Of a stretch of DNA of 64,000 nucleotides, positions 1-64,000 are shown one piece after another. The position numbers and the translations under genes were made by a program. The notes below the pieces were generated by a model. The model saw only the letters and a list, made by a program, of their open reading frames with translations. It was not told the DNA's origin and did not search any database. The stretch comes from Meyerozyma guilliermondii (taxonomy: Eukaryota). The stretch spans positions 124,001-188,000 of the forward strand of contig CP128815.1 in assembly GCA_051546255.1 (NCBI GenBank), read 5' to 3'. Numbering within the stretch: the stretch's first letter is position 1; the number at the start of each line of letters is the position of its first letter.

Positions 1-432
1 GTGGCCAAGAGAGCCGACTCTTCAGACGCATCTGCTGAAACTGGCGACTCCGCTGCCTCCGATGACTCCAGTGCTACTGATGACTCTAGTTCTACTGACG
101 AGTCTAGTGCTTCTGATGATTCCAGTGCTTCTGACGCTAGTGCTTCTGACGATTCAAGCGCTTCTGATTCTAGTGCCTCTGACGACTCCAGTGCTTCTGA
201 CGACTCAAGCGCTTCTGATTCTAGTGCTTCTGACGACTCTAGTGCTTCCGACAGCTCCGAGTCTGGCTCTTCTGACGAGTCCAGTGCTTCCGACAGCTCT
301 GAGTCCGGCTCTTCCGGATCGTCATCTTCTTCAGGTTCTAGCAGCTCATCATCTGGCTCTGGAGCTGGTGAGATGACCATTGGCTATGGTCTCGCTTTGG
401 GTGCACTTGTGGCTGGTTCATTGTTGATCTAA
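1..432 (+). CDS. 3' end of a Ser/Asp-rich GPI-anchored cell-wall protein (partial, starts before the window)
   Basis: Frame is open from base 1. It has SDDSSA/SDSSA repeats, a Ser/Gly run, then an omega-site-like SGAG and a hydrophobic C-terminus (MTIGYGLALGALVAGSLLI*). Confidence 0.8.
   Translation: MAKRADSSDASAETGDSAASDDSSATDDSSSTDESSASDDSSASDASASDDSSASDSSASDDSSASDDSSASDSSASDDSSASDSSESGSSDESSASDSSESGSSGSSSSSGSSSSSSGSGAGEMTIGYGLALGALVAGSLLI
55..312 (+). repeat. Coding minisatellite of 15/18-nt units (tctgacgactccagtgct-like) encoding S(D)DSSA
   Basis: Visible tandem repetition of agtgcttctga(c/t) units in lines 61-300. Confidence 0.85.
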
Positions 433-1375
433 TGTTAGTCAATAATACGTTATGTTTGGTTCTTTGTAACATTGGCTCCAACTTCTTAAGCTTTCGTAAA
501 AAATATTTAAGCCTCTCGTGGCCCTGGAGTGTAGCCACACCGCATACTTCAGCCTCGAGTCACGGTAGCAAAGACCGGGTAGACTAAGCCTCAATAACTG
601 AGTGGTCTCTAGAACAGACAGAATACCAAACGAAGTTGGTGAACTGTGAATACAAAACTCAATAAAAGTTTCCCTATTATCTTAGTCTAGCTAGTAATTG
701 CTAATTCGAGCGTCTGAGAAAGTGGCTTTATAATTGACGAAAAGACTGAGATTGTATGTGTTTGATAAAGGTAGTCTACTAAACTATTTAGGGTGTCCTC
801 TTAATTGAAAGGCTTCCATGAGGTCATATCTCATTGGACTAAAGTTGTCCCAATTAGTACATAGCTCGGGAACAGTTGCACATTTAAAATTAAGTCGCAG
901 AAAATTCACCTGAAAAATACGGTTGCAAATGTCTCTTCATAAGGACCATTCTTCAACTCTAAAAAGGATCACCACAGTAAGCTTTCCGCAAAATTCGATC
1001 TTGGCAAACCCTTTTGGTAATTGAACATCGCGTAATATGAATTCTCCAAACACACAAAAGCTGTCATCGTCGTTATCTCTTCCATACTAGGAACCTAGTC
1101 TACCTTGAATTTTTAAGGTTGGCAAAAAATTGAACTTTGTTTTTGATAATCACTCAATGGTGTACTTTCAATTCTTGGAGTTATCTCATAAAATCAAGGC
1201 AGTTTGCCAGTAATTGTACAATCACTTGTTTGACGAAGACTTCCCCGGATTATTTAATCGCACAAATTATGAGCACTGCAGAAGTCGTGACTGAAAGGTT
1301 TGTTGTCTGCAGGTACAGCGTTTGTTAGCCGTGCGGGATTCGATTATAAAATGCAGCCTTTTCGGCATCAATTGC

Positions 1376-2386
1376 ATGAGTCCTTTCAGCGAAAAGAAAG
1401 GTAAACGATTCCAAGTAAAAGATGCCGAACAGGTTCCCCCATATTCGGGTACTGATCAGCCTATATTTCTTGAATCGAAACATAATAATCAACAATTACC
1501 AGATTATCATCAAGCACACCATGCCGGCACTTTCCATTATAAATTCGTAATGGCGGAAAAGCTGCTCAAACAAAACCATTACGTGTTCGTATCGGCAGAC
1601 TCAATGGGTAAATACAGATCATTCAAGGGAGTGTCGCTGGATTCACCCATAGATACCCATCAAAAAGTTTCAACATTACAGCATCAAGGAATCGGCATCC
1701 CATTATTATCTGCAAATATTGCTTGGAAAGAAAACTTTAAAATTGACAAGTCCATGACCATCTACAAGTACAACCGTCCGCCGAAAATGAGGTTATTTGA
1801 CAAAAATCTTGATAAGGAATTATTTTGCGTCGTCAAGTTGAGGGAGTCAGCTCAATATTATAGGTACGAATTTGAGTTCGTTAAGTCAAACAGGAAAATG
1901 ACCTTTTTCCTACATAGAAAGCACCCCTTTGGTGATGTGTGTTTCTCAGGAAGCGATATCCGTTATCGTTGGTTACATTCAAAGTATAGTATGTGGAGAG
2001 ACCGGTACCGGTACGACATTTTAAGGCTTCCCCTGACACAACCTTCATTACTTGATGGGATGGATATGGAAAAAAACAAACTAAACCCATCAAACAAACT
2101 AGTTGGTAGTAAACTTGCCGCATTCACCTTACCTACGAGAAAAGTGCTGGACTCAATCAAAGGTGGCCAGACCTTTGGTGGTATCGAGTATTTTCGCAAC
2201 TATTCATTGAAAAGGTATAGCCAGGATGCTACCATGGACTTGAATGTTCCCAAAACACTGCCCGGTGCAGACCCAGAGAGTATATCATCCGTTGATGAGC
2301 ACACTTTGGAGTTGTTGTGCATGGGATTAGTTTTGCACAAACGTGAAAGTGATAGAAGAGCCGAAAGACGTAACAGTGGAGGCTAA
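1376..2386 (+). CDS. Uncharacterized protein (~336 aa) with N-terminal PY-like motifs
   Basis: Long ORF with first ATG at 1376 (MSPFSEKK). Motifs VPPYS and LPDY are present; no family recognised. Its stop overlaps the LYS5 stop. Confidence 0.7.
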   Translation: MSPFSEKKGKRFQVKDAEQVPPYSGTDQPIFLESKHNNQQLPDYHQAHHAGTFHYKFVMAEKLLKQNHYVFVSADSMGKYRSFKGVSLDSPIDTHQKVSTLQHQGIGIPLLSANIAWKENFKIDKSMTIYKYNRPPKMRLFDKNLDKELFCVVKLRESAQYYRYEFEFVKSNRKMTFFLHRKHPFGDVCFSGSDIRYRWLHSKYSMWRDRYRYDILRLPLTQPSLLDGMDMEKNKLNPSNKLVGSKLAAFTLPTRKVLDSIKGGQTFGGIEYFRNYSLKRYSQDATMDLNVPKTLPGADPESISSVDEHTLELLCMGLVLHKRESDRRAERRNSGG

Positions 2387-3261
2387 TTAAAGAGAATTTC
2401 CCCAATGTCCAAGTACAACACTTCTGGAGGGACCTCATTGATCTGGCCCACAAATGATACTATAATAGGTATTGAAGCAGAGAAATCCAATATAGTTGAG
2501 AAGCATTTGAATTTCTGTATGGGCAACTTTTGTAGAAACTGACTATCCAGAAGTCCAGTTGTGTTGACTGAAGAGGTAACCCACTTTAGATCTGCACTAG
2601 AATCATGTACCAAATTCATATCAAAACCAAAGCTTGCCAAATTCAAATTTAGCCCACTTCCAATTAATTTTGTAAACGCTTCTTTTAAAGTCCACAATTG
2701 GTTAAAAGCGATATATCTTTCTTCAATATTCTCAATATCCATCAATTGAGTCCTCTCCAGCTCCGAAAACATCGGATCAAACTGGCTCATAAAGTTGATT
2801 GGAGAGATGGAGTCTTGCACCGAATGAGAAAGGTCTACTCCAATTGGTGTTCCGCAACCTTTTTCGATAGCAATACATACAATTTCATTCGATGTGCTGA
2901 TACTCAATTGAACATTGGTTTCGTCGAGGAAAGGCTTTCCATATTTTTCATATTTGAATGGAACATCTTGATCAACTGGAGCACCACGAAAATAATTAAT
3001 TACCACTTTCACGAGCAATTTGGATAGCAATTGCTTCGCTAGGTTGTGAATGGGCTGTTTCCGGAGTTTCACGCGTTCAGAGAGCGTAAATATTCGAAGT
3101 ACGTCTTCCAAGTTGTAATCGTCTGATAAATACGTTATCAATTTTGGAGTCACCAGAGTCCAAAAAACGTACAGTTTCGGGCTGGTTGCCTTTGTATCGT
3201 GTTGCTGGTTTGAAATTTGTGCTATAAACTCATCGAGCTTATTGTAAACGTCTTGGAGCAT
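2383..3261 (-). CDS. LYS5: Sfp-type 4'-phosphopantetheinyl transferase (aminoadipate reductase activator)
   Basis: YGKPFL, IGVDL and WTLKEAFTKLIGSGL PPTase motifs; first ATG at 3261. Confidence 0.88.
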   Translation of the reverse strand: MLQDVYNKLDEFIAQISNQQHDTKATSPKLYVFWTLVTPKLITYLSDDYNLEDVLRIFTLSERVKLRKQPIHNLAKQLLSKLLVKVVINYFRGAPVDQDVPFKYEKYGKPFLDETNVQLSISTSNEIVCIAIEKGCGTPIGVDLSHSVQDSISPINFMSQFDPMFSELERTQLMDIENIEERYIAFNQLWTLKEAFTKLIGSGLNLNLASFGFDMNLVHDSSADLKWVTSSVNTTGLLDSQFLQKLPIQKFKCFSTILDFSASIPIIVSFVGQINEVPPEVLYLDIGEILFN

Positions 3262-3422
3262 GTGCTTACAACGACGTGACAATCATAAGTGAAATTTAAA
3301 TTGTGCGAAAGATGAGGAACACACAAATATCATATTATCTAATTAGTCTAATGTTGAGCCAAATCTGGCCATAAGTATAAGACAGCTTTCTGTCAGCTGT
3401 TTTGTATTATAGGCAATGTTTG

Positions 3423-4532
3423 TTAGTTTGCCTCTTGTGCCTGGTAGAATTTTGGTGCTGCAACAACGTCGTCCTTGTTATCCTTTGCAATTTCGTAGGC
3501 ATCAAGCACAGCTTTCTTGACTGCTTCGAAACTCTCGTCAGAGATCTGGTAGTGAAATGCAATACGGCCACTGGCAAACTTTAGGTTATACTTTTCCAGA
3601 ACTTGCCTCAATATGTCATAAGAAATCTTGGTCTCGGCCAAGTCAACGAACACAAAGTTGGTGTGTACTGGGTGCTCCAACGCGATGCCATTTTCCTCAC
3701 ATAATTTGCCAAGTTCCAAGGCCATTTTGTGGGTTTTCTCGAGTTTGGGGAGATTCTCATCAATGGCGGTGCTTGCCATTCTTGCTAAGAGCCCAGACTG
3801 ACGAACTCCACCACCATTCTGTTTGCGGAAATGATTAGCCTTCGCAATAAACTTCTTGCTGGAGACTAATACACTACCAATTGGAGCACCAAGTGTCTTG
3901 GAAAGACAAAGCGACACAGAGTCAAAGTATTGACAGTACTCCGATATGGAGATTCCAGTCGCAACAGAAGCATTCCAAAGTCTTGCTCCATCCAAGTGCA
4001 ATTTCACATCATTCTTCTTACAAAATGCCGAGATCTTCTTTATCTCCTCCAATGGAAATAACATACCGTGAAGTGTGTTTTCTAAAGAAATGAGTTTGGT
4101 AGGAGCGCCGTGGATCTCGCCATCATCGGGTATAAAGTTTGGCAAAATGTCATCCTCAAGGGTCAAATGTACACCATTTTTGGGTTTGATAGCTTGTGGC
4201 ATGGCCTGCAGAAGAGTAGCCATTCCTCCTGCTTCATGAACGTATACGTGTGCTCGATAGTCGCACATCACACTGTATGGAGGTTGCAACAAATTAACTC
4301 TCAAGGCTATTTGGTTGGAAAGTGTTCCGCTGACACAATACAAGCCGGCTTCCTTACCAGCAATCTTTGCAACTTTGCTTTCGAGGTCAATTGTAGCCTT
4401 GTCTTCGTTGTAGACGGCATCCCCTAAAGTAGCCGAAGCCAAGGATTCAATCATGGATACTGTAGGGGTTGTAAAGGTGTCACTACGAAAGTCATTGTGG
4501 GCGGGACTGGTTTTGTATACCGTTAAATCCAT
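3423..4532 (-). CDS. GLY1: PLP-dependent low-specificity threonine aldolase family (GLY1-like; probably hydroxytrimethyllysine aldolase)
   Basis: DFRSDTFTTP, GDAVYNED, SGTLSNQIA, LENT, LHLDGARLWNA and SLCLSKTLGAPIGS (PLP lysine). Confidence 0.9.
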   Translation of the reverse strand: MDLTVYKTSPAHNDFRSDTFTTPTVSMIESLASATLGDAVYNEDKATIDLESKVAKIAGKEAGLYCVSGTLSNQIALRVNLLQPPYSVMCDYRAHVYVHEAGGMATLLQAMPQAIKPKNGVHLTLEDDILPNFIPDDGEIHGAPTKLISLENTLHGMLFPLEEIKKISAFCKKNDVKLHLDGARLWNASVATGISISEYCQYFDSVSLCLSKTLGAPIGSVLVSSKKFIAKANHFRKQNGGGVRQSGLLARMASTAIDENLPKLEKTHKMALELGKLCEENGIALEHPVHTNFVFVDLAETKISYDILRQVLEKYNLKFASGRIAFHYQISDESFEAVKKAVLDAYEIAKDNKDDVVAAPKFYQAQEAN

Positions 4533-4698
4533 ACTGAATTGAGAAACGTGAATAAATAGGAACCAGAATTGTCAAGGTTATGTCAATTTGCGGCAACTCG
4601 ATAGCTGTCTGCAGTCCCACGATAGGGGCTACAGCCAGAGCTGATCAACGAGACCAATTGCTGACAAATATCAGCAACCAATACGCTCCCATGGCAAT

Positions 4699-4705
4699 TG
4701 ACTCA
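4699..4705. promoter_or_regulatory. Gcn4/AP-1-type site TGACTCA in the divergent aldolase/ALDH promoter
   Basis: Exact TGACTCA about 170 bp upstream of the aldolase ATG. Confidence 0.45.
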
Positions 4706-5057
4706 AGATAGCACTACTTCCCGTAGAGCGGTTATATGAAGATCAATTGCTAATCTTGGCGGATTGCTGCATTATTGCGAAACTCTATGTTGATTCTATG
4801 GTCATTCTATGGTCATTCTACACTCATTTACCGCTTGTATTGAACTTGATGCTATAGATCTGGTACTATACAAATGAACGACAGATCATTAATGTCTTGA
4901 GTATTTGGTGATCGACTTTTCTGTGAAACTTTTCGGCCGCTTTACACTATACACTTAGCCCCGCGGCGGGAGCGCGGAATGTCCAAATCAGGCAAGCGGA
5001 TGCGAGCGCTATCTTGGTATAAATTAGTTTCGTCACCTTTCATTTGTTCAATTCTTC

Positions 5058-6563
5058 ATGTCACTTCCATTAGAATACAAAGTAACATTGCCAGACGGCC
5101 AAACTTTCACCCAACCATCTGGGTTGTTCATCAATAATGAGTTTGTCAAGTCGAAATCTGGTAAGACTTTGGACAGTATCAACCCATCGACTGGAGAAGT
5201 CAATGGTTCCGTTTATGCTGCCGAAGAAGAAGATGTTGATATTGCCGTCAAAGCCGCTAGAACCGCTTTCAAATCGTGGAAAAAGGTCACTGGTGTCGAC
5301 AGAGGAATCTTGCTCAACAAATTTGCTGATGTGTTGGAAAGAGACAGAGATTTGATTGGATCTATGGAAGCATGGGATTCTGGTAAAACCAAGGAACAAA
5401 ATGCTGTGTATGACATTGACGAGTGTATCAGCTGTTTCCGTTACTTTGCTGGATGGGCTGACAAAGTTAGTGGAAAAGTTATTCAAAATGATCCAAAGAA
5501 GTTTGCCTATACCATCCATGAACCTTATGGTGTATGTGGACAAATTATTCCATGGAACTACCCATTGGCTATGGCTGCGTGGAAATTGGCCCCAGCTTTG
5601 GCTGCTGGTAATGTGGTGGTAATCAAGTCGTCAGAAATTACTCCTCTTTCTCTCTTATACATCGGTACCATTTTCAAAGATGTTGGTTTCCCAGCTGGTG
5701 TGGTTAACATTTTGTCCGGGTATGGAGCTACTTGCGGAAAGGCATTGGCAAGCCACATGGATGTTGACAAGATTGCATTTACTGGTTCTACTGCTACTGG
5801 TAAACTCATCCAACAATTAGCCGCTTCGAACTTGAAAGCTGTGACTTTGGAGTGTGGTGGAAAATCTCCATTAATTATCAGAGCGGATGCTGATTTGGAA
5901 CAAGCAGTTAAATGGGCTGCTTTTGGTATCATGTCTAACCAAGGTCAAATCTGTACCTCGACTTCAAGAATCTATATCCATGAAAATGTCTATGACAAGT
6001 TTTTGACAGAATTCACTAAACATGTCAAGGAAGCTTATAAGCAAGGTGATATGTTCAATTCAGAGGCAGTTGTTGGTCCACAAGTTTCCAAGATGCAATT
6101 CGACAAGGTGATCTCGTACATTGAGATTGGAAAGAAAGAGGGTGCTAAGGTGCTTTTGGGAGGAGAGAAAAACACCGACGGTGACCTCTCCAAGGGTTTC
6201 TTTGTCAAGCCTACTATTTTTGCTGATGTCAAGCCTAAAATGAGAATTGTTAACGAAGAAATTTTCGGTCCTGTCGTGGCATGTGGAAAGTTTTCCACTG
6301 ACGAAGAGGCTGTGGAATACGCCAACCAAACTGACTATGGATTGGGTGCTGCTGTGTTTACCAGTGATATTACCAAAGCTCACGAGATGGCCAGAGAGAT
6401 TGAGGCTGGAATGGTATGGATCAATTCTAGTAATGACTCTGATTGCCATGTACCATTCGGAGGTGTCAAGTTGAGTGGTGTGGGTAGAGAATTGGGAGAG
6501 TACGGTTTGACCATGTACACTCAAGCCAAGGCTATCCACGTGAACCTTGGAAACAAGTTGTAG
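5058..6563 (+). CDS. NAD(P)+ aldehyde dehydrogenase (ALD2/3-like; probably trimethylaminobutyraldehyde dehydrogenase)
   Basis: PWNYP, FTGSTATG, TLECGGKSP, NQGQICTS (catalytic Cys), EEIFGPV and PFGGVKLSG; TATAAA about 40 bp upstream. Confidence 0.93.
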   Translation: MSLPLEYKVTLPDGQTFTQPSGLFINNEFVKSKSGKTLDSINPSTGEVNGSVYAAEEEDVDIAVKAARTAFKSWKKVTGVDRGILLNKFADVLERDRDLIGSMEAWDSGKTKEQNAVYDIDECISCFRYFAGWADKVSGKVIQNDPKKFAYTIHEPYGVCGQIIPWNYPLAMAAWKLAPALAAGNVVVIKSSEITPLSLLYIGTIFKDVGFPAGVVNILSGYGATCGKALASHMDVDKIAFTGSTATGKLIQQLAASNLKAVTLECGGKSPLIIRADADLEQAVKWAAFGIMSNQGQICTSTSRIYIHENVYDKFLTEFTKHVKEAYKQGDMFNSEAVVGPQVSKMQFDKVISYIEIGKKEGAKVLLGGEKNTDGDLSKGFFVKPTIFADVKPKMRIVNEEIFGPVVACGKFSTDEEAVEYANQTDYGLGAAVFTSDITKAHEMAREIEAGMVWINSSNDSDCHVPFGGVKLSGVGRELGEYGLTMYTQAKAIHVNLGNKL

Positions 6564-6833
6564 GAGAAAATACTATTTAGGCTAATTTGCAGCCAAACTT
6601 AAAAAGCGAAGATAATACTTTTTGAATATAAGACAGTACTTTAATGAAGAAGGGGATCTTAATTATACTATTATTAGTTGTTTACCTCTTCCATTGGACT
6701 AACATTCAACTGCTACAAGTGTGTGCTTGATCTTTATATGTACATCTATGCACCCACGAAATGATGCGGAAATCATTACTGGCATCACTCAATTACTCCT
6801 CATAAAATCAAACTGAACAAACTAATCAAGTTA

Positions 6834-7616
6834 ATGCCCTATTACGCCATTGCTAACGGCAGAAAAACCGGGGTTGTACAAACTTGGAAAGAATGTGAGT
6901 CCCAAGTTGCAGGTTACAAAAATGCAAGGTACAAAAAGTTCAAAACTGAGGCAGAAGCAGCAGCATTCGTTCTGGATTATGGGTCTTCAGCCAAGCAGCC
7001 AGCTTCTGTAGACTACAGTCACCGTCAAAAACCAGCTGTTAATAACAATTCTCGAATCACAAAGCCCAAGACTACTCCTCGTCATGTTGATCCAACAACC
7101 AACTCATCCAACGTCCAACATATCTACGTGGATGGAGCTGCTCGAGGAAACGGAAAGGTACGGAGCCCCAAATCAGGATACGGTGTATTTTATGGAGAAG
7201 GAGATGAGCGAAATGCGGCTGTACCATTATCTAAAGTTGACTCTGATCGAACCGGAACTAACCAAAGAGCAGAGTTGCACGCATTAAACCACGCTCTTGA
7301 CGATATATCCAAAGAATTGAACCAAGGAAATACACCGAAGGAGTACATCATCCATTCAGACTCGCAGTACACCATTAAGGCAGTTGGTGAATGGGCTAAG
7401 AAATGGAAAACCAATGGCTGGCGTACGGCTTCTGGGACTCCCGTGAGTAATAAAGACCTTATCGAAAAGGCAGTTGATAAGGTTGCTACTATCAACAAGG
7501 CATATGTGGCCAGAAAAATGGCCCCAATAATAATAGCCTATGTCCCTGGACATGCTGGCAACTACGGAAACGAAATGGCAGACCAGTTAGCTAACAAAGG
7601 AGCTGACTTGGACTGA
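6834..7616 (+). CDS. RNH1: Ribonuclease H1, copy 1 (hybrid-binding domain + RNase H domain)
   Basis: YYAIANGRKTGVVQTWKEC...YKKF hybrid-binding domain. Catalytic motifs IYVDG, TNQRAEL, SDS, GH and NEMAD are all intact. Confidence 0.92.
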   Translation: MPYYAIANGRKTGVVQTWKECESQVAGYKNARYKKFKTEAEAAAFVLDYGSSAKQPASVDYSHRQKPAVNNNSRITKPKTTPRHVDPTTNSSNVQHIYVDGAARGNGKVRSPKSGYGVFYGEGDERNAAVPLSKVDSDRTGTNQRAELHALNHALDDISKELNQGNTPKEYIIHSDSQYTIKAVGEWAKKWKTNGWRTASGTPVSNKDLIEKAVDKVATINKAYVARKMAPIIIAYVPGHAGNYGNEMADQLANKGADLD

Positions 7617-7760
7617 CTTGCAATGCTATCACGAGGTCAATGGGTGCAATTCAGATCATCACGATATTGAATGCGCACGAATAACGAGGAACTTGTACAA
7701 AGTGCAATGTGGATACATCTCATTTCCATATTACCTTACTGTAAACCCATAGCTTTTGGG

Positions 7761-8250
7761 GAACTTGACATATTATGCAGCACCCATAATGTTAAACATA
7801 GAGGTCAGAACACCTCGGAAATCAAGCTGCTTGGGTAATGCGACCAGCCAGATTGAGTGAAAAAGTCTTCAGATAAAGACTCCAGAGGAGACGCGGAAGC
7901 CTCGAGAAAAAATACAGACTCCTGTCCCAACCCGGATGTCTTTGTCAAGTGTGGAAGCTCAAGTAAAATTGAAAACCTACTGATTCTGACATAATCCAGC
8001 CAAAGTTAATTCAGTGGGGGGTCGTAAGATTCTGTTGCTAAAGCCATAGACAATTCAGAGCTCTACCATCAGACGAGCCCATATAGATAGTCAGATGTGG
8101 TTTGAGGGATATCTTGAAACATCTTGAAACATCATGAAACATCATTAAACATCCACATCTAGTCTCACATTATCTAAGCAGCTTGATTTGAGGTACTGGT
8201 TCAGGTACCTCTAGTTCAGCGAATGGAACTAAACTTGTTGAGTCAAGTTC
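7761..8250. repeat. Degenerate inverted repeat, arms ~7761-7843 and ~8165-8250
   Basis: aaatcaagctgctt (7819-7832) is the exact reverse complement of 8176-8189. gaacttgac and tagaggt also match at co-linear spacing. Confidence 0.75.
8111..8153 (+). repeat. 10-bp tandem repeat (atcttgaaac)x4, degenerating
   Basis: atcttgaaac atcttgaaac atcatgaaac atcattaaac atc. Confidence 0.85.
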
Positions 8251-8500
8251 AAAAATACCTCCATATTCATCTTGATTAACCATAGGCACTGATCGATAAG
8301 ACAACGGGAAAACAAATCCAGGTATTTTAGAGTCATTTGATTTACGAAAGTATACTCGAGTTTCCACAAGATTAGATCCGCAGGATGTCGCTTAATCTTG
8401 CATCAAGATAAGAAGATTACTTAAACGCACCATTTTGACGGAGAATTGCGCACGACGAAAATCGATACCCTTCGTGAATAAAGCCAACCAAATTGAACCA

Positions 8501-9232
8501 ATGCCCTACTATGCAATTTGTGACGGCAGAAAGATAGGCGTTGCCCTGAGCTGGGAAGAATGTAAATCTTATGTTTCTGGATACAGCAATGCTTGGTACA
8601 GGAAATTCGACACCAAGTCTGAAGCGAGGGATTGTTTTACCTCCAATATGTACCTGTCAGATTCAGAAGACGATTACCTGTCTTATGGCAAAAATTTTGA
8701 CAGAAATTTTGAAATGGAACATATTTACATTGACGGAGCTTGTAAGAGAAACGGAATGGCTCTGCAACGTAAAACAGGATACGGCGTCTTTTATGGAAAT
8801 GGTGATGTGCGTAATGCAGCTGTTTCCTCGTCAAATGCTGATAAACTATCAGGAACCAACCAAAGATCAGAATTGCGCGCATTGTATCACGCTATCATAA
8901 ATATTGTCAATGACATAAATGATGACGGTACCACTAAGGCGTACACCATTCATACAGACTCGAAGTATGTCATCAGGGCTTCTGGGATCTGGGCCAAGAA
9001 ATGGAAATCTAATGGCTGGCGTACAACCACTGGGCGTGTTGTGGCTAATCAAGATCTCATAAAGAGGATAGTCTTTTATTTGAAAGAAATCAACGAGAGA
9101 CTTGCAAATATTGGCTTGCCTCCAGTAAAAATTGAGTACGTTCCTGGCCATGCTGGCAACCACGGAAACGAAATGGCAGATAAATTGGCTAACAAGGCAG
9201 CTGACGAGGATGGAGAACCATACTGGCTTTGA
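8501..9232 (+). CDS. RNH1: Ribonuclease H1, copy 2
   Basis: ATG at 8501 (MPYYAICDGRK); IYIDG, TNQRSEL, TDS, PGHAG and NEMADKLA. Confidence 0.9.
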   Translation: MPYYAICDGRKIGVALSWEECKSYVSGYSNAWYRKFDTKSEARDCFTSNMYLSDSEDDYLSYGKNFDRNFEMEHIYIDGACKRNGMALQRKTGYGVFYGNGDVRNAAVSSSNADKLSGTNQRSELRALYHAIINIVNDINDDGTTKAYTIHTDSKYVIRASGIWAKKWKSNGWRTTTGRVVANQDLIKRIVFYLKEINERLANIGLPPVKIEYVPGHAGNHGNEMADKLANKAADEDGEPYWL

Positions 9233-9845
9233 TGTTTACTTGCAATTCTTTTCACGACAAGTATTAAATTTCAAGTCTCTTCAGACTGAGATCTGCTCGC
9301 AAAACTAATTTCGATGAGGCCCATCAATGGATGCAAATTTATGATGAACAGGCGCAGCCTATTGACGGATCATACTTTGGATATACTGTCCTTGAGGAGT
9401 CATAATCACTGTTGCAACATGTCTGGATTGGACCAAGCATATCTCTACAACTTGATGTTTGCTTGAGCTCTATAGTGTACATCAATGCCACACTATGCGC
9501 CTTATGGTCCAGATTACGTTATCTCAAATGGTGCGAGTTTCGCGGATCAAATTAAAACTTTTTGCAACTCTTTTGCAATTTGATTATGCTCAAACTCCCA
9601 AACAGGCAACTTACTTCCCCAGATGCCTCCGCTTTAAGTAGCTTTTACATGTTTTACTATTGAACGAGATGTTTTCAAACCGATAACCGTTTTTGGGATT
9701 GCACACTTTTCATAAAATGCCCGCAAATTTCAGCGAATGCAGCAACTGTAAATCAATGTATTAGGGCACCCTAGAGGGTATAAAAAGATGGCAGACTCTT
9801 GTTCCCCCACCCCGCAAGAAATAATTGAAGAACTCAACTAAGAAA

Positions 9846-10365
9846 ATGCCGAATTCCGCAAGTGCCAATGGCAGAAAGGCAGGTGTTGTACTGAACTGGA
9901 AGGAATATGAGTCCCGCGTCTCTGGTTACAGTTATTCAAGTTTTAATAAGGGCAGCTCAAAAGCTGAAGCTGCCGCGTTTGTTCTGTCCAGTACTTCAAG
10001 CAAGCGCTCCAGTTCCTACAGTCACCAGCCAAGTTCTAGCGGAGGCAGTTATTCCTCAGCAAAGTCCACTAGTTCCAAGACTCCAAAAACCAAAAACTCA
10101 TCAGGAACGCAACAAGTTTACCCGGATGGAGCTTCTAGGGGAACGGTAAAGTACAGAACCGTATGTCTGGTTATGGTGTATACTATGGAGAAGGAGATAA
10201 GCCCAAAGCTGCTGAACCATTATCAAAAGCTGATCAAAAGCCAGGTTCTAATCAAAGAGCAGAGTTACAAGCTTGCCCCCAGTAAAAAGTGACCATGTTG
10301 CTGGTCATTCCGGAATTCACGGAATGGCAGATCGGTCAGCTAACAAAGGAGCTGACAACGATTGA
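9846..10365 (+). pseudogene. RNH1: Ribonuclease H1 pseudogene, copy 3
   Basis: Eroded hybrid-binding domain (MPNSASANGRKAGVV). A 1-bp frameshift near 10143 hides GNGKV..SGYGVYYGEGD..SNQRAELQA. An internal deletion at ~10272 joins to LPPVKSDHVAGHSGIHG--MAD..ANKGADND*. TATAAAA survives at 9779-9785. Confidence 0.88.
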
Positions 10366-10586
10366 GTTAAGGGACTGAGATTTTGTTAGCAGAGCTTTGT
10401 GATGAGGATTGTCAATGGATTCGATGGTGATCGAGCTCATCACGAAATTAGTTTTTACCTTATGAAATGAATGACCTATATATTGCTCGAGGATCAATGG
10501 TTTATACTTCTATTCTATTTCTCATTTTAAATATAATTCAGACTCGATTCTCACCATATAAAATTTCGCAGCTCTAGAAATGCAAA

Positions 10587-11381
10587 ATGCCTTATTACGC
10601 TGTCGCTCATGGTCGTCAAACTGGGGTGGTTAAAAGCTGGAAAGAATGCCAATTGAGAGTACAAGGTTACCGTGGAGCGATCTATGAAACTTTTCGTCAC
10701 GCAACCGACGCCTATAATTTCGTTGATGAAAATAATCCTTCGAAGAGAAGTGAACATTGTACCAAAATCTTTATTGACGGCGCATTTCAAGGAGACCAGT
10801 GCGGATATGGAGTCTGGTACGGCGATGATGATCCCAGAAATGCTGCCGTACCACTTTTCCAGGCAAAAGAAGAACTTCCATTGAACAATCAACGAGCAGA
10901 ATTAAGGGCCATGATTCATGTTTTTAGAAATATACAGCAAGAGATCGAACTGAACAACGGTATCCCTTTAAAAGAGTATGTGATTCTTACTGATAGTCAG
11001 GCTACCATCAAGGCACTCACCATTTGGTCTGTTAAATGGAAAAAGAATGGATGGAAGACAACGAAAGGAGAGATCATTGCAAATAAAGATCTAATTAGTG
11101 AAGCTGTTGAATTATTAGAGAGCTTGGAGCAATACTACCGAACCAGTGACTTGAGATTAGCAATCGAACATGTTTATGGGCATGCTGGTGTACATGGGAA
11201 TGAAGAAGCTGATAAATTAGCAACTTTCGCAGCAAGCTTGACTACCATCATACTGGAAAATAAGGATACCAGCAAACTGAAAATTCCCTACGAATTCCCT
11301 TCAACATGGGTTCTGGTCACCGGCTTTACTATAGCTCTTGTTCTGCTAGGGTTCTATGTCTTGAGGAAAAGAAGGTCCTAA
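10587..11381 (+). CDS. RNH1: Ribonuclease H1, copy 4, with C-terminal transmembrane tail
   Basis: MPYYAVAHGRQTGVV hybrid-binding domain; IFIDG, NNQRAEL, TDS, GHAG and NEEAD; ends with a ~19-aa hydrophobic segment plus RKRRS. Confidence 0.88.
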   Translation: MPYYAVAHGRQTGVVKSWKECQLRVQGYRGAIYETFRHATDAYNFVDENNPSKRSEHCTKIFIDGAFQGDQCGYGVWYGDDDPRNAAVPLFQAKEELPLNNQRAELRAMIHVFRNIQQEIELNNGIPLKEYVILTDSQATIKALTIWSVKWKKNGWKTTKGEIIANKDLISEAVELLESLEQYYRTSDLRLAIEHVYGHAGVHGNEEADKLATFAASLTTIILENKDTSKLKIPYEFPSTWVLVTGFTIALVLLGFYVLRKRRS

Positions 11382-11401
11382 AGAGTCACTTTCTATTCTT
11401 T

Positions 11402-12907
11402 CTAAGACTTTCTATTTCTTTTAAAGTGGTCCACAATGACACCATATATCGCCACTAAAGACCCAACAGCACTCAATGCGCACCCAACATACGCTGCTGT
11501 CTTGGTGGCTTTAACTTCAGCATTGAAATCAGTACCTGGTGCTTGCTTCAACACAGCAGTTCCAGCAACACCCAAGGCCAAAGATATGGAATAGTTGACT
11601 ACGGTCGCAACCAAAGAGGCAGAAATGCCCTGCCATTCGTGGGGTACAACGTCACTCAAGAGGAGCGTTGCTGCGGGAAAGCACACATCCACTCCAAAGG
11701 GTGCTATAATGAAGGTAATGAAACAGGATGCCCAATAACTATCGTGCACATCAACGACAGATAACATTGCTGCTGATATTACAAATGCCAATAGTCCAAT
11801 TACCATCAAGACCTGAGTCGTAACTCCTTTGGAAAGCATAAAGCCGGTGAATGCAGCTGCTAATAATCCACTCACAATTGCTGGGGTAAATTTTACTGCT
11901 GCAAGAATTGGACTATCGCCTCGAAGAGACAAGAGAAAGTTGAAATAGAAGTAGATCAAGATTCCAAAAGTTCCAAACCCACAAGCAACACAAATCAACA
12001 CTCTCAACACTATAGGTGACATCTGCTTAATGGGAATCAATGGCTGCGAAACCTTCAATTCGACGTAAACGAAAATGGACAACAAAAGCACCCCAATAAC
12101 CAACAAGATGTACGTATACGGTGTCAGCCATTTGACAATGGGAGCTTGATTCCAGGCTACGTTGAAGAGCACAAGCCCCCCAACTCCTGTGAAGGCACCC
12201 AAAAAGTCAAATTCCTTATTTCTTCCTTCATCTAGGGTATCCTGTGGTATTATCAAAAATGCCAAAATGGTGAGACAAGCGCAGGCTATTCCCATAGACC
12301 AATATATCCACGCCCAGTGAGTAAACTGGGAAAAAATTGCACCAAAGATACTTCCAAATACGAACCCCAAAGGAGTTCCTGCTCCAAATACCACAAAGGC
12401 TATAGTCTTCCGCTTGCCTGGCGGATAAAAACGTCCTAAAATTGCAAGACCGTTGGGAAGCAAAAATGCTGGACCAACACCCTGGAACCCTTTGCAGCAG
12501 TAATAAAAAACAGCATTGGAGTAACTACTGGCACCGGTCAATAAGGACCAAATTGTTAGCCAGACATACCCAAATAAGAACATTCTCTTGTGTCCCAAAA
12601 TATCGCCCAATCTCCCAGCAATGATGATTAACGTACCTGCGCTCAAACTCAAAGATGCAATTGACCAGGTAAGTTCTGCTTCATTAGTTATGTTGAACCA
12701 TTCACCAATAATCCGTATCGATGAAAGGCCCTGTGCGACACTTACCTGGGTAACAAATTGACCTGAAAATATGATCAAAACGAATAAGATTTCGTGAAAG
12801 AGAGAGATTTGCGGTTCAATAATTTCGATAGTATTTGTCTTGTCTTCATTTCCTGTGACAGTTTCCGGATCAGATACATCAGTATTCATATTGGAGATAT
12901 TGCTCAT
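11402..12907 (-). CDS. ATR1: MFS drug:H+ antiporter, DHA2 family (ATR1/SNQ1-like)
   Basis: Many TM segments; AGRLGDILGHKRMF motif A, QGVGPAFLLPNGLAILG, DFLGA and QGISASLVATVVNYSISL. Start 12907 is preferred because a TATATAAG lies at 12941-12948, immediately upstream of the earlier ATG. Confidence 0.82.
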   Translation of the reverse strand: MSNISNMNTDVSDPETVTGNEDKTNTIEIIEPQISLFHEILFVLIIFSGQFVTQVSVAQGLSSIRIIGEWFNITNEAELTWSIASLSLSAGTLIIIAGRLGDILGHKRMFLFGYVWLTIWSLLTGASSYSNAVFYYCCKGFQGVGPAFLLPNGLAILGRFYPPGKRKTIAFVVFGAGTPLGFVFGSIFGAIFSQFTHWAWIYWSMGIACACLTILAFLIIPQDTLDEGRNKEFDFLGAFTGVGGLVLFNVAWNQAPIVKWLTPYTYILLVIGVLLLSIFVYVELKVSQPLIPIKQMSPIVLRVLICVACGFGTFGILIYFYFNFLLSLRGDSPILAAVKFTPAIVSGLLAAAFTGFMLSKGVTTQVLMVIGLLAFVISAAMLSVVDVHDSYWASCFITFIIAPFGVDVCFPAATLLLSDVVPHEWQGISASLVATVVNYSISLALGVAGTAVLKQAPGTDFNAEVKATKTAAYVGCALSAVGSLVAIYGVIVDHFKRNRKS

Positions 12908-13000
12908 GACAATTTTCTTCCAATTGAGAAACGTTACCATCTTATATATCCGAAGTAGCACGCATATACGAAATGAGGTCAGTTCAACAAATCAATCGAG

Positions 13001-13240
13001 TGATGGGTTACATCTTCAACAAGCTATTTGGCTGCAACTTTCCCAAATAGGAGTGCTGCAGCACTCGAAAAATCCTGCATACGCGCCAACGATGGTGATA
13101 GGAGACCAATTTGATAGGAGACCATTCCGTAAGGCGGTATGCAAAGTGCTCACATAGGGCATGAGCGTGCCGCAATTGATGGGATACCTACGATAATTGT
13201 CAGCTCTAATTGTTGGCTTAGTAAATCCTGATGGGTGACC
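13001..13240 (+). promoter_or_regulatory. Five co-oriented copies of TGATRGGWKAC(C) in the divergent MFS/hydrolase promoter (putative Fzf1 sites)
   Basis: 13001 TGATGGGTTAC, 13096 TGATAGGAGACC, 13112 TGATAGGAGACC, 13177 TGATGGGATACC, 13229 TGATGGGTGACC. Confidence 0.7.
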
Positions 13241-13329
13241 ACATTTAGCTAAACTATTTAAGACAGTGAATATTCCAAACTACAACAGTCAATTGAAGCT
13301 TGTTCGGTCGACAAAAACTTATAACTACC

Positions 13330-14202
13330 ATGACTTACTTTCCAACATACAACAAAGTTCGTGTTGAAGATGGAACTAACGTGTTCTATCGCGAGGCAGG
13401 ATCTTCAGATAAGCCAGTAATCTTGCTTCTCCACGGATTTCCTTCATCGTCTCATATGTTCCGGGACCTTATTCCTGTCCTTGCCCCTCACTTTCGTGTG
13501 CTCGCTCCGGACTTACCAGGTTTCGGATATACAGAGACTTCAACTCTGTACAAAGTCACATTTGCAGCCATTGCCGACACCATTGATCAATTCTTAAGCA
13601 AGTTGAAAATCAACAAGTTTTACGTCTACATCTTTGACTATGGTGCTCCCACCGGATTCAGACTCGCACTCAAGCACCCCGAAAGAGTCAGTGGAATTGT
13701 GACCCAGAATGGAAATGCTTATGTTGAAGGAATTGAGAACGACTTCTGGCAACCCATTAGAGAATACTGGAAAAAATCCAAGGATGACCCAACCTTCTTT
13801 GAAGCCCTTTCCAAGTTTATTGAGGATCCAGCCAATGTGACCGTTCAGTATACGGAAGGAGAGCCCAATGCGTCCGGAATTGATCCTCTGTCATGGACGT
13901 TAGATCAAGCTTTGTTAGCTAGGCCCGGCCAAACAAAACTCCAGGTGGAATTGTTCCATGACTACCAGCTGAACGTCGAGTTGTACCCTAAATTCCAAGA
14001 ATACTTGAGAACCAGTAATGTACCAGTTCTTGTGATTTGGGGCAAAAACGACAAGATCTTCCCACCAGTTGGTGCGGAAGCGTACAAGAGGGATGTGAAG
14101 AACCTCGAGTTCCACTATGTTGACGGAGGTCACTTTGCTCTCGAGTCCCATTTGAAAGAGATTTCGAGCAAGATTATCGAGGTTTTTAGTCAAAAACACT
14201 AG
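13330..14202 (+). CDS. Alpha/beta-fold epoxide hydrolase, homolog of S. cerevisiae YNR064C
   Basis: YREAG, LLLHGFPSSSHMFRDLIP, APDLPGFG, FDYGAP nucleophile elbow, QNGNAY, WGKND and GHFALE; ATG at 13330. Confidence 0.88.
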   Translation: MTYFPTYNKVRVEDGTNVFYREAGSSDKPVILLLHGFPSSSHMFRDLIPVLAPHFRVLAPDLPGFGYTETSTLYKVTFAAIADTIDQFLSKLKINKFYVYIFDYGAPTGFRLALKHPERVSGIVTQNGNAYVEGIENDFWQPIREYWKKSKDDPTFFEALSKFIEDPANVTVQYTEGEPNASGIDPLSWTLDQALLARPGQTKLQVELFHDYQLNVELYPKFQEYLRTSNVPVLVIWGKNDKIFPPVGAEAYKRDVKNLEFHYVDGGHFALESHLKEISSKIIEVFSQKH

Positions 14203-14506
14203 TTTTGTTATAATTTGCAGCCATGTTTAGCGTTTTTATTATTGTATACGAACCGTTTAAGAATGTAAAAATCAAACCACAAGTTTAAGTCACCATAAAC
14301 TAGATTTCATTTGTACCCATTTTGCCACCGGAAAGTCTTTAGTTGTATGTTTTATATCTCCGACCACCTGACGAGCCTGCACCAAACTAAAAATTCTCAA
14401 CTAAAATAATGGAACCAAAACGAGCACACCAGGAGTAGACAGACTGCACTAATATAACCCTAAATCAATAATTCCAAGAAGTTCCAAGCTAGAACCGTCT
14501 CTAAGC

Positions 14507-15133
14507 ATGTTAACTGAACCTGAAAACACAAAATACGTGCGGCCAAAGAAGTACGTTTGCCCCCTAGAATCCTGTGCTAAAGCGTACACCAGGCCGTCCT
14601 TGCTTCAACAGCATCGTAGAACACATACCAACGAAAGACCCTTTGCGTGCCCGGAGCCAGGGTGCGGCAAGCGATTCTTTAGAAACTCACATTTACAAGT
14701 CCACAAACATATCCATGCCAAGGAAAAGCCATTGAAGTGCAGTGTGTGCAACAAGGGCTTCATCACGAATCAGCAATTGTTGCGGCACACCAAAACCCAC
14801 AAGGCCGAGTTTCTGTGCCCATACGACTGTGGATCGCAGTTTACTGATGGTGGAACCATGACCAGCCACGTGTTGGAAAACCATATGAACAGTGATGTCC
14901 TATTTCCTTCGTACGCCTCGGAGGGATTGTCAGAATCGCTTTCTGAAAGCACCCATAGCCATTCTACTTCGCCATCAATAGTGGGATCTGAACGGGTTGG
15001 CGAGGATTTCTTCTCCGATCTTCACTGTAAGGAACCCGAATGTGCTGAATATGATGCCTATGAAACGATAGCACACTTGATAGAACATTACGATAACTTC
15101 CATTCGTTTGTTCCTCCCGGGTTGTTCCAATAA
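14507..15133 (+). CDS. FZF1: Five-finger C2H2 transcription factor, FZF1-like
   Basis: Three tandem TFIIIA-like fingers ([30 protein letters not shown]), a fourth CPY.C..HVLENH, a Ser-rich spacer, and an atypical fifth finger [23 protein letters not shown]. This matches the Fzf1 layout rather than nine-finger TFIIIA. Confidence 0.78.
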
Positions 15134-15314
15134 CCCTAAACGTAATTGGTTACATTGGTTTCCCTTTTGCACAATTTAACGCACATTACTTGTCCATAGC
15201 TAACATTTCACATCACAGACTAACCACTCAAATCGAAAAATACCCTGGCCGTTATAGGTGTACTGCACACAATGCGATGCCTCTTTGTCTCATCACCTCT
15301 ACTTGTACACCTTT

Positions 15315-17279
15315 ATGAGTGCATTTGCTGCATTTCGCAAAAAATCGGTTACTGAGCTCTTTAGCAACGAAGAAGAAGACGATGAGGAAATAAAATACGA
15401 AATTGGTTCTTCCGATGAAGAAGTAGAAGATAAGCAGATTATAGACTCCGATAGGACGCGACCCAGTAGTGCTACTCCAACAATAACTCCATCGGTATCC
15501 CGTTTAGTGTTAGTCCCCGAGATCTCTGAGTCAAGGTTTATTCCCGACGATGATAATTTTCTAGTTTTTGACGACCATATAATCGTGGGACTCAAAACAA
15601 ATGAGTATCTTCTTGTTTCGGGCCAATGTAAAATCACAGTACAACGAGGAGCAGTGAAGTTAAACGAGGTTGATTACCACCACGCCGACCCAGAAAGGTC
15701 AATTTCAATTGTTGCATCTTTTTCCCAGTCACTTCCTATGATTTCAAGTACGCAGATTCTAGACAGAGATGGTGTTCGAGATACCCAAAACGACCATAAC
15801 AAGCATTTATTTTCGAGCGACTATAAGTCTGTAGTGATGATCGCCAATTACTCCACTGGAGTAGAAGATATAGGACTGTACTGGCGACCGTTCAAGAGAT
15901 TCTTTGGATTTGGTGGAGAATCCGATGTTGAACTGCTTGGAGAGATGGAACGACTCTTCCAGTCATACACCTTCGAGATTGTGCTCCGTAACAATGGGTC
16001 TTTAGGAATGAATCTTGACGCAGTATGGGGTACAGATCTCAAAAGTTTATGCGAGAATATAACTGAGGACCTCGAATCCAGTGTGACAATGATAATAGGC
16101 AACAAGAACAGCGGCAAGTCAACTCTCTCAAAGACTCTTACGAACGCCTTATTATTGAAACAAAGACTTCCAGTGGCATATTTGGACCTAGACCCGGGTC
16201 AATCCGAGTTTTCTGCTCCGTTTACGTTGTCTCTTACACTCATACATGAGCCTATTTATGGCATGTATCTCTTCAATCCCCATGAAGTGGTCTCGTCACA
16301 CTACTATGGGTTCACCACCCCACAACAGCACCCAGACCTATACATCTCCATTGCCAAATCACTTTTGCATAGCTTCATAAGCAAGCTCAAATCACAGGGA
16401 ATAAATCTTGTGATAAATACACCAGGTTGGATCAAAGGGTTTGGAATGGAAATTTTGAACAACATTTCGAATGAACTCGAACCAGACCATCTAATCTTAT
16501 TATCAGGAAGTCTCGATCCAGGGAGCCCTGAAAACGCTGACATACTATCCACAATCACCCACAAAAAATCCCACATTTTTCAAGGAATTTACCATCAATC
16601 AAAGTACTCTCCATCTCAATTACGAACTTGGAATAAGCTATTGTACTTCCACAGGCAAAACACTCCAAGCGGACTGCACTTTGATTTCAAAACTCACATT
16701 CTAGATAAACCCCCATTGAGACTACCATACCAGGTTGAAGAAGACCCATCGTTTTGCGGTTTGAACTCGGTTCTGTTCCTCAATGTGGATCCATCAGAAG
16801 TTGGCAAGGATAATATTGCGTTACTTTTGGATGCCTCTATCGTTGGATTCTACCTTATAGACTACGAGTACTACTCTTCGTACCAAGGACTACAACTGAT
16901 TTCTCCCGACCAACCTCTAATCATGAGACTGGCATTATACTCTGATATGATCGATTTTCGAGCAACTGAGGTCCTGTTTGCGGGACTTGGCATGATCCAC
17001 AGTATCGATACTGCGAGACATTGCTTTAATATTTACCTACCATTTTCCGTCAAAGAAAACTTGGAGAAGCATTTATCCAATGGAATGAAGTTGGTAATGG
17101 TTAAAGGCGAGGGCGACATTCCTCCAGCAGAGTTTCTCAAGCCAGAATTGCTCAAATCAGTAAGCAAAAAATCGGCCGATGGAAGCAACCTTCCACTTCC
17201 TTATATCAGTTTTGAAAGCAACAAGGTTGCTGGTGTGTGGAAGATGCGCCGAAACGTCATGCGTAGGGGCCAACGATGA
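15315..17279 (+). CDS. GRC3: Polynucleotide 5'-hydroxyl kinase (Clp1/Nol9 family)
   Basis: GNKNSGKST P-loop, LDLDPGQSEF and INTPGWIKGFG; C-terminal W.MRRNVMRR; ATG at 15315. Confidence 0.9.
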   Translation: MSAFAAFRKKSVTELFSNEEEDDEEIKYEIGSSDEEVEDKQIIDSDRTRPSSATPTITPSVSRLVLVPEISESRFIPDDDNFLVFDDHIIVGLKTNEYLLVSGQCKITVQRGAVKLNEVDYHHADPERSISIVASFSQSLPMISSTQILDRDGVRDTQNDHNKHLFSSDYKSVVMIANYSTGVEDIGLYWRPFKRFFGFGGESDVELLGEMERLFQSYTFEIVLRNNGSLGMNLDAVWGTDLKSLCENITEDLESSVTMIIGNKNSGKSTLSKTLTNALLLKQRLPVAYLDLDPGQSEFSAPFTLSLTLIHEPIYGMYLFNPHEVVSSHYYGFTTPQQHPDLYISIAKSLLHSFISKLKSQGINLVINTPGWIKGFGMEILNNISNELEPDHLILLSGSLDPGSPENADILSTITHKKSHIFQGIYHQSKYSPSQLRTWNKLLYFHRQNTPSGLHFDFKTHILDKPPLRLPYQVEEDPSFCGLNSVLFLNVDPSEVGKDNIALLLDASIVGFYLIDYEYYSSYQGLQLISPDQPLIMRLALYSDMIDFRATEVLFAGLGMIHSIDTARHCFNIYLPFSVKENLEKHLSNGMKLVMVKGEGDIPPAEFLKPELLKSVSKKSADGSNLPLPYISFESNKVAGVWKMRRNVMRRGQR

Positions 17280-17370
17280 TTTTCCAGTAGCTGCAAACTG
17301 TGCAACTTCTTTACCGAGCCTGGTGCATTGGGGTGCACCAGATAAAATTTCAAGTTCTGACAGCGACGTC

Positions 17371-18759
17371 ATGAAGTCAATGAAATTACTGGCTCTCACA
17401 GCAATTGTAGGGCTTGCTTCGGCCATAATACCCGATGTGGATCAGCTAAGAAACACCAAGGGTGAATCAACTTTAGAACCAGGACACCAATCGCTTCCTG
17501 ATTTACTTCAGATCAACGACGTGCACGACCTTGATTTGACTTGGCAAACAACCAACCTCAGGTACGACACTGGAAGGTTGATCCTTGACCAAGGTACAGG
17601 AAGCTTGTGGTCGATTGCCCAATTAGCAAACTCACTAGATGAATGGACTGCCGAATTGACATTTAGATCAACTGGACAAGTGAATCAAGATGCTCAATTC
17701 CAAGATAACGGATTGGCGTTTTGGTTTGTCGATCCTGAGAACACTCCTATCTCGTCGTCTGCGACTGAAAACTATGGTGGTCCCTCTTACTTCGATGGTT
17801 TTCAAATTGTGATGAACAATCGTGATGCCGCAGGCTTAAAAATATTCATGAACGATGGTTCAATTGCTCGACAGACCTCCCTCAGTGACTCGATAGGCAA
17901 TTGTGTATTTAACTATCTTGACTCTAACATTCCCTTTACCATCAGGGTGTCATATTCAAGGCAAAGAAAATGGTTCAAGGTTCAGGTTGACAACAACTTG
18001 TGCTTCAAAACGGACAGTATCACCATTCCAACATCGGCAAATGACTTGAAGTTTGGAGTTACCGGAAACATAAACCTGCAATCACTGGAAACCTTTGAGA
18101 TACTCAAGTTGTCGGTTTGGTCCTCGTTAACAGAAGATGCGATTGACGACCATGGATTGATGGCAGATGGTCAATTGAAAGTACAATACAAAACCATGGT
18201 AGTTGACGATAAAGATGACCATGTTCCTCCAGCTCAAATAAGACAGTCTCTCATGGAGAGAACACGTTTACATCAAAAGCAAATGATGGAGGAACGGAGC
18301 TCTTTGAGTCAAGAAGCATTATTGCAAGATATTGTCGCTCGACTCGAAGCCATTGAAAAATCCATATCAAATCTTGCAAACACCCAAAACACTAATGATT
18401 ACGAAAGTCATGCTGCAAACAAGCTCCAAGGTAACCTCGAGACATTCCAAGCTACAATTACCAACCAGTTCTCCAACATGGTGGATGCGTTATCTAACTT
18501 GAACCAAAAGGTGATAGGAGAGGTTAGAGAGCATCAGCATGGAATGGACGAAATATCTAAAAAAGTCGATCTTTTGATGGCTAACCACAAGGAAATTACT
18601 CATCAGTATAATGAACAACAACAACTTCGTCCTCCTTCATCGGAACTAACCACCACAATCGTTAGGTGGGTTTTGACACCAGTAATTTTGTGCATTATTG
18701 TGTTGAGTATCTTCATCTACAGATTGAGACATGATATCAAGCACTCCAAGTTGCTTTGA
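17371..18759 (+). CDS. EMP47: L-type lectin COPII cargo receptor (Emp46/Emp47)
   Basis: Signal peptide, lectin motifs (GLAFW, YGGPSYFDG), coiled coil, TM segment and KHSKLL dilysine-type tail; start 17371 or 17380. Confidence 0.85.
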   Translation: MKSMKLLALTAIVGLASAIIPDVDQLRNTKGESTLEPGHQSLPDLLQINDVHDLDLTWQTTNLRYDTGRLILDQGTGSLWSIAQLANSLDEWTAELTFRSTGQVNQDAQFQDNGLAFWFVDPENTPISSSATENYGGPSYFDGFQIVMNNRDAAGLKIFMNDGSIARQTSLSDSIGNCVFNYLDSNIPFTIRVSYSRQRKWFKVQVDNNLCFKTDSITIPTSANDLKFGVTGNINLQSLETFEILKLSVWSSLTEDAIDDHGLMADGQLKVQYKTMVVDDKDDHVPPAQIRQSLMERTRLHQKQMMEERSSLSQEALLQDIVARLEAIEKSISNLANTQNTNDYESHAANKLQGNLETFQATITNQFSNMVDALSNLNQKVIGEVREHQHGMDEISKKVDLLMANHKEITHQYNEQQQLRPPSSELTTTIVRWVLTPVILCIIVLSIFIYRLRHDIKHSKLL

Positions 18760-18773
18760 TGGTTTATTACTAT

Positions 18774-21179
18774 TTAGTCAACCAAAATAACTTCATTATC
18801 GTCCTTAGAATCATCCGATGGATCAACAGAGTCTGATGTCTTTGTAGTATTCTCCTTTTCTTCGCTCTTCTTCTTAGGCTTTTCACGATTAGAACTAGGA
18901 CTAGAGTCATTCAATATCGTACTCAACTTCTTTTTATTAGGAGAAGTTGAGCGTTTCAATGAAGGTGCCGGACTCCTCTTAGGCGTAGTTGGAAGCTCGG
19001 GAAGTTCGCTTTTCGTTTCACTCTTCTTTTTTGTTTTGTTCACTGCTCGTTGTAGCTTAGACTCCAAGCTGGATTTCTTTGCGGGTTCACCTCTTTCACT
19101 TTTTGCTTGTGAGGAATCGGCTCTGGAAGAATTCTTTCTCCGAAGCTCCTTGAATATGGAATCTTTGTTCTCAAATAAATCGAGAATAAGACTTGACTGA
19201 TGCTTGTCATTCTTAGAGCTGTCGACGTTGCTTCCATCATGCTTTGGCCTCAATAATAAGTGGCCGAATTCTTTAGACATTTTCAATCTCAAATCAGCAG
19301 CGATACTTTCGTCCTTAGACCCAATAATTTGAATGAGGCGATTAAGATGCGTCATAATGGCGTCGAGAGTAGCTAAATGAGACTTGGGGAGTTCCAGAAG
19401 AACATTTTGCAACCCATTAATCCGCGAATCGTGCACTTGCTTTTCTTTTGAATTCGTGGGGTAATTGGTGTATAACGACCTGATAACATCGTAACATGCA
19501 TATGGAATCACAGAGTCAGGCAATTCCAAAAAGTAGAGTTTGAGGAGATTTGTGACTACTGAAGCATCACTTTTCTTCAATACTTCATTAATTTGGGCTG
19601 GGTCTGCAACGTCGTTGATCTTGAAACGAAGTTGGTGCACATCGGTAAGCAGCACGGGCTTGATCCACAAATTTATTCTTTGTTCATCATTCTCCAAGTC
19701 TGGATAAATGTGATCCAAGTAAGACAAAACGCATTGGATGAAAAGGGGAACAACTTTGTGGTCGAGACGTGATTTTACCGATAAATCCACGCCAAACGTT
19801 TGCTTGATATTGGAGTTATAATAATTGTCATATAGTATGACGTTGGGCTTGAAATGTCCAGTGGAGTAGTTTTCAATAAGAAATTTGAGATCATTAGCTG
19901 GGTTAATTGTTTCTTCCAAGATGTTCAATTCATCAATAACCTTCTTTAAAGCATCGACTTCATCGGAGAAGCAGGATACGAAGTCGAAAGTTGCCCGCTT
20001 GAGAGCTTTCAAGCGGTCTAATTCGCACTTTTGCATGAACGTAAGGTGATCCATAATCAACTCTTCAAGCTCGCATCGAAGCTTATCACAGTCCACTGTA
20101 CTTTGATAATACTGTGAGTCCAAAAGGTCAACTTCCTGTATAAGCTTCTGAAGCTGTGAGCGGTCGTTGAAGTCAACTGCTCCCACACCAATGGCCTGTT
20201 TCATATCTTCAAAGTAGTCTCCAAACTGTGGTCCTTTGGCAAGTGTTGACTTGTTCATGTCTCCGTCATTATTCATCAATTGTGTCACTCTTGCAAGTTC
20301 AAAAGCAAGCGGTTTCCACTGGTAAAAGTATTGAGAGGAGTTGATGAAGCTTTTACCGCCACTCATAGTACCTATTCCTCTGATGAAGCCGTGGTTAAGT
20401 AGAGCTTGCCCAATTTCCTCGGCCTTGACGATATTTTTGTTGACCTGAGGCATGTTATCGAGAAGCCATTGAGTGATTGTGCTCCCTGGAGTAACGTTGT
20501 GGTATGTTCCCAAGATAGGGACTTTATGAGACGATAAGTTGATGCTCTTAAGAATATCGGCAAGAAGTGCACGCATAGATTTCTCGTCGTAATTGAAGGT
20601 ACCCAATGCGTAGACCGTTTGTTCCTCTAGGTCCTCAATGACTGTTACGTTAGACTTGGAGAATTCCATGTCTCTAATTTCAGCTTCAATTTCCTCCTCT
20701 GAATAATGCGATTTGAATTCCTCCATCAAACGGCACTTGTTGAAGTACCGCTTTTGAAGCTTGTCCAAGTGGCTCTTTGCACTTCTGAACGCCTTCTGCT
20801 TGTCGGCAAGAGTGGCCTCTGAATAGTTGACGCGTTGTTTGTGTTCCTTACTCCACTTGGTGAAAGGCTCCAAAACCTGAAGCTGAATGTTGGAGGCAAT
20901 AAGGTTGTGGTATTCTCCTTGACGAGCGAAATTCTCTTTGATCTTTACGAGACCATTCTTTATCGATGAAACATACTCGTCGTTGTCCAGTTGTTTACCG
21001 GTGGATTTGAGCGCTTGGATCGACTCTAGTTGAGAACCATAAATGAGTTCCAGTTCCATGCGTTTGGTGAATAATTGAATGAAATCGTCATTTTCTACAA
21101 TGCCATGCCTTATTTGTTCGAAGAGTACAGAAATACCCAGCTCGTAGTCCAGAGTCCAAAAACTCTCTGCGAATGACAT
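18774..21179 (-). CDS. RGD2: F-BAR/DEP/RhoGAP protein
   Basis: SFAESFW N-terminal FCH domain, DEP-like segment, TFGVDL..VPLFI and LLKLYFLELPDS GAP motifs. Confidence 0.87.
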   Translation of the reverse strand: MSFAESFWTLDYELGISVLFEQIRHGIVENDDFIQLFTKRMELELIYGSQLESIQALKSTGKQLDNDEYVSSIKNGLVKIKENFARQGEYHNLIASNIQLQVLEPFTKWSKEHKQRVNYSEATLADKQKAFRSAKSHLDKLQKRYFNKCRLMEEFKSHYSEEEIEAEIRDMEFSKSNVTVIEDLEEQTVYALGTFNYDEKSMRALLADILKSINLSSHKVPILGTYHNVTPGSTITQWLLDNMPQVNKNIVKAEEIGQALLNHGFIRGIGTMSGGKSFINSSQYFYQWKPLAFELARVTQLMNNDGDMNKSTLAKGPQFGDYFEDMKQAIGVGAVDFNDRSQLQKLIQEVDLLDSQYYQSTVDCDKLRCELEELIMDHLTFMQKCELDRLKALKRATFDFVSCFSDEVDALKKVIDELNILEETINPANDLKFLIENYSTGHFKPNVILYDNYYNSNIKQTFGVDLSVKSRLDHKVVPLFIQCVLSYLDHIYPDLENDEQRINLWIKPVLLTDVHQLRFKINDVADPAQINEVLKKSDASVVTNLLKLYFLELPDSVIPYACYDVIRSLYTNYPTNSKEKQVHDSRINGLQNVLLELPKSHLATLDAIMTHLNRLIQIIGSKDESIAADLRLKMSKEFGHLLLRPKHDGSNVDSSKNDKHQSSLILDLFENKDSIFKELRRKNSSRADSSQAKSERGEPAKKSSLESKLQRAVNKTKKKSETKSELPELPTTPKRSPAPSLKRSTSPNKKKLSTILNDSSPSSNREKPKKKSEEKENTTKTSDSVDPSDDSKDDNEVILVD

Positions 21180-21296
21180 ATGGCAGGTAATTGATTTCGT
21201 GGAGGATTTTTGGTGACAATATCGAAACCAATATGCACGCTAATTGTCTCGACGCGGCACGCAGGCTGCGGCGATTGTCCTGTGTATTAACTACTA

Positions 21297-23045
21297 CTAT
21301 ATGGGGTCTTCTCCATACTTCTTCATGTTGTCCCAGCCAATGGAGTTGGAGTTGGGGACTCGAACGCTTTCAACACTGAAAGCAAGATCGCTATTCATTG
21401 GGTTGGGATATACCGTGGTTAAACGTATTGGTTTTTTTATAGGCTGCACTTTGGTGGCTGCAGTTTCTTCATCGTTTCGAAGTTCAAGTGGTAACTTGGA
21501 GGTAATTTCCTTGTAGGTGGTGGGGTTGACTATGTTGTTGACCACTGTAACACGAGGATGTAAGAGTTCTGGAGGTATGACGGCGTTGGGATCTTGCGAA
21601 TGTTTTCGAATAGCATTTTCTCGTTGTTGCTTCTCGACTTGCTCCTTCCTAAGCATTGTCAACTGGTCAAAGTCTGTCATCTTGAATTCGTAATATCGAT
21701 CCCAAGTTTCTCGAGCTATTTCTCTGTAGCTGTTGACAAGTAAGTTGTACTGGAGATTAGCATGGAGCATTTCGATATTGCTGTGATCTTCCACCTCATC
21801 TCTCTTTGCTGAGGAAGCTTCCTTGATGACTTTGTTGTGAAACAGTTCATGTACCAAGCCCTTTATGTTCATATCTGCGCGTCTTTTCCTCATACGCTGC
21901 AACTGCTTAGGACTTTTATGACACTTTGAAATCACAGTTAAAGACGCAGGTATTCTATTCAACTTGTTTGCAAACGCAGCGTCCTTGTAATTACCACTAC
22001 CGACTCCTCTGTGAGTCTTTGTGTAGTAGTATTTGGTAAGAGTGGTTTCGAGCTCCGAATAAGATAGCTGCTGCATATTCTTCAGCACCTTCGTTTCTGG
22101 CTTTTTAATCGGGAATGCAGGAGATTGTTGTGTACCTCGAGAGGCGTAATAGTTTGGAACTTTACACAAGTGGTTGATATTGAACTCCTGGATGTACCCT
22201 TGTCCTGGAATTAAAGACTCGGTCAAATCTAGCGTATTGGGATCGATACTGGTGTAATACTTGCGGATCTTTCCAAGAGGCCTACGACTAACTGGTTTGC
22301 GGCCTCTCTTTAAGGGACCATGTCCCTCTGACCTCGCTGGCGCTGACGCTGGGTCTGGCCTCTCTGGTTGTTGTACTTCTAAGGGGGGAAGGACGTTTTC
22401 CTGAGCGAGCAATTCCAAATCGGCTGGAGGAAGTTTCGAGGGAGGAAGCAAACGTTGGAACATGGGCAATGTCTTGTAAAACTTGAACTTTGCCACCTTG
22501 GTTAAAGCGTTGAATGTGGAGAAATTGAGGTCAAGAGTCGATTTAACTTCACCATACTGAGGTAATACTTGGTTGATACTGATCTGGTTCTCCTCTAGTT
22601 GAGGATTAATGACAGGAGCTGAGGAAACGCTGTTGGCTTCATTAGTTGACTCCCCAATGAGAATCTCCTTATTGGTAAGAATGGACAAGAGAAAACGGAA
22701 GGGGAGATAAAATTGACGTTTATCGGTATCGTCTTTAGAGATAAGTCCATGACTCCAAAGGTGATTGTTTTCAGTGGTTGTAGTCCTTTTGAGGTGTGTT
22801 TTGACTCCATACTTGCTCATACGCATCAAAACTTGATACGAGGATGGTAACCGCCATAGTAAAGCCAAGTCTCTAACCAAAACATTGTACTCGTTGTTGT
22901 CAAACAGAAATAATGGCACCTTACTCTCCAGCTCAAAATCTGCCAAATCACGTATTTGTTCTGCTGCATCAGCAAATGCTGGTTCTGTTGGCTCTGTGAT
23001 GGATAATGGGCTCCGCAAAGGAACTGACGGATGTATTACCTTCAT
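21297..23045 (-). CDS. SWP82: Rsc7/Swp82-family chromatin remodelling subunit (SWP82-like)
   Basis: Blocks LIPGQGY..KVPNYY, IEMLH..WDRYYEFK and RVPNSNSIG resemble recalled S. cerevisiae Swp82 blocks; AT-hook-like KRGRKP. Confidence 0.62.
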   Translation of the reverse strand: MKVIHPSVPLRSPLSITEPTEPAFADAAEQIRDLADFELESKVPLFLFDNNEYNVLVRDLALLWRLPSSYQVLMRMSKYGVKTHLKRTTTTENNHLWSHGLISKDDTDKRQFYLPFRFLLSILTNKEILIGESTNEANSVSSAPVINPQLEENQISINQVLPQYGEVKSTLDLNFSTFNALTKVAKFKFYKTLPMFQRLLPPSKLPPADLELLAQENVLPPLEVQQPERPDPASAPARSEGHGPLKRGRKPVSRRPLGKIRKYYTSIDPNTLDLTESLIPGQGYIQEFNINHLCKVPNYYASRGTQQSPAFPIKKPETKVLKNMQQLSYSELETTLTKYYYTKTHRGVGSGNYKDAAFANKLNRIPASLTVISKCHKSPKQLQRMRKRRADMNIKGLVHELFHNKVIKEASSAKRDEVEDHSNIEMLHANLQYNLLVNSYREIARETWDRYYEFKMTDFDQLTMLRKEQVEKQQRENAIRKHSQDPNAVIPPELLHPRVTVVNNIVNPTTYKEITSKLPLELRNDEETAATKVQPIKKPIRLTTVYPNPMNSDLAFSVESVRVPNSNSIGWDNMKKYGEDPI

Positions 23046-23151
23046 GTCACAGTTAAGCGAGTAGGATTTGTGAATTACTGCAGGACTGGAAGAATTTCCT
23101 GCATAATGTACAGAATAGGTAACTTATTAAAGTCGAGCTAACTGGCCATAA

Positions 23152-23886
<735 letters not shown>

Positions 23887-24135
23887 TCTAATATTGTGGG
23901 TCGATTGACAAAACATCACATCTACAATGTAATAAATTGTTTCTATACACCAAGTTTCATATGCAACATGTTGCGAATATATCGCCATGTAGAATTTCAT
24001 AGTCGTGTGGGTAGTTTCACAATTGGGGTAATCTCTTTAACCGAATCATATCCGGAGGGGTATTGCCCCATTGGTGCCCGCTAACCTTAATTTTTAAATA
24101 GCATTCTGTACATGGCTCGCACCCCATTCCGGCTG

Positions 24136-24197
24136 CCTCGGCCACCGTCTCCGCGCATGCATATCCAGGACATATACAGGAAGTTGCGGTTCCTCGG
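24136..24197 (+). promoter_or_regulatory. Two CCTCGG motifs (FarA/Ctf1-type fatty-acid response) upstream of ECI1
   Basis: CCTCGG at 24136-24141 and 24192-24197. Confidence 0.5.
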
Positions 24198-24253
24198 TTC
24201 TCCTCATTATTTAAGCCATATAACCTGGGGTACTTTGGAGAAATAATTTCACC

Positions 24254-25075
24254 ATGTCTGAGGGAGAAGATATCTTGTATGAAGTGAAGGGCAAAACCGC
24301 CATCATCACGTTGAACCTTGACAAAAAGCTCAATGCTTTGAATGGTCCTCAATACCAACTTTTGACTGAGCTTCTTCAGAGAGCTGATGAAGATGAAGAC
24401 ACGGTTTTGACACTTTTTCAATCCACGGGACGTTTTTTCAGTGCTGGCGCCAACATCTCTGACTTGGGAAACGCTGAATCTTCTGAGATCTTCTCGTACC
24501 CTTATTGGCTCAAAAACTTTACCGGTAGAAATGTGTGGTCTACCGATGTGTTCATGAATCACAAGAAGGTACTTGCTTGCGCTTTAAACGGTCCGGTTAT
24601 CGGTTTGAGTGCTGCTCTTGTGTGCCTTTGTGACTTGATCTACGTGAATGATGAGGAGAAATTCTACCTCCTTGCGCCATTCTCCAACTTGGGTTTGGTT
24701 GCAGAAGGTGGTGCCAGTGCTTCCATGTTCATGAGACTTGGCTGGGCAAAAGCTTCTGAAGCACTTCTTTTCTCTAGACCCATCCCTGGTACTATCCTTG
24801 AAAAAAATGGTTTCTTTAATAAGTCTTACAAGGACCAGAAATTGTCTACTGAAGCGTTCAACGAACAGGTGCGCAAAGATTTGGAAGGTCAATTTGAGAA
24901 CTTGTATTACCCATCTATCTTTGAAAACAAGGAGTTGCTCAAAGTCAACAGGGATGCGCAGATCAGTGCTGCCAGTTCCAGAGAGTCGGTTATTGGCTTA
25001 AGAAGATGGGTCGCAGGTATTCCTCAGGAGCGGTTCATGAAATTGGCTCAAAAGGATATCAAACATAAGATGTAG
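24254..25075 (+). CDS. ECI1: Peroxisomal delta3,delta2-enoyl-CoA isomerase (crotonase family)
   Basis: KKLNAL, FFSAGA, LNGPVIGLSAALV and PFSNLGLVAEGG; PTS1-like C-terminus HKM. Confidence 0.88.
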   Translation: MSEGEDILYEVKGKTAIITLNLDKKLNALNGPQYQLLTELLQRADEDEDTVLTLFQSTGRFFSAGANISDLGNAESSEIFSYPYWLKNFTGRNVWSTDVFMNHKKVLACALNGPVIGLSAALVCLCDLIYVNDEEKFYLLAPFSNLGLVAEGGASASMFMRLGWAKASEALLFSRPIPGTILEKNGFFNKSYKDQKLSTEAFNEQVRKDLEGQFENLYYPSIFENKELLKVNRDAQISAASSRESVIGLRRWVAGIPQERFMKLAQKDIKHKM

Positions 25076-25303
25076 TTATGAATATTTATCGCAAACTTCA
25101 CTGAATTTATGTATTCGTCTTACTTGGTGTAGCCAATACCGTCCAATTTTGAAAATGATGTGGAAAATTTGGCGGTTTACATTAGAGCCTCCTCATATTC
25201 ATCTCGTTTTTGCAGCCGGCTGGGGTGCAGCTCCTGCACGATATGGAACCAATTCTCACTGCGATTCTCAGCCTAATTATATGGTAATCTGCTGCGAACG
25301 TTT

Positions 25304-27667
25304 ATGAGCTTTAATATTCCCAATCCCAGTCTATTGGGTATCTTTCTCGTCATTTCCACGCACAGTGGACCTACGCTGGTGTTCCTGTACCCTCCAGAAC
25401 TAAGCTCTGACAAAACTCTGTCTCAGCGACGAAACCGCCATGAAGATAACGAAGACTATAATGATCAAAATAATGCTCCAGAAGAACAGAAAACCAATGT
25501 CAAGGTAGATGATGAAGATGATGATGGTCTCTCTTCCGAAGAAAGTGATTTCAGTGATGAGCAATTTCTTCTCAATGAAGAGTGGGACTCCCGCAATGTC
25601 AACTATTATATGGGAACTAAGAAAGATTTATTGTCATTTTTAGATGATGAAGAAAAGCGCCGTCGATCCAGCGGAAAGGAGCGTTTACGAGCACCATTGT
25701 CACCAGAACTCCAACCAGTCATCTCGCAAGAGAATAACAGCCCATCTTCCAATAACCTTAAAAAGACAGTTTCTGAGGTTTCTGACTCACAACAAAGTAG
25801 CAGTTCTCGTAACTCGGGTTCGAACCGTAAATCTTCTTCGGCTCAGACAGCGAAAGATAATATTCTTGGATTCGACAAGGAATATTTGTGTGAACTTTTA
25901 TGTCCACCTAGGCTGATGTGCAACTCAAGATTCGAGATTACGGTTGATGATCATGTTTTCATTGGTTTACCAGTACACTGCTACGATAACGGCCTGTGGA
26001 GACACAAGACAAAAACAAAGTCAACAAGATCGGGCTCTAAAGTTTCGGCTGATGGGCAGTTATATGAAGATTCGCAGAATTCAAATTCCACTCTGAGGGC
26101 CACTATGAGCATGTTTCATCTTGTGTTCATTATGGACCCGCCAGTGGTAGAATACAACTACCGTGTGGACGAGATGTTTCACTTTGTTATCTCTCGCTTG
26201 GCACTCGTGCTAAGATATGAACAACTGAAGCACGATTATGTATGGAAGCAAGTGAAGCTCATCTCGAAACTTAAGGAAGACCACAGACTATCACAAGGAA
26301 ACGACGAAGGTTTGCATGAATTTCTCGTCAATAGATCCTCGCTTTGTCGTCTGATCAAGGACTGCTATGAAGCGATATCAAAGCATGATATTGCAAACTT
26401 ATTCGTGAACAAAAAGCTACGATCGTTTCAAATACCCATCAAGACCGAGTTCCACTCGCTACCTGAGCCTACTGTACCACATTTACCAGGGTCTTACTTG
26501 TCTACAACTGTGAATTTGCTTGCCGGTACCGGGTTGATTAACATCGGTGAGACTACAAGATATGGCATGCAAGGACTGTTGAGTAGTATCACTCCAGGAA
26601 GCACATATGATGCAGATGAAGATTCACTTCAGACAGATTCTGGTTCCAAAACTGACGACATAATATACTTCTCTCTATTATTGCTTGACGACCCGAACTC
26701 GATTATCAGAGACATTAACGCAGAACCACAGAGTGCAATTGCCCGTTTCATCCATAGCATCAAGCCTACCGAATCACTAGAAAGATTAGCTCACAAACTC
26801 AACCACCACGAAAAGATGGAGTCAAATATAGCTGAAGTCAAGTCCTTTGCTTTCCATTTGGTATACTGGAGGAGAGCAAGAGTGATCCAGCCACTAAGCT
26901 CACGCTCTGTCTATATCGTGTCACCCATGGCACCCCTTTCATTCAACCTTTACAACGACATCAAAGCTTTCAAAGCCGCATTTTCATCACTTCCTTCGTT
27001 ACCACACTTCCTTAAGCTACTTTCTGCCCTGAGCCGTAAACCAAAACAATTTGCTGCGGCTATTCCTTCCAAAGACCATCGTGATATTTATATGGAAGCG
27101 CTAGGCTGGCTCATGAAGTATGGTTATGTGACTCAACTTCATACTTTTGTTTGGCTCAAAATCTCCAAGAAAATTAAGATGAAGGTGGAAGAGGATATAG
27201 AGAAGGAATCGGCTGGCAGAAAACGAAGCAACCCTGTTACTCCAAGTGTCGAGAAATACCATAAGCTACTTGCCACGGATAACACATCAAAGGCGTACAG
27301 CGATGGTCCATCGGATGCCAATATTCGTCGTACGAGAGCCAACAAACCGTCGTCTCTGCCTAGTAGTGGGATTGGAGTTAATTCGAATCCTTACAATACT
27401 GATATTGTTTTGGAAAAAGATGGTGATACCATTATTTTGGATCCGGGGAGGGCTTCGTCATTGGAGAGAAAATGGATCAACAAAATCATCTTTGACGAGT
27501 GCAAACTTACACCTGCCATGGTTTCTGTGTTCTACAAATTTCTCAAGTATATGAATGGAAAGAACTCTTTGGAGCTATTATTGTTAAAGGAGAATGTCTC
27601 TCGTCATGATTTGAGAAAATTGATGTTTGCTATTGAAGACCATATTATTTCTGTACGACACTGGTAA
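25304..27667 (+). CDS. NPR3: SEACIT/GATOR1 subunit Npr3
   Basis: [44 protein letters not shown] and IPSKDHR. Confidence 0.92.
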
Positions 27668-27675
27668 ACGTTATA

Positions 27676-30600
27676 TTATGCTAATGAACTTTCTTGTGTA
27701 GCTTCCAACTTGTCACCTCCTTCAATTTCATTATAAGTCGCAAAATGTATTGGACGGTGCAAATCATGATAGAAAGGATATGGAATGTCAATTTTTAAAC
27801 CATACGAGTCTTTTGGATTCCATATAGGACCCAAAAAGGTGTAATTCCAAATTCCATCATCAGGAACCATGAACGATCCCACAATTCGGTTTGAAAGAAC
27901 TATCTGAGAACGTTGGGTAAAAGTTGGTGAGTATCCTTGGGGTGTTTGAGAAGATAAATCGAAATTTGTGGCTCCCCAATTGTAACCTTCTTCAGTCAAC
28001 ACTCCAGAGTTTAATGTAACCGAACCAGGAGTAAATGCCACCAGTACTGTCACCGACGAAGTTCCCCACTGCTCGTTGTTGGCTTTCAACTCTGCAAGAG
28101 TTTTGATTTCCACTGGCGTGAGGAGACTCAGTTCGTTCGGTTGAGTGTGTATCCATCCTAGCAACTCGAGACCTTCTAGTGGGCCGCTCGCGGACGGAAG
28201 CTTTTCCGGCAACTTGATGGAATGACTGTTGGCAATTTGTGGTACAAGAACAATGTACTTGATTTCTTTCACCTGAGAATTTTCTGGAGGGGAAACTCCG
28301 TAGAGAAATCCACCAACTTGGGTTCTTACATCTGAAATCTGAATGAGCTTCTTGAGCAAATTCTGTGGCATGATACAGATGGGGTTCTCATCATCGTCAT
28401 CTCCATCAAATGGTGATACAAAAATGTTCTTCGCCCGCAAATGGAGGTTCCCTGAAGCAATGGCACGATTACGCCAATCATTCTTTGACTCGAATAACAG
28501 CTGTTCGTAATTCGTGGTGGTCACGGTGACTATTTCTTCTCCATGAACATTGTGTGTCGTTGTCTTCATAGCAGTCAATTGTTGACTGGCATTAGCTATA
28601 CCATTATTGGCACTGCCATTTGTATCTGTAGCTTCCTGGCGCTTGGTCGATGGCGCTTTGATCTCTTGACCTAAGATCAAGTCACGAACTTCGGATTGAG
28701 TCAACGACTGAATATTGACATTATTCTTCTTGGCATAGTCGTTTAAAATCAAATCTCTCAATTGAGCCTCAACCTCAATCCATTGTTCATCAGAAAATGA
28801 TGGCCAGAGATGGTGCTCTTGGGTGATAACACTGGCATCAGGGCGCAAAATCAAGTTGGTCCTCTCCTGGTTAATACCAAGAGCTCTCATCAATAATATC
28901 ACTCTTGAGAATGCGGTATATGCTGAAATGCTCTGAAGCCAGTCATCATAAAGATTAAAAAGTACCATTTGTGGCTCCTTGGCCTTTAAGACGACGTTGG
29001 CAAGTTTATCCACCTTCATGGAAGCTGCAAATGGCAAGTGAAGTTCAGACAGCCGGATAGACAAGTTGGGGAAATCGAGAGTATGAACCTCCATTGGTTG
29101 CTGCATTCCTTTTCTAGTTAAGATTAATCTTTTAGGTTGCTCCTCTCGAGGAAGTGAACGAATTAATGCGGCAACCTCTTCAGCACTCTTCCATCTCGAA
29201 AGCTGCCCGAGTCTCTTCTGACCAGCCCAAACAGATGTATGAATCACTTTCAAGAACAACTGACCTGTTTTCGGATTCAACATGAAAAGACATCCATTGA
29301 CAGGTTTCGTAGTAAGATTACCTTCAAAAGTCTTGTGAACGGTAACTCTGTAGACGTTCGTATCGTCGATGAAGAACTGAGTTTCGTTGCTGAATAGTTC
29401 TGCGTAGTTGCTGGAATTCAAGAAAGTCTCTTGAGGTTGAGACTGGTACAATTGTAATCCTTTTCTCAACCGTTCACGCAACACGTACAATGCCGGGTTA
29501 GCCTTCATTATCTCTTTCATTGCGCTCTGCATCAACGGCTTGAAGCCTGAAAACCAGTTTCCAAAAACATCATACATGTTGTACGCCAAGTCAATTCCAA
29601 CCATGGCTCCAGTTGGGGATGGATAAGAACTAGTGTTATCCGTGGTATAGTCCAAAAATTTGGCTCTGGTGTATCTGGAAATATTATGGGAATCATAATC
29701 ACCGTACCGCAATTGAACATCTATCCAGAATTTTTTGGCTGACACAGCATCAAAAGAGTCATTTTCGTCAAAGAGTAAAGATGGACGAGAGACATTCCAC
29801 TTGTATGAGCTTGAAAGAACAATGTCTGCACAAGAAGAATTCATCTTGTATGACTTTCTTGGATGAATTGCTTGTTTCTCCACGGAATCAATCTGCAACA
29901 TATCGATCTCCTTATCAAGCACCTGACAGATATCTTGGACTATACTCTCATGAATCTTTTGCCATAAATGAGCCCTAAAAATCTGAATCAATGAAATCTT
30001 GAGGGTTGGTATCTTACCATGGAGAAATATACCAGTAAGATCCAACTGAACGAGAAATCCAACGTAAACGTTTGCTCTATTAATTGTGGGCGACCACCAT
30101 AACGTGAACCGACGATTCGGTATTTGACTCAATCCTGAACGCTGAGCATTTGTCAACTTTTTGAACTTTAAGGAATCCTCGAAACCAGTCGACTTTTCCC
30201 AAAAAAGTCCCTCCCAGGAATCAAACCCGGTTCCTTTGAACAAAGTGTGCTCTAGAATTGTCTCAATACCTCCCAATGCTTGAATAACGTCGGTCCTGTA
30301 AGCATTGAGATTCCACAATTTACCATCGTGATGATTGCTAGTCCACCAAAATGGGTTGAATCTAGCCATGCTATACTGTTTGAACTCCCGTCTTATACGG
30401 TGACCCTTATCGTAAGCAAGTGTATGGCGATCTTTTTGAAAAAGGGTGCTTATTCTAGGAATACCTCTGTCCCAATTTTCCTCCATATCCTCAAACGTTA
30501 AACGTCTGTTCTGTTCCATTGCTTCTTGACGTTTAATGGCATATTCTGCCCAAACTCTCTGTGAGTCTAAAAATTCGTTTTCCCACGTTGGAATATAACG

Positions 30601-33600
30601 AAAGATTGTAGGTATCATTTTTTCTTCCTGGTGGCTCATACCGGCTCTGAAATGGGTAATACCGGTGTCTGTCTGCTTACTCCATCGCAAGTCAGAGGCA
30701 GGAATCAATATATGTGACGCACTTAACATGCCTAGACCGCCTAATTCCTTGGGAGTATAAAATACAGCAGGAGGAAATCTCGTTGGCATCTTCGAATTCA
30801 AGCCCATTTTAACCCGATTTTGAATCTTTGTCTCACACTTGACTAGGATATCCAATAAGTTTTCAGTAGATACAACTGCTTCTCGAAAGTAGGCAAAAAG
30901 CGCAATCAACGCAGTGTTCCATTTGGAGGTAACCTTAGTGAAAGTCGTAGATCCCGACGACATCAATATTTGGCGGATTCTACTGTTGAACTTTTCAATC
31001 TCCTCATTGCTGACACGCAAGTATGCCTTCGCCGTTCTTTCCTTCGTTTGCTGATCTATCAAGTCCCAAACACCCTCACTTGACGATGTTACATCTGATG
31101 AGCGAATCTTGGGCAAAATTCTAACTTCGAAGCCACACATACTGAACAAAAGATTAGGATTGTCCTTTGAATATACGGAAGCAAATGTATCTTCCCATTC
31201 AATAGAAGTCACGGAGGAAGGAACTCGGTTGGCAATCTCCCAAAACACTGCTCGTCCCAAGTTGACATCATGACGCATTAACCGCATACGAGCGTCTCGA
31301 GGCCAACAGCGGTGGTTGTTATAACCAACAATATTCTTGAAATCGGGATCTGGGTTCTCCGAAAGATAATCCAGAATCAACTCATCGGCTTCGTTGTGAT
31401 TCAACCGCAAGAATATATATACTTTATCAACATAACGAAGATAAAGTCTGATGGGGCTTGTCGTTTCTTCTTCTGTGTTCTTGAATTGCAAGAACGCATT
31501 AGGCAGCTGAGGAGGACCGGCAAGTTCATTAGCACGATCTAATCCCAATATCAAAAGATCAAGTGCCAAACCATAATACTGGATCAAAAATGATGCAAAT
31601 TGAAGTCCTCGAATTAACCCATACTGGTTGACATGATTCATATCTTTGTACGTCAAACTGACGTTATTTTTTGATGTAAGATAATCCGCAATATTTGGGT
31701 CAACGATGAGCCTGAGAAGTCGATTAAGTAAAGTGAAATCTATCTTCTCTGACACCTTGCTGAGCTTTGTCTCAAGTAGAACATTACATTCTCCACCTGA
31801 TGTATTCCATACGTCAGTCAAGTTGTTGATTCCTTGGGACCACTTGTACACCAACAATGACGGAATTTCATTATCACTTGGTTTTATCCAGTTGGGGAAC
31901 AATTGTCTCTTGTCTGCTTCGTACCACAAATATTGATCGAGGTATGTGTCTGTGATTTTTTCAAGGGGGTCAATTGTATAGGTTGGAACCAAATGAGTGT
32001 AATAGTCCATCAATTCCAAACCAACTTCCTTGAAGATTCTTTGGGTCAACAAAAATTTCTTGATTCTGGCCAAACATTCATGTGGATTGTCGTAAGCTTG
32101 TTCAATCAATGCTAATTCTTCTCTTTGTGATGAGTTTAGTCTTGAATTGGCATTGAATTGTTCTTTTAAATTCTCGAGAGCCAATACTAATAACTTGGTA
32201 TCGTGCTTGTAGGATAGAGGAGGGAATGGAATTGGTTGAAAGCGTCTACCTTCAAGCCAATGGGTCATGTTGCGGAAGATAGTAATTGCATCATCCGGTG
32301 ACACGTACGGGCCATCTTTTGCAAAGCTTTTTTGTCTTTCTTGTTCATTTTTGATCCACAACCTGGTAAGTCTTCCCAAATTCTTCTTGGCGACAGTCTT
32401 CTCCACAGTGGCTCCCCGACGTATACGTTCTCTGTTATAGTGCGCTATTGACGTCCATCCGTCGGCTTTAGCTTTGATATACCTCTCGATAATCTTTTCG
32501 ACTGGTTCTGGCAAGCCGGGAACTTTCCAAGGAATATTGGCTTTCCAGCATCTCCAGGCTTCGCTCAAGTGCTGCAAAATTGTTCGTGATTTGTTCTGTT
32601 TCATTCCCTCGGGAATCATGTCTAAGATATCATGCATAACTTGTGCTCTCAACTCAAGGTCATAGTATGCATCCACTCTTTGTTTAGTAATCGTTTTGGC
32701 CACATCGTTACTTCTGCGTCCTTCGAATTGACGAGCAAGAAGGTTTCCTAACCATCTTTCAAGCAAGGGAATGATACCTCTCAAGAAGAATATCCACACA
32801 CGCCATGCTGGTTGCCAGAAACCAACACCAGGACCCTTTCCAATACCATTGTTAAACCTTGAATAAACAACGTGCTTCAAGTCCTTGCACGCCCTAATCT
32901 GATGCATGACTTTGTACTTGTAACGATAAATTCCTGTCAACTGACCCAAGTGATTGAAAATGTAGTATAAGCCGTCTGCGAGCTGGTAGGCATCGATATT
33001 GCCTAAACGAAACTGTACATGTGAGTCAACGATGATTTTGATGGCTCTCAAGATTTCTCTTATCAAGTGAAAAGCGTTACCAAAACGAGATTTTTTTCGT
33101 TCCTTGGTGGTCAACGTTTTCGTTGGCTTCAAGTTGAAGTTGTAATCCAAGTGCAAGTACGTTAGTCCCTTCTTGTGGATAAGGAGATTGAGCATGTTGA
33201 AACCTTGGCGACATATCTGTAAGCCTACCTCTACCCAGTCAATGGTAGTTTGTTGAAAATACTTTGTTGCCTTTAAGCTCTTGAGGAGCTTTACATTTCT
33301 GCGTGTTTTTTCAGCTTTCTGAGAGTGTAGCTCATTCAATACTTTACCCTTTAACAATTTCTGATGAGAGATTCTCACCTTCAAGGGAGAGCCCCTGGGT
33401 GGCCGTTGCTGATACCAAGACTTCACAATGGTAGAATCTTCTGCTCTAACATTATGGCCGCTTCGACGGTTGAATGGATAAGGCGCAAACAAAAGTTCAA
33501 TGGAGCCTGAAATTTCGGGTGAAGTAATCGCAGTATCGTCAAGGAATGGAGAGAAGTTTTCAGGTAATTTGTAGTCGATACTTGTTTTTTCTTTTGCTAC

Positions 33601-34935
33601 CCGACTTCTTCTTTTGTGAGGTGTAATCGTGTTGAACTTGGAGTTGAAATAGAATGGAATATCTATGTTTTCGTGAATGTTGTGGAGATTGCAGCGGAGA
33701 GGGTGGTGGTACCACGAAGGCTTAACTGCTTTCACAAATGAGTTGTATAAGAACGGGAACGCAACCTTGTATTCGGATCGAACAGGAATCCTTATAATGA
33801 TCCTATCAAGCGAGTTGAACTCTGTGAAATCTTCACTCTCGGGATTATTGATTTTATCTTTGAAAAGCGGTTCAAACTTTGGTCCTCCAGGTAAAGCAAC
33901 GTTTAAGCTTTTGGCAGTTTGTAGTGAGTTGGAGTCGTAAAGGTAAAAGTAATTTGAATCAGTAATTTCGGGAAGGACTGGTTTGGAAAGTTTGTATAGG
34001 TCGTACATCGTTTTGACTTCCAAGTTCCACCACTTGTACGAGTCTCCGTTCACTTCTTTTCCGTCAATCAATGGTTTGGGGTCATATAGCCATTCTGGAA
34101 CGTCGCTATTTTCCATAATTATGCCATCAGCGGGATCTGCGTCTTCCAAATTTTCCATCCAATCTAGAGGAGGCTCTTCATCGTCAAAAGGTGGAAATCG
34201 CATTCTTTTGAAATGCTTACGGTTTCGCTTTTCTCGCCTCATCATTATCCAGGTTGTGGCCCACTGAGCGGTATAAACTGGTTCGATGACTCGAGGAATC
34301 TCGTTGACAAACGTAATAGCTCCAGTGATATGGTAGAGAACCTTTACGTCTTTCGCCTCCTCCCAGGGCTGAGGCATGTTTTCCAAAAGCTTGAGAATAG
34401 CGTGAGGCATATACTTGAGGGAGCCAAGATGGGACCGTTTGTCCGATGCTATTTTCTTGGACGAGAGGTCGCCATGATCGTGTATAATTTTACGAAGATG
34501 CTCAGGAGGCATGTCGACCTTTTTTGGGTGAACCAAAGTTCCCTTCTGCTTTACGGCTTGGTGTAAGTATCGTTTCTTTTGTAATTGAAGCCAGACCCGT
34601 TTCCTATCAGCCAATTCTCGCTCCGATATCTGAAGAGATGATGCAATTCGTGGAGGAGGTGGTGGTCCAGCTTGTCGTTTTGGAGGAGGTGGTGCTCCTG
34701 TAGTGGTGGATCTACCTGGAGGTGGTGGGGGAAGCCTTCCAGTACTTCGCGGAGGAGGAGGATGGCCATTTACTGTTCTAGGTGGTGGAGGAGGAGCTCT
34801 ATTACTTGGTGGTGGAGGGGGTATAATAGGTCTAGAAGGGTCTCGTGCTCCCGATCCGTTATTCGTTCTGGTGTCTCCATCATTATGATGTCTTTGGGGT
34901 TTCCCAGGAGGCGGGGGACGACCGTTGTTAACCAT
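27676..34935 (-). CDS. PRP8: Pre-mRNA splicing factor Prp8 (2419 aa), no intein
   Basis: [38 protein letters not shown] and Jab1/MPN GWIHTQ; Pro-rich N-terminus. Confidence 0.98.
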
Positions 34936-35417
34936 GGTTATTTACACAGCAGTGTAAAGATGGCCATCGCACTAGGATATTGTGTTGTATGCAGGTTCGA
35001 TGATGAGACTAGATGGGCAGCCGAATAGTAAGGTGCTGAGATAAGAGATGGAAGTGGATGGAATGGTGGCATGGTGGAATGGTGAATGGATTACTCTGGA
35101 TATGGGTGGGTGATTCGTGAAAGATTGATAGATTTACGTTTTCCCCAAATTAGCATATTTTCAAATTTAGCATCAATGGCTAATAACAAGTTTAAGCCAA
35201 ATTCCATTAAATGTGGATGGGCCGTAGGTCACTATTGTTTTGTATGGAGTCAAGAGCACATATCCCACATCACCTCAACCATACCAATTTGCAATCGTTT
35301 AGCTTATGTCATGCCTAATCGATCTCTCGCGAATCTGCATGTAGGCCGGTTGCAAGCGCACTGACGTATTACATTTACCACATCCCTAAGACATCCCTAA
35401 ACTACAAATTCGGCACC

Positions 35418-37523
35418 ATGGACGCGTTACCCGAGGGAGAAACTAGCTTCTTCGGCGCTCTAGGGACCGCGATCTACGAGCAGATGCAAATGGCTGAAGA
35501 AAAGGGCCTATCTTGGGACAGATATGGACGCATAGCTGCCTACTGCTGCTCCCTGTATGCTTTAATATGTTTTATGACCGCACTTACGCTTAATAGAATC
35601 TTGGTATTGGCAGCTCCGAGTCAGAGACGGAGACACGGGCCATCTTTACATCAGTTAGATGGTTCTTTGCATGATTGGAGCCAGCAAGTACGGCGATGGT
35701 TTTCGATATTTCTTCGTTGTACTGCGATTGCCGTCTTGGGGTTTAACCTCTATCGGGTTCTTGTGGCATTAAATGTCCAGCGGCAGATTGGGACTCCTGA
35801 AGGGAAATCATGGTGGTTTTTGCGTCTTATTCTGGATCGCTTTTTCGCATATGATCCCCAGTTTTACGCCAAAAGTCAGTTTATGGCTACACCTAGCACC
35901 AAAGTGATGGTGGGGCCATCAAGCGAGATCTACTGGCCCATTTTTTTGGGTGTGTGCTACCTGCTACTCGTTGAAACATTTGTGAGCGTTTCTAATGGTA
36001 ATAAACCATATAGTGAGAGTCTCATCACATTATTCGAGCTCTCAGTTGCATTCCACAGCGATGATTCCGGTTATGGAGTATTTGGTATGCGTCGCCCAGT
36101 CCCCACCACAGAACAACTGCTCATGCTCTCATTTTTCCTGATCCTCAGCTACCTTAATATCCACATTGGAGCTCTTGTTAATAACAATCGCACTAGACTC
36201 ATCCCACTGTCCATCATATCATTGTCCTTTTTAGCATACCTCGTTGCTCGTGTTCCATTTTTCAGCATCCTCTGGTTGTCGTTCATTCCCCAGGTCATAA
36301 TCGTGGGTGTGTTGCTTATATCCATAACCATCTTTCTCGTCGCCGTCATTGGTACTGGTTTCCAATGGCGCAACTTGGATTACACTACGTTCTTATTCCC
36401 TGAAGACTCGGAAAATTCGGCAACACGGGGACTTGCAGGACTCACTCTCGAGGACGATTTCACCACTGGCATTCTCAAGCTTGGTGAGCTCGCTTTGATC
36501 CTGGCTGGAAAGCTCAGCTATGTGAGTGAAATTGGTGGTGTTCCAGCTAGCAAGGAAACTTGGATTGAAAAATCACTCTGGGAAAAGTTTGGGGACCATG
36601 TAAATGCATTAAAGAGTAGGAGTTCTTCAGACATCATTCATCTACTTGAACATGCTACGCAACATGGGTATGGTAATATGATCGAAAATCCTTCTTCGAC
36701 ATGGATGTATGATGAAGGAGTAACGATCCGTGAGCAAGTTCCTCGCAATATGAAAGATGTTTCTTCACTAAGAAAAAAGTACTCTGGAATGAAACAGTTG
36801 GTTGGAAACTTAATGGAGCTCGTCTATGGCTTGGTAGTTGACAAGCTGATGCAGCCAGTGTTTCGGAAAGTTTTGGGAAGAGATTACAATGAACCAAAGT
36901 TGCCTCGTTACTTGCAAGGGGCAGTGAACCCTGAAATTGGTTCTGATGAAGAGGGCACCTCAGATGAAGAAAATATCGTTGACACGAATGCGTACTCGGC
37001 AGATGAATTATTGGAATTTATTGACCAACCTTGGACAGATAACGACAAATCTGGTGACTATCTTGGTATTGAATCGGAATTGGAGAGCGACTTTGAATCC
37101 GATGACCCCGGAGATGTTGGTGAGATAGTCGATACGCAATTCTTGACTGATTTGACCCAGCCAGACTTTGCCAACATCTTTCGCTACAGATTGGAATACG
37201 ATGGAATTTTGACTCGTTCACGATTCAATAAGCAAACCATGCAAAAAGACGACGGAAGTAAGCTTATTGAATTATTAATGGAAAGAAAGATTGAGAGAGA
37301 CAAGAGGCTGAAGAAAGCCACTAACGGAGACGACGACCTCGACGATGATATTCCGTACCCTTGCGTTGTATGCCAAATCAACCCTCGTGAATTCATCAGC
37401 TGGCCATGTCGGTGCTTTTCCGTATGTGGATCATGTCGGATTAACCTTGCTACAAAGGGTATGGATGGATGTGTATGCTGCCGCAGACATGTTGACGGAG
37501 TTACCAAGGTCTACATACCTTGA
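35418..37523 (+). CDS. Inner nuclear membrane RING E3 ligase (Asi1/Asi3 family)
   Basis: Several N-terminal TM segments; C-terminal CVVCQ..WPCRCFSVCGSCR..CVCC RING. Confidence 0.85.
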   Translation: MDALPEGETSFFGALGTAIYEQMQMAEEKGLSWDRYGRIAAYCCSLYALICFMTALTLNRILVLAAPSQRRRHGPSLHQLDGSLHDWSQQVRRWFSIFLRCTAIAVLGFNLYRVLVALNVQRQIGTPEGKSWWFLRLILDRFFAYDPQFYAKSQFMATPSTKVMVGPSSEIYWPIFLGVCYLLLVETFVSVSNGNKPYSESLITLFELSVAFHSDDSGYGVFGMRRPVPTTEQLLMLSFFLILSYLNIHIGALVNNNRTRLIPLSIISLSFLAYLVARVPFFSILWLSFIPQVIIVGVLLISITIFLVAVIGTGFQWRNLDYTTFLFPEDSENSATRGLAGLTLEDDFTTGILKLGELALILAGKLSYVSEIGGVPASKETWIEKSLWEKFGDHVNALKSRSSSDIIHLLEHATQHGYGNMIENPSSTWMYDEGVTIREQVPRNMKDVSSLRKKYSGMKQLVGNLMELVYGLVVDKLMQPVFRKVLGRDYNEPKLPRYLQGAVNPEIGSDEEGTSDEENIVDTNAYSADELLEFIDQPWTDNDKSGDYLGIESELESDFESDDPGDVGEIVDTQFLTDLTQPDFANIFRYRLEYDGILTRSRFNKQTMQKDDGSKLIELLMERKIERDKRLKKATNGDDDLDDDIPYPCVVCQINPREFISWPCRCFSVCGSCRINLATKGMDGCVCCRRHVDGVTKVYIP

Positions 37524-37858
37524 AAAATAAAATTGGGGAAATATTGCATTGCTGCTAGAGAGTGCCCAGAATACCAGGGCTAGTTCTTTCAGCCAAGAAA
37601 AATTTATACATAGCTTTACATCAACTTTACTTCACCTTGCCGCAATAGGCTTGAAATCCTGCAGCCCCTTTATAAGCCGGCCGACCAACGACTGCATCTG
37701 GAATCCGCGGTCCCATTGAAAACTCGTGTCGCGCGCGAAGATTCATAGGAGTTGGAGTGTGACAACAACGTTGGATCCTATTGTACCCATTTTTTTTATA
37801 GTTCAAGGGAGTGCTGAGCAGACTTTTCAACTAAGTGGACCGACAAAAATTGCCTCAA

Positions 37859-39592
37859 ATGACCGTCGTCACAACAACTACCACGGCAACCGCCACAACT
37901 ACCATGATACTCCCACCGTCTTTGGGAGCTTTGGCCACTGTCTTCTCTGAGTCTTTTGTTCTGTACTTGAACCTCTTAGATAGGCTTCCAGGTGGTCCTA
38001 TCATTCTTAGGTACATCAGACTGTCGTACAAGAACGATCCCATTCGGTCTGTCTTCGAGTTGGCCCTCTTCTTGTTCGCAGTACATTATTTCTTGATGTC
38101 GAAAAGAAAGGAAAACAAGGATGTGCTCAAGTTATCAAAGCGGGAGATTGACGGTCTTTGTGCCGACTGGAAACCTGAACCACTTTTGGATCCTGTCACC
38201 GATGAGGAGAAATGGCAACTCAAGTGTGTCCCAGTTATTCATGGACAGAATGGAGCCCATATATCTGTTTCTCTGCAGCATTCAAAAGGTACCCAACGGC
38301 AAGTCGTCAACCTTGCAAGTTACGACTTTTTGAATTTAAATGAGAGTGAAAGGGTTAAGGAAGCTGCCAAGGACACTATATCTAGCACTGGTGTTGGTGC
38401 TTGTGGGCCCCCAAATTTCTACGGAACTCAAGATGTACATGTTCGACTTGAAGAAGACTTGGCAAATTACTTTGGTGGAGAGCAGGCGATCATATATGGT
38501 CAGGACTTTGTTACTGCAGGTTCCGTCATACCCGCCTTCTTGAAACGTGGAGATCTTTGTGTTGTGGACAGTGGTGTCAATATCGCGATCCAAAAAGCAT
38601 TGATTGTCAGTCGCTGTGACATAGAGTGGTTTGATCATAATGATACCGAGCACTTGGAGCAAATTTTGAAGGAGATAAAGCCTGTGCTCGATAAACAAAA
38701 GCCAATAAAGAGACGTTTTATCGTTACAGAAGGACTCTTTGCCAACACAGGTGATTTGCCCAAATTGCCAGAGATTGTGAGATTGAAGAACAAGTACAAG
38801 TATAGGCTCTTTCTTGACGAAACTTTGTCTATTGGCTCATTGGGCAAATCTGGAAGAGGTGTGGTTGAACACTTTGATATTCCAAGATCTGAAATATCTA
38901 TCACTATTGGTTCATTGGCAAACTCTCTTGCCTCATCTGGTGGGTTCTGTGTTGGAGTTAATCCAATGGTACACCATCAAAGAATCTCATCACTCGCCTA
39001 TGTTTTCAGTGCTTCTTTACCTCCTTATTCTGCGCGTGCTGCTTCCCAGTCTCTTCGTGAAATTGGAGAAGATTTGGATAAAGACGGTAAGTCGAAGTTG
39101 GTGTCGAAGTTGCATGACAATATCTCATTTGTCCGTGCTACCTTGGCAAAGTCTATTCCTACCCAATACCTTTCCATTGTATCAGAGAAACTTTCCCCGA
39201 TCATTCATTTACAATTAAATGAAAAATACAGAGAGTCGTTGGGATTCCCCTTATTTTACGGTAGTGCTGAATTTTTGAACACTGGGAAACCCTCACGCAC
39301 GTTAAACGAATTTAGTCATAGTCTCAACTGGGAATCTTTCATTTTGCAAAAGATAATCGACGGATGTTTGCTGCAGTATGGAATACTTATCACAAGATCC
39401 CACAACATTCTCAAGCACGAAAACTTGCCTTTGACGCCTCCACATTTGATGGTAATGGTCAAAGTGGGAGTGGAGCAAGAAGAATTAAACGCATTATCCA
39501 AGGCTTTGAGCGCGGTGGTACCCGAAGTGTGCAGTCGCTATGCATCAGAAGCATCATTCTTGTCATCTACTAATGAACTTATCAACTATTAG
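37859..39592 (+). CDS. LCB1: Serine palmitoyltransferase subunit 1
   Basis: GVGACGPPNFYGTQDVH, IVTEGLF and YVFSASLPPY; first ATG at 37859. Confidence 0.95.
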   Translation: MTVVTTTTTATATTTMILPPSLGALATVFSESFVLYLNLLDRLPGGPIILRYIRLSYKNDPIRSVFELALFLFAVHYFLMSKRKENKDVLKLSKREIDGLCADWKPEPLLDPVTDEEKWQLKCVPVIHGQNGAHISVSLQHSKGTQRQVVNLASYDFLNLNESERVKEAAKDTISSTGVGACGPPNFYGTQDVHVRLEEDLANYFGGEQAIIYGQDFVTAGSVIPAFLKRGDLCVVDSGVNIAIQKALIVSRCDIEWFDHNDTEHLEQILKEIKPVLDKQKPIKRRFIVTEGLFANTGDLPKLPEIVRLKNKYKYRLFLDETLSIGSLGKSGRGVVEHFDIPRSEISITIGSLANSLASSGGFCVGVNPMVHHQRISSLAYVFSASLPPYSARAASQSLREIGEDLDKDGKSKLVSKLHDNISFVRATLAKSIPTQYLSIVSEKLSPIIHLQLNEKYRESLGFPLFYGSAEFLNTGKPSRTLNEFSHSLNWESFILQKIIDGCLLQYGILITRSHNILKHENLPLTPPHLMVMVKVGVEQEELNALSKALSAVVPEVCSRYASEASFLSSTNELINY

Positions 39593-39638
39593 AAATTCAT
39601 TAATTAATTAATTTAATAAGTTACTTCGATGTCAATTC

Positions 39639-41318
39639 TTATGCCGTCATTCTGCTCCGAGCTTCTCTAGCTATGGCACGAGCTTCTTCTATGTCATGAG
39701 CGTTGTTGTAATTTTGATCTTTTGCATAGTTGTGAGCCTCTTCGTATCGTTTGTTTTTAAGAGCATGGCGAGCAAGCCACAAACGAGCCTTGGACGTTTC
39801 GTCACTGATACCCCAATCCTGTTCCAGCTCAAGGCAAAGCTTCATGTATGTGTATGTGTCTCCAAGGTTACCAATCTTATCAGAAAGAGTTGCAAGTCGA
39901 TAAGAGATGTGAGGCTCATGGCTCTCGACCTCGTTACTCTTGTTGAAGCTTTCTATCTGTAATGCTTTTTCAAACGACTTGAACGCTTCTTCGTATTTCT
40001 CATTCTTCTCATAACAATTTCCTATAGCCTGCCACATTCGGGTGTCGAGCGGTTGCAAACTGGTGGCTCTCTGATAGTAGTATAGAGCATATAGATGCAT
40101 ATCCAATACCTCATATGCCTGGCCAAGACCATACCAAGCACGAAAGTCTCTGGGGTTTGTATCAACCGCTCTTCTGTAAGATTCTATGGCAGCGTGTGAA
40201 TTCTTAAGCTCCACGAATTCGTGTCCCATCAAAGTCCAAGCACTAAGACAGTTTTTATTGAGCGTAAGAGCACGCTTGTAGTACATTATTGCCTTCTCGT
40301 GTTCACATTTCATTGAATGGTAGTTGGCAATTATGCAACAAGTTTCCGGTCTATACTTGTCGATTGCAGATGCAAATTGAGCTAGAAATGAAAGCTTTGG
40401 TTTTTTTTCCATAACATAGAGCATATTTGAAAATGTATCAAGGTCATCAAGGCGAAAGGGATCTTCGAGAAGTACCTGGTCAAAGATTCCTTCTGCGGTA
40501 TAGTAGTCCAAGCTGTGATATGCGATGAGAAATTTCTGGACTTTAAGAAAGGTGAATGACGGGAAAATTTCGATGAGAGACATCAATGTGTCGACTAGAA
40601 GCGGCAGTTGTTGGTAGAATTCTTGTAGCACCACCACTTCAAAAAATTGGAACATTATGTGACTAGCGAAATGAGGTTTATTCGCCTTTGTCTCGTTGAT
40701 GAAAGAGATCACCTCATCATAAGCTGTGAAACATGATATAAGTTCCTTCCAAGCCGACCAATTATAGGGAAATAACTCGAGCGACTGGACTAGATATGTC
40801 TGAGCAAGAGTGGGTTTTTTCCTTTTGTTGCAAATCATACCATTGAGGAAATAGAGAAGTCCATTGGGCTGATTTGCTGGATTCGAATTGTAGCTATCGG
40901 CTTCGCCCGCTATTTGACTCAATCTGTAGTTGGTAGAACCTTTTTCATTGCTCACACTAGAACTTGATATAACGTTAATACTGCTATCTCTTGCCTCAGT
41001 TTCCCTCTTATCAATGGAGATATATATGGAGTATAACTTCATGAACACTGCTATCCCACTCTTACATCCTGATAAAGTATGTGCCGCTCGCTCAAAGTCT
41101 TTGCAGTTGAAATATGTGCTTGCTAGCATGATCTTATCCTGTTCGTGCTCTTCTTGAGCATCTAACTGTGGATTGGAGTAAGTTGTTGATGTGCCTTGTG
41201 TTAGGCCATTGAGTGCCTCAGCACACCATTTTGCTGCTTGATAGAGATTGACTTTGGAAAGAAGCTGGCACGCATGGCGAAGGTCACCTCTAAGTGTTTC
41301 AATACTATCTGAAGTCAT
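39639..41318 (-). CDS. CDC23: APC/C subunit 8 (TPR)
   Basis: AAKWCAEAL, YRPETCCIIANY, AWTLMGHEFVELKN and DFRAWYGLGQAYE. Confidence 0.95.
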   Translation of the reverse strand: MTSDSIETLRGDLRHACQLLSKVNLYQAAKWCAEALNGLTQGTSTTYSNPQLDAQEEHEQDKIMLASTYFNCKDFERAAHTLSGCKSGIAVFMKLYSIYISIDKRETEARDSSINVISSSSVSNEKGSTNYRLSQIAGEADSYNSNPANQPNGLLYFLNGMICNKRKKPTLAQTYLVQSLELFPYNWSAWKELISCFTAYDEVISFINETKANKPHFASHIMFQFFEVVVLQEFYQQLPLLVDTLMSLIEIFPSFTFLKVQKFLIAYHSLDYYTAEGIFDQVLLEDPFRLDDLDTFSNMLYVMEKKPKLSFLAQFASAIDKYRPETCCIIANYHSMKCEHEKAIMYYKRALTLNKNCLSAWTLMGHEFVELKNSHAAIESYRRAVDTNPRDFRAWYGLGQAYEVLDMHLYALYYYQRATSLQPLDTRMWQAIGNCYEKNEKYEEAFKSFEKALQIESFNKSNEVESHEPHISYRLATLSDKIGNLGDTYTYMKLCLELEQDWGISDETSKARLWLARHALKNKRYEEAHNYAKDQNYNNAHDIEEARAIAREARSRMTA

Positions 41319-41527
41319 AACAAGTACGTAGGTTCACTGCGCGAGATCAACCAAGAAAATGAGTGTCGCGCATTCTGATAAACACTTTTAAAAAAGACGG
41401 TACTGAATAAGTCTTGTAATTTATAAGGTAGCTACTATCTTACTTCTTCAGCATAACTCGGTAAGGTTGTATCCTGACACTATAGCTTCCATAAAAATCA
41501 GCCTTCAAACAAGTCATATTTACCAAA

Positions 41528-42373
41528 ATGATATCTGATGCCCCCATCGGTGACATGCTAGAAACAGCACTTTCCACGTTTCAAAGTGCCTTTGATGCTT
41601 TGTCCAGGATAGAAGACTCCAATAAGACGCCACTGCTGGATCGGCAATTCATAATGGATTCTTTTCATGTCAATAGATTAACAAAGGCGTTTAAAGACTG
41701 GGAAGAACGCAACAAAAAATCGTATTTGGAGACAGAAGCGAGAGGTTACAACAAACAAGTCGGCGAGATAGCGAGGGTGAATACAGAGGTCGAAGCTTTG
41801 GAAGCTAATCTCGAACGGACTTTGGAAAAAAATACACTTCCCAACTTTGCATTTTCAATACTGACAATCGAAAACTATAACGACGGAGAATTCCTCAAGT
41901 ATTTGACCCGAGACGAAAATGGACATTACCAGAAACAAGTCAGAACTTCAGAAATCTTTCTGCTTGACGTCAATTCAAAATTGGCAGAGCCAGAGTTTGA
42001 AGTGTTCAATCGTCTCATCAACATCGAAGCACGCATAAGACTACAGAAAAAAATTGTGTGTGAGATATTGATCCATACAAAAAACCAATTGGCATCAAGG
42101 AATAGAAAGTGGAGTTCCCGTGATACTAGTTTGCAAGAATTTCTTGAGGCGACGCTTCCTGGGGTCTTCACAGAGATTGAAAAGGTGCGTAATGAAATAA
42201 GACAAGAGGCAGAAAGAAAAGACAACAAAGACGTTGATATGGAACACGAAACGGACTTTGACGAACAAGAGAACAACGATGAAGATATGGCTGCTCCTGA
42301 GCAGAATGATGAAGCTGCAGAAGCTCAAGATGAAACATCGTCAAAGCCAGAAATGATGGATCTCAATGAATGA
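41528..42373 (+). CDS. Coiled-coil protein with acidic tail, probably THO complex subunit Mft1-like
   Basis: 281-aa ORF with weak recalled similarity (VNTEVEAL, FLKYL, KWSSRD) and an acidic C-terminus. Confidence 0.5.
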   Translation: MISDAPIGDMLETALSTFQSAFDALSRIEDSNKTPLLDRQFIMDSFHVNRLTKAFKDWEERNKKSYLETEARGYNKQVGEIARVNTEVEALEANLERTLEKNTLPNFAFSILTIENYNDGEFLKYLTRDENGHYQKQVRTSEIFLLDVNSKLAEPEFEVFNRLINIEARIRLQKKIVCEILIHTKNQLASRNRKWSSRDTSLQEFLEATLPGVFTEIEKVRNEIRQEAERKDNKDVDMEHETDFDEQENNDEDMAAPEQNDEAAEAQDETSSKPEMMDLNE

Positions 42374-42436
42374 ATGGATCACCGGTTGCCTACGTATGGT
42401 TTCTTTACCTGTATTTATTGCATAATTGTTGAATAA

Positions 42437-42802
42437 CTATTGTTCACCATTGAAAAGATAGTGGAATACTTGTGCCGGCGAATCGCCCTTCTCCCTCCTG
42501 AAGTTGACAATTCTCACCAATTGATATCCCGCAACTCCTCCCAAGAAAAAATTGACACTAGCAAGAAGCGCGTTTCTTGGACGTATCACAAATCCTGCCC
42601 ACCTTGTCCATATGGCACCGGTAGCGAACAAAGCAATCTGCTGGGTTCCACTGAGTTTTTCTACAGGACGCTGAATATCATTTAATCCAGCCAAAACCAA
42701 AGACCACTTCATAACTGGGGCCCAGAAATGGACCGTCTTGGGTCCAGTTTCCGAGTTCAAATAGCGGGCAAATTTGCTGGTATGTTGAGCAGCGGAAGCC
42801 AT
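42437..42802 (-). CDS. MPC2: Mitochondrial pyruvate carrier subunit 2
   Basis: SETGPKTVHFWAPVMKW, RPVEKLS, ATGAIWTRW and ASVNFF. Confidence 0.93.
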   Translation of the reverse strand: MASAAQHTSKFARYLNSETGPKTVHFWAPVMKWSLVLAGLNDIQRPVEKLSGTQQIALFATGAIWTRWAGFVIRPRNALLASVNFFLGGVAGYQLVRIVNFRREKGDSPAQVFHYLFNGEQ

Positions 42803-42913
42803 GGTGACAGGACTCCGAAATCCTCACCGATTTTGTAATCCTCGGGCTATCTGCAGTCCGTCGGGTGGGGCAGTCGGCTAGTTTCAAGATAGTGTATTAC
42901 TATGGCATCTGGT

Positions 42914-45900
42914 CTATATATATCCTCCTTTCTTGCACATTCCGTAGAATATGCTGTTCTTATCTTCCAATAATTTCTCTGGCGTATCAAATTCTTTGAC
43001 TGTTCCATTGTCTAATGTGATGATACGATCGCTGTCCATCACGGTATCGAGTCTATGGGCAATAGTGACAATGGTTCTGTCTTTAAATTCGCTCCTGATT
43101 GTTTCTTGTACCACACTATCGGTCTGTGAGTCAACAGCAGCAGTAGCTTCGTCGAGAACAAGAATTCTAGAAGGATTCAAAAGCGCTCTCGCAAGACACA
43201 TGAGTTGCTTCTGTCCCGCCGAGAGATTGGCTCCTCCTTCAGAAACCTTGTAGTTGAGTCTATTTTCCTCACCTTCAGGAAGTTCGAACCGCAACACATG
43301 CTCCTTCAAGTGTGAGTGCTCAAGTACCTTCCATAATGCTTCGTCGGTATGTTGATTAAGAGGGTCCAAATTTTGACGGAGAGTACCCTCAAAGGCTTGA
43401 GAGTCCTGTGGGATAATGGCAAGACTACCTCTCAACAAAGAGAGATTGAGTTCACTAGTGTTTAACCCGTCGATACTAATGTGGCCGGTTTCAGGTTCGA
43501 TGATGCGGAAGATAGCTAGCGCCAATGAACTCTTACCAGCTCCAGTCCTCCCAACTACTCCAATCTTTTCTTGTGGCTTGATGTCAAGGTTGATGTTTTT
43601 CAATACCAAGTCAAGATTTGCACGATACCGTGTAGAGTAGTCTTTAAACTCGATTGCTCCATTATCTGGCCACGATTCTCCAACTTCGGTCCTGCCCAAA
43701 CCGGTTTCATTCTCAATGGGCAAGTCCCAATACTCGACACAGCGCTCAAAGCATACAATATTGGATTCCACCATTGCAGAGGTTTGTACGAGTAAACTGA
43801 GGGAGCCAGTGACTGTCAAGGCATAAGTCATTAAGAAACCGGCCATTCCTGCTGTAAGAGGCTTCGAAGAGAGGAGCGTCAAAACTGACAAAATGGAGGA
43901 AGACAACACCAGAATGGATCCGAGAAAGTGTAACCTTGTTGAAAGCCATCTGCTAATCGACTGCAGCATGAAAAGACTTTTTGTGTTCACATCAATGTTT
44001 GATCTGTTGATATAACAGAAACGATCCATTTGATCAAATGCTCTCAATGTATCAACTCCGTTCAAACTCTCTTGCAAGTGGGCGTAAATGGGCGATCTCG
44101 AGACAGATATCAATCTTTTGAGCTCACGCGAGATGGAGATATAGTATCTCTGATAATATCCATACACGAACGAGAGCACGAATATCATTATTGTAAAAGG
44201 TGGAATGGCAAGACCAACAATGAGCAAAGTTATCAAAGTCGTTGCAAAAGAAGTAAAGAGCAGATCGAACACTCCCGCCAATACATCGTCAACTTTGTTG
44301 ATATCTGAAGTGAACCGATTCATTATGCGGCCCAAAGGAGTTCGTTCAAAGAACAGCATTGGGGCACGAAGGACTCTGGCAGCCATCCGATCGTGGGTGA
44401 CTCGAGAAGCCCTCAATGCTAAGATAACCTGAATCATGGTACCTTTTATAACTCCTAGAATGCTTCGACTTATTCCGATTGCAGCATAAATGGCAATGAA
44501 CTTCCAAACGGCCTCTCTTGAACTATTCTCAGAGCCCAGTTCGGCCCAGTACTTGAGCCAATAAGTGCCAGCAACTTCAGCTAAAGTTGTCAACGCAACG
44601 AACACGATAGCAGTAATTGATCCAGGCACAGAACAAGCTCTGGCATATTTTAAATAGACACCCCATTTCACAGCTCCCTTGGCGGAATCTTCCTTCAACT
44701 GGGCAGTGCGGATATTTGGGAGAAGCTTCTCAAGCGAATTCCAACTAAACTCAGCTATTTTCGCCTTTTCGTACTTTTTTGGCCTCTCGGTGGTAGTCAC
44801 TTGACCGCTTTGTGGCCTTATTGAAGGCGTTCCACTTTCAGAGCCACTGTCAAGTTTGGTAACTAGCTCATACAATTTCGTACAATTCTCTTCCTTTCCG
44901 TACACTTGAAATACAGTTCCATGTTCCACAATTGTACCGTGCTCAAGCAAGTAAATATGGTCAGCCAAGTCCAAAACAGGGATCGAATTAGTAGCCAAGA
45001 TAACAGTTTTGCCTGAAAGGAGGCCAGTCGATTTGGAAAGCACTTGATCAGTGATTTTTTGACCCACATGAGCATCGACTGCCGACAAAACATCGTCCAA
45101 GAGATAGACGTCCGCTCTAGCGTACACTGCTCTTGCTAATGCAAGTCTTGCTTTTTGACCGCCCGATAACGATACCCCCTTTTCGCCCACTTGAGTGTCG
45201 TCCCCATCAGGAAGAATCTCTAAATCTGGAAGCAATTCACACGCTTCAATAGTTCGCTGATAAAAATCTTCGTCATACTCGTATCCAAATAAGATGTTCT
45301 CCTTTACTGATGCATTCATAATCCAAGGATTTTGCGCACAGTATGCAACGGAACCAAAAACACCGAATGAGGTAGGCTGGTGAATATTGTCACCATTGAC
45401 AGCATTGAAATTTCCTAAGATTGCTGATAAGAAACTCGATTTACCACTGCCGACTTTACCAACCACGCATATTATGTTGCCAACTGGGACCTGGAAATCT
45501 ATCTTTTTCAATGCATACTTCACCTCTGGAATCAAAGCTTCTTCTTCCAGATCTCTCTCAGGTACAGGTGGAGGGGGTGAACGAAGGAAAGAGGTATTCT
45601 TGATGGAGATGGCGTGCTCTAACGGGGTATCGGAATTGAATCTTTGAATCATTTTTTCGTCAATTTCATCGAGAATCAAGAAAGATCTTATTCTGCCCAA
45701 TGAGACGGAGGTTTCTACCAATGAGGTCATCACCGCCGGAAAGGCAAGAATCGGGGTAGCAAGCAACCGAAGAAGAGTCAAGGCAGGGAAAACGGTATTC
45801 GACGTAAGTTCCCGGCCCAGAAACAAAGCGAACGTGGAGAGAGCAGCGAAAGAAATCAAGAAAGGAGTAGATTTCCAAATGACCATTATAAATTGTCTGA

Positions 45901-47446
45901 TTACTCTGATCTTTCGTGAGTTCTTGAGTTCTTGATCATTCCTAGCTTCGCTTAGCTTGGCCAACATTGGAATTTCCCAAGCGTAGAGCTTGATACTTTT
46001 GATAGATGAAAATATTTCGTTGACAACTCGAGTTCTGTGATCCTTGAGAGCCATTTGGGTCTTTCCCAACGAACGCTGTAACTTGATGAGGCTGGCAGTG
46101 AAAGGTGAAAGAATAACCATGACGAGAAACCCGGTGCACGTTGCGGGTCCACCCAAGAGTTTCCACAAGGAGAGGACTCCCACAACCATTTGAATTGGCG
46201 CGAGTACAATAATACTCATCGTTTGAGAAGCACCTTGGATTTTTATGACATCGACGGAAACCAAGTTGATTATATCGCCAGCAGAGCTCTTCTGACGAGC
46301 TTCTGCTGAAAGCTTCAAACTCTTCTGAAATATCAATGCATTGAGAGATGAGCGCAATCCAAGACCCAACTCTGCTATCTTTAAAACGTATTGGTTGTAA
46401 AGAGCTGTTTGTACTATAGTCAAGAGACCCATTGAGAAACAGATAAGTACACCTTGTAATATTGAAGGTGAATCTTTTTGGAAAAACGTGATGAAGATTC
46501 TCAATAATTGAGGCTGTACAAAGTCCAACATGGATTCGGAGAGCTCATAGACAAAGGAGAGTATGGTCACAAACCAGAAGCTCACCCATAACGTACGCAA
46601 TAAGGAAGGTTCTTTGTGGTTCTGCCTTTCGGCATCCCAATTTTTCGCAAGCTTCTTCGATACATCGGCAGACTCCAAATTAGCCGGGGAATTTGGTAAG
46701 TCTAAGTTGGTGACAGTATCATTATTGTAGGAATTTGCAATCAAGTCATTCATCCAGGTGAAAGTAATTCTTTCGTACAAATTTGGCTTGAATAAATCGA
46801 CTTCAAGTCCTCGTTTTGTATAGCTGAAGATAAGTTCATGTGTGGGTTTCCAGAAAGTCCTCGCTCCTTCAAAAACGCACACAACAATCGAGTTCAAAAT
46901 AAGCACAAGCTCCACGACATGGATAGCATTGTAGGAAGTACCCTTCACCACATGTTGCCTGGTAAAAGTGTCCTGGTACCAAAGAAAGATATGCGCGGCA
47001 ACCATAAAGGGCCAGTAGCAAAGCAAGAACAGATCTGCCGTTGGTGACCGAGTCACTTCAATTACATGTAATGGGAGGATCACTGTCGCGAGAGCAACCA
47101 AAGTTGTACCAAACGACAAAACTTTTGCATCTGCTTTGCGTTCGTGAATATTCACAAACGTACAGAGATAAAACCACAAGATGCAATGGAAAGACACCAA
47201 AAATATCCGCAAGGTGTGTAGGAGTCCAGTACTTTTGGGCCCATAGTTTCCTAGCTTTGGTTTCTTATAGCTAGTCCACAAACGACCACTTAAAATGACA
47301 AAGAAGGTGCCATTGATATAGGTAAAGAGCCACAATATGAAGCAAGGATTGAAGGCATTTTCATCGGTTGAAGATACAGCATTCAAGATAGACCTCCAGT
47401 CGCAAAACGTTGCGGTGGTCCCGCGATCCAAACTATTTTGAATCAT
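42914..47446 (-). CDS. ABCC/MRP full-size ABC transporter (Ycf1/Bpt1/Mlt1-like)
   Basis: TMD0 plus two TMD-NBD halves; GKVGSGKS, LSGGQKARL, GRTGAGKSS, LSAGQKQL and LDEATAAVD; first ATG at 47446. Confidence 0.92.
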   Translation of the reverse strand: MIQNSLDRGTTATFCDWRSILNAVSSTDENAFNPCFILWLFTYINGTFFVILSGRLWTSYKKPKLGNYGPKSTGLLHTLRIFLVSFHCILWFYLCTFVNIHERKADAKVLSFGTTLVALATVILPLHVIEVTRSPTADLFLLCYWPFMVAAHIFLWYQDTFTRQHVVKGTSYNAIHVVELVLILNSIVVCVFEGARTFWKPTHELIFSYTKRGLEVDLFKPNLYERITFTWMNDLIANSYNNDTVTNLDLPNSPANLESADVSKKLAKNWDAERQNHKEPSLLRTLWVSFWFVTILSFVYELSESMLDFVQPQLLRIFITFFQKDSPSILQGVLICFSMGLLTIVQTALYNQYVLKIAELGLGLRSSLNALIFQKSLKLSAEARQKSSAGDIINLVSVDVIKIQGASQTMSIIVLAPIQMVVGVLSLWKLLGGPATCTGFLVMVILSPFTASLIKLQRSLGKTQMALKDHRTRVVNEIFSSIKSIKLYAWEIPMLAKLSEARNDQELKNSRKIRVIRQFIMVIWKSTPFLISFAALSTFALFLGRELTSNTVFPALTLLRLLATPILAFPAVMTSLVETSVSLGRIRSFLILDEIDEKMIQRFNSDTPLEHAISIKNTSFLRSPPPPVPERDLEEEALIPEVKYALKKIDFQVPVGNIICVVGKVGSGKSSFLSAILGNFNAVNGDNIHQPTSFGVFGSVAYCAQNPWIMNASVKENILFGYEYDEDFYQRTIEACELLPDLEILPDGDDTQVGEKGVSLSGGQKARLALARAVYARADVYLLDDVLSAVDAHVGQKITDQVLSKSTGLLSGKTVILATNSIPVLDLADHIYLLEHGTIVEHGTVFQVYGKEENCTKLYELVTKLDSGSESGTPSIRPQSGQVTTTERPKKYEKAKIAEFSWNSLEKLLPNIRTAQLKEDSAKGAVKWGVYLKYARACSVPGSITAIVFVALTTLAEVAGTYWLKYWAELGSENSSREAVWKFIAIYAAIGISRSILGVIKGTMIQVILALRASRVTHDRMAARVLRAPMLFFERTPLGRIMNRFTSDINKVDDVLAGVFDLLFTSFATTLITLLIVGLAIPPFTIMIFVLSFVYGYYQRYYISISRELKRLISVSRSPIYAHLQESLNGVDTLRAFDQMDRFCYINRSNIDVNTKSLFMLQSISRWLSTRLHFLGSILVLSSSILSVLTLLSSKPLTAGMAGFLMTYALTVTGSLSLLVQTSAMVESNIVCFERCVEYWDLPIENETGLGRTEVGESWPDNGAIEFKDYSTRYRANLDLVLKNINLDIKPQEKIGVVGRTGAGKSSLALAIFRIIEPETGHISIDGLNTSELNLSLLRGSLAIIPQDSQAFEGTLRQNLDPLNQHTDEALWKVLEHSHLKEHVLRFELPEGEENRLNYKVSEGGANLSAGQKQLMCLARALLNPSRILVLDEATAAVDSQTDSVVQETIRSEFKDRTIVTIAHRLDTVMDSDRIITLDNGTVKEFDTPEKLLEDKNSIFYGMCKKGGYI

Positions 47447-48032
47447 AATAGTTGGGAAAGTGCCGTCAGCATGTGTCTTAATATAAGAGCTTGATGGTAC
47501 CGCACCCTGCACGGCTCCTAGCGCGCTAATTTGATGGTGCGGGTGTACTGGATGTTCTCGGTGGCTGATAGAGAGTGGCTTTGAAGAATTAATACGTCAA
47601 ACTTTATCGCAGGTTGCATTTGTCGGGCATTCACGGAAGACATAGCTGAGAGGCGCAAATTCAGGAAATGTCTCCGGGTCTCAGGCTTATGCATGACCCC
47701 AGTTTCCCTGAATTTTTTTTAATTGAAGCATATTGATATGAATTCATATTATATTTTGTCTCAAATTTGAATTGCACCTGATAGCGCTTTAAGCGAGCCG
47801 CACCCTTTAATTCTGGATGATCGCTATGAGCGGTACTGTATAAATCAACAGCAAGTTCCGAGCAGGTTGATATGGTTGCAAAAGAGCTATATTTCATCCC
47901 TTGGCATTGAGCTGTTCTTATAAGCAGTATCCTGCTCCGTTACCATAGACATGATGGCAATTAACGATTTTCGTCAGTATGTAATTTTTTTTCTCGGACA
48001 TCTTCCCGCGCCGGAGCCGAAATTGCCAGAAG

Positions 48033-48366
48033 CCAATCACGCGCTGCATAATTGGAGATCACACCCTCGGAATTGCACACTTCCGGATGGGACCCCACAA
48101 ACAACGAAAAGGTGACACCACTAAGCCGGAAATAGCCATTGAAGCTAGAGAATCAAGTCAGCAGCAAACAAGCACCAATGGTTACTGATGTATAGCTCAT
48201 ATACAGCTTTTTCGCTATTTCTGTCAACTTTTTGGCACCAAGAATGGACAGTGATGTTCACACCCATACACCGTACCACCCTCGGAAGTACCAGCAATTA
48301 TTAACTTGGCGCGTTTGATTGGTTCCACGACCCGCTTCGGTGCCCTCGGTGGGATCTGATATAAAA
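48033..48366 (+). promoter_or_regulatory. ACO1 promoter: CCAAT boxes, three CCCTCGG motifs and a TATA box
   Basis: CCAAT at 48033 and 48175; ATTGG at 48051 and 48318 (TGATTGGTT); CCTCGG at 48065, 48280 and 48344; TATAAAA at ~48360. Confidence 0.55.
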
Positions 48367-48433
48367 AGGATCAAAACGAGGAGTTTTTTTTCGTTGGTAG
48401 ATATTTCGGCAAACCACTAAATTTTGTCACACA

Positions 48434-50773
48434 ATGTTGTCAGCAACTAGAGGTGCTTTGAAGGCTCCACGTACGCACTCCATCCGTGGATTGGCTACTG
48501 CTGGTATCACTAGAGACTCCCAGGTTAACCAAAACTTGTTGGAATCTCATTCGTTCATCAACTATAAAAAGAATGTTGAAACCGTTGACATTGTCAAGAA
48601 GAGATTGAATCGTCCATTGACTTACGCTGAAAAGTTGTTGTACGCACACTTGGATGATCCTCATGGACAAGACATTGAGAGAGGTGTGTCTTACTTGAAG
48701 TTGAGACCTGACAGAGTTGCTTGTCAAGATGCTACCGCTCAAATGGCTATTTTGCAATTTATGTCTGCTGGTATGCCACAAGTTGCCACTCCATCCACTG
48801 TTCACTGTGACCACTTGATTCAAGCCCAAGTTGGTTCCAAGAAGGATTTGGCTAGAGCCATTGACTTGAACAAGGAGGTGTTTGACTTTTTGTCCTCTGC
48901 TTGTGCCAAGTACAACTTGGGTTTCTGGAAGCCTGGTTCGGGTATTATTCACCAAATTGTGTTGGAGAACTATGCATTCCCCGGTGCTTTGTTGATTGGT
49001 ACTGACTCCCACACTCCTAACGCTGGTGGTTTGGGTCAATTGGCCATTGGTGTTGGTGGTGCTGATGCCGTCGATGTCATGGCTGGTTTGCCATGGGAAT
49101 TGAAGGCCCCTAAGATCATCGGTGTCAAGTTGACCGGTAAGATGTCGGGTTGGACTTCTCCAAAGGATATCATCTTGAAATTGGCTGGTATCACCACCGT
49201 CAAGGGTGGAACTGGTGCCATTGTTGAGTACTTTGGTTCTGGTGTTGAGACCTTCTCCTGTACTGGTATGGGTACCATCTGTAATATGGGTGCTGAAATC
49301 GGTGCTACCACCTCGGTGTTCCCATTCAACAACTCTATGGTTGACTACTTGAATGCCACTGGTAGATCTCAAATTGCTGAATTCGCTCAACTCTACAAGA
49401 AAGACTTCTTGTCTGCTGACGAAGGATGTGAGTACGACCAAATCATCGAGATTGATTTGAACACCTTGGAGCCTCACGTCAACGGTCCATTCACCCCTGA
49501 CTTGGCTACTCCAATCTCCAAGATGAAGGAGACTGCTAAGGCCAACGACTGGCCAATGGACGTCAAGGTCGGTTTGATTGGTTCTTGTACCAACTCTTCC
49601 TACGAGGACATGTCTAGAGCTGCTTCCATCATTAAGGATGCTGCTGAGCATGGATTGAAGGCTAAGACCATCTACACTGTCTCTCCTGGTTCTGAGCAAG
49701 TTAGAGCCACCATCGAGAGAGATGGTCAATTGAAGACTTTCGAAGATTTTGGTGGTATCGTCATGGCTAACGCTTGTGGTCCTTGTATCGGTCAATGGGA
49801 CAGACAGGACATCAAGAAGGGTGACAAGAACACTATTGTTTCTTCTTTCAACAGAAACTTCACCTCCAGAAATGACGGTAACCCAGCTACCCATGCTTTC
49901 GTTTCTTCTCCAGAAATGGTTACTGCATACGCTATCGCTGGTGACTTGGGTTTCAACCCAATCACTGACACCTTGGTTGGTGCTGATGGTAAGGAGTTCA
50001 AGTTGAAGGAGCCAACTGGTGTCGGTTTGCCTCCAAACGGTTACGACAAGGGTGAGAACACCTACCAAGCTCCTCCAGCTGACAGAAGTCAAGTCACTGT
50101 TGAGATTGCCCCAACCTCTGACAGATTGCAAAAGTTGTCTCCATTCAAGCCATGGAACGGTAAGGACGCCGTTGGTTTGCCAATTTTGATTAAGGCTTTG
50201 GGTAAGACTACCACCGATCACATCTCTATGGCCGGTCCTTGGTTGAAATACAGAGGTCACTTGGAAAACATTTCCAACAACTACATGATTGGTGCCACTA
50301 ATGCCGAGAACGGTGAGGCTAACAACCTTAAGAACCGTTTCACTGGTGAATACAAGGGTGTTCCAGAGGTCGCTGCTGAGTACAGAGACGCTGGTAAGCC
50401 ATGGGTTGTCATTGGTGACGAAAACTTTGGTGAGGGTTCTTCTAGAGAACACGCCGCTTTGGAGCCAAGATTCTTGGGTGGTTTCGCTATCATTACCAAG
50501 TCGTTCGCTCGTATTCACGAAACTAACTTGAAGAAACAAGGTATGTTGCCATTGAACTTCAAGAACGTGGCTGACTACGACAGAATCAACCCTGAGGACA
50601 CTGTTGATATCCTTGGATTGACTGAGTTAGCCCCAGGTAAGAACCTTATCTTGAGAGTCCACCCTCAAGATGGTGGTGAGCCATGGGAGTGTGAGTTGAC
50701 CCACACTTACAACGCTGAACAAATTGAGTGGTTCAAGTACGGATCTGCTTTGAACAAGATGGCAGCCAATTAA
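48434..50773 (+). CDS. ACO1: Mitochondrial aconitase
   Basis: Presequence; [44 protein letters not shown] and GSSREHAA; strong codon bias. Confidence 0.98.
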
Positions 50774-50877
50774 ATAGTATAAGCGATCTTTATTAAACGG
50801 TACTGTTATTTATTCAATGTTATTCATAGTTATTATTTGTTTAGGCTACCTTTTTCTTTAAAAATGCGCTTTCCGAA

Positions 50878-53800
50878 TCACTCATTATCATTGATGTAGT
50901 CAAGAAGTTCATGTAAAATGTTCTCCAATGACGAGTAGAAAGCACAGTAGTCGTTAATATCCACATAATTGTTTCGTAAGTCATAATACAACTTTTCCTT
51001 CATTTGCACAAGTTCACTTCTACTTGTATGAGGCATTGATTCAGCATTAAGCTCAGGTGAAGCAATATCAACTCCTTGCATCAAGTTGTCATGAAGGAAA
51101 CTAGCTGCCAGATCGTTCAGCTGACCAGAGCTTGACCTTGACATTGATGTTCCTTTGGGCGACTCCTCAGCATTGGAGTTGTGGGCGTCTGAAGTAACAG
51201 GAACAAGTTTTCTTGTTTGTGGATCTAACAAGAGTGGTTGAGGAACATCCATAATGCTGAACAACTCAGTCATGTTCGTGTAACCTGAAACATGGAAATC
51301 AATGAACTCCATGTTGAAATCTTGCTTTCTCTTCAGGTTCAACGACATATATTGGTTGATAAGGTTGATGATGTTGAACTTTTTGAGAATGTACTCCCAG
51401 GTCATATTGGCAAGAGACAACATTCTCTTGTACTTTTCGTTTTTGAACCACTTGCGATGAAGAATAAATAATGCCTTGTTGATCAACTTGACATAGATAA
51501 CCAACTCATTCAAGGCCATAAACTCGTACTTGAATTTCACGGTGATGATAACAAACATCAAAATAATTGAATCCAAGGGAATGGTCCTTTTGACATACCA
51601 ATTGAACTTTCCAAACTTGAAAAAGTCATTATACTTCAAAAAATCATTCAAGTTGTGCAATATCGATGGAATCAAGTTTTTGGTCATGTTCTCATAAGTA
51701 AAGTCTTCAAATTGGTTGAATTTCAACAGGGAGATGGACGAAATGTCAAAGTTGCTGATAATGTTTGCTTCCTGAATTCTGCCGAATGTATCCTCGAATT
51801 GACTCAATGACAATACTCCATCCCGCTTTTTAGGTAAAAAGTCAGATTCATCCAAAAGGGTCGAATCAGCATCACGCTTGCCGTTCACAGTGAGGTCCTT
51901 CCGTGAGTCTTTGGTTGTGTCACTCAACAATATTTTCTTGTGAAGAAGCATAATGGCACGATCGACAAAACTCGAAGAGTGATTCTTCACAAAGTTGATC
52001 AAGTTCATCTCGTGGACAGTTTGAGGAGGGTTTTTCTTGTAAAACGCAGTAATTTTCAAAACTGACTTGTGGCTTTCATGAAAGTAGTTCACAATCATGC
52101 CTTTAATTTCATCGACTTCCTGAGGAGTGATATTGTTTGCAAGTCCATTGTGAAGCTGGTAAACTAAGTCACTCAAAATTCGGTCGAAACCAAACTTGAT
52201 GTTCAAAGCAAGAACTGAAACATTCAATTTCTTTTCTTTCAACTGCCCGTTCTCTTTGAAAATAGGTTCCTCTTCATCTGGCATCAAGACGTTAAAATCA
52301 TCGAAGCGACAAACTGGAGGCAAGCAAAAATTGTGACTCGTGAGAGCGTCAAGTCCAAATATTACCCACCAAAGCATACGTCTGAACTTGATGACCTCCC
52401 AATCGCTGATTCGGAGACTGAATATGGGGTCTTTATGAAACTGCAAGAACTTGGCGTATCTTATGATCTGAGACATTTCCATCGTTGAGGGGTTAGGAGA
52501 TGTGGACTGAATGATGACATTTCCCAAAAGCAAAGGCACCTTTTTGATTCCATGAGGATAATTGTAGTATTGGCAAATTTTGTTGAAAGCCTTCAAGTAT
52601 TTGTCGATATCTTGATTCAATAGCAAATTGTCATATTCTTCGAATTCGGAGATCGTTGCAGCATATAATACAGAAAAGTAAAGGGTGTAAAATTGCAACT
52701 TGTTGAAGTCCTCACCTTCGGAAGAAGACTGGGAGTTGGTGGGAGAAGGGCGGTCATTGGCAGTGGCAGAAACGGAAGAGGTCCGAGACTGGGTTGCATA
52801 GGGATTATGATGTTCCCAATAAATGTCATGTTCTTTAACAAAGTCCGACAAATTTACCATAACTGGAAGAAGAATATGAACGGAAGTAACGTAACGATTA
52901 ATCAATTCGTATGAACGTTCCTTTGTGGGAGGTAAATGTTTAATAAGGTCATCAAGCAAGTTTTCGTTTTCATAGTAGGTATTGGTACCATATAAATAGT
53001 TTTTGGTGGTAGCTGGATTGGATGGGTAACCTGCCAACTGGGTGGCTAATCCCGGATTGGGGATACCTGGGGTAGGAGCGTTGGAAGCAGGCATTGGGTT
53101 TGTAAACGATTGTGGGTTACTATCGAGAAAATTGGTGACGGTGGAAGTTTGTTCGACATTTTCGAAATTTGTTTGTTGCTTAAAATTGAATGAAGGAGAT
53201 TCGTGTTGAGGACTGTGAACTTGAGGGGACATGATATGGGAGTTTTGTTGGTTTACCATTTGCTCTGCCGGGTTGGCAAACGTGAAAGATGACAAGTTGA
53301 AGTAGTACAGTTCATCATTGGTTGGATTATGGCCAGTATTGGAGTAGTTGGTGTTGAAGTAGTTGTTGGTGATATTGTTCAAGTTGTTAAGGATTGGAGT
53401 CTGAAGTAAACTGTTTGCGGCCTGGTTGTTCTGTGTACTCTGGGGCGACTGCAACGCTCCATGAGGAGATTGCATCGACAACCCCAAATAGTTCATTGCT
53501 AGTTCGGGTACTATCAGAGATTGCGGACCATTCGGCTCATTTTTTGGTTTGTTTCCCTCTTCTTCATCGTGAGAAGTACTGCTGGTACTTTCTATGCTAG
53601 ACAACTGCTGGTGAGCCGACATTGGTGAAGCCGAGCTGGTCAAATCAGAGCTCAGAGACACCGACTCCTGCCTCATTTGCGGCGACGATGTGAGGTTGTT
53701 GGAATTTTGAGAATTCGAAGGTTTCATTTCAAGATCATTAACGTCGAGATGACTTTTACTGGACCGTTTTCCGCCTCGCGAGACCCGCTCGTTGACGAAA

Positions 53801-53997
53801 TAATTGCATTCGATTCCAAGTTTATTGCAGTTATCACACATTGGATGTTGGCGCGAGCACTTGACTTTTTTCAGATGGCAGTAAACACAGCTGAGGATTT
53901 TTCTTTGGCGGGCCTTTTGCACCTTCATGATCTTTCCATTAGAAAGCACCTTCATGTCCTTAGACAGGTAATTTTGGGGAGCGACGCTCACTGACAT
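50878..53997 (-). CDS. Zn(II)2Cys6 transcription factor with fungal TF middle-homology region
   Basis: CVYCH(S)KKVKCSRQHPMCDNCNKLGIEC cluster and FRRMLWWVIFGLD; first ATG at 53997. Confidence 0.9.
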   Translation of the reverse strand: MSVSVAPQNYLSKDMKVLSNGKIMKVQKARQRKILSCVYCHLKKVKCSRQHPMCDNCNKLGIECNYFVNERVSRGGKRSSKSHLDVNDLEMKPSNSQNSNNLTSSPQMRQESVSLSSDLTSSASPMSAHQQLSSIESTSSTSHDEEEGNKPKNEPNGPQSLIVPELAMNYLGLSMQSPHGALQSPQSTQNNQAANSLLQTPILNNLNNITNNYFNTNYSNTGHNPTNDELYYFNLSSFTFANPAEQMVNQQNSHIMSPQVHSPQHESPSFNFKQQTNFENVEQTSTVTNFLDSNPQSFTNPMPASNAPTPGIPNPGLATQLAGYPSNPATTKNYLYGTNTYYENENLLDDLIKHLPPTKERSYELINRYVTSVHILLPVMVNLSDFVKEHDIYWEHHNPYATQSRTSSVSATANDRPSPTNSQSSSEGEDFNKLQFYTLYFSVLYAATISEFEEYDNLLLNQDIDKYLKAFNKICQYYNYPHGIKKVPLLLGNVIIQSTSPNPSTMEMSQIIRYAKFLQFHKDPIFSLRISDWEVIKFRRMLWWVIFGLDALTSHNFCLPPVCRFDDFNVLMPDEEEPIFKENGQLKEKKLNVSVLALNIKFGFDRILSDLVYQLHNGLANNITPQEVDEIKGMIVNYFHESHKSVLKITAFYKKNPPQTVHEMNLINFVKNHSSSFVDRAIMLLHKKILLSDTTKDSRKDLTVNGKRDADSTLLDESDFLPKKRDGVLSLSQFEDTFGRIQEANIISNFDISSISLLKFNQFEDFTYENMTKNLIPSILHNLNDFLKYNDFFKFGKFNWYVKRTIPLDSIILMFVIITVKFKYEFMALNELVIYVKLINKALFILHRKWFKNEKYKRMLSLANMTWEYILKKFNIINLINQYMSLNLKRKQDFNMEFIDFHVSGYTNMTELFSIMDVPQPLLLDPQTRKLVPVTSDAHNSNAEESPKGTSMSRSSSGQLNDLAASFLHDNLMQGVDIASPELNAESMPHTSRSELVQMKEKLYYDLRNNYVDINDYCAFYSSLENILHELLDYINDNE

Positions 53998-54694
53998 GGT
54001 ATTACAAATGTACGACAAAAAGGCGGTTTTTTTCTTGGTTCCATATTCATATATAGGAACCGCATGCTCGGTGTTAAGCGCGCACACCTTATTGGGGCAC
54101 TACTTACGAAAATAGGAGCCCGACAAAGCTTAAAAAACATGACAAAAAAAAGCTATGTATAAGCGCCAAGATCTTTGAACTTTTCCATGGCAGTGCTCTC
54201 GGCATCCCTTGTTCGGTACACTTTCAAAAACAGGATGTTGATGAATCTACCTACATGTGTGATCCCATTACACGGCCCCAGGTTTCGGAGTGTTCTGCAT
54301 CCGCAAATCCGGGGTCACTTAATACCGAGTAATGTGGGGCAGATGAAAATTTATGCACTGCGGGTCACGTTTTGATGGGCTCTGTTGCAACCGTTTGTTT
54401 GGCGTCATATTGTTCATTGCCAACGCTTTGCATGTGTCTCCACTTTCCAACTACCCTGAAAATATTTGGTGCCATCGACCCGGTATGGGTGTATCTCCGA
54501 GCGGTGGAATCTGGTAAAAAATAAAACTTTTCGACCTCTTAGATCCACCAATTACTAAATCATCATTACTACAACAACGAAGGAACTTACATGAGCTATA
54601 TAAGTACCCAAGTCCGATAAATGGTGTCATATCTCCGCCCCCACACGAATTGTCGTTGTTTCGGCCACGAGTCACATTCTCGGGCTTAAGCGCA

Positions 54695-54766
54695 GTCCCG
54701 CTTACGTCGCATTTGCGTCCCACTTGCGCCGCTTGCGTCCCGCTTGGGTGCCGCTTGCGCTCCCGC
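54695..54766 (+). repeat. GC-rich degenerate 11-bp tandem repeat (GTCCCGCTTGC)x~6
   Basis: gtcccgcttac gtcgcatttgc gtcccacttgc gccgcttgc gtcccgcttgg gtgccgcttgc gctcccgc. Confidence 0.7.
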
Positions 54767-54882
54767 AACCGGACATCGTACCTAACGATCGGAAAGTAAC
54801 CAAATACTTCCACGGAAACCTTAAAATAATTAGTCATGGAGCAACACTTACTCAATTAGGTTTGCGGTAGCAACTAAGCCTT

Positions 54883-54890
54883 GTCACGTG
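54883..54890. promoter_or_regulatory. GTCACGTG E-box (Cbf1/Tye7-type)
   Basis: Exact match in the Zn-cluster/SEC23 divergent promoter. Confidence 0.45.
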
Positions 54891-55094
54891 GGCGCAACCA
54901 TCTCGGAAAAGCGAAGTTGCATCCCGGGGATTATATGCAGCGTTTTGGCAGTGCCTCGGCTCGAACCCGCGGCCGTTTGTGCGCGGTCGGTTGTGCCACG
55001 CGGAGAAAGCGAGTCTTGTATGCACACCCACGTCCACGTATCAGTTTTTCGAAATGCTCTCGGTAGGCGTTCGAGCACAACACCCTGTTCTACC

Positions 55095-57341
55095 ATGAAT
55101 TTCGAGGAAGCTGAAGACATCAACGGTGTTCGCTTCTCGTGGAATACGTTCCCATCAACCAAAGTTGAAGCGGGAAAGACCGTGGTGCCAATAGGATCGT
55201 TATTTACTCCATTGAAGTTTAGACAAGATCTACCAGTCGCTGATTATGATCCTCATTTCTGTTTGAATCAAAATTGTAGAAGTGTGTTGAATCCATACTG
55301 CTCGGTGGACCCATCAGGATCATGGATTTGTCCATTGTGTGGAACAAGATGTCCCTTACCTCCTCATTATCAGGGCATAACCCAGGACAATTTGCCCATC
55401 GAATTGAACCCGGCATCTTCCACCATTGAATATATCACGGCTCGTCCTGTTCCCAACCCTCCCATCTTTCTCTTTGTGATTGATACTTGTCAAGATGATG
55501 ATACTTTGCAAGCGTTGAAAGATACGTTGATTGTTTCATTGTCTTTGTTCCCACCCAACGCGTTAATTGGGTTAATTACTTATGGTGCCATGGTTCAAGT
55601 CCATGACTTGGGATCGGAATCGATTAAAAAATCGTATATTTTCCGTGGTGATAGGGCTTACGATGAAAAACAAATCAATGACATGTTGAATAAACCAGTG
55701 TTGACTCCTCAGGGTACCCCTCAGTTTGCTAATTCGTTATTCCGCTTCTTGTTGCCAATCGAAGAAGTCGAATACCAACTTACTGATATCTTGGAGAATT
55801 TGACTCGAGACCCTTGGCCCGTGGCTAATGGTGATCGTCCATTGAGATCTGCCGGTTCTGCGTTGAACATCGCCTCCAATTTGTTGGGACTCACCTACGC
55901 TGGCTTTGGTGGTCGCATTATGCTTTTCGCCGCCGGTCCATGTACCCTCAATCCAGGTATGATAGTGGGTCCTAAGTTGAAAGAGCCCAAACGGTCTCAT
56001 TCTGACATTGACAAGGACAATGCCAAACATTACAAAAAGGCAATGAAATTCTACGATGGAATCGCTGCTAAAACCGTGAAAAATGGTCATACCATTGACA
56101 TCTTTGCCGGTTGTCTCGATGAAATCGGAATGTTGGAAATGAAGAGCTTATGTCACCAGACTGGTGGATGCATGGTATACTCCGATGCTTTTACCACTTC
56201 CATCTTCAAGCAGTCCTTTTTGAGATTATTCAACAAGGATAATGACGGGTACTTGTTAATGGGCTTCAATGGTACATTAGACATCAAATGCTCGCGTGAA
56301 CTCAAGGTCAGTGGATTAATTGGACATGCCTCGTCTCTCCACATCAAATCGCCCAACGTTTCTGAAAACGAGGTGGGAGTTGGTGGAACCTCGCAATACA
56401 AGCTTTGTTCAGTCACACCCCAGCATACCTATGCTATCTTTTTTGACGTTGCCAACACTCTGCCATTACCACCAAACGCACAGTCGTACATACAATTCAT
56501 CACCCATTACCAGCATGCATCCGGAACATATCGTTTGAGAGTAACTACAGTATCCAACATCTTGACTGGTGATGAGCAGGTACTAACTCAGTCGTTTGAC
56601 CAGGAGGCAGCAGCTGTTTTGATGTCTCGAATCACATTATTCAAATCTGAACAAGATGATGGCGCTGATGTTTTACGTTGGGTCGATAGGATGCTTATCA
56701 GACTTTGCCAAAAGTTTGCCGACTATAGAAAAGACTTAGACGAAACATTCAGATTGGGACCTCAGTTTTCATTGTTCCCTCAATTTATCTACTACTTGAG
56801 AAGATCCCAATTTTTACAGGTGTTCAACAACTCGCCCGATGAAACAGCATTTTACAGACATGTTTTGATGACTGAAGATTGTAACAATTCGCTTATAATG
56901 ATCCAGCCTACATTGACATCGTTTTCTTTGGATAGCGAACCTGAACCTGTGTTATTGGATTCTGTATCTATCAAGGATGATCGAATTCTTCTTCTCGACA
57001 CATTCTTCCATATCTTAATTTTCCATGGTAAGACCATTGCGGAATGGCGTAAGGCAGGATATCAGGATCAGGAAGAATATGCCAATTTGAAACAATTGTT
57101 AGAGGAACCAAAGCAAGAGGCGGCTGAGTTGTTAGTGGACCGTTTCCCCTTGCCCAGGTTCATTGATACTGAGGAGGGTGGATCGCAGGCGAGATTCTTG
57201 TACTCCAAGTTGAACCCAAGTACCACGTACAATAATCAAAGTGCAATCGGTGCCAATGGTGCGGTGGTGTTGACTGACGACGTTTCCTTGCAGGTATTTA
57301 TGTCACACTTACAAAAGTTGGTTGTTTCGGGTTCTACCTGA
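55095..57341 (+). CDS. SEC23: COPII coat subunit Sec23
   Basis: ATG at 55095 ([17 protein letters not shown]); zinc finger, [19 protein letters not shown] and [19 protein letters not shown]. Confidence 0.97.
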
Positions 57342-57440
57342 ACAATCTGAATCTTTAAAGCAGTTTTACTTCTAGTTGTATGTACTTGTAGGAGTGTGCA
57401 GGATTATTCATAGGAACGAAAAAGCGTCAGAACAACCAAT

Positions 57441-58527
57441 ATGACGGATGAATTGACAGCAGGTAAGTACATTTCAATTAAATCTAACCGTCCCTTATAC
57501 TAATACAGACGAAATAGCCCTATATGATAGGCAGATCCGTCTTTGGGGAATGGCTACCCAGCTTCGGCTCCGCTCTGCCAAAATATTGGTGATTAATCTT
57601 GGTGCTGCTGGCACCGAAGTCGTGAAAAATCTTGTGCTTGGAGGTATCAATTCTCTTGAAATTTTGGATGATTCTAGTGTTGTGGAAGATGACTTTCTGA
57701 GCCAGTTCTTTCTACCTAACGAGAATGTTGTTGGGAAACTAAAGCTTCCTTTAGTCATAGATCGGATCAAAGACTTGAACAATAGAGTTAATCTCTCGAT
57801 TAATACCCATAACATATCGGAAAGTATACTCTCAGAGGGCTATTTGAGTAAGTTTGACCTTGTAATTGCTACAGAATTAAAAAAAGACGAAATGATTCAG
57901 TTGAACGAAGTGACAAGAAAATTGAATATTCCATTGTATGTTTCCGGTGTCCATGGAATGTTGGGTTATATTTTCACCGATCTTATCAAACATGAGTCTA
58001 CGTCCGAAAAGGACCTTGGAAACCAGCCTCGGGAGACAGGGACAAAGTTGAGCCCATCCAAGACCATAACTAAGGTTGAACTCAACCTGACAAAAGACAA
58101 AGAATTGGTTACTGTCAGCGATGAGTTTGTAGAGTTGCAACATTTCTTCGTTTCCAAGAACCTTCCCACGCAATTGAACCGACGCCAGATGAAGCGACTT
58201 TCAGCTGCATTTCCACTAATCTTTTCACTTTTTGAATGCAAAAAGGAACAGCTTGAAAATATGAAAACTGAAGAAATAGTAGCGCTCCTCCGTGATACCT
58301 CCAACAGAATTTGTGATTTATTTGGGATACCACAGACAGTGGTCACAGACCTGAGTATAGAAGCGGTTCTGCAACAAGCTTATACGGAATTTACTCCATC
58401 GGCAGCTATTCTCGGTGGAGCTCTTGCACAGGATGTGATTCAATTCTTGAGTGGAAAAGAGAGCCCCATTAATAATTGTCTTATTCTTGATGCATTCAGG
58501 TCCGAAATATCTATATATGTATTATAG
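57441..58527 (+). CDS. AOS1: SUMO-activating enzyme E1 subunit; exons 57441-57462 and 57509-58527
   Basis: Splicing restores MTDELTADEIALYDRQIRLWGM; EVVKNLVLGGI and AILGGALAQDVI. Confidence 0.92.
57463..57508 (+). other. 46-nt spliceosomal intron in AOS1
   Basis: GTAAGT donor, TACTAAT branch-like motif at 57498-57504, CAG acceptor at 57506-57508; phase-1 join is in frame. Confidence 0.88.
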
Positions 58528-58542
58528 TCGATACACGAAATC

Positions 58543-60513
58543 TTATTTTCCATTGGGAGTGAGACCTCTTACTTTTCTTTTCTTCAAATGAGACGTATCT
58601 TTGAGAAACTTGAAGGTATTTCCCAACTTTCTCTTGAGAGAGTCGTGCTTTTCTCTAGCTGTCTGCAACTTTTCAAGTTGCTTTTGACGCTCAGTGTCTC
58701 TCTGCTGAAAAGCATCAATTTTAGACTCTCGAAGTTGTTCCAACTCTTGTTTCAACAGGGCGTTCAGATTTTTCATTTCTTCAATTTGTTTTCTTGAAGT
58801 CTCGGTAGATGCAAGTGAGTTCTCGTATTCTCTCGCCATGTACGTCTTCTCTTCTTGTCGAGCTTTGACCTTTTCGATTGTGGTTTTGACTGCTTCCTGA
58901 AGTTCCCAAATTTTTATTTGGTTTGAGTAGTACTCTTTCTTTGTTCCCTGGTATTCTTCAGAGTCCGCAAGTGAAGAGATTCCATTTTCTAATACCTGGT
59001 TTTCGTCTTTGAGCTTTTCAACTTCTTCAGACATGGACCTGGTTTGTTTTTCAGCTGAAGCGATTCTCGACTCATGGTGGCTCATTTCTTCCCTCAATTT
59101 GGCGAGCGCCGTTTTAGTTTCGTGAAGTCTTCTTCCTTGTTTGGCTTGGGTCTCTGGTTCGTTGAATGTGACATACGTATTGTACTCATCTCTTTTCAAG
59201 TCGTAAGCCATGTATGCATTGTTGAGTTGCATTAACACCTTATGTGTAACCATGAAGTTGCTCTGATTACCGTTATCCTTATAGTCGTGAGATAGTATAC
59301 CTATCAACTTGTTGTAGTCATTTTTCAATGGATTCGTAACATAATTCAGCTGCAATCTCTTAGTTTCGTAGTATGTAAGACGTTGTGCTTGGTTCTTTGG
59401 CATTGATTCAGACACTTCGGATGAATCGTATGGAGTATAATGGAACGATACCTCTGTGAGAAGACAACGTTCAACGTCAGAGGGATTAAATTTGGGTATT
59501 CTAGGAAGATCTGGGAATGGCCAGCCGACTCTTTTTCGAGCAGACTGTGTTTTCAAAACATGCTCCAAAAACGTGCCGGAAAGATAGTTGAGTCGTTGGT
59601 TGTAAATTGGCACCAAATCAGGCGGAATATTACCGATCTGGTCACGCAAGCACACTATCGATGAGATGAGCTTATACAAGTGGTCTGGTTGTTTGCGCAC
59701 CAGTTTGTAGAAAAGTAGACAGTGTTCGATGGTCAACAATGGGACTAGGCGAATAACAATAGCATCGTTCAAGCGGTTTTGTGATTTGAGTCGGGCAAAG
59801 AAATCGCTGTCTGTGTCGACGAAACTATCGAAAACAATAACAAGATCAAACTTAATATTGGGAATCTGATCAGCATCTTTAGTTACAGCTCCATCTCCGG
59901 GAAGTAAATGGATCACAGTCTTTGAAATTTTCCCATAACCAGAAGACGAATTGTAGGATGAGACATTAGTATTACCAGAAGCACCTCCACCTCGGTTATC
60001 TCGCTTAATTTTGTTTCCAACATACCGTTTTACTACTTTTGGACCATTACAACTCTGAAGCAAAGCCTCCACCAAATCGAAATATTTAGGGTTGTTATTA
60101 CACACAACTGCCACATTCTTCACCTCGTTGGATTTTATCTGCACCAAGACATTTATCAAGTCTCCTAGAACACTAAACTTACCACTGGTGTCTGCTAGTT
60201 TTCCTGCCATGTCTCTCTGACCCAAATTTTTCGGCATGTAATGGTCGATGAGAAGATACGGATGACTGCTGACCAACATGCAGTTGTGTATACATATCTC
60301 TAGCGACTTTATAATGGAGTGGCCGGAATCGTCGGTTTCACAGTATTTGAGGATATCGGGGTAATGCAAAGACACAATTTGGTCAGTAAGTTCTTTTTGG
60401 AATTCGAACATTGGGGTTGCTAGTTGGTAGTCGCCGGAGTCATTGACTCGTTCTAGATGTAGATCGATGATGTCAGGCTCCGGAGGAGCATCTAGAATGT
60501 GGTGGAGGTTCAT
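58543..60513 (-). CDS. HDA3: HDA1 histone deacetylase complex subunit 3
   Basis: GDYQL.TPM..FQKELTDQIVSLHY.DIL, HPYLLIDHYMPK and SGKFSVL; C-terminal coiled coil; ATG at 60513. Confidence 0.9.
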   Translation of the reverse strand: MNLHHILDAPPEPDIIDLHLERVNDSGDYQLATPMFEFQKELTDQIVSLHYPDILKYCETDDSGHSIIKSLEICIHNCMLVSSHPYLLIDHYMPKNLGQRDMAGKLADTSGKFSVLGDLINVLVQIKSNEVKNVAVVCNNNPKYFDLVEALLQSCNGPKVVKRYVGNKIKRDNRGGGASGNTNVSSYNSSSGYGKISKTVIHLLPGDGAVTKDADQIPNIKFDLVIVFDSFVDTDSDFFARLKSQNRLNDAIVIRLVPLLTIEHCLLFYKLVRKQPDHLYKLISSIVCLRDQIGNIPPDLVPIYNQRLNYLSGTFLEHVLKTQSARKRVGWPFPDLPRIPKFNPSDVERCLLTEVSFHYTPYDSSEVSESMPKNQAQRLTYYETKRLQLNYVTNPLKNDYNKLIGILSHDYKDNGNQSNFMVTHKVLMQLNNAYMAYDLKRDEYNTYVTFNEPETQAKQGRRLHETKTALAKLREEMSHHESRIASAEKQTRSMSEEVEKLKDENQVLENGISSLADSEEYQGTKKEYYSNQIKIWELQEAVKTTIEKVKARQEEKTYMAREYENSLASTETSRKQIEEMKNLNALLKQELEQLRESKIDAFQQRDTERQKQLEKLQTAREKHDSLKRKLGNTFKFLKDTSHLKKRKVRGLTPNGK

Positions 60514-60655
60514 GGTGGAGGTGAAATGCAAAATTGGCGAAATGCGGCTGTTGACCCTGCATCGGCAAGGCAAGGTACAGGTGCAGGTACGGTTCCGGTA
60601 AGGGTTCCCGTAGAGTTCTGGTGGGTGCAAATTAAATGTAGTAGTGCTTTTATGA

Positions 60656-62053
60656 TTAGTCTATACTTCCCCATACGCGGATATTCTTGTCCCAGCCACA
60701 ACTATATATACTGCTACCGTCTCCATTAACATCGCAACTCATAACCTTGTCTGTATGTCCTCGTAAACTGCACACTTTGATCCAATTGTCTGCCGACCAA
60801 ACATTGACGAGTCCATCGTAAGAGCTGGTTACCAAGTATGAGCCACTAGAGTCAAGGATCTCACCAGCATTATCATTTTCGTCGGTAACCTCCTGTGAAA
60901 GTGCGCCGGGAAACCTTGTTCCATGGAAAAATCGTACACAGCTAACGAGCTTTGTATGAGCAGGTATGGTGAAAATCTCGTTTGAATTATTGGGTGTGAT
61001 CTTCCGGAGATCCCAGACTTTTACCAGGCAGTCAGCGCTCGCGGTCGCCATATGGTACCCATTAGGAGAAAAATCGATACTGTGAATTGCTTGAGCATGG
61101 CCCTGTAATGTTGATATGCATCTTCCACTTCGCAAGTCCCACAAGCGTGCCATAGCGTCCTGGCTACCGGAACAGAAAATGCTACCATCCGGTTGAAATG
61201 CTCCACATAAAACCAGCTTGGAATGGCCCTCTTGAACAAGAAGTTCTTCGTGGGTATTTGCGTCCCACAACTTCCAGGTTTGGTCAAATGACGTAGATGC
61301 TATGTAGTCAAACGTGGGATGGTACAACGTGCTGGTAATTCTCTCTCCATGTGCACGCTCTATAGTGGCCGCTTCCATTGTATCGTCAGATAAATCCAAC
61401 TTCCACTGATTTATATTACCTTCTTGACCCCCAGAAACAAAAGTATTTTCAGGGCCCCAGTCTATGGAACCCACCTTTTCCAGGTGTCCAGTCCTCTGAA
61501 TTTTGGTCTTGAGGTCCTCTTGGTTGAGAATACTCACTGTGCCGTCCCATGAACCACATGCTAGAATACCACCATAGGGCGAAGCTCGAATAGACGAAAT
61601 TGTTCTGGTAACCCCAGGAACCACTTGAGAGCCTAACAATTCGAAAGTCTTGAGTCGGGAGTTAATATTTCTTCGATGTTTAAGTAGCTTAATGGGATCT
61701 TTAGTCGCCTCTGATTGAGCCTTTATACGCTGAGACGCTCGTTTGAGTGAATCATGGAGAATATTTTTTCTGCAAATAAGCAAGCTTTCTGGTCCTGGGG
61801 TATAAAACACCTCGTTATCGTCGTCTTCCTCTTCACTCATCTCGTCAGGTTCACTTTTCGATCTCATCTCAAGTACATTTTTGAGTCTTTCTCTTCTTCG
61901 CCCTGGTCCTTCTCCATAGTTTGTAACAGGCTCTCCCAACTTTCTGAGCAACCTTTTAACTTCTTCGTCATCTTCAGGTACCCCCTGGACTTCTGCAAGG
62001 TTTGTCTTGTTGGTTTTGGGCTCGTTCGCTACGGGTACATCTTTAAGGTCCAT
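60656..62053 (-). CDS. PRP4: U4/U6 snRNP WD40 protein
   Basis: SFM motif (LRKLGEPVT.YGE...RRERL), FYTPG and WD repeats (LLVQEGHSK, LWDLRSGR, FSPNGYHMAT); ATG at 62053. Confidence 0.92.
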   Translation of the reverse strand: MDLKDVPVANEPKTNKTNLAEVQGVPEDDEEVKRLLRKLGEPVTNYGEGPGRRRERLKNVLEMRSKSEPDEMSEEEDDDNEVFYTPGPESLLICRKNILHDSLKRASQRIKAQSEATKDPIKLLKHRRNINSRLKTFELLGSQVVPGVTRTISSIRASPYGGILACGSWDGTVSILNQEDLKTKIQRTGHLEKVGSIDWGPENTFVSGGQEGNINQWKLDLSDDTMEAATIERAHGERITSTLYHPTFDYIASTSFDQTWKLWDANTHEELLVQEGHSKLVLCGAFQPDGSIFCSGSQDAMARLWDLRSGRCISTLQGHAQAIHSIDFSPNGYHMATASADCLVKVWDLRKITPNNSNEIFTIPAHTKLVSCVRFFHGTRFPGALSQEVTDENDNAGEILDSSGSYLVTSSYDGLVNVWSADNWIKVCSLRGHTDKVMSCDVNGDGSSIYSCGWDKNIRVWGSID

Positions 62054-62094
62054 ATGTAAATTCAATGAGATTTTGAATGGGTGCGAAATTTATT

Positions 62095-64000
62095 TTAGTC
62101 AGTATAAAGGCCATAAACGTCACTGAGCACATCGTCGTTGATTACCTCATTGAACTGCACAATGCTTGAAAGGGGACTTGATTCAGACTCTTGGTAACAT
62201 CTAGTGTGTTTCTTGAAGTCAAAGGACCGCCGTAACCAGCTCCTTTTGGGTAAATTGATGTTGCATTCTTTTGAAGACTCTCCCAGAACTGTTAGTGCTG
62301 AGGGCAGCAAGAGCTTGTCCTTGACAAATTCAATGAAATAAGAGCTCTCCAAATTTATAACTTTGTTTCTTGATACTTCTTCTTCACCAAACTTGCCTCC
62401 AAAATGGTAATTACCAGTGACAATCTTACCCCAGTTATGTCTATGCCTTTTTGTATTTTTCCCCTCACCTATGTTGGAACTCCCCTGAGTGTGTGGTACC
62501 CTGTATACTGGACAGGACGGTGGATCTGTTAGTGTCGAATCTCTTGGACTGTCAACATAAGAAACCGTAAAGTTGTTCTTGATGGTATCGAATTCTTGTG
62601 CAGTATATGATGACAATCGGGTACTCCATTCCTTTAAAAAGACCCTTATATGTTGCTCAAGACAAGTGGAGCTATGAAATGAGCTAGTTATTGCCAACCT
62701 GATTCCAACGCTAGTACTGAACATTTGTGGTGCTGCATCGACATAATAACCCAAACATTTTTCCATGCGTAATTCTCGATCAGCGGCTGTGGCAAGTAAA
62801 AACCCTATCATATATGACATCATTACTGCAATTGGATCTGTCTTGTTACCCAATTCGCAGAAAATCATGGTAGTGGTGGATGTGTTAGGAGACGGTATCT
62901 TGAAGCTAAGCGAGCGTCCGCCAAGAGATATTGATTCATTTTGCACAAGTGACTTGAAGGGTTGAGAGCCAGTAAGTAATGGTTTTAGGGCTCTGTAGGT
63001 TTGCTGAACACATTCTTCATCTACAAATCCACTCATGAGCACTTTCAAATATTTGAGGGAATTTTTCAAATGGTTGCAAAATTTCTGAATTGTGCAAATA
63101 TCCACCACTTCCAAAATTTCAATTCTCTCATCAAGAGAATGTATCGCTGGTTCAAGCAAGTAGTATGAAACAGATAAGACCTGTTTCAATCCAGAAACAT
63201 CACCAAACTCATCATAGCAATGTCTTACTTGTGTTCGGGCTCTTCGCAACTCGGTGTTTGAAATGGTGGTAACCATTTCGATTATGCTTAAAGTGCCGTC
63301 TAATAGCAACTTTAACGCATCTTGAATGAAATCCTTCAAGCCAGAAACATTGAAGGATAAGCTGTTTTGGTAGTTGAGATTTGGACATATGCTCCATTCG
63401 ACTCCCAATTCTTCAACCTTGTATAATTCATGCCGCAATGTATTTCCAATAATGTTGCTCAACAAATCAAGCATTACGTCGGTTTTGGCTGTACGGGATA
63501 ACGTTGTGAATAATATCTGGAATGATAGTCTGACTTTGCAACCGGAAACTTCTTCGTAAGAGTCGGTCCACATCTCTAAATTCGGCAGCTTCAAGCACTG
63601 AACTGGCTGACTACTGGGCATTAAAATTTTACTGGAACTTTGGGACTGTTCGAGTTGAACTTGTTTGAACAAACTTTGATTGGAGTCTTGACTGGAGTCT
63701 CGACTGTAGTCTCGCCTGAAGCCCAGTGTTGTATTTTCTTGAAAAAGTTTAGGGTTCAAATAATGCCGTTCATACTCAAAGTCAAACTGAGGGTGAACTC
63801 CACTATCAATATGGTCTCCATAAAGATCTTGAATATTTGGGTTCTTCTTTCCCATGATAATCAAGTTCATTCTACCAGGCTCCAAGATTTTTCCGGAACA
63901 AGTGACAAACTCTTTTGCTCTTGAAGTCCAACTGGTTCCCAGCATAATATCATCCCAATCATCATAGCCACGAATTATGTTTTTTGTTTTAATGGTATCA
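62095..64000 (-). CDS. AXL1: C-terminal part of an M16A insulysin-like metalloprotease (Axl1-like), partial
   Basis: Frame is open to the window end; ELRMEKCLGYYV resembles the insulysin LRT.EQLGY.V motif; strong divergence fits Axl1 better than Ste23. Confidence 0.55.
   Translation of the reverse strand, partial: DTIKTKNIIRGYDDWDDIMLGTSWTSRAKEFVTCSGKILEPGRMNLIIMGKKNPNIQDLYGDHIDSGVHPQFDFEYERHYLNPKLFQENTTLGFRRDYSRDSSQDSNQSLFKQVQLEQSQSSSKILMPSSQPVQCLKLPNLEMWTDSYEEVSGCKVRLSFQILFTTLSRTAKTDVMLDLLSNIIGNTLRHELYKVEELGVEWSICPNLNYQNSLSFNVSGLKDFIQDALKLLLDGTLSIIEMVTTISNTELRRARTQVRHCYDEFGDVSGLKQVLSVSYYLLEPAIHSLDERIEILEVVDICTIQKFCNHLKNSLKYLKVLMSGFVDEECVQQTYRALKPLLTGSQPFKSLVQNESISLGGRSLSFKIPSPNTSTTTMIFCELGNKTDPIAVMMSYMIGFLLATAADRELRMEKCLGYYVDAAPQMFSTSVGIRLAITSSFHSSTCLEQHIRVFLKEWSTRLSSYTAQEFDTIKNNFTVSYVDSPRDSTLTDPPSCPVYRVPHTQGSSNIGEGKNTKRHRHNWGKIVTGNYHFGGKFGEEEVSRNKVINLESSYFIEFVKDKLLLPSALTVLGESSKECNINLPKRSWLRRSFDFKKHTRCYQESESSPLSSIVQFNEVINDDVLSDVYGLYTD

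Follow-up and report, generated by a model that had tools for sequence, protein, structure and literature searches.

RNase H1 is usually encoded by a single-copy gene. In human RNASEH1 and S. cerevisiae Rnh1, a hybrid-binding domain is connected through a linker to a type 1 RNase H domain. In Arabidopsis, RNase H1 has been duplicated (RNH1A, RNH1B and RNH1C) and the duplicates are told apart by their cellular destination, being divided among the nucleus, mitochondria and plastids (bioRxiv 10.1101/662080).

Here we describe an RNase H1 array in a window of 64,000 nt of Meyerozyma guilliermondii (the whole stretch analyzed; contig CP128815.1, positions 124,001 to 188,000). Its genes share with the human and S. 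cerevisiae enzymes the order of domains and the catalytic D-E-D-H-D residues, and with the Arabidopsis genes the duplication and, as it appears, a difference in destination between copies. Unlike the former, the yeast has four tandem copies and one dispersed copy; unlike the latter, it loses copies rapidly between close relatives. We consider it probable that this is a lineage-specific cellular RNase H1 family, produced by serial tandem duplication in the M. guilliermondii lineage and now partly decaying. The array is a natural case for studying how a genome-maintenance enzyme acquires new roles and sheds spare copies.

Layout and reality of the array

Open reading frames and Pfam searches delimited four co-oriented RNase H1 units (c1 to c4) on the + strand between positions 6834 and 11381, flanked by an aldehyde dehydrogenase and a transporter gene:

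5058..6563, + strand: aldehyde dehydrogenase gene, upstream flank (PF00171, E 5e-179)
6834..7616, + strand: c1, canonical-type RNase H1, 260 aa (PF01693 and PF00075)
8501..9232, + strand: c2, RNase H1 paralog, intact in this window, 243 aa (PF01693 and PF00075)
9846..10365, + strand: c3, RNase H1 pseudogene; a 148-aa ORF covers 9846-10292 and the relic extends to 10365
10587..11381, + strand: c4, RNase H1 paralog with a predicted tail anchor, 264 aa
11402..12940, - strand: MFS transporter gene, downstream flank (PF07690), convergent with c4

The RNase H1 N-terminal, hybrid-binding domain (PF01693) was detected in all four units (E 8e-19, 1e-13, 1e-5 and 4e-15 for c1 to c4), and the RNase H domain (PF00075) in c1, c2 and c4 (E 3e-28, 1e-25 and 2e-20). 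The catalytic D, E, D, H and D columns (D100, E147, D176, H240 and D250 in c1 numbering) show no variation across all 13 aligned family members, c1, c2 and c4 among them. The linkers differ sharply, being basic in c1 (48 aa; 7 K/R vs 3 D/E), acidic in c2 (26 aa; 2 K/R vs 6 D/E), rich in serine and threonine in c3 (25 of 44 aa) and nearly absent in c4 (12 aa). The original prediction, made from the letters of the sequence, had described four co-oriented units, a full catalytic set in copies 1, 2 and 4 and strongly divergent linkers, and these results bear it out. Promoter similarity between the copies was not detectable. No copy has an N-terminal presequence, targeting peptide or in-frame upstream ATG. 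The lack of a mitochondrial presequence distinguishes the yeast copies from human RNASEH1 and S. cerevisiae Rnh1, and leaves the enzyme of mitochondrial DNA unaccounted for under our preferred explanation.

Such a locus might be produced by mis-assembly of a single RNH1, or might consist of RNase H remnants of retrotransposons. Mis-assembly can in principle yield tandem repeats of one gene, and we found no specific support for it here. The other copies show 54%, 47% and 40% protein identity to c1, and the longest DNA repeat between copies spans 124 nt at 63-71%; copies this old and diverged rule out an assembly duplication. The same proteins were found again on dozens of independent public contigs, every copy recurring on many of them and in named NCBI records from two Meyerozyma taxa. 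The RNase H fold is common to these genes and to Ty/LTR pol polyproteins, but all four units carry the cellular PF01693 domain, unlike the pol RNase H domains. RT, integrase and gag domains were absent from the four units and from the 27 other window ORFs of at least 180 aa, no LTR or mobile element lies in or beside the array, and Rfam returned nothing. We rejected both origins, which we regard as extremely improbable, and conclude that the array consists of cellular genes on an ordinary CTG-clade yeast chromosome, in line with the cellular character first attributed to it.

The flanking genes provided a synteny anchor and a baseline for divergence. The aldehyde dehydrogenase gene, 95-99% identical to its relatives, served for both and shares contigs with c1-type genes (6,985, 20,029 and 21,038 nt). 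The transporter gene, whose stop codon lies 20 nt from that of c4, is 92-96% identical to its relatives and shares a 13,288-nt contig with the c4-type protein P0089.

Family tree and distribution

The window copies fall into a single clade with their relatives (85/81 in a careful tree of 34 rows; SH-aLRT 92 in a tree of 72 rows). Outside it lie the named proteins of Debaryomyces, Millerozyma, Spathaspora, Lodderomyces, Metschnikowia, Scheffersomyces and Candida, those of C. tropicalis among the last. The family is lineage-specific and not CTG-clade-wide. Its oldest branch is c4 (clade support 100/100; stem length 1.42 changes per column; P0090 and P0091 are members), while c1, c2, c3 and a fifth paralog (x5) are younger. 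This fifth paralog is dispersed, lies outside the window and is modeled in M. guilliermondii records as 152-190 aa without the N-domain; the intact P0007 (260 aa) shares an unresolved clade of four rows with it and c2. With a support of only 64/58 for the c1 orthogroup, and with an alternative that the AU test does not reject (p-AU 0.43), the young duplications are not datable relative to the lineage of Meyerozyma sp. JA9.

Within the M. guilliermondii species complex, the position of the array is shared. Two more distant relatives probably have a two-gene form, with a c1-type and a c4-type gene on one contig, where c4-type proteins pair with c1-like ones (P0090 with P0006 at 18,844 nt; P0091 with P0005 at 20,327 nt). 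Proteins of the c2, c3 and x5 types were found only in the species of the window and in the lineage of a 683,438-nt contig. An old arrangement conserved across the clade had been raised as the outcome that would speak against rapid turnover. Given the shared position, the two-gene form and the outside genera, age holds for c4 and not for the other copies, and conservation across the clade does not hold.

These relationships are consistent with a two-step history. In an older step, one duplicate, c4, would have been remodeled, gaining a membrane anchor and a highly basic tail at its C-terminus, losing nearly its whole flexible linker and exchanging the equivalents of two lysines required by the human hybrid-binding domain, with all catalytic residues retained. 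In a younger step, further duplication of the canonical copy would have given rise to c1, c2 and c3 and to one or more dispersed copies.

RNase H1 duplications are also found in other lineages, as had been anticipated for CTG-clade yeasts. C. anglica has two paralogs; three metagenome loci (L003-L005), whose nearest proteins belong to the Candida/Lodderomyces group, carry two tandem RNase H1 genes with 70% mutual identity; and P0338 is a 491-aa gene model with two RNase H1 units. The tandem pairs of L003-L005 and P0338 resemble the array and are independent duplications.

The c4 copy and its predicted tail anchor

Two regions of c4 depart from the canonical enzyme:

10587..10724, + strand: c4 N-domain, residues 1-46, hybrid-binding-domain fold (PF01693, E 4e-15)
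11307..11378, + strand: c4 C-terminal segment from a hydropathy scan, hydrophobic over about 17-19 residues and followed by a tail with four basic residues

The AF2 model of c4 is confident for residues 1-48 and 58-217 (pLDDT >90). Its best fold matches are to the human RNase H1 catalytic domain (TM 0.81-0.84), and two structures of human RNase H1, 6vrd and 2qk9, match it best in sequence and fold. Passages of two papers on the human domain report that substitutions at W43 and at K59/K60 compromise hybrid binding (PMC10639055, PMC6868509). Aligned to human RNase H1, c4 has an acidic residue and Thr/Ser in place of K59/K60, and both columns are without a basic residue in seven of seven c4-type proteins vs 1 of 59 others. 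Despite this loss, the N-domain is the best-conserved part of c4, with 91% identity to P0090 and 76% to P0091, vs 58% and 49% for the RNase H domain; the c1-type N-domain reaches only 52-65% at those same distances. After the remodeling of c4, purifying selection would thus have kept acting on it, most strongly on the altered N-domain. Forms of c4 with 264 aa are present on 57 contigs.

The hydrophobic C-terminal segment was found in c4 of the window and in nine of nine c4-type database proteins, whose tails carry 3-4 basic residues. It recurred in one of 148 other homologs (that one without a basic tail) and in none of 133 further 50%-identity representatives; among the sequences examined, the hydropathy scan detected no such anchor in the L003-L005 pair or in P0338. 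The segment of the window copy is moderately hydrophobic when CTG is read as Ser (mean Kyte-Doolittle 1.84 over 17 residues; 2.38 with Leu). AF2 gives it a pLDDT <50 and no helix, so it is hydropathy and conservation only that argue for an anchor. The segment and its basic tail nevertheless appear to form a tail anchor, and the targeting signal expected from the proposed relocalization of copy 4 is thereby borne out at the level of prediction.

Mitochondrial and peroxisomal tail-anchored proteins similarly have one hydrophobic segment at the extreme C-terminus, with 3-4 basic residues in the short tail behind it, and one study describes how tail charge directs such proteins to mitochondria or peroxisomes (PMC5450235). 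Judged by tail charge, the most likely membrane for c4 is the mitochondrial outer membrane or the peroxisome, with the ER/nuclear envelope as an alternative. We infer that c4 is an active RNase H held on the membrane of an organelle so that the enzyme is exposed to the cytosol. Its target there may be RNA:DNA hybrids or a partner recognized by its new N-domain. In contrast to Arabidopsis, where targeting leads into DNA-containing organelles, the c4 anchor would keep the enzyme on the outer face of the organelle. Human RNASEH1 and S. cerevisiae Rnh1 differ from c4 in the predicted anchor, the 12-aa linker and the K59/K60 equivalents. No RNase H was found among known mitochondrial or peroxisomal tail-anchored proteins, unlike which c4 is placed in the membrane by prediction. 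A nucleic-acid-sensing example of a tail-anchored protein is reportedly MAVS (PMC13032619); its relation to c4 is one of analogy, not homology. Our literature search returned no account of the Meyerozyma RNase H1 family or of a tail-anchored RNase H1.

Divergence and loss of the younger copies

The original reading of c3 as dead was confirmed by tblastn with its intact relative P0003. The alignment runs through residues 1-101, a frame change, residues 98-142, a second frame change with about 77 codons missing (residues 143-219, including the third catalytic Asp), and finally residues 220-252, ending at 10362. Pfam detected PF01693 as the sole domain and no match to PF00075. The relic groups with P0153 and P0003 (support 99/96), two intact 252-aa orthologs, and c3 is intact in the lineage of the 683,438-nt contig.

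The second copy is intact in the window and broken elsewhere:

8714..8722, + strand: c2 deletion site, where loss of 5 nt in other assemblies parts the N-domain from the RNase H domain

In the split form, the N-domain is a 75-aa ORF and the RNase H domain lies in ORFs of 172-218 aa. The deletion is deduced from proteins: with 5 nt taken out, the window DNA ends its 75-aa ORF as P0308/P0310 do and joins the frames as in P0044. The split allele is found on 43 of 65 contigs and the intact one on 22, counts that do not equal numbers of independent strains. The nearest relative of c2 is P0008, of the 683,438-nt contig lineage (77-80% identity). Together with the lineage-specific duplications in the tree, the differences in c3, c2 and the fifth copy between very close relatives agree with the rapid turnover first proposed and support birth-and-death evolution of the array.

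A stable division of labor, as in Arabidopsis, would have the intact copies subfunctionalized across compartments or conditions (nucleus, mitochondria, membrane surface, stress), the c2 null allele surviving only because the condition that c2 serves seldom arises. The sharply different linkers and termini (basic, acidic, almost none, tail anchor) and the lack of detectable promoter similarity agree with it, the Arabidopsis duplicates are a precedent (bioRxiv 10.1101/662080), and c4 fits it well. Yet in the species of the window three of the five paralogs have died, been split or lost a part, and a close relative has them intact, which argues against indispensable separate roles of the young copies; the split c2 allele is on more contigs than the intact one, and N-terminal targeting peptides and in-frame upstream starts are missing from every copy. 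We regard this reading of the whole family as doubtful.

The younger copies are 70-86% identical to those of relatives vs 91-99% for flanking genes, a protein divergence 2-5 times that of the flanks, measured against a baseline that is biased upward as the flanking orthologs came through 90%-identity clusters. Relative to Meyerozyma sp. JA9, c1 is 70% and c4 81% identical, vs 91.6-95.2% for five flanking proteins (a named member was found for just five of ten neighbors queried). Relative to the 683,438-nt contig, c2 is 79.7% identical, vs 92.8-99.2% for six flanking proteins (six of ten neighbors had a full-length member there and a seventh just a 91-aa fragment). Within the species, amino-acid polymorphism affects 3.9% of sites in c1, 1.2% in c2 and 2.3% in c4, not above the range of the neighbors (0.5-4.3%). 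The averaged dN/dS between c1 and c2 is 0.29 (dS about 1.3), which indicates purifying yet loose overall constraint.

This divergence could be the trace of an arms race if the paralogs were an adaptive defense family destroying the RNA:DNA intermediates of retroelements or cytoplasmic genetic elements, with c4 as a cytosolic sentinel stationed at an organelle surface and decay setting in after the enemy was lost. The RNase H domains themselves diverge fast (76% in c2 and 73% in c1 vs 92-99% in flanking proteins), copy content varies between very close relatives, and an anchored, cytosol-facing nuclease would sit where cytoplasmic reverse transcription would occur. A fungal genome survey reports that Candida guilliermondii lacks LTR elements whose pol gene can be detected (PMC3248453). 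This fits a conflict that was won or ended, with relaxed selection afterwards, but is equally expected if the family is unrelated to LTR elements. The c1-c2 dN/dS, the ordinary polymorphism and the lack of mobile elements, RT domains and LTRs at the array or next to it also speak against defense, which we judge unlikely. Pseudogenes and fast change are the standard signature of redundant duplicates, and relaxed constraint on such duplicates explains both at least as well.

Under the family history that we favor, the young copies other than c1 would be largely redundant and fast-evolving, disappearing one after another: c3 is dead here, a c2 null allele is segregating and the fifth copy is truncated. 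Birth and death would then be driven mainly by relaxed constraint, and the decay may be neutral. The canonical architecture is kept by c1, which is likely the housekeeping RNase H1. That even this presumed housekeeping copy diverges fast is not predicted by a pure redundancy model and counts against it. The c1 protein retains the equivalents of human W43, K59 and K60, and its 260-aa forms are present on 54 contigs.

Four RNase H1 units on an ordinary yeast chromosome

Four + strand open reading frames (ORFs), c1 to c4, open with one N-terminal motif and lie in that order at 6834–11381 of the window.

RNase H1 units of the array
c1: 6834–7616, + strand, 260 aa (ORF listing, alternative yeast code)
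c2: 8501–9232, + strand, 243 aa (ORF listing, alternative yeast code)
c3: 9846–10292, + strand, 148-aa ORF; pseudogene, with homology ending at 10362 (tblastn)
c4: 10587–11381, + strand, 264 aa (ORF listing, alternative yeast code)

The ORF listing and Pfam together confirmed the four co-oriented RNase H1 units of the original prediction. The hybrid-binding domain PF01693 was matched in all four above the Pfam cut-off of 21 bits (c1 68.1, c2 51.3, c3 26.2, c4 56.2), and the RNase H domain PF00075 in c1 (99.2 bits), c2 (90.8) and c4 (74.1), with E values between 2e-20 and 3e-28 and a curated cut-off of 25.8 bits. c3 gives no PF00075 match because it is a pseudogene. The catalytic columns D100, E147, D176, H240 and D250 (c1 numbering) are invariant in 13/13 aligned family members, including c1, c2 and c4; together with the PF00075 matches, this bears out the claim that these three copies keep the catalytic motifs. 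By domains and catalytic residues, c1, c2 and c4 thus qualify as predicted hybrid-cleaving RNase H1 enzymes. The linkers differ as sharply as had been described: c1 has a basic one of 48 aa and c2 an acidic one of 26 aa, that of c3 is 44 aa long and contains 25 Ser/Thr, and that of c4 has 12 aa.

Protein identity to c1 is 54% for c2, 47% for c3 and 40% for c4, and the top DNA repeat among the copies is 124 nt at 63–71%. An assembly artefact, which would have undone the original prediction, is excluded by this low protein identity and limited DNA repeat. Judged from their divergence, the copies are old. No in-frame upstream ATG or presequence was found in any window copy.

By gene content the window is an ordinary yeast chromosome. 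Upstream of the array lie a phosphopantetheinyl transferase, a threonine aldolase and an aldehyde dehydrogenase; downstream are an MFS transporter, a hydrolase, a zinc-finger protein, a CLP1/GRC3-type protein, a RhoGAP, an ARF and NPR3, followed by PRP8, CDC23, an ABC transporter, aconitase, SEC23 and others. We rejected a retroelement-encoded RNase H, since there is no pol context: no reverse transcriptase (RT), integrase or gag was found in the 27 other window ORFs, the units themselves hold only PF01693 and PF00075, and no long direct repeats flank the array. The description of the copies as cellular-type genes therefore stands. Scans for tRNA genes and Rfam matches gave none within or near the array, and no promoter elements shared among the copies were found. 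Of the four units, c3 and c4 alone are preceded by TATA-like motifs, a pattern that says little in either direction.

In the 26 other window ORFs, CTG is strongly avoided (6.2 per 1000 codons vs 100.6 for other Leu codons), and the close named homologs all come from CTG-clade yeasts; Table 12 is therefore the appropriate code. CTG is 2.6–3 times commoner in c2 (16.4 per 1000) and c4 (18.9 per 1000) than in those 26 ORFs.

An inverted repeat of 25 nt lies in the 884-nt spacer that separates c1 from c2 (7819–7843 and 8165–8189, 88% complementary), whose arms stand 321 nt apart and enclose a run of 10-nt tandem units at 8111–8150. Searching the four spacers with eight family proteins (tblastn) gave one candidate relic of an extra copy (E 0.01, 34% over 47 residues, two stops), which we judged to be a chance match. 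Elsewhere in the window, the + strand ORFs at 15315–17279 (CLP1/GRC3-type) and 17179–18759 (legume-lectin-like) overlap by about 100 nt, and the latter probably starts at a downstream ATG. The ORFs at 1376–2386 (336 aa), 21297–23045 (582 aa) and 41528–42373 (281 aa) match no Pfam family at E 1e-5.

Origin and order of the duplications

Family relationships were estimated from a quick tree of 72 rows and a careful tree of 34 rows. Six sequences, either fragments or standard-code versions of the window's own proteins (P0004, P0009, P0043, P0044, P0050 and P0052), were left out of the quick tree. The window copies and their near relatives form one clade, with SH-aLRT support of 92 in the 72-row tree and 85/81 in the 34-row tree. 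Named proteins of Debaryomyces, Millerozyma, Spathaspora, Lodderomyces, Metschnikowia and Scheffersomyces fall outside it, as do those of the C. tropicalis group, C. oxycetoniae, C. anglica and C. railenensis. On these trees the RNase H1 family of the array is lineage-specific; an old arrangement conserved across the clade, the alternative weighed in the original prediction, was not borne out, named proteins of the other CTG genera lying outside.

In the 34-row tree the c4-type proteins form a group with support of 100/100, and the stem leading to it measures 1.42 changes per column. The non-c4 members are grouped at 89/85; P0005 and P0006, c1-like proteins of more distant relatives, branch first, followed by a polytomy of c1, c3 and a group of c2 with x5, a fifth RNase H1 paralog. 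P0005 and the c4-type protein P0091 are each recorded on a single contig of 20,327 nt, and P0006 and the c4-type P0090 likewise on one of 18,844 nt. Judging synteny in relatives by such co-occurrence on short contigs, we infer that in each of these two relatives a canonical gene lies near a c4-type gene, and therefore that the c4 duplication is the older event. Only the window species and a close relative represented by a contig of 683,438 nt yielded proteins of the c2, c3 and x5 types. These younger duplications may precede or follow the split from the lineage of the Meyerozyma sp. JA9 type: the c1 orthogroup has support of 64/58, and the AU test did not reject the alternative (p-AU 0.43).

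The JA9 records include a c1-type protein (RLV84633.1) and a c4-type protein (RLV84630.1). Reading gene order in JA9 from accession numbers was rejected, as the numbers of RGD2, enoyl-CoA isomerase and NPR3 depart from the window order. P0005 carries an extension before the conserved start (residues 1–64), in which the abundance of Arg, Ser and Ala resembles that of mitochondrial presequences.

The original prediction allowed for RNH1 paralogs in other CTG-clade yeasts, and such paralogs exist. More than one RNH1 gene, or a tandem pair, also occurs in other lineages, and C. anglica has two. The metagenome locus L003 (also L004 and L005) has tandem RNase H1 genes at 10001–10702 and 12130–12828 that are 70% identical to each other and nearest to Candida/Lodderomyces-group proteins (72–84% to P0093); this pair arose through a separate tandem duplication in a different CTG-clade yeast. 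The metagenome scan comprised 80 loci, the best only 53% identical and none from close Meyerozyma lineages. In the database homolog P0338 (491 aa), two complete RNase H1 units share a reading frame; the gene model reflects either the fusion of a tandem pair or a gene-calling error that joined two genes.

A predicted tail anchor and an altered hybrid-binding domain in c4

We scanned 159 proteins of at least 140 aa with a threshold of 1.5 on the mean hydropathy of 17 residues. The only c4 stretch of 17 residues at or above this threshold begins at residue 242 of 264, and the same holds for 9/9 c4-type database proteins. In c4 and all nine, the C-terminal hydrophobic segment comes with a tail containing 3–4 basic residues. 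Such a segment occurs in one of the 148 other homologs (P0103), there without the basic tail. A search of 1.84 billion cluster representatives gave 133 further proteins, and all of them lack it. Beyond the scored stretch the c4-type tails have 4–6 residues, except for P0091 with 12. The tail segment of the window c4 is only 38–42% identical to those of the c4-type proteins P0053, P0090 and P0091, with its hydrophobic character kept. The c4 N-terminus has the fold of a hybrid-binding domain (PF01693 and AF2 model), and the single hydrophobic segment is at the C-terminus. From the position of the segment and the charge of the tail, c4 appears to be a tail-anchored membrane protein, in line with the relocalisation proposed for this copy. 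Two of its five CTG codons lie in the hydrophobic tail, where reading them as Ser or Leu shifts the hydropathy from 1.84 to 2.38.

In a mammalian study, the charge of the tail directs tail-anchored proteins towards mitochondria or peroxisomes (PMC5450235). Extending this charge rule to yeast by analogy, mitochondria or peroxisomes would be the likeliest destination of c4.

The AF2 model of c4 has a mean pLDDT of 85.6, exceeding 90 at residues 1–48 and 58–217, and leaves residues 240–262 unmodelled (pLDDT <50). Its best Foldseek matches are the human RNase H1 catalytic domains 6vrd_A and 2qk9_A (E 5e-13, target-normalised TM 0.81–0.84).

Aligned to human RNase H1, the c4 N-domain keeps the equivalent of W43, and an acidic residue and Thr/Ser replace K59 and K60. 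Basic residues are absent at both of these columns in 7/7 c4-type proteins vs 1/59 other homologs; c1 has Lys at both, and c2 has Arg and Lys. The hybrid-contact feature made up of human W43, K59 and K60 is thus present in c1 and c2 and incomplete in c4. Substitutions of W43 and of K59/K60 compromise RNA:DNA binding and serve as non-binding controls, as stated in two studies (PMC6868509, PMC10639055). The c4 N-domain is 91% identical to that of P0090 and 76% to that of P0091, vs 58% and 49% for the RNase H domain, and at these distances the N-domain of the canonical paralog is only 52–65% identical. On these identities, no part of c4 is more conserved than the N-domain.

The usual view of RNase H1 is that of one housekeeping enzyme clearing R-loops from nucleus and mitochondria. 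An apparently membrane-fixed and conserved c4 with a rebuilt, constrained N-domain points to an RNase H job outside DNA-containing compartments.

Divergence, decay and interpretation of the younger copies

The array has diverged faster than its neighbours from close relatives, as compared in the table, in which the flanking-gene baseline is biased upward because orthologs were taken through 90%-identity clusters. Of the ten neighbours queried, five had a JA9-named member and six a full-length member on the 683,438-nt contig.

Protein identity of flanking genes and array copies to close relatives
vs JA9: five flanking proteins 91.6–95.2%; c1 70.0%, c4 80.9%
vs 683,438-nt contig: six flanking proteins 92.8–99.2%; c2 79.7%
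vs 13,288-nt contig (a further close relative): five flanking proteins 90.4–95.9%; c4 85.9%

The c1 and c4 proteins of the 683,438-nt contig differ from those of the window at 25 of 260 and 20 of 264 positions, respectively. The excess divergence goes beyond the linkers: within the RNase H domain, identity is 76% for c2 and, in comparison with the JA9 type, 73% for c1. Between the paralogs c1 and c2, dN is 0.37 and dS about 1.3 (NG86), which gives a dN/dS of 0.29; in this comparison the c4 pairs have reached saturation. Within-species amino-acid diversity was rejected as a sign of selection, c1, c2 and c4 not standing above their neighbours.

The original prediction called copy 3 dead, and its alignment to the intact c3-type protein P0003 (tblastn) agrees. 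Residues 1–101 align, followed after a frame change by residues 98–142; about 77 codons, including the third catalytic Asp, are then gone, and after a second frame change residues 220–252 align, ending at 10362. The broken ORF recurs on 8 contigs, and an intact c3 of 252 aa is present on two, one of them the 683,438-nt contig. As counts of contigs, which are not counts of strains, c2 is intact on 22 including the window, is called as a 172–218-aa protein beginning in another frame on 43, and as a 75-aa ORF with the N-domain only on 2. Deleting 5 nt within 8714–8722 of the window reproduces both altered products exactly. c4 has its 264-aa form on 57 contigs.

The fifth paralog, x5, is known from named cluster members (PGUG_00268 and QA089_000254 in M. 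guilliermondii records; P0330, P0332 and P0050) and is absent from the window, where its best match is only 57% (tblastn). It is modelled at 152–190 aa without the N-domain. It lies on contigs of 2,092,950 and 2,095,439 nt, and contigs of those sizes also carry the window's proteins. An intact relative of 260 aa, P0007, is on the 683,438-nt contig. Lineage-specific duplications, the c3 pseudogene, the split c2 allele, the truncated x5 and the intact copies in a close relative together support the birth-and-death pattern proposed for the array. A stable partition of the copies like that in Arabidopsis, as set out in a preprint (bioRxiv 10.1101/662080), suits c4 well and these decaying copies poorly.

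The best-supported account is a history in two layers, an old, constrained c4 and younger, redundant duplicates in birth-and-death. The old duplicate c4 would have moved to a new place in the cell, had its N-domain rebuilt and then been kept under constraint. The younger duplicates of the canonical gene would be mostly redundant and undergoing birth-and-death, with c1 staying the canonical enzyme.

The original prediction went further and suggested that the array resembles a defence gene family. This is a less likely reading, and the one circumstantial item is a survey in which C. guilliermondii had no pol-bearing LTR element (PMC3248453), an absence that can be read either way. A more specific form of the idea would make c4 a new class of RNase H1, conserved, catalytically intact and tail-anchored on the cytosolic face of mitochondria or peroxisomes, whose remodelled and constrained N-domain recognises a target different from generic hybrids. 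Such a c4 would stay in place and survey the cytoplasm for RNA:DNA hybrids, for example intermediates of reverse transcription, nucleic acids leaked from organelles or cytoplasmic plasmids, and the young, fast-changing paralogs would be the arms-race part, now decaying in a species that lost its LTR retroelements. We consider this whole scenario improbable, and prefer the two-layer history.

The young duplicates cover all stages, from intact copies through one split by a segregating 5-nt deletion and one truncated to a dead one, in species whose compared flanking genes are 91–99% identical. This graded series between close species makes the fate of duplicated genome-maintenance genes directly measurable. 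Public annotations already list the genes as 'ribonuclease H' or hypothetical proteins; a literature search with poor coverage of subscription journals returned nothing on this RNase H1 family or on a tail-anchored RNase H1.

Two further observations concern individual records. P0331 (118 aa), labelled as from the basidiomycete Naganishia cerealis, shares the 90%-identity cluster of x5 with P0050 and looks like Meyerozyma contamination in the N. cerealis assembly. The JA9-type c1 gene appears as a 130-aa C-terminal piece on 8 contigs (P0147 and P0148, four each, the longest 21,038 and 20,029 nt) and at its full 261 aa on others; c1 may carry a disrupting allele in the JA9-type lineage too.

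Follow-up and report, generated by a model that had tools for sequence, protein, structure and literature searches.

A predicted tail-anchored RNase H1 paralogue with a remodelled hybrid-binding domain in a tandem RNase H1 array of Meyerozyma guilliermondii

Known forms of RNase H1 are soluble and act in the nucleus or, when directed by an N-terminal presequence, in the mitochondrial matrix. A 64,000-nucleotide stretch of the Meyerozyma guilliermondii genome (GenBank assembly GCA_051546255.1, contig CP128815.1, positions 124,001 to 188,000 of the forward strand), referred to as the window, raises the question of whether a member of this family has been tethered to a membrane. Four RNase H1 genes are arranged in tandem on the plus strand of the window, and a sequence-only reading of this DNA had proposed that the last of them, copy 4, encodes a catalytically intact RNase H carrying a Fis1-type tail anchor, that is, a hydrophobic terminal helix followed by a short basic tail. 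The features on which the present analysis rests are collected in Table 1, with positions counted from the first nucleotide of the window.

Table 1. Positions of the RNase H1 genes in the window and of the features of copy 4
Feature	Position	Strand	Details
Copy 1: canonical RNase H1, 260 aa, without tail	6834..7616	+	groups with canonical copies of related genomes
Copy 2: divergent RNase H1, 243 aa, without tail	8501..9232	+	orthologue is P0081
Copy 3: RNase H1 pseudogene	9846..about 10365	+	tblastn of copy 1 gives matches in three frames
Copy 4: tail-anchored RNase H1 paralogue (predicted)	10587..11381	+	264 aa and stop, ORF in table 12
Hybrid-binding domain (HBD) of copy 4	10590..10721	+	residues 2-45; W18 kept, Glu34-Thr35 in place of the canonical Lys-Lys
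RNase H catalytic domain of copy 4	10764..11234	+	residues 60-216; D64, E105, D136, H199, D209
Polar spacer between enzyme and anchor, 24 aa	11235..11306	+	residues 217-240
Predicted transmembrane segment WVSVTGFTIALVSLGFYVL, 19 aa	11307..11363	+	residues 241-259; from hydropathy
Basic C-terminal end RKRRS (net +4) and stop codon	11364..11381	+	5 residues past the segment
Four CTG (Ser) codons in the copy 4 tail	11253-11255, 11277-11279, 11313-11315, 11343-11345	+	codons 223, 231, 243, 253

A C-terminal extension is found in copy 4 but not in its neighbours. Copy 1 stops 7 residues past the ADxLA motif and copy 2 stops 13 residues past it, while copy 3 is a pseudogene with a degenerate HBD-like start and without a counterpart to residues ~152-228 of copy 1, the part that includes the third catalytic Asp and the basic protrusion; therefore, the observation of the sequence-only reading that copy 4 alone continues for some 50 residues is correct. 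In the table 12 open reading frame of copy 4, the motif EADKLA occupies residues 207-212 and is followed by 52 more residues ending PSTWVSVTGFTIALVSLGFYVL-RKRRS-stop, as had been described, and only the start assigned to the extension (11236) needs a shift, as it is the second base of codon 217, whose first base is 11235. An intron altering the C-terminus was considered and rejected, since usable intron signals are absent from copy 4: its one GTATGT lies within conserved coding sequence, and TACTAAC does not occur. The frame is bounded on its 5′ side by an in-frame stop that lies 5 codons before the start, and a convergent gene for a major facilitator superfamily (MFS) transporter ends 21 bases beyond the gene.

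Some further observations concern the starts of these genes and their surroundings. An out-of-frame ATG at 10580-10582 on the plus strand, 7 nt upstream of the copy 4 start, opens a short overlapping frame. In copy 1, a stop lies in frame 24 codons before the start, and there is no N-terminal extension; its canonical orthologues P0007 and P0009 carry ~37-65 residues ahead of MPYYAV, which could be mitochondrial presequences. At the edge of the window, positions 1-432 on the plus strand (5′ end open) hold the end of a repetitive Ser/Asp/Ala-rich open reading frame with a short hydrophobic stretch, resembling a GPI-anchored cell-wall protein.

How CTG is decoded matters for the tail, because the last two of its four CTG codons fall within the hydrophobic segment. 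In the CTG clade of yeasts, the decoding of CUG is ambiguous between Ser and Leu. CTG accounts for only 56 of the 10,403 codons (0.54%) in 15 genes of the window, and the six CTG codons of the window PRP8 gene align to M, Q, G, Q, S, and T of human PRP8, with none of the six on a human Leu, a count made by hand from the alignment output. Among named sequences, the aconitase encoded in the window is closest to those of CTG-clade yeasts ([Candida] subhashii at 90% identity, Scheffersomyces and Lodderomyces at 87-88%), and the named RNase H1 relatives are CTG-clade yeasts as well; no annotated relative close to the window was found. The rarity of the codon, the PRP8 alignment, and the nearest named relatives all agree with the reading of CTG as Ser adopted earlier for this locus. 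A search for tRNA genes within the window returned none. At the position of the first CTG codon in the hydrophobic segment (W-V-S), P0004, an orthologue of copy 4, carries an ordinary Ser. The last 48 codons of copy 4 contain four CTG codons against the window rate of 0.54% (post hoc binomial P 1.4e-4), and in the stored standard-code translations of two other orthologues, Leu appears at all four tail CTG sites of P0002 and at the three alignable sites of P0003. Because of these aligned Leu residues, the tail CTG codons may be conserved between copy 4, P0002, and P0003.

The enzyme ahead of the tail is a eukaryotic type RNase H1. Both of its domains were detected above the Pfam gathering scores, PF00075 (RNase_H) at residues 60-216 with an E value of 1.6e-20 (74.1 bits, cut-off 25.8) and PF01693 (Cauli_VI, the HBD) at residues 2-45 with an E value of 4e-15 (56.2 bits, cut-off 21). 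The catalytic residues D64, E105, D136, H199, and D209 were invariant in alignments of 15 and 63 sequences and in all five members of the lineage to which copy 4 belongs, and the string WKKNGWKT of the basic protrusion is the same in copy 4 and human RNase H1. The AlphaFold2 (AF2) model built from a 63-row alignment had a mean pLDDT of 87.3, with the HBD and the catalytic domain confidently modelled and means of 90-98 over 10-residue blocks of the catalytic domain. Human RNase H1 was the best match of copy 4 in the PDB by sequence and also by fold, the top Foldseek match of the model being 6vrd_A with an E value of 3.8e-13 and a target TM-score of 0.82. The Protein Atlas match of P0001, which is copy 4 itself as stored in the table 11 reading, gave only generic RNase H clusters, all below 0.9. 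Two features set the tail-anchored lineage apart within this conserved framework, namely the lack of six residues from the hairpin after the first catalytic Asp and a linker of only ~13 residues between the HBD and the catalytic domain. Judged by its residues and modelled fold, the RNase H catalytic core of copy 4 is intact.

The tail itself has the hydropathy of a membrane helix. The 19-residue segment at residues 241-259 is the global hydropathy maximum of the copy 4 protein, with a Kyte-Doolittle mean of 1.79 when CTG is read as Ser and 2.28 when it is read as Leu. The value shifts with how the segment is delimited, and the 23-aa uncharged run averages 1.47 with CTG as Ser. For comparison, the 12 helices of the neighbouring MFS transporter range from 1.55 to 2.68, and among 10,343 19-mers from 15 soluble-type proteins encoded in the same window, only one reached at least 1.79. 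Thus, a transmembrane segment followed by a strongly basic end is predicted from hydropathy even under the less hydrophobic Ser reading, in keeping with the proposal of a hydrophobic terminal helix and a short basic tail. Together with the similar end present in all four orthologues, the count among the soluble-type windows indicates that the hydrophobic end of copy 4 is more than a chance stretch. The structural models were less definite on this part of the protein: with the 63-row alignment, AF2 left residues 238-259 unstructured at pLDDT below 50 and gave no confident helix, and with a shallow 5-row alignment of the lineage only, it placed a helix at residues 246-263 with block pLDDT means of 36-47.

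Other targeting signals were also considered. Neither a signal peptide nor a second membrane segment was found, the maximum of any 19-mer in the first 60 residues being -0.31 and the HBD lying right at the protein start. A GPI-anchor signal was rejected because an N-terminal signal peptide is absent and the end is basic. Targeting to the mitochondrial matrix or inner membrane is unlikely, because the protein has no presequence and the in-frame stop upstream of the start leaves only 5 codons.

The origin of the tail was addressed through its conservation. Four orthologues, P0002, P0003, P0004, and P0005, share 84, 81, 60, and 49% identity with copy 4, respectively; the gene model of P0002 is truncated at its N-terminus. 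Each of the four terminates in a hydrophobic 19-mer, with Kyte-Doolittle means of 1.81-2.40 as stored, that is, with CTG read as Leu, and these values are upper bounds if the aligned Leu residues are CTG codons. In all five members, an uncharged run of 21-25 aa at the very C-terminus is followed by a basic cluster, and the net charge after the segment is +4 in copy 4, P0002, P0003, and P0005, and +3 in P0004. The sequence between and within these elements drifts considerably, as the segments of the orthologues are identical to that of copy 4 at only 6/19 to 11/19 positions and the distance from EADxLA to the segment ranges from 24 to 62 aa across the lineage. Since spacer length and segment residues drift while hydropathy and charge stay, it appears to be the property of the tail, a C-terminal hydrophobic run with a basic end, that is kept, and not its sequence. 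A recent stop loss as the origin of the tail was ruled out, because the hydrophobic run and basic end are retained down to 49% identity as the sequence drifts. Tail anchors in general evolve in this manner.

Among the relatives examined, the tail is specific to this lineage. A search for RNase H with a C-terminal transmembrane segment in other yeasts had been suggested from the sequence; of 273 RNase H1 relatives, 7 have a hydrophobic 18-mer in the last 45 residues. Five of the seven are the lineage, including copy 4 itself (P0001), so that four orthologous clusters carry such a tail and none elsewhere among the 273 does. Two further candidates were discarded, P0034 being cut short within the catalytic domain and P0118 having a hydrophobic end without a basic end. 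When a profile of the five members was compared with 1.84 billion representatives, only the two clusters of the lineage spanned positions 1-264 (499.6 and 457.9 bits), and the next match, at 272 bits, was a fusion of two tail-less RNase H1 copies. The gene is confined to five 90%-identity clusters and has a small taxonomic range. P0078 and P0079 (490 and 491 aa) were rejected as distant members, as each model holds two RNase H1 copies and no tail. These two proteins, one of which is from Spathaspora sp. JA1, carry two full HBD and RNase H units in one frame and represent either genuine double enzymes or tandem genes merged into one model.

The conservation pattern also bears on whether the hydrophobic end is an anchor at all. 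In principle, it could instead mediate contacts with other proteins, form an amphipathic or aggregation-prone tail, or act as a degron, lowering the level of a soluble paralogue. The segment contains 2 Gly, 2 Thr, and 2 Ser, AF2 gives it no confident helix, and insertion into a membrane is not provable from hydropathy alone, all of which fit such a role. However, a terminal uncharged run of constant character with a basic cluster behind it, retained in five of five members while the sequence drifts, is what would be expected of a tail anchor and not of a specific interface, and comparable hydropathy in a single one of the 10,343 soluble-type windows argues in the same direction. We therefore regard a function other than anchoring as very improbable.

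The history of the lineage was reconstructed in a maximum-likelihood tree of 43 chosen rows, comprising 40 of the 273 relatives and the three intact copies of the window, with non-yeast, short, and fused rows left out. The five tail-anchored members form one clade (support 100/100) on a stem of 1.16 changes per site, and this clade nests, with support of 94/82, among canonical copies from the same set of genomes (W_copy1, P0006, P0007, P0009, P0080, W_copy2, and P0081). Paths within the clade are 0.12-0.97, comparable to those among the canonical copies. On this tree, the tail-anchored lineage went through a burst of change that was followed by constraint. The tandem arrangement appears to be common to related genomes, as is suggested by the equal contig sizes listed for an orthologue and a canonical copy in two cases (20,327 for both P0005 and P0007, and 18,844 for both P0004 and P0009).

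These branch lengths help to weigh the idea that copy 4, in the manner of copy 3, is a duplicate in decay or silent, and owes its tail to accidental read-through. A pseudogene within the array, the long stem of the copy 4 lineage, and the out-of-frame ATG ahead of its start could all be taken as signs of decay. Against this, the frame has stayed open in five lineages down to 49% identity, the catalytic residues are all retained, the HBD is 85% identical within the lineage, and the paths inside the clade resemble those of canonical copies, which makes decay exceedingly unlikely.

Although the catalytic core is preserved, the description of copy 4 as an intact RNase H has to be limited to that core, because the Lys-Lys pair of the HBD became Glu-Thr; the core, with its invariant DEDD/His residues, models onto the human enzyme, and the protein as a whole has a remodelled HBD. 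The HBD of copy 4 can be aligned with the structures of the human and yeast domains (3bsu and 1qhk), and it carries Y-E-T at the site of human F-K-K. All five members of the lineage have [E/D][T/S] at the Lys-Lys site, in the form of E-T, D-T, or E-S, and all keep the Trp. At the same site in 260 HBD domains of 221 other proteins, at least one basic residue is present in 252 and two in 183, and any acidic residue occurs in only 4. Of the canonical binding surface made up of the Trp and Lys-Lys, the lineage has thus retained the Trp and lost the lysines. In PMC6846478, the binding surface of the human HBD is given as Trp43, Lys59, and Lys60, and the K59A/K60A double mutation is reported there to lower hybrid affinity about 10-fold. 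By analogy with the human domain, loss of Lys-Lys might weaken hybrid binding by the HBD of copy 4. Despite this loss, no part of the protein is better conserved within the lineage than the HBD, which has a mean pairwise identity of 85% compared to 64% for the catalytic domain and 30% for the spacer, the least conserved part. For this reason the altered HBD is evidently in use in the lineage, to judge from its conservation, possibly with a different ligand.

Which membrane the tail would enter was considered in the light of known tail-anchored (TA) proteins. Fis1 is anchored in the mitochondrial outer membrane and in peroxisomes by a moderately hydrophobic, basic-ended tail. Copy 4 resembles proteins of this type in its single C-terminal segment, of borderline-moderate hydrophobicity, in the very short, strongly basic stretch that follows, and in the absence of a signal peptide; it differs from them in carrying a nuclease as its cargo, it is unrelated to them in sequence, and its localisation is a prediction. 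According to PMC5450235, the transmembrane domains of yeast ER TA proteins have GRAVY values above 1.75, and a high tail charge, which can prevail over hydrophobicity, diverts TA proteins to peroxisomes or mitochondria. Copy 4 straddles this boundary, with 1.79 when the best 19-mer is taken and 1.47 over the 23-aa run, and its orthologues lie at 1.81-2.40 as stored. Because borderline-moderate hydrophobicity, with 2 Ser and 2 Gly in the segment, is combined with a conserved +3/+4 end, the mitochondrial outer membrane or peroxisome, for which we put the chances at somewhat less than even, is slightly favoured over the ER or nuclear envelope, which is a serious contender. The proposed Fis1-type signature of moderate hydrophobicity and a basic end fits the rules given in PMC5450235, but the values are borderline, and the ER or nuclear envelope is still a candidate.

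A distinct alternative is that tail-anchored copy 4 is inserted by the GET pathway into the ER and hence also reaches the nuclear envelope. With a small extramembrane domain, it could then move to the inner nuclear membrane and remove R-loops at peripheral chromatin. RNase H1 has nuclear or mitochondrial substrates as far as they are known, and this counts for the alternative. So does the hydropathy: the GRAVY of 1.79 under the Ser reading is just over the yeast ER value of 1.75 given in PMC5450235, and the stored values of the orthologues all exceed it, although these are upper bounds if the aligned Leu residues are CTG codons. The basic end speaks against it, as a net charge of +3 or +4 is found in five of five members and such ends draw TA proteins off the ER, again according to PMC5450235. 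Weighing both sides, we consider GET-dependent delivery to the ER somewhat unlikely.

Taken together, the sequence-level checks support the overall interpretation of the sequence-only reading, with the tail present in all four orthologues, membrane-helix hydropathy, and invariant catalytic residues. Copy 4 is probably a tail-anchored RNase H1 paralogue facing the cytosol or nucleoplasm that was born by tandem duplication and kept by selection. On this account, the canonical RNH1 gene would have been duplicated in tandem in an ancestor of a small group of CTG-clade yeasts and one duplicate would have changed fast, gaining the C-terminal tail anchor, having its linker cut to ~13 residues, and exchanging Lys-Lys on the HBD surface for Glu/Asp-Thr/Ser. 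Lacking both signal peptide and presequence, the protein would be synthesised in the cytosol, and its single C-terminal helix would be inserted post-translationally, leaving the ~27-kDa module of HBD and RNase H on the cytosolic or nucleoplasmic face. Held at that membrane, we infer, copy 4 would cut the RNA strand of RNA:DNA hybrids nearby. Retrotransposon intermediates, cytoplasmic plasmids, and R-loops at the nuclear periphery may be named as possible substrates, as a matter of speculation.

Compared with known enzymes, copy 4 resembles eukaryotic RNase H1, such as human RNASEH1 and yeast Rnh1, in combining an HBD with a type-1 RNase H domain, in its DEDD/His residues and WKKNGWKT string, and in its fold matches (6vrd/2qk9). 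Unlike these enzymes, it has no presequence, a predicted C-terminal hydrophobic anchor, a linker of ~13 aa, a hairpin six residues shorter after the first Asp, and an HBD without Lys-Lys. In plants, duplicates of RNase H1 are sent to different organelles by N-terminal transit peptides and act inside them. These paralogues and copy 4 are alike in being duplicates for other compartments, whereas copy 4 would sit outside a membrane. The closest analogue in the proposed mode of action is TREX1, described in PMC11904002 as a mammalian tail-anchored DNase of the ER that clears cytosolic nucleic acids; like it, copy 4 is a nuclease with a tail anchor, here a predicted one, at an organelle membrane. 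TREX1 has another fold, acts on DNA and not on the RNA of hybrids, and is an animal protein, and no homology is implied.

Extended further, this analogy would make copy 4 a yeast counterpart of TREX1, a surface-tethered RNase H1 that destroys cytosolic hybrids, with an HBD switched to a specific ligand or partner and an anchor tuned by CTG ambiguity. Its targets would be the reverse-transcription intermediates of LTR retrotransposons or the transcripts of cytoplasmic linear plasmids, and Ser/Leu ambiguity at the four tail CTG codons could tune the hydrophobicity of the anchor and hence its destination. As a complete scenario, we consider this unlikely.

A search of full texts readable without subscription turned up no account of an RNase H1 with a tail anchor or other membrane anchor, which agrees with the remark in the sequence-only reading that none was known. 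Neither the enzyme family nor the principle of anchoring is new; their combination, together with a recharged HBD, appears to be undescribed. RNase H1 is widely used as a tool for removing or mapping R-loops. The lineage of copy 4 offers a natural experiment on the HBD, as the strongest constraint in the lineage falls on this domain despite the loss of the residues thought to hold the hybrid. If the tail-anchored reading of copy 4 is true, it would mean that RNA:DNA hybrids outside the nucleus and the mitochondrial matrix matter enough in some yeasts to have a dedicated enzyme, or, alternatively, that hybrids at a membrane-apposed site, for example the nuclear periphery, need local removal.

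Follow-up and report, generated by a model that had tools for sequence, protein, structure and literature searches.

What does Fzf1 naturally sense, and why does it control such unlike genes? Both questions are touched by a short locus in a 64-kb stretch of DNA (the window), in which a pump gene, a hydrolase gene and a zinc-finger gene lie together. The host, an opportunistic pathogen and biotechnology yeast, belongs by sequence to the CUG-Ser yeasts, genus Meyerozyma, and all three genes are real. The divergent arrangement of pump and hydrolase, with the regulator about 300 bp downstream, was found as described in the initial annotation, with gaps of 389 bp between the divergent genes and 304 bp between the hydrolase stop and the start of the zinc-finger gene (Table 1). 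The pump borders on a tandem RNH1 array, a region that is locally unstable.

Table 1. Genes and promoter elements of the locus (positions in the window)
Feature	Position	Strand	Basis
DHA2-family MFS pump gene	11402..12940	-	ORF, 512 aa, MFS_1
Divergent promoter common to pump and hydrolase, 389 bp	12941..13329	.	five CS2-like sites; TATA-like element at each end
TATA-box match TATATAAG, toward pump	12941..12948	-	presumed function
CS2-like variant TGATGG-N4-C, about 50 bp from pump TATA	13001..13011	+	motif match
CS2 core TGATAG-N4-C, copy 1 of identical 13-nt pair	13096..13106	+	motif match
CS2 core TGATAG-N4-C, copy 2, 16 nt past copy 1	13112..13122	+	motif match
CS2-like variant TGATGG-N4-C	13177..13187	+	motif match
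CS2-like variant TGATGG-N4-C, just 5' of hydrolase TATA-like element	13229..13239	+	motif match
TATA-like TATTTAA, toward hydrolase	13255..13261	+	presumed function
YNR064C-type alpha/beta hydrolase gene, epoxide-hydrolase-like	13330..14202	+	ORF, 290 aa, Abhydrolase_1
Compact FZF1 ortholog, five C2H2 fingers	14507..15133	+	ORF, 208 aa, zf-C2H2

Identity of the zinc-finger gene

Judged from its sequence, the zinc-finger gene is almost certainly an FZF1 ortholog. In an alignment to S. cerevisiae Fzf1 all 20 zinc ligands of the five C2H2 fingers are kept, and the predicted structure model of the 208-aa protein has five helices. When the available part of the Fzf1-DNA crystal structure report was used as reference, eight of the nine base-contact residues of ZF1-3 (R25, R55, H58, R60, V61, T83, Q85, Q86 and R89) were identical; the sole change was Arg60 to Gln, a contact present in one of the two crystal subunits. 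Several backbone contacts are altered in comparison to S. cerevisiae Fzf1 (Arg60, Trp64, Lys72, Arg88 and Arg96). An HMM of the ZF5 region, built from 11 Saccharomycetaceae Fzf1 proteins (their C-terminal 75 residues), was used to score a set of 520 proteins. The Meyerozyma protein reached 42.5 bits, the TFIIIA-like protein of locus L002 18.4 bits and poly-finger proteins less than 4 bits, while the RPO26-linked TFIIIA of locus L003 was absent among the 70 matches listed. A Meyerozyma homolog at 81% identity is named FZF1 at NCBI. The zinc ligands, base-contact residues and Fzf1-type ZF5 uphold the initial description of the gene as FZF1-like; the initial annotation had named lack of Fzf1 orthology as one of two points on which its proposal could fail, and on examination orthology held.

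It is very improbable, and largely refuted, that the gene is instead a shortened copy of TFIIIA (PZF1): the protein is 48% identical to the TFIIIA of L003 over 128 residues, TFIIIA came first by E-value in a fold search and the short ZF3-ZF4 link is TFIIIA-like, but there are five fingers with a ZF5 of the Fzf1 type, the Fzf1 crystal structure is matched with 56% identity and 2.1 A rmsd versus 29% and 23 A for TFIIIA, and a tree places the protein on the Fzf1 side of a branch with 91/89 support, opposite two TFIIIA-like rows, although these are long branches. The same tree gives no firm order among the Fzf1 groups.

The N-terminal extensions of the Fzf1 proteins at 81% identity match the DNA upstream of FZF1 weakly (E 0.5-1.2). 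Autoregulation of FZF1 was considered and rejected because the 304 bp upstream (14203-14506) contain no CS2-like site.

A profile search of 1.84 billion representatives was dominated by poly-finger proteins; three further Fzf1 sequences turned up in the 150 rows listed. A separate scoring took in 41 Fzf1 candidates, with S. cerevisiae Fzf1 not among the candidates listed, and an ESM Atlas search led to generic C2H2 clusters. A metagenome scan gave 76 loci, none of which had a hydrolase or pump match; ORFs were read for the best 4 of the 76 (two Fzf1, two TFIIIA-like).

The hydrolase

Over its full length the hydrolase shares 54% identity with S. cerevisiae Ynr064c (P0505), which is of equal size. 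It contains HGFP at residues 35-38 together with Asp103, Asp241 and His268, three residues that are invariant in all 14 rows of the alignment and, from family knowledge, presumably act as nucleophile, acid and base, respectively. The YNR064C-like type given to it initially is upheld by this identity and the intact triad. Epoxide hydrolases carry two ring-opening lid tyrosines, and tyrosines 146, 174, 212 and 219 are among several that are invariant in the alignment. The closest relatives of solved structure are haloalkane dehalogenases (E about 1e-22). According to the available part of PMC5605520, epoxide hydrolases have an HGXP motif with an aromatic X in addition to a nucleophile Asp, an acid Asp and a base His, and the hydrolase shows HGFP, D103, D241 and H268 in these places. 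The enzyme is regarded as a putative epoxide hydrolase of the Ynr064c type.

No pump match was found beside any of 45 bacterial hydrolase loci, and no MFS pump among the neighbouring ORFs scanned there (51 of 108 extracted, from 28 of the 45 loci). The scanned neighbours were mostly small redox or hydrolase genes.

The pump

The pump has an MFS_1 match (E 2e-30), and its best NCBIfam match is the DHA2 family TIGR00711 at 95 bits, under the cut-off of 230. A crude hydropathy scan gave 13 helices. The DHA2 survey used for comparison is presumably that of Dias and Sa-Correia (2013). In the available part of this survey (PMC3890622), a matching 512-aa protein, cagu_00085, is classed as DHA2 (TMHMM 14, HMMTOP 13; supplement) and alone makes up cluster G among 31 yeast genomes, without a conserved neighbourhood; clusters E (Atr1/Ymr279c) and F (Yor378w/Amf1) have separate members in the same species (Table 2 of the survey). 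In a quick tree, which had no named Atr1 row, the pump lay outside the Amf1 clade. It is an ATR1/AMF1-related orphan lineage of DHA2 in neither ortholog group. The initial label of an ATR1-like DHA2 pump was therefore right about the family and the relatedness to ATR1 and AMF1; ATR1 orthology was lost to the published cluster G and the position outside the Amf1 clade.

The listed ATG (12940) directly follows the TATA-like element on the minus strand. Because this element abuts the ATG, the true start is more likely at 12907 or 12889. Among the matches listed, the relatives that have the pump are all about 90% identical or closer, and the 120 entries include no homolog between 56% and about 90%.

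The shared promoter

Between pump and hydrolase, one strand of the promoter bears two exact Fzf1 cores (TGATAG-N4-C) plus three sites that deviate by one base. These Fzf1-like candidate sites are a new observation, unseen by the initial annotation. For the exact core with C3, 2 sites were observed versus 0.054 expected, and 2 were reached in 50 of 20,000 shuffles; about 5% of shuffles yield one exact site. The two exact sites go back to one tandem duplication and hence are not independent. With one base relaxed, 5 sites were present versus 0.10 expected (0 of 20,000 shuffles), the relaxed motif having been picked after the repeats had been seen. In the 8601 bp of the remaining 26 intergenic regions there are no exact sites and one relaxed site, and nowhere else in the window do 389 bases contain more than 2 relaxed sites. 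A motif-blind test was significant in one of four settings (1, 156, 31 and 35 of 300 shuffles). The full S. cerevisiae CS2 consensus AAATGATAGTNANC is matched by none of the five sites. In all five the base that follows the core is G instead of the S. cerevisiae T, and in three of them one core base is changed as well. Two identical CS2 copies are present in the S. cerevisiae YNR064C promoter, as stated in the available part of PMC12852955.

Regulation of the hydrolase and the pump

The hydrolase is likely a direct target of Fzf1. Co-induction of the pump as a new Fzf1 target is favoured with less assurance, and the locus as a whole would probably represent a clustered Fzf1 regulon, in which the regulator lies beside a probable target hydrolase and a candidate target pump. 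FZF1 orthology, the hydrolase type and the promoter sites make the linked xenobiotic-response module with a pump target, as initially proposed, plausible, apart from its ATR1 label.

By analogy with S. cerevisiae, FZF1 would be made without feedback, there being no site upstream of it, and Fzf1 would be kept inactive through ZF4. An alkylating, nitrosating or epoxide-type electrophile would modify Fzf1 and free the ZF5 activation domain, whereupon ZF1-3 would bind the promoter sites and both divergent genes would be switched on. The hydrolase could open an epoxide-type substrate via an alkyl-enzyme intermediate at Asp103, released by His268/Asp241, and the pump could export the compound or the hydrolase product by proton antiport.

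Fzf1 might possibly control the hydrolase alone, the head-to-head pump having come later as a passenger or under another regulator, although this appears rather unlikely. Such a history would agree with the restriction of the pump to close relatives among the matches listed, its orphan status among the 31 genomes (available part of PMC3890622), the orientation of the five sites on one strand and the S. cerevisiae Fzf1 targets named in the available literature, which include no DHA2 pump. The sites, however, span the whole of the shared 389 bp, one of them close to the pump TATA box. Yeast upstream activators act in both directions, which also counts against control of the hydrolase only, as does a distant yeast in which a pump relative and a hydrolase occur on a contig of the same size.

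It is improbable that the repeats are bound by some other factor or by none and that the three genes lie together with no regulation connecting them. The mismatch of all five sites to the full consensus, the weak outcome of the motif-blind test in three of its four settings and the origin of the exact pair in a single duplication would fit this, but the motif is the published core of the factor encoded next door and lies upstream of a gene whose homolog that factor is known to regulate, the relaxed sites are not equalled elsewhere in the window, and the linkage of FZF1 and hydrolase lasts to 67% identity.

Control of both genes by Fzf1, the preferred reading, would be a first clue to the regulation of this orphan pump. 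The 389-bp promoter with its five variant sites lends itself to testing site preference and two-way activation directly, and the 208-aa protein offers a natural minimal Fzf1 for studying the restraint of ZF4 on ZF5.

Linkage and history

Linkage in relatives was deduced from equal contig sizes between protein entries, not from reading of the DNA. Twelve same-size contigs were common to 64 Fzf1 and 169 hydrolase entries, with about 0.06 expected by chance for contigs >10 kb, and those of 13-21 kb include lineages at 90%, 81% and 67% Fzf1 identity. Indirectly, this suggests that FZF1 and the hydrolase are no more than 13-21 kb apart in relatives as distant as 67% identity. The JA9 accessions are six numbers apart and need not denote adjacency. 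Pump, hydrolase and FZF1 are all found on a same-size contig of 13,288 bases in a relative at 90-93% identity; in the 81% and 67% lineages there was no close pump homolog among the matches listed. The nearest tree relative of the pump, P0484 (53%) from a Wickerhamomyces-like yeast, shares a contig size of 72,395 bases with hydrolase P0037 (58%, sister to W. anomalus).

An ancestral three-gene block, along the lines of the initial suggestion that the module may reflect the ancestral Fzf1 function, is not supported: FZF1 has other neighbours in the S. cerevisiae locus L004 and in the visible part of L001, and the pump is missing from the matches of the 81% and 67% lineages. Joint transfer as one unit, for which gene trees had been proposed as a check, is likewise unsupported, as the three trees differ. 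A single ancient or horizontally moved cassette, a historical possibility compatible with Fzf1 control, has little probability. The separation of the hydrolase from the Debaryomyces homologs (AU p 0.033, borderline), the orphan status of the pump and the contig shared by the pump and hydrolase relatives of the Wickerhamomyces-like yeast speak for it. In opposition to this, Fzf1 groups with Priceomyces of the same family (100/98), as expected for vertical descent, the unconstrained tree does not join the hydrolase and P0037 as sisters, although that grouping was not rejected (p 0.077), the three genes fall within the window's range in GC and GC3, their CTG codons number 1, 3 and 1, and the FZF1 neighbours differ in L004 and L001. 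FZF1 and the hydrolase would be the older Meyerozyma pair, and the pump may have been added later beside a site-rich promoter or been lost in more distant lineages.

If the link has been kept across two yeast orders, the hydrolase would be a core target and the hunt for the natural inducer would be narrower. As a speculation, the Ynr064c-type hydrolase, at times with a cluster-G pump, could be the old core target of Fzf1 in Serinales and Saccharomycetales, with SSU1, YHB1 and DDI2/3 as later recruits in Saccharomyces; Fzf1 would descend from a TFIIIA copy that underwent an internal deletion, a form to which the compact protein of Meyerozyma would be near, and the altered ZF2 tip would have moved the site to TGATRGG. 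This scenario is doubtful, but if true, the locus would be a pointer to the natural chemical for whose detection Fzf1 evolved.

Comparison with known systems

The available part of PMC2459174 makes no mention of the pump, hydrolase or FZF1 genes. In C. albicans, a CUG-clade yeast, YHB1 is induced through the Zn2Cys6 factor Cta4 under nitrosative stress (available part of PMC2728829); the stress role of this circuit is comparable, whereas Meyerozyma keeps the C2H2 factor Fzf1 instead. Like clusters E and F, the pump is classed as DHA2, a 14-spanner type, and it is 43% identical to S. eubayanus Amf1, but it belongs to cluster G and not to E or F (available part of PMC3890622).

With the S. cerevisiae Fzf1 regulon (SSU1, YHB1, DDI2/3 and YNR064C; CS2; PDB 9E6E) the five-finger architecture, the DNA-contact residues and the ligands of ZF4 and ZF5 are alike, and Lys70 of S. 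cerevisiae Fzf1 corresponds to Lys74 in Meyerozyma. In both yeasts a doubled CS2 core precedes a gene of the Ynr064c type, and HGFP and Asp/Asp/His are shared with the S. cerevisiae Ynr064c epoxide hydrolase, while the Meyerozyma enzymes form their own branch in the tree. The Meyerozyma Fzf1 has 208 aa versus 299 aa in S. cerevisiae, with neither the long ZF3-ZF4 linker nor a tail beyond ZF5; the ZF2 tip differs by Pro56Asn, Cys57Ser and Arg60Gln, and the sites are TGATRGG in Meyerozyma versus TGATAGT in S. cerevisiae. S. cerevisiae FZF1 lies elsewhere, next to what we take to be ZRT1- and HXK2-like genes in L004, whereas in Meyerozyma the regulator is adjacent to its candidate targets, among which, unlike in the S. 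cerevisiae regulon, is a DHA2 pump.

Gene organization and genomic setting

The window is a budding-yeast chromosome segment dense in coding sequence, and it uses NCBI code 12: translation with that code reproduces the stored NCBI protein P0262 exactly. A CTG at codon 187 of the hydrolase gene aligned with Ser in homologs, Lachancea among them. The three-gene layout of the initial annotation, with a pump diverging from a hydrolase that is followed by a zinc-finger gene, was borne out, with gaps of 389 bp and 304 bp. A supplement row of PMC3890622 gives cagu_00085 of Candida (Meyerozyma) guilliermondii as a match of the pump. The homologs at 81% identity carry the name Meyerozyma sp. JA9. Four RNase H1 copies in tandem form the left flank and a CLP1_P-domain gene the right flank; from translations and Pfam matches, we take these to be RNH1 and GRC3-like, respectively.

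Features of the window and of two further loci
Feature	Position	Strand	Observation
Ser/Thr-rich repetitive ORF	62-376	+	16 CTG codons; no Pfam match; probably shadow of other-frame repeat
RNase H1 tandem array	6834-11381	+	four copies, 40-54% identity to first; hydrophobic tail at end of fourth could be membrane anchor
Third RNase H1 copy	9846-10292		frame lost past first catalytic motif
Pump	11402-12940	-	ORF confirmed
TGATRGGWKAC copies, 389-bp promoter	starts 13001, 13096, 13112, 13177, 13229	same strand	pattern match
Hydrolase	13330-14202	+	ORF confirmed
Zinc-finger gene (FZF1)	14507-15133	+	ORF confirmed
Lectin-like ORF	15315-18759	+	overlaps upstream gene from first ATG (17179); later Met ahead of signal-like stretch is likelier start
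Peptidase M16-like gene	62095-63945	-	weak Pfam matches; divergent or truncated
Fzf1-like protein, locus L001	1514-3001	+	495 aa; Arg25 to Lys; insertion within ZF4
TFIIIA-like protein, locus L002	217-2388	+	nine fingers

The regulator is an FZF1 ortholog

The zinc-finger protein was compared with S. cerevisiae Fzf1 taken from its locus (L004). All 20 zinc ligands aligned. Of the nine residues that the crystal-structure paper (PMC12852955) lists as contacting bases, eight were identical, Arg60 being replaced by Gln. Trp64, Lys72, Arg88 and Arg96, which make backbone or inter-finger contacts, were changed. Lys70, modified by MMS in vitro according to the available text of that paper, was retained as Lys74. 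An HMM of the ZF5 region, built from the final 75 residues of 11 Saccharomycetaceae proteins, was searched against 520 proteins; it gave 42.5 bits for the window protein and less than 4 bits for poly-finger proteins. Ligands, base contacts and HMM score supported the proposed FZF1-like identity. In the fold search, the predicted model (mean pLDDT 71, pTM 0.33) aligned with the Fzf1 structure (9E6E) with 56% of residues identical and an rmsd of 2.1 A; top by E-value was TFIIIA, yet at 29% identity and 23 A.

In a 23-row tree, from which near-duplicates and three non-Fzf1 matches were excluded, the window Fzf1 clustered with JA9, two unnamed proteins and Priceomyces carsonii (support 100/98), beside, yet outside, the Saccharomycetaceae clade. 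As Meyerozyma and Priceomyces both belong to the Debaryomycetaceae, this grouping fits vertical descent. Gene calling on many contigs recovered just 91 aa from the C-terminus of this FZF1 (P0264, P0265, P0268, P0270); automated annotation may therefore overlook it frequently.

The first helix of the L002 TFIIIA-like protein resembles that of Fzf1, and its eighth finger was matched by the ZF5 HMM at 18.4 bits; this hints, as a lead, that Fzf1 might be a TFIIIA duplicate with an internal deletion. The neighbour of the TFIIIA gene at L003 is presumably RPO26, judging from translation and Pfam. The L001 gene has as neighbours a membrane gene of nine-spanner-like type and what is probably a fungal transcription factor. 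P0007-P0009 and their clusters (285-291 aa, on many Logan and ENA contigs) formed a distinct Fzf1 group outside both main clades, with no named member among 14 examined. FZF1 homologs are reported in Candida and Kluyveromyces in the available text of PMC12843318. YHB1 in C. albicans is controlled through Cta4 (PMC2728829, available text), and PMC7903802 reports finding no ortholog of FZF1 in either S. ludwigii or B. bruxellensis; Fzf1 thus appears patchy among yeasts.

Hydrolase and pump

The hydrolase shares 54% of its residues with S. cerevisiae Ynr064c (P0505), and a homolog from Debaryomyces fabryi comes closer, at 60%. HG(F/Y)P, Asp103, Asp241 and His268 were conserved in all 14 aligned rows, and the YNR064C-like label was upheld by these residues and the identity to Ynr064c. 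HGXP with an aromatic X marks epoxide hydrolases as opposed to dehalogenases (PMC5605520, available text). In a tree of 37 rows, 36 of them stored proteins picked from matches and cluster members, five Meyerozyma-type hydrolases formed a separate branch (100/98). A constraint joining them to the Debaryomyces group was rejected at a borderline p of 0.033, and one joining them to the W. anomalus pair was not rejected (p 0.077). Paralogy or transfer is a possible history. Bacterial relatives (L077-L121) frequently had DUF1348, DUF6130, CMD-family, PNPOx-like or isochorismatase-domain genes or a second hydrolase as neighbours; a pump match was absent from all 45 bacterial loci.

Named matches of the pump were Amf1/YOR378W-like at 43-46% identity, and the best match beyond its own cluster, among the 120 listed, reached 55%. 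In a 36-row quick tree the pump lay outside the Amf1 clade and grouped with the unnamed P0484, P0143 and P0488 (SH-aLRT 99). The available text of PMC3890622 places it in cluster G, as sole member in 31 genomes and without a conserved neighbourhood, separate both from the ATR1 cluster (E) and from the YOR378W cluster (F); as a statement of orthology, the earlier ATR1-like label therefore did not hold. A TATA match directly adjoins the listed ATG, a 91% homolog diverges in the part before the second Met, and in several members of the cluster the third Met comes first; hence translation probably begins at 12907 or 12889.

Candidate Fzf1 sites in the common promoter

All five copies of TGATRGGWKAC in the 64 kb lay on one strand within the 389-bp promoter. 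The published Fzf1 element, CS2, is AAATGATAGTNANC; its core reads TGATAG, and an accessory C follows five bases later (PMC12852955, available text). Core plus C occurred twice in the promoter against 0.054 expected, and at least twice in 50 of 20000 dinucleotide shuffles. With one base relaxed, a motif picked post hoc, five sites were found against 0.10 expected (0/20000 shuffles). No core-plus-C site and one relaxed site fell in the 26 remaining intergenic regions (8601 bp together); the window outside the promoter contained 12 relaxed sites in all, at most two per any 389 bases. The S. cerevisiae YNR064C promoter has two identical CS2 copies (same source), and the Meyerozyma promoter likewise has a pair of exact cores. 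Against reading the repeats as Fzf1 sites stand the origin of this pair in a single duplication, the post hoc choice of the relaxed motif, the lack of a full consensus match and a motif-blind repeat test, in which one of four settings reached significance (1, 156, 31 and 35 of 300).

None of the five sites matched the full CS2 consensus, and the position read as T by ZF2 was G in all of them. Since the ZF2 tip residues also differ, the binding preference of the window Fzf1 may have shifted. The region upstream of FZF1 itself contained no CS2-like site, in agreement with the unchanged Fzf1 level upon induction described for S. cerevisiae in the text available.

Linkage in relatives

The size of the longest contig was compared among 64 Fzf1, 169 hydrolase and 140 pump entries, equal size indicating a shared contig, not adjacency. 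Sizes in common numbered 12 for Fzf1/hydrolase, 6 for pump/hydrolase and 5 for Fzf1/pump; from near-miss counts, about 0.01-0.07 chance matches were estimated for contigs > 10 kb. The short contigs are the informative ones. All three genes, at 90-93% identity, shared a contig of 13,288 bases, and one of 18,154 bases was common to entries at 96%. The 81% clusters shared four contigs (13,292-21,038 bases), and entries at 67% and 78% had a 20,327-base contig in common; the 81% and 67% contigs were matched by none of the 140 pump entries. P0484 (a pump at 53%) and P0037 (a hydrolase at 58%, and at 78% to W. anomalus) each occur on two contigs, the longest measuring 72,395 bases in both cases. Six numbers separate the JA9 accessions, RLV84631.1 and RLV84637.1. 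No hydrolase entry matched the Priceomyces contig among the 14 hydrolase clusters opened. FZF1 neighbours differ in S. cerevisiae and on the downstream side of L001 (1.5 kb upstream visible); those at L004 are, as we take it from the translations, ZRT1 and HXK2.

Proposed function and relation to the known regulon

The FZF1 label of JA9 is already in NCBI; the clustering together with the sites appears to be new, and a search with subscription journals mostly outside its reach found no literature on this FZF1 cluster or its sites. In S. cerevisiae, ZF5 of Fzf1 activates and ZF4 restrains, chemical induction is lost upon FZF1 deletion, and induction of YNR064C by NO (> 60-fold) is the highest among the targets (PMC11442136 and PMC12843318, available text). 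With the parts themselves in place, we infer the regulation, chemistry and substrate of the Meyerozyma module as follows. Fzf1 would sense a reactive chemical, bind the five promoter sites and drive hydrolase and pump; the hydrolase would act inside the cell, and the pump would export at the membrane. Compared with S. cerevisiae Fzf1, the window protein is without the ZF3-ZF4 linker (about 55 residues) and the tail past ZF5. The linked module proposed at the outset is plausible as a clustered variant of a known regulon, with its pump as a putative target. The locus is plausibly a new clustered version of the Fzf1 regulon with a candidate new target in it.
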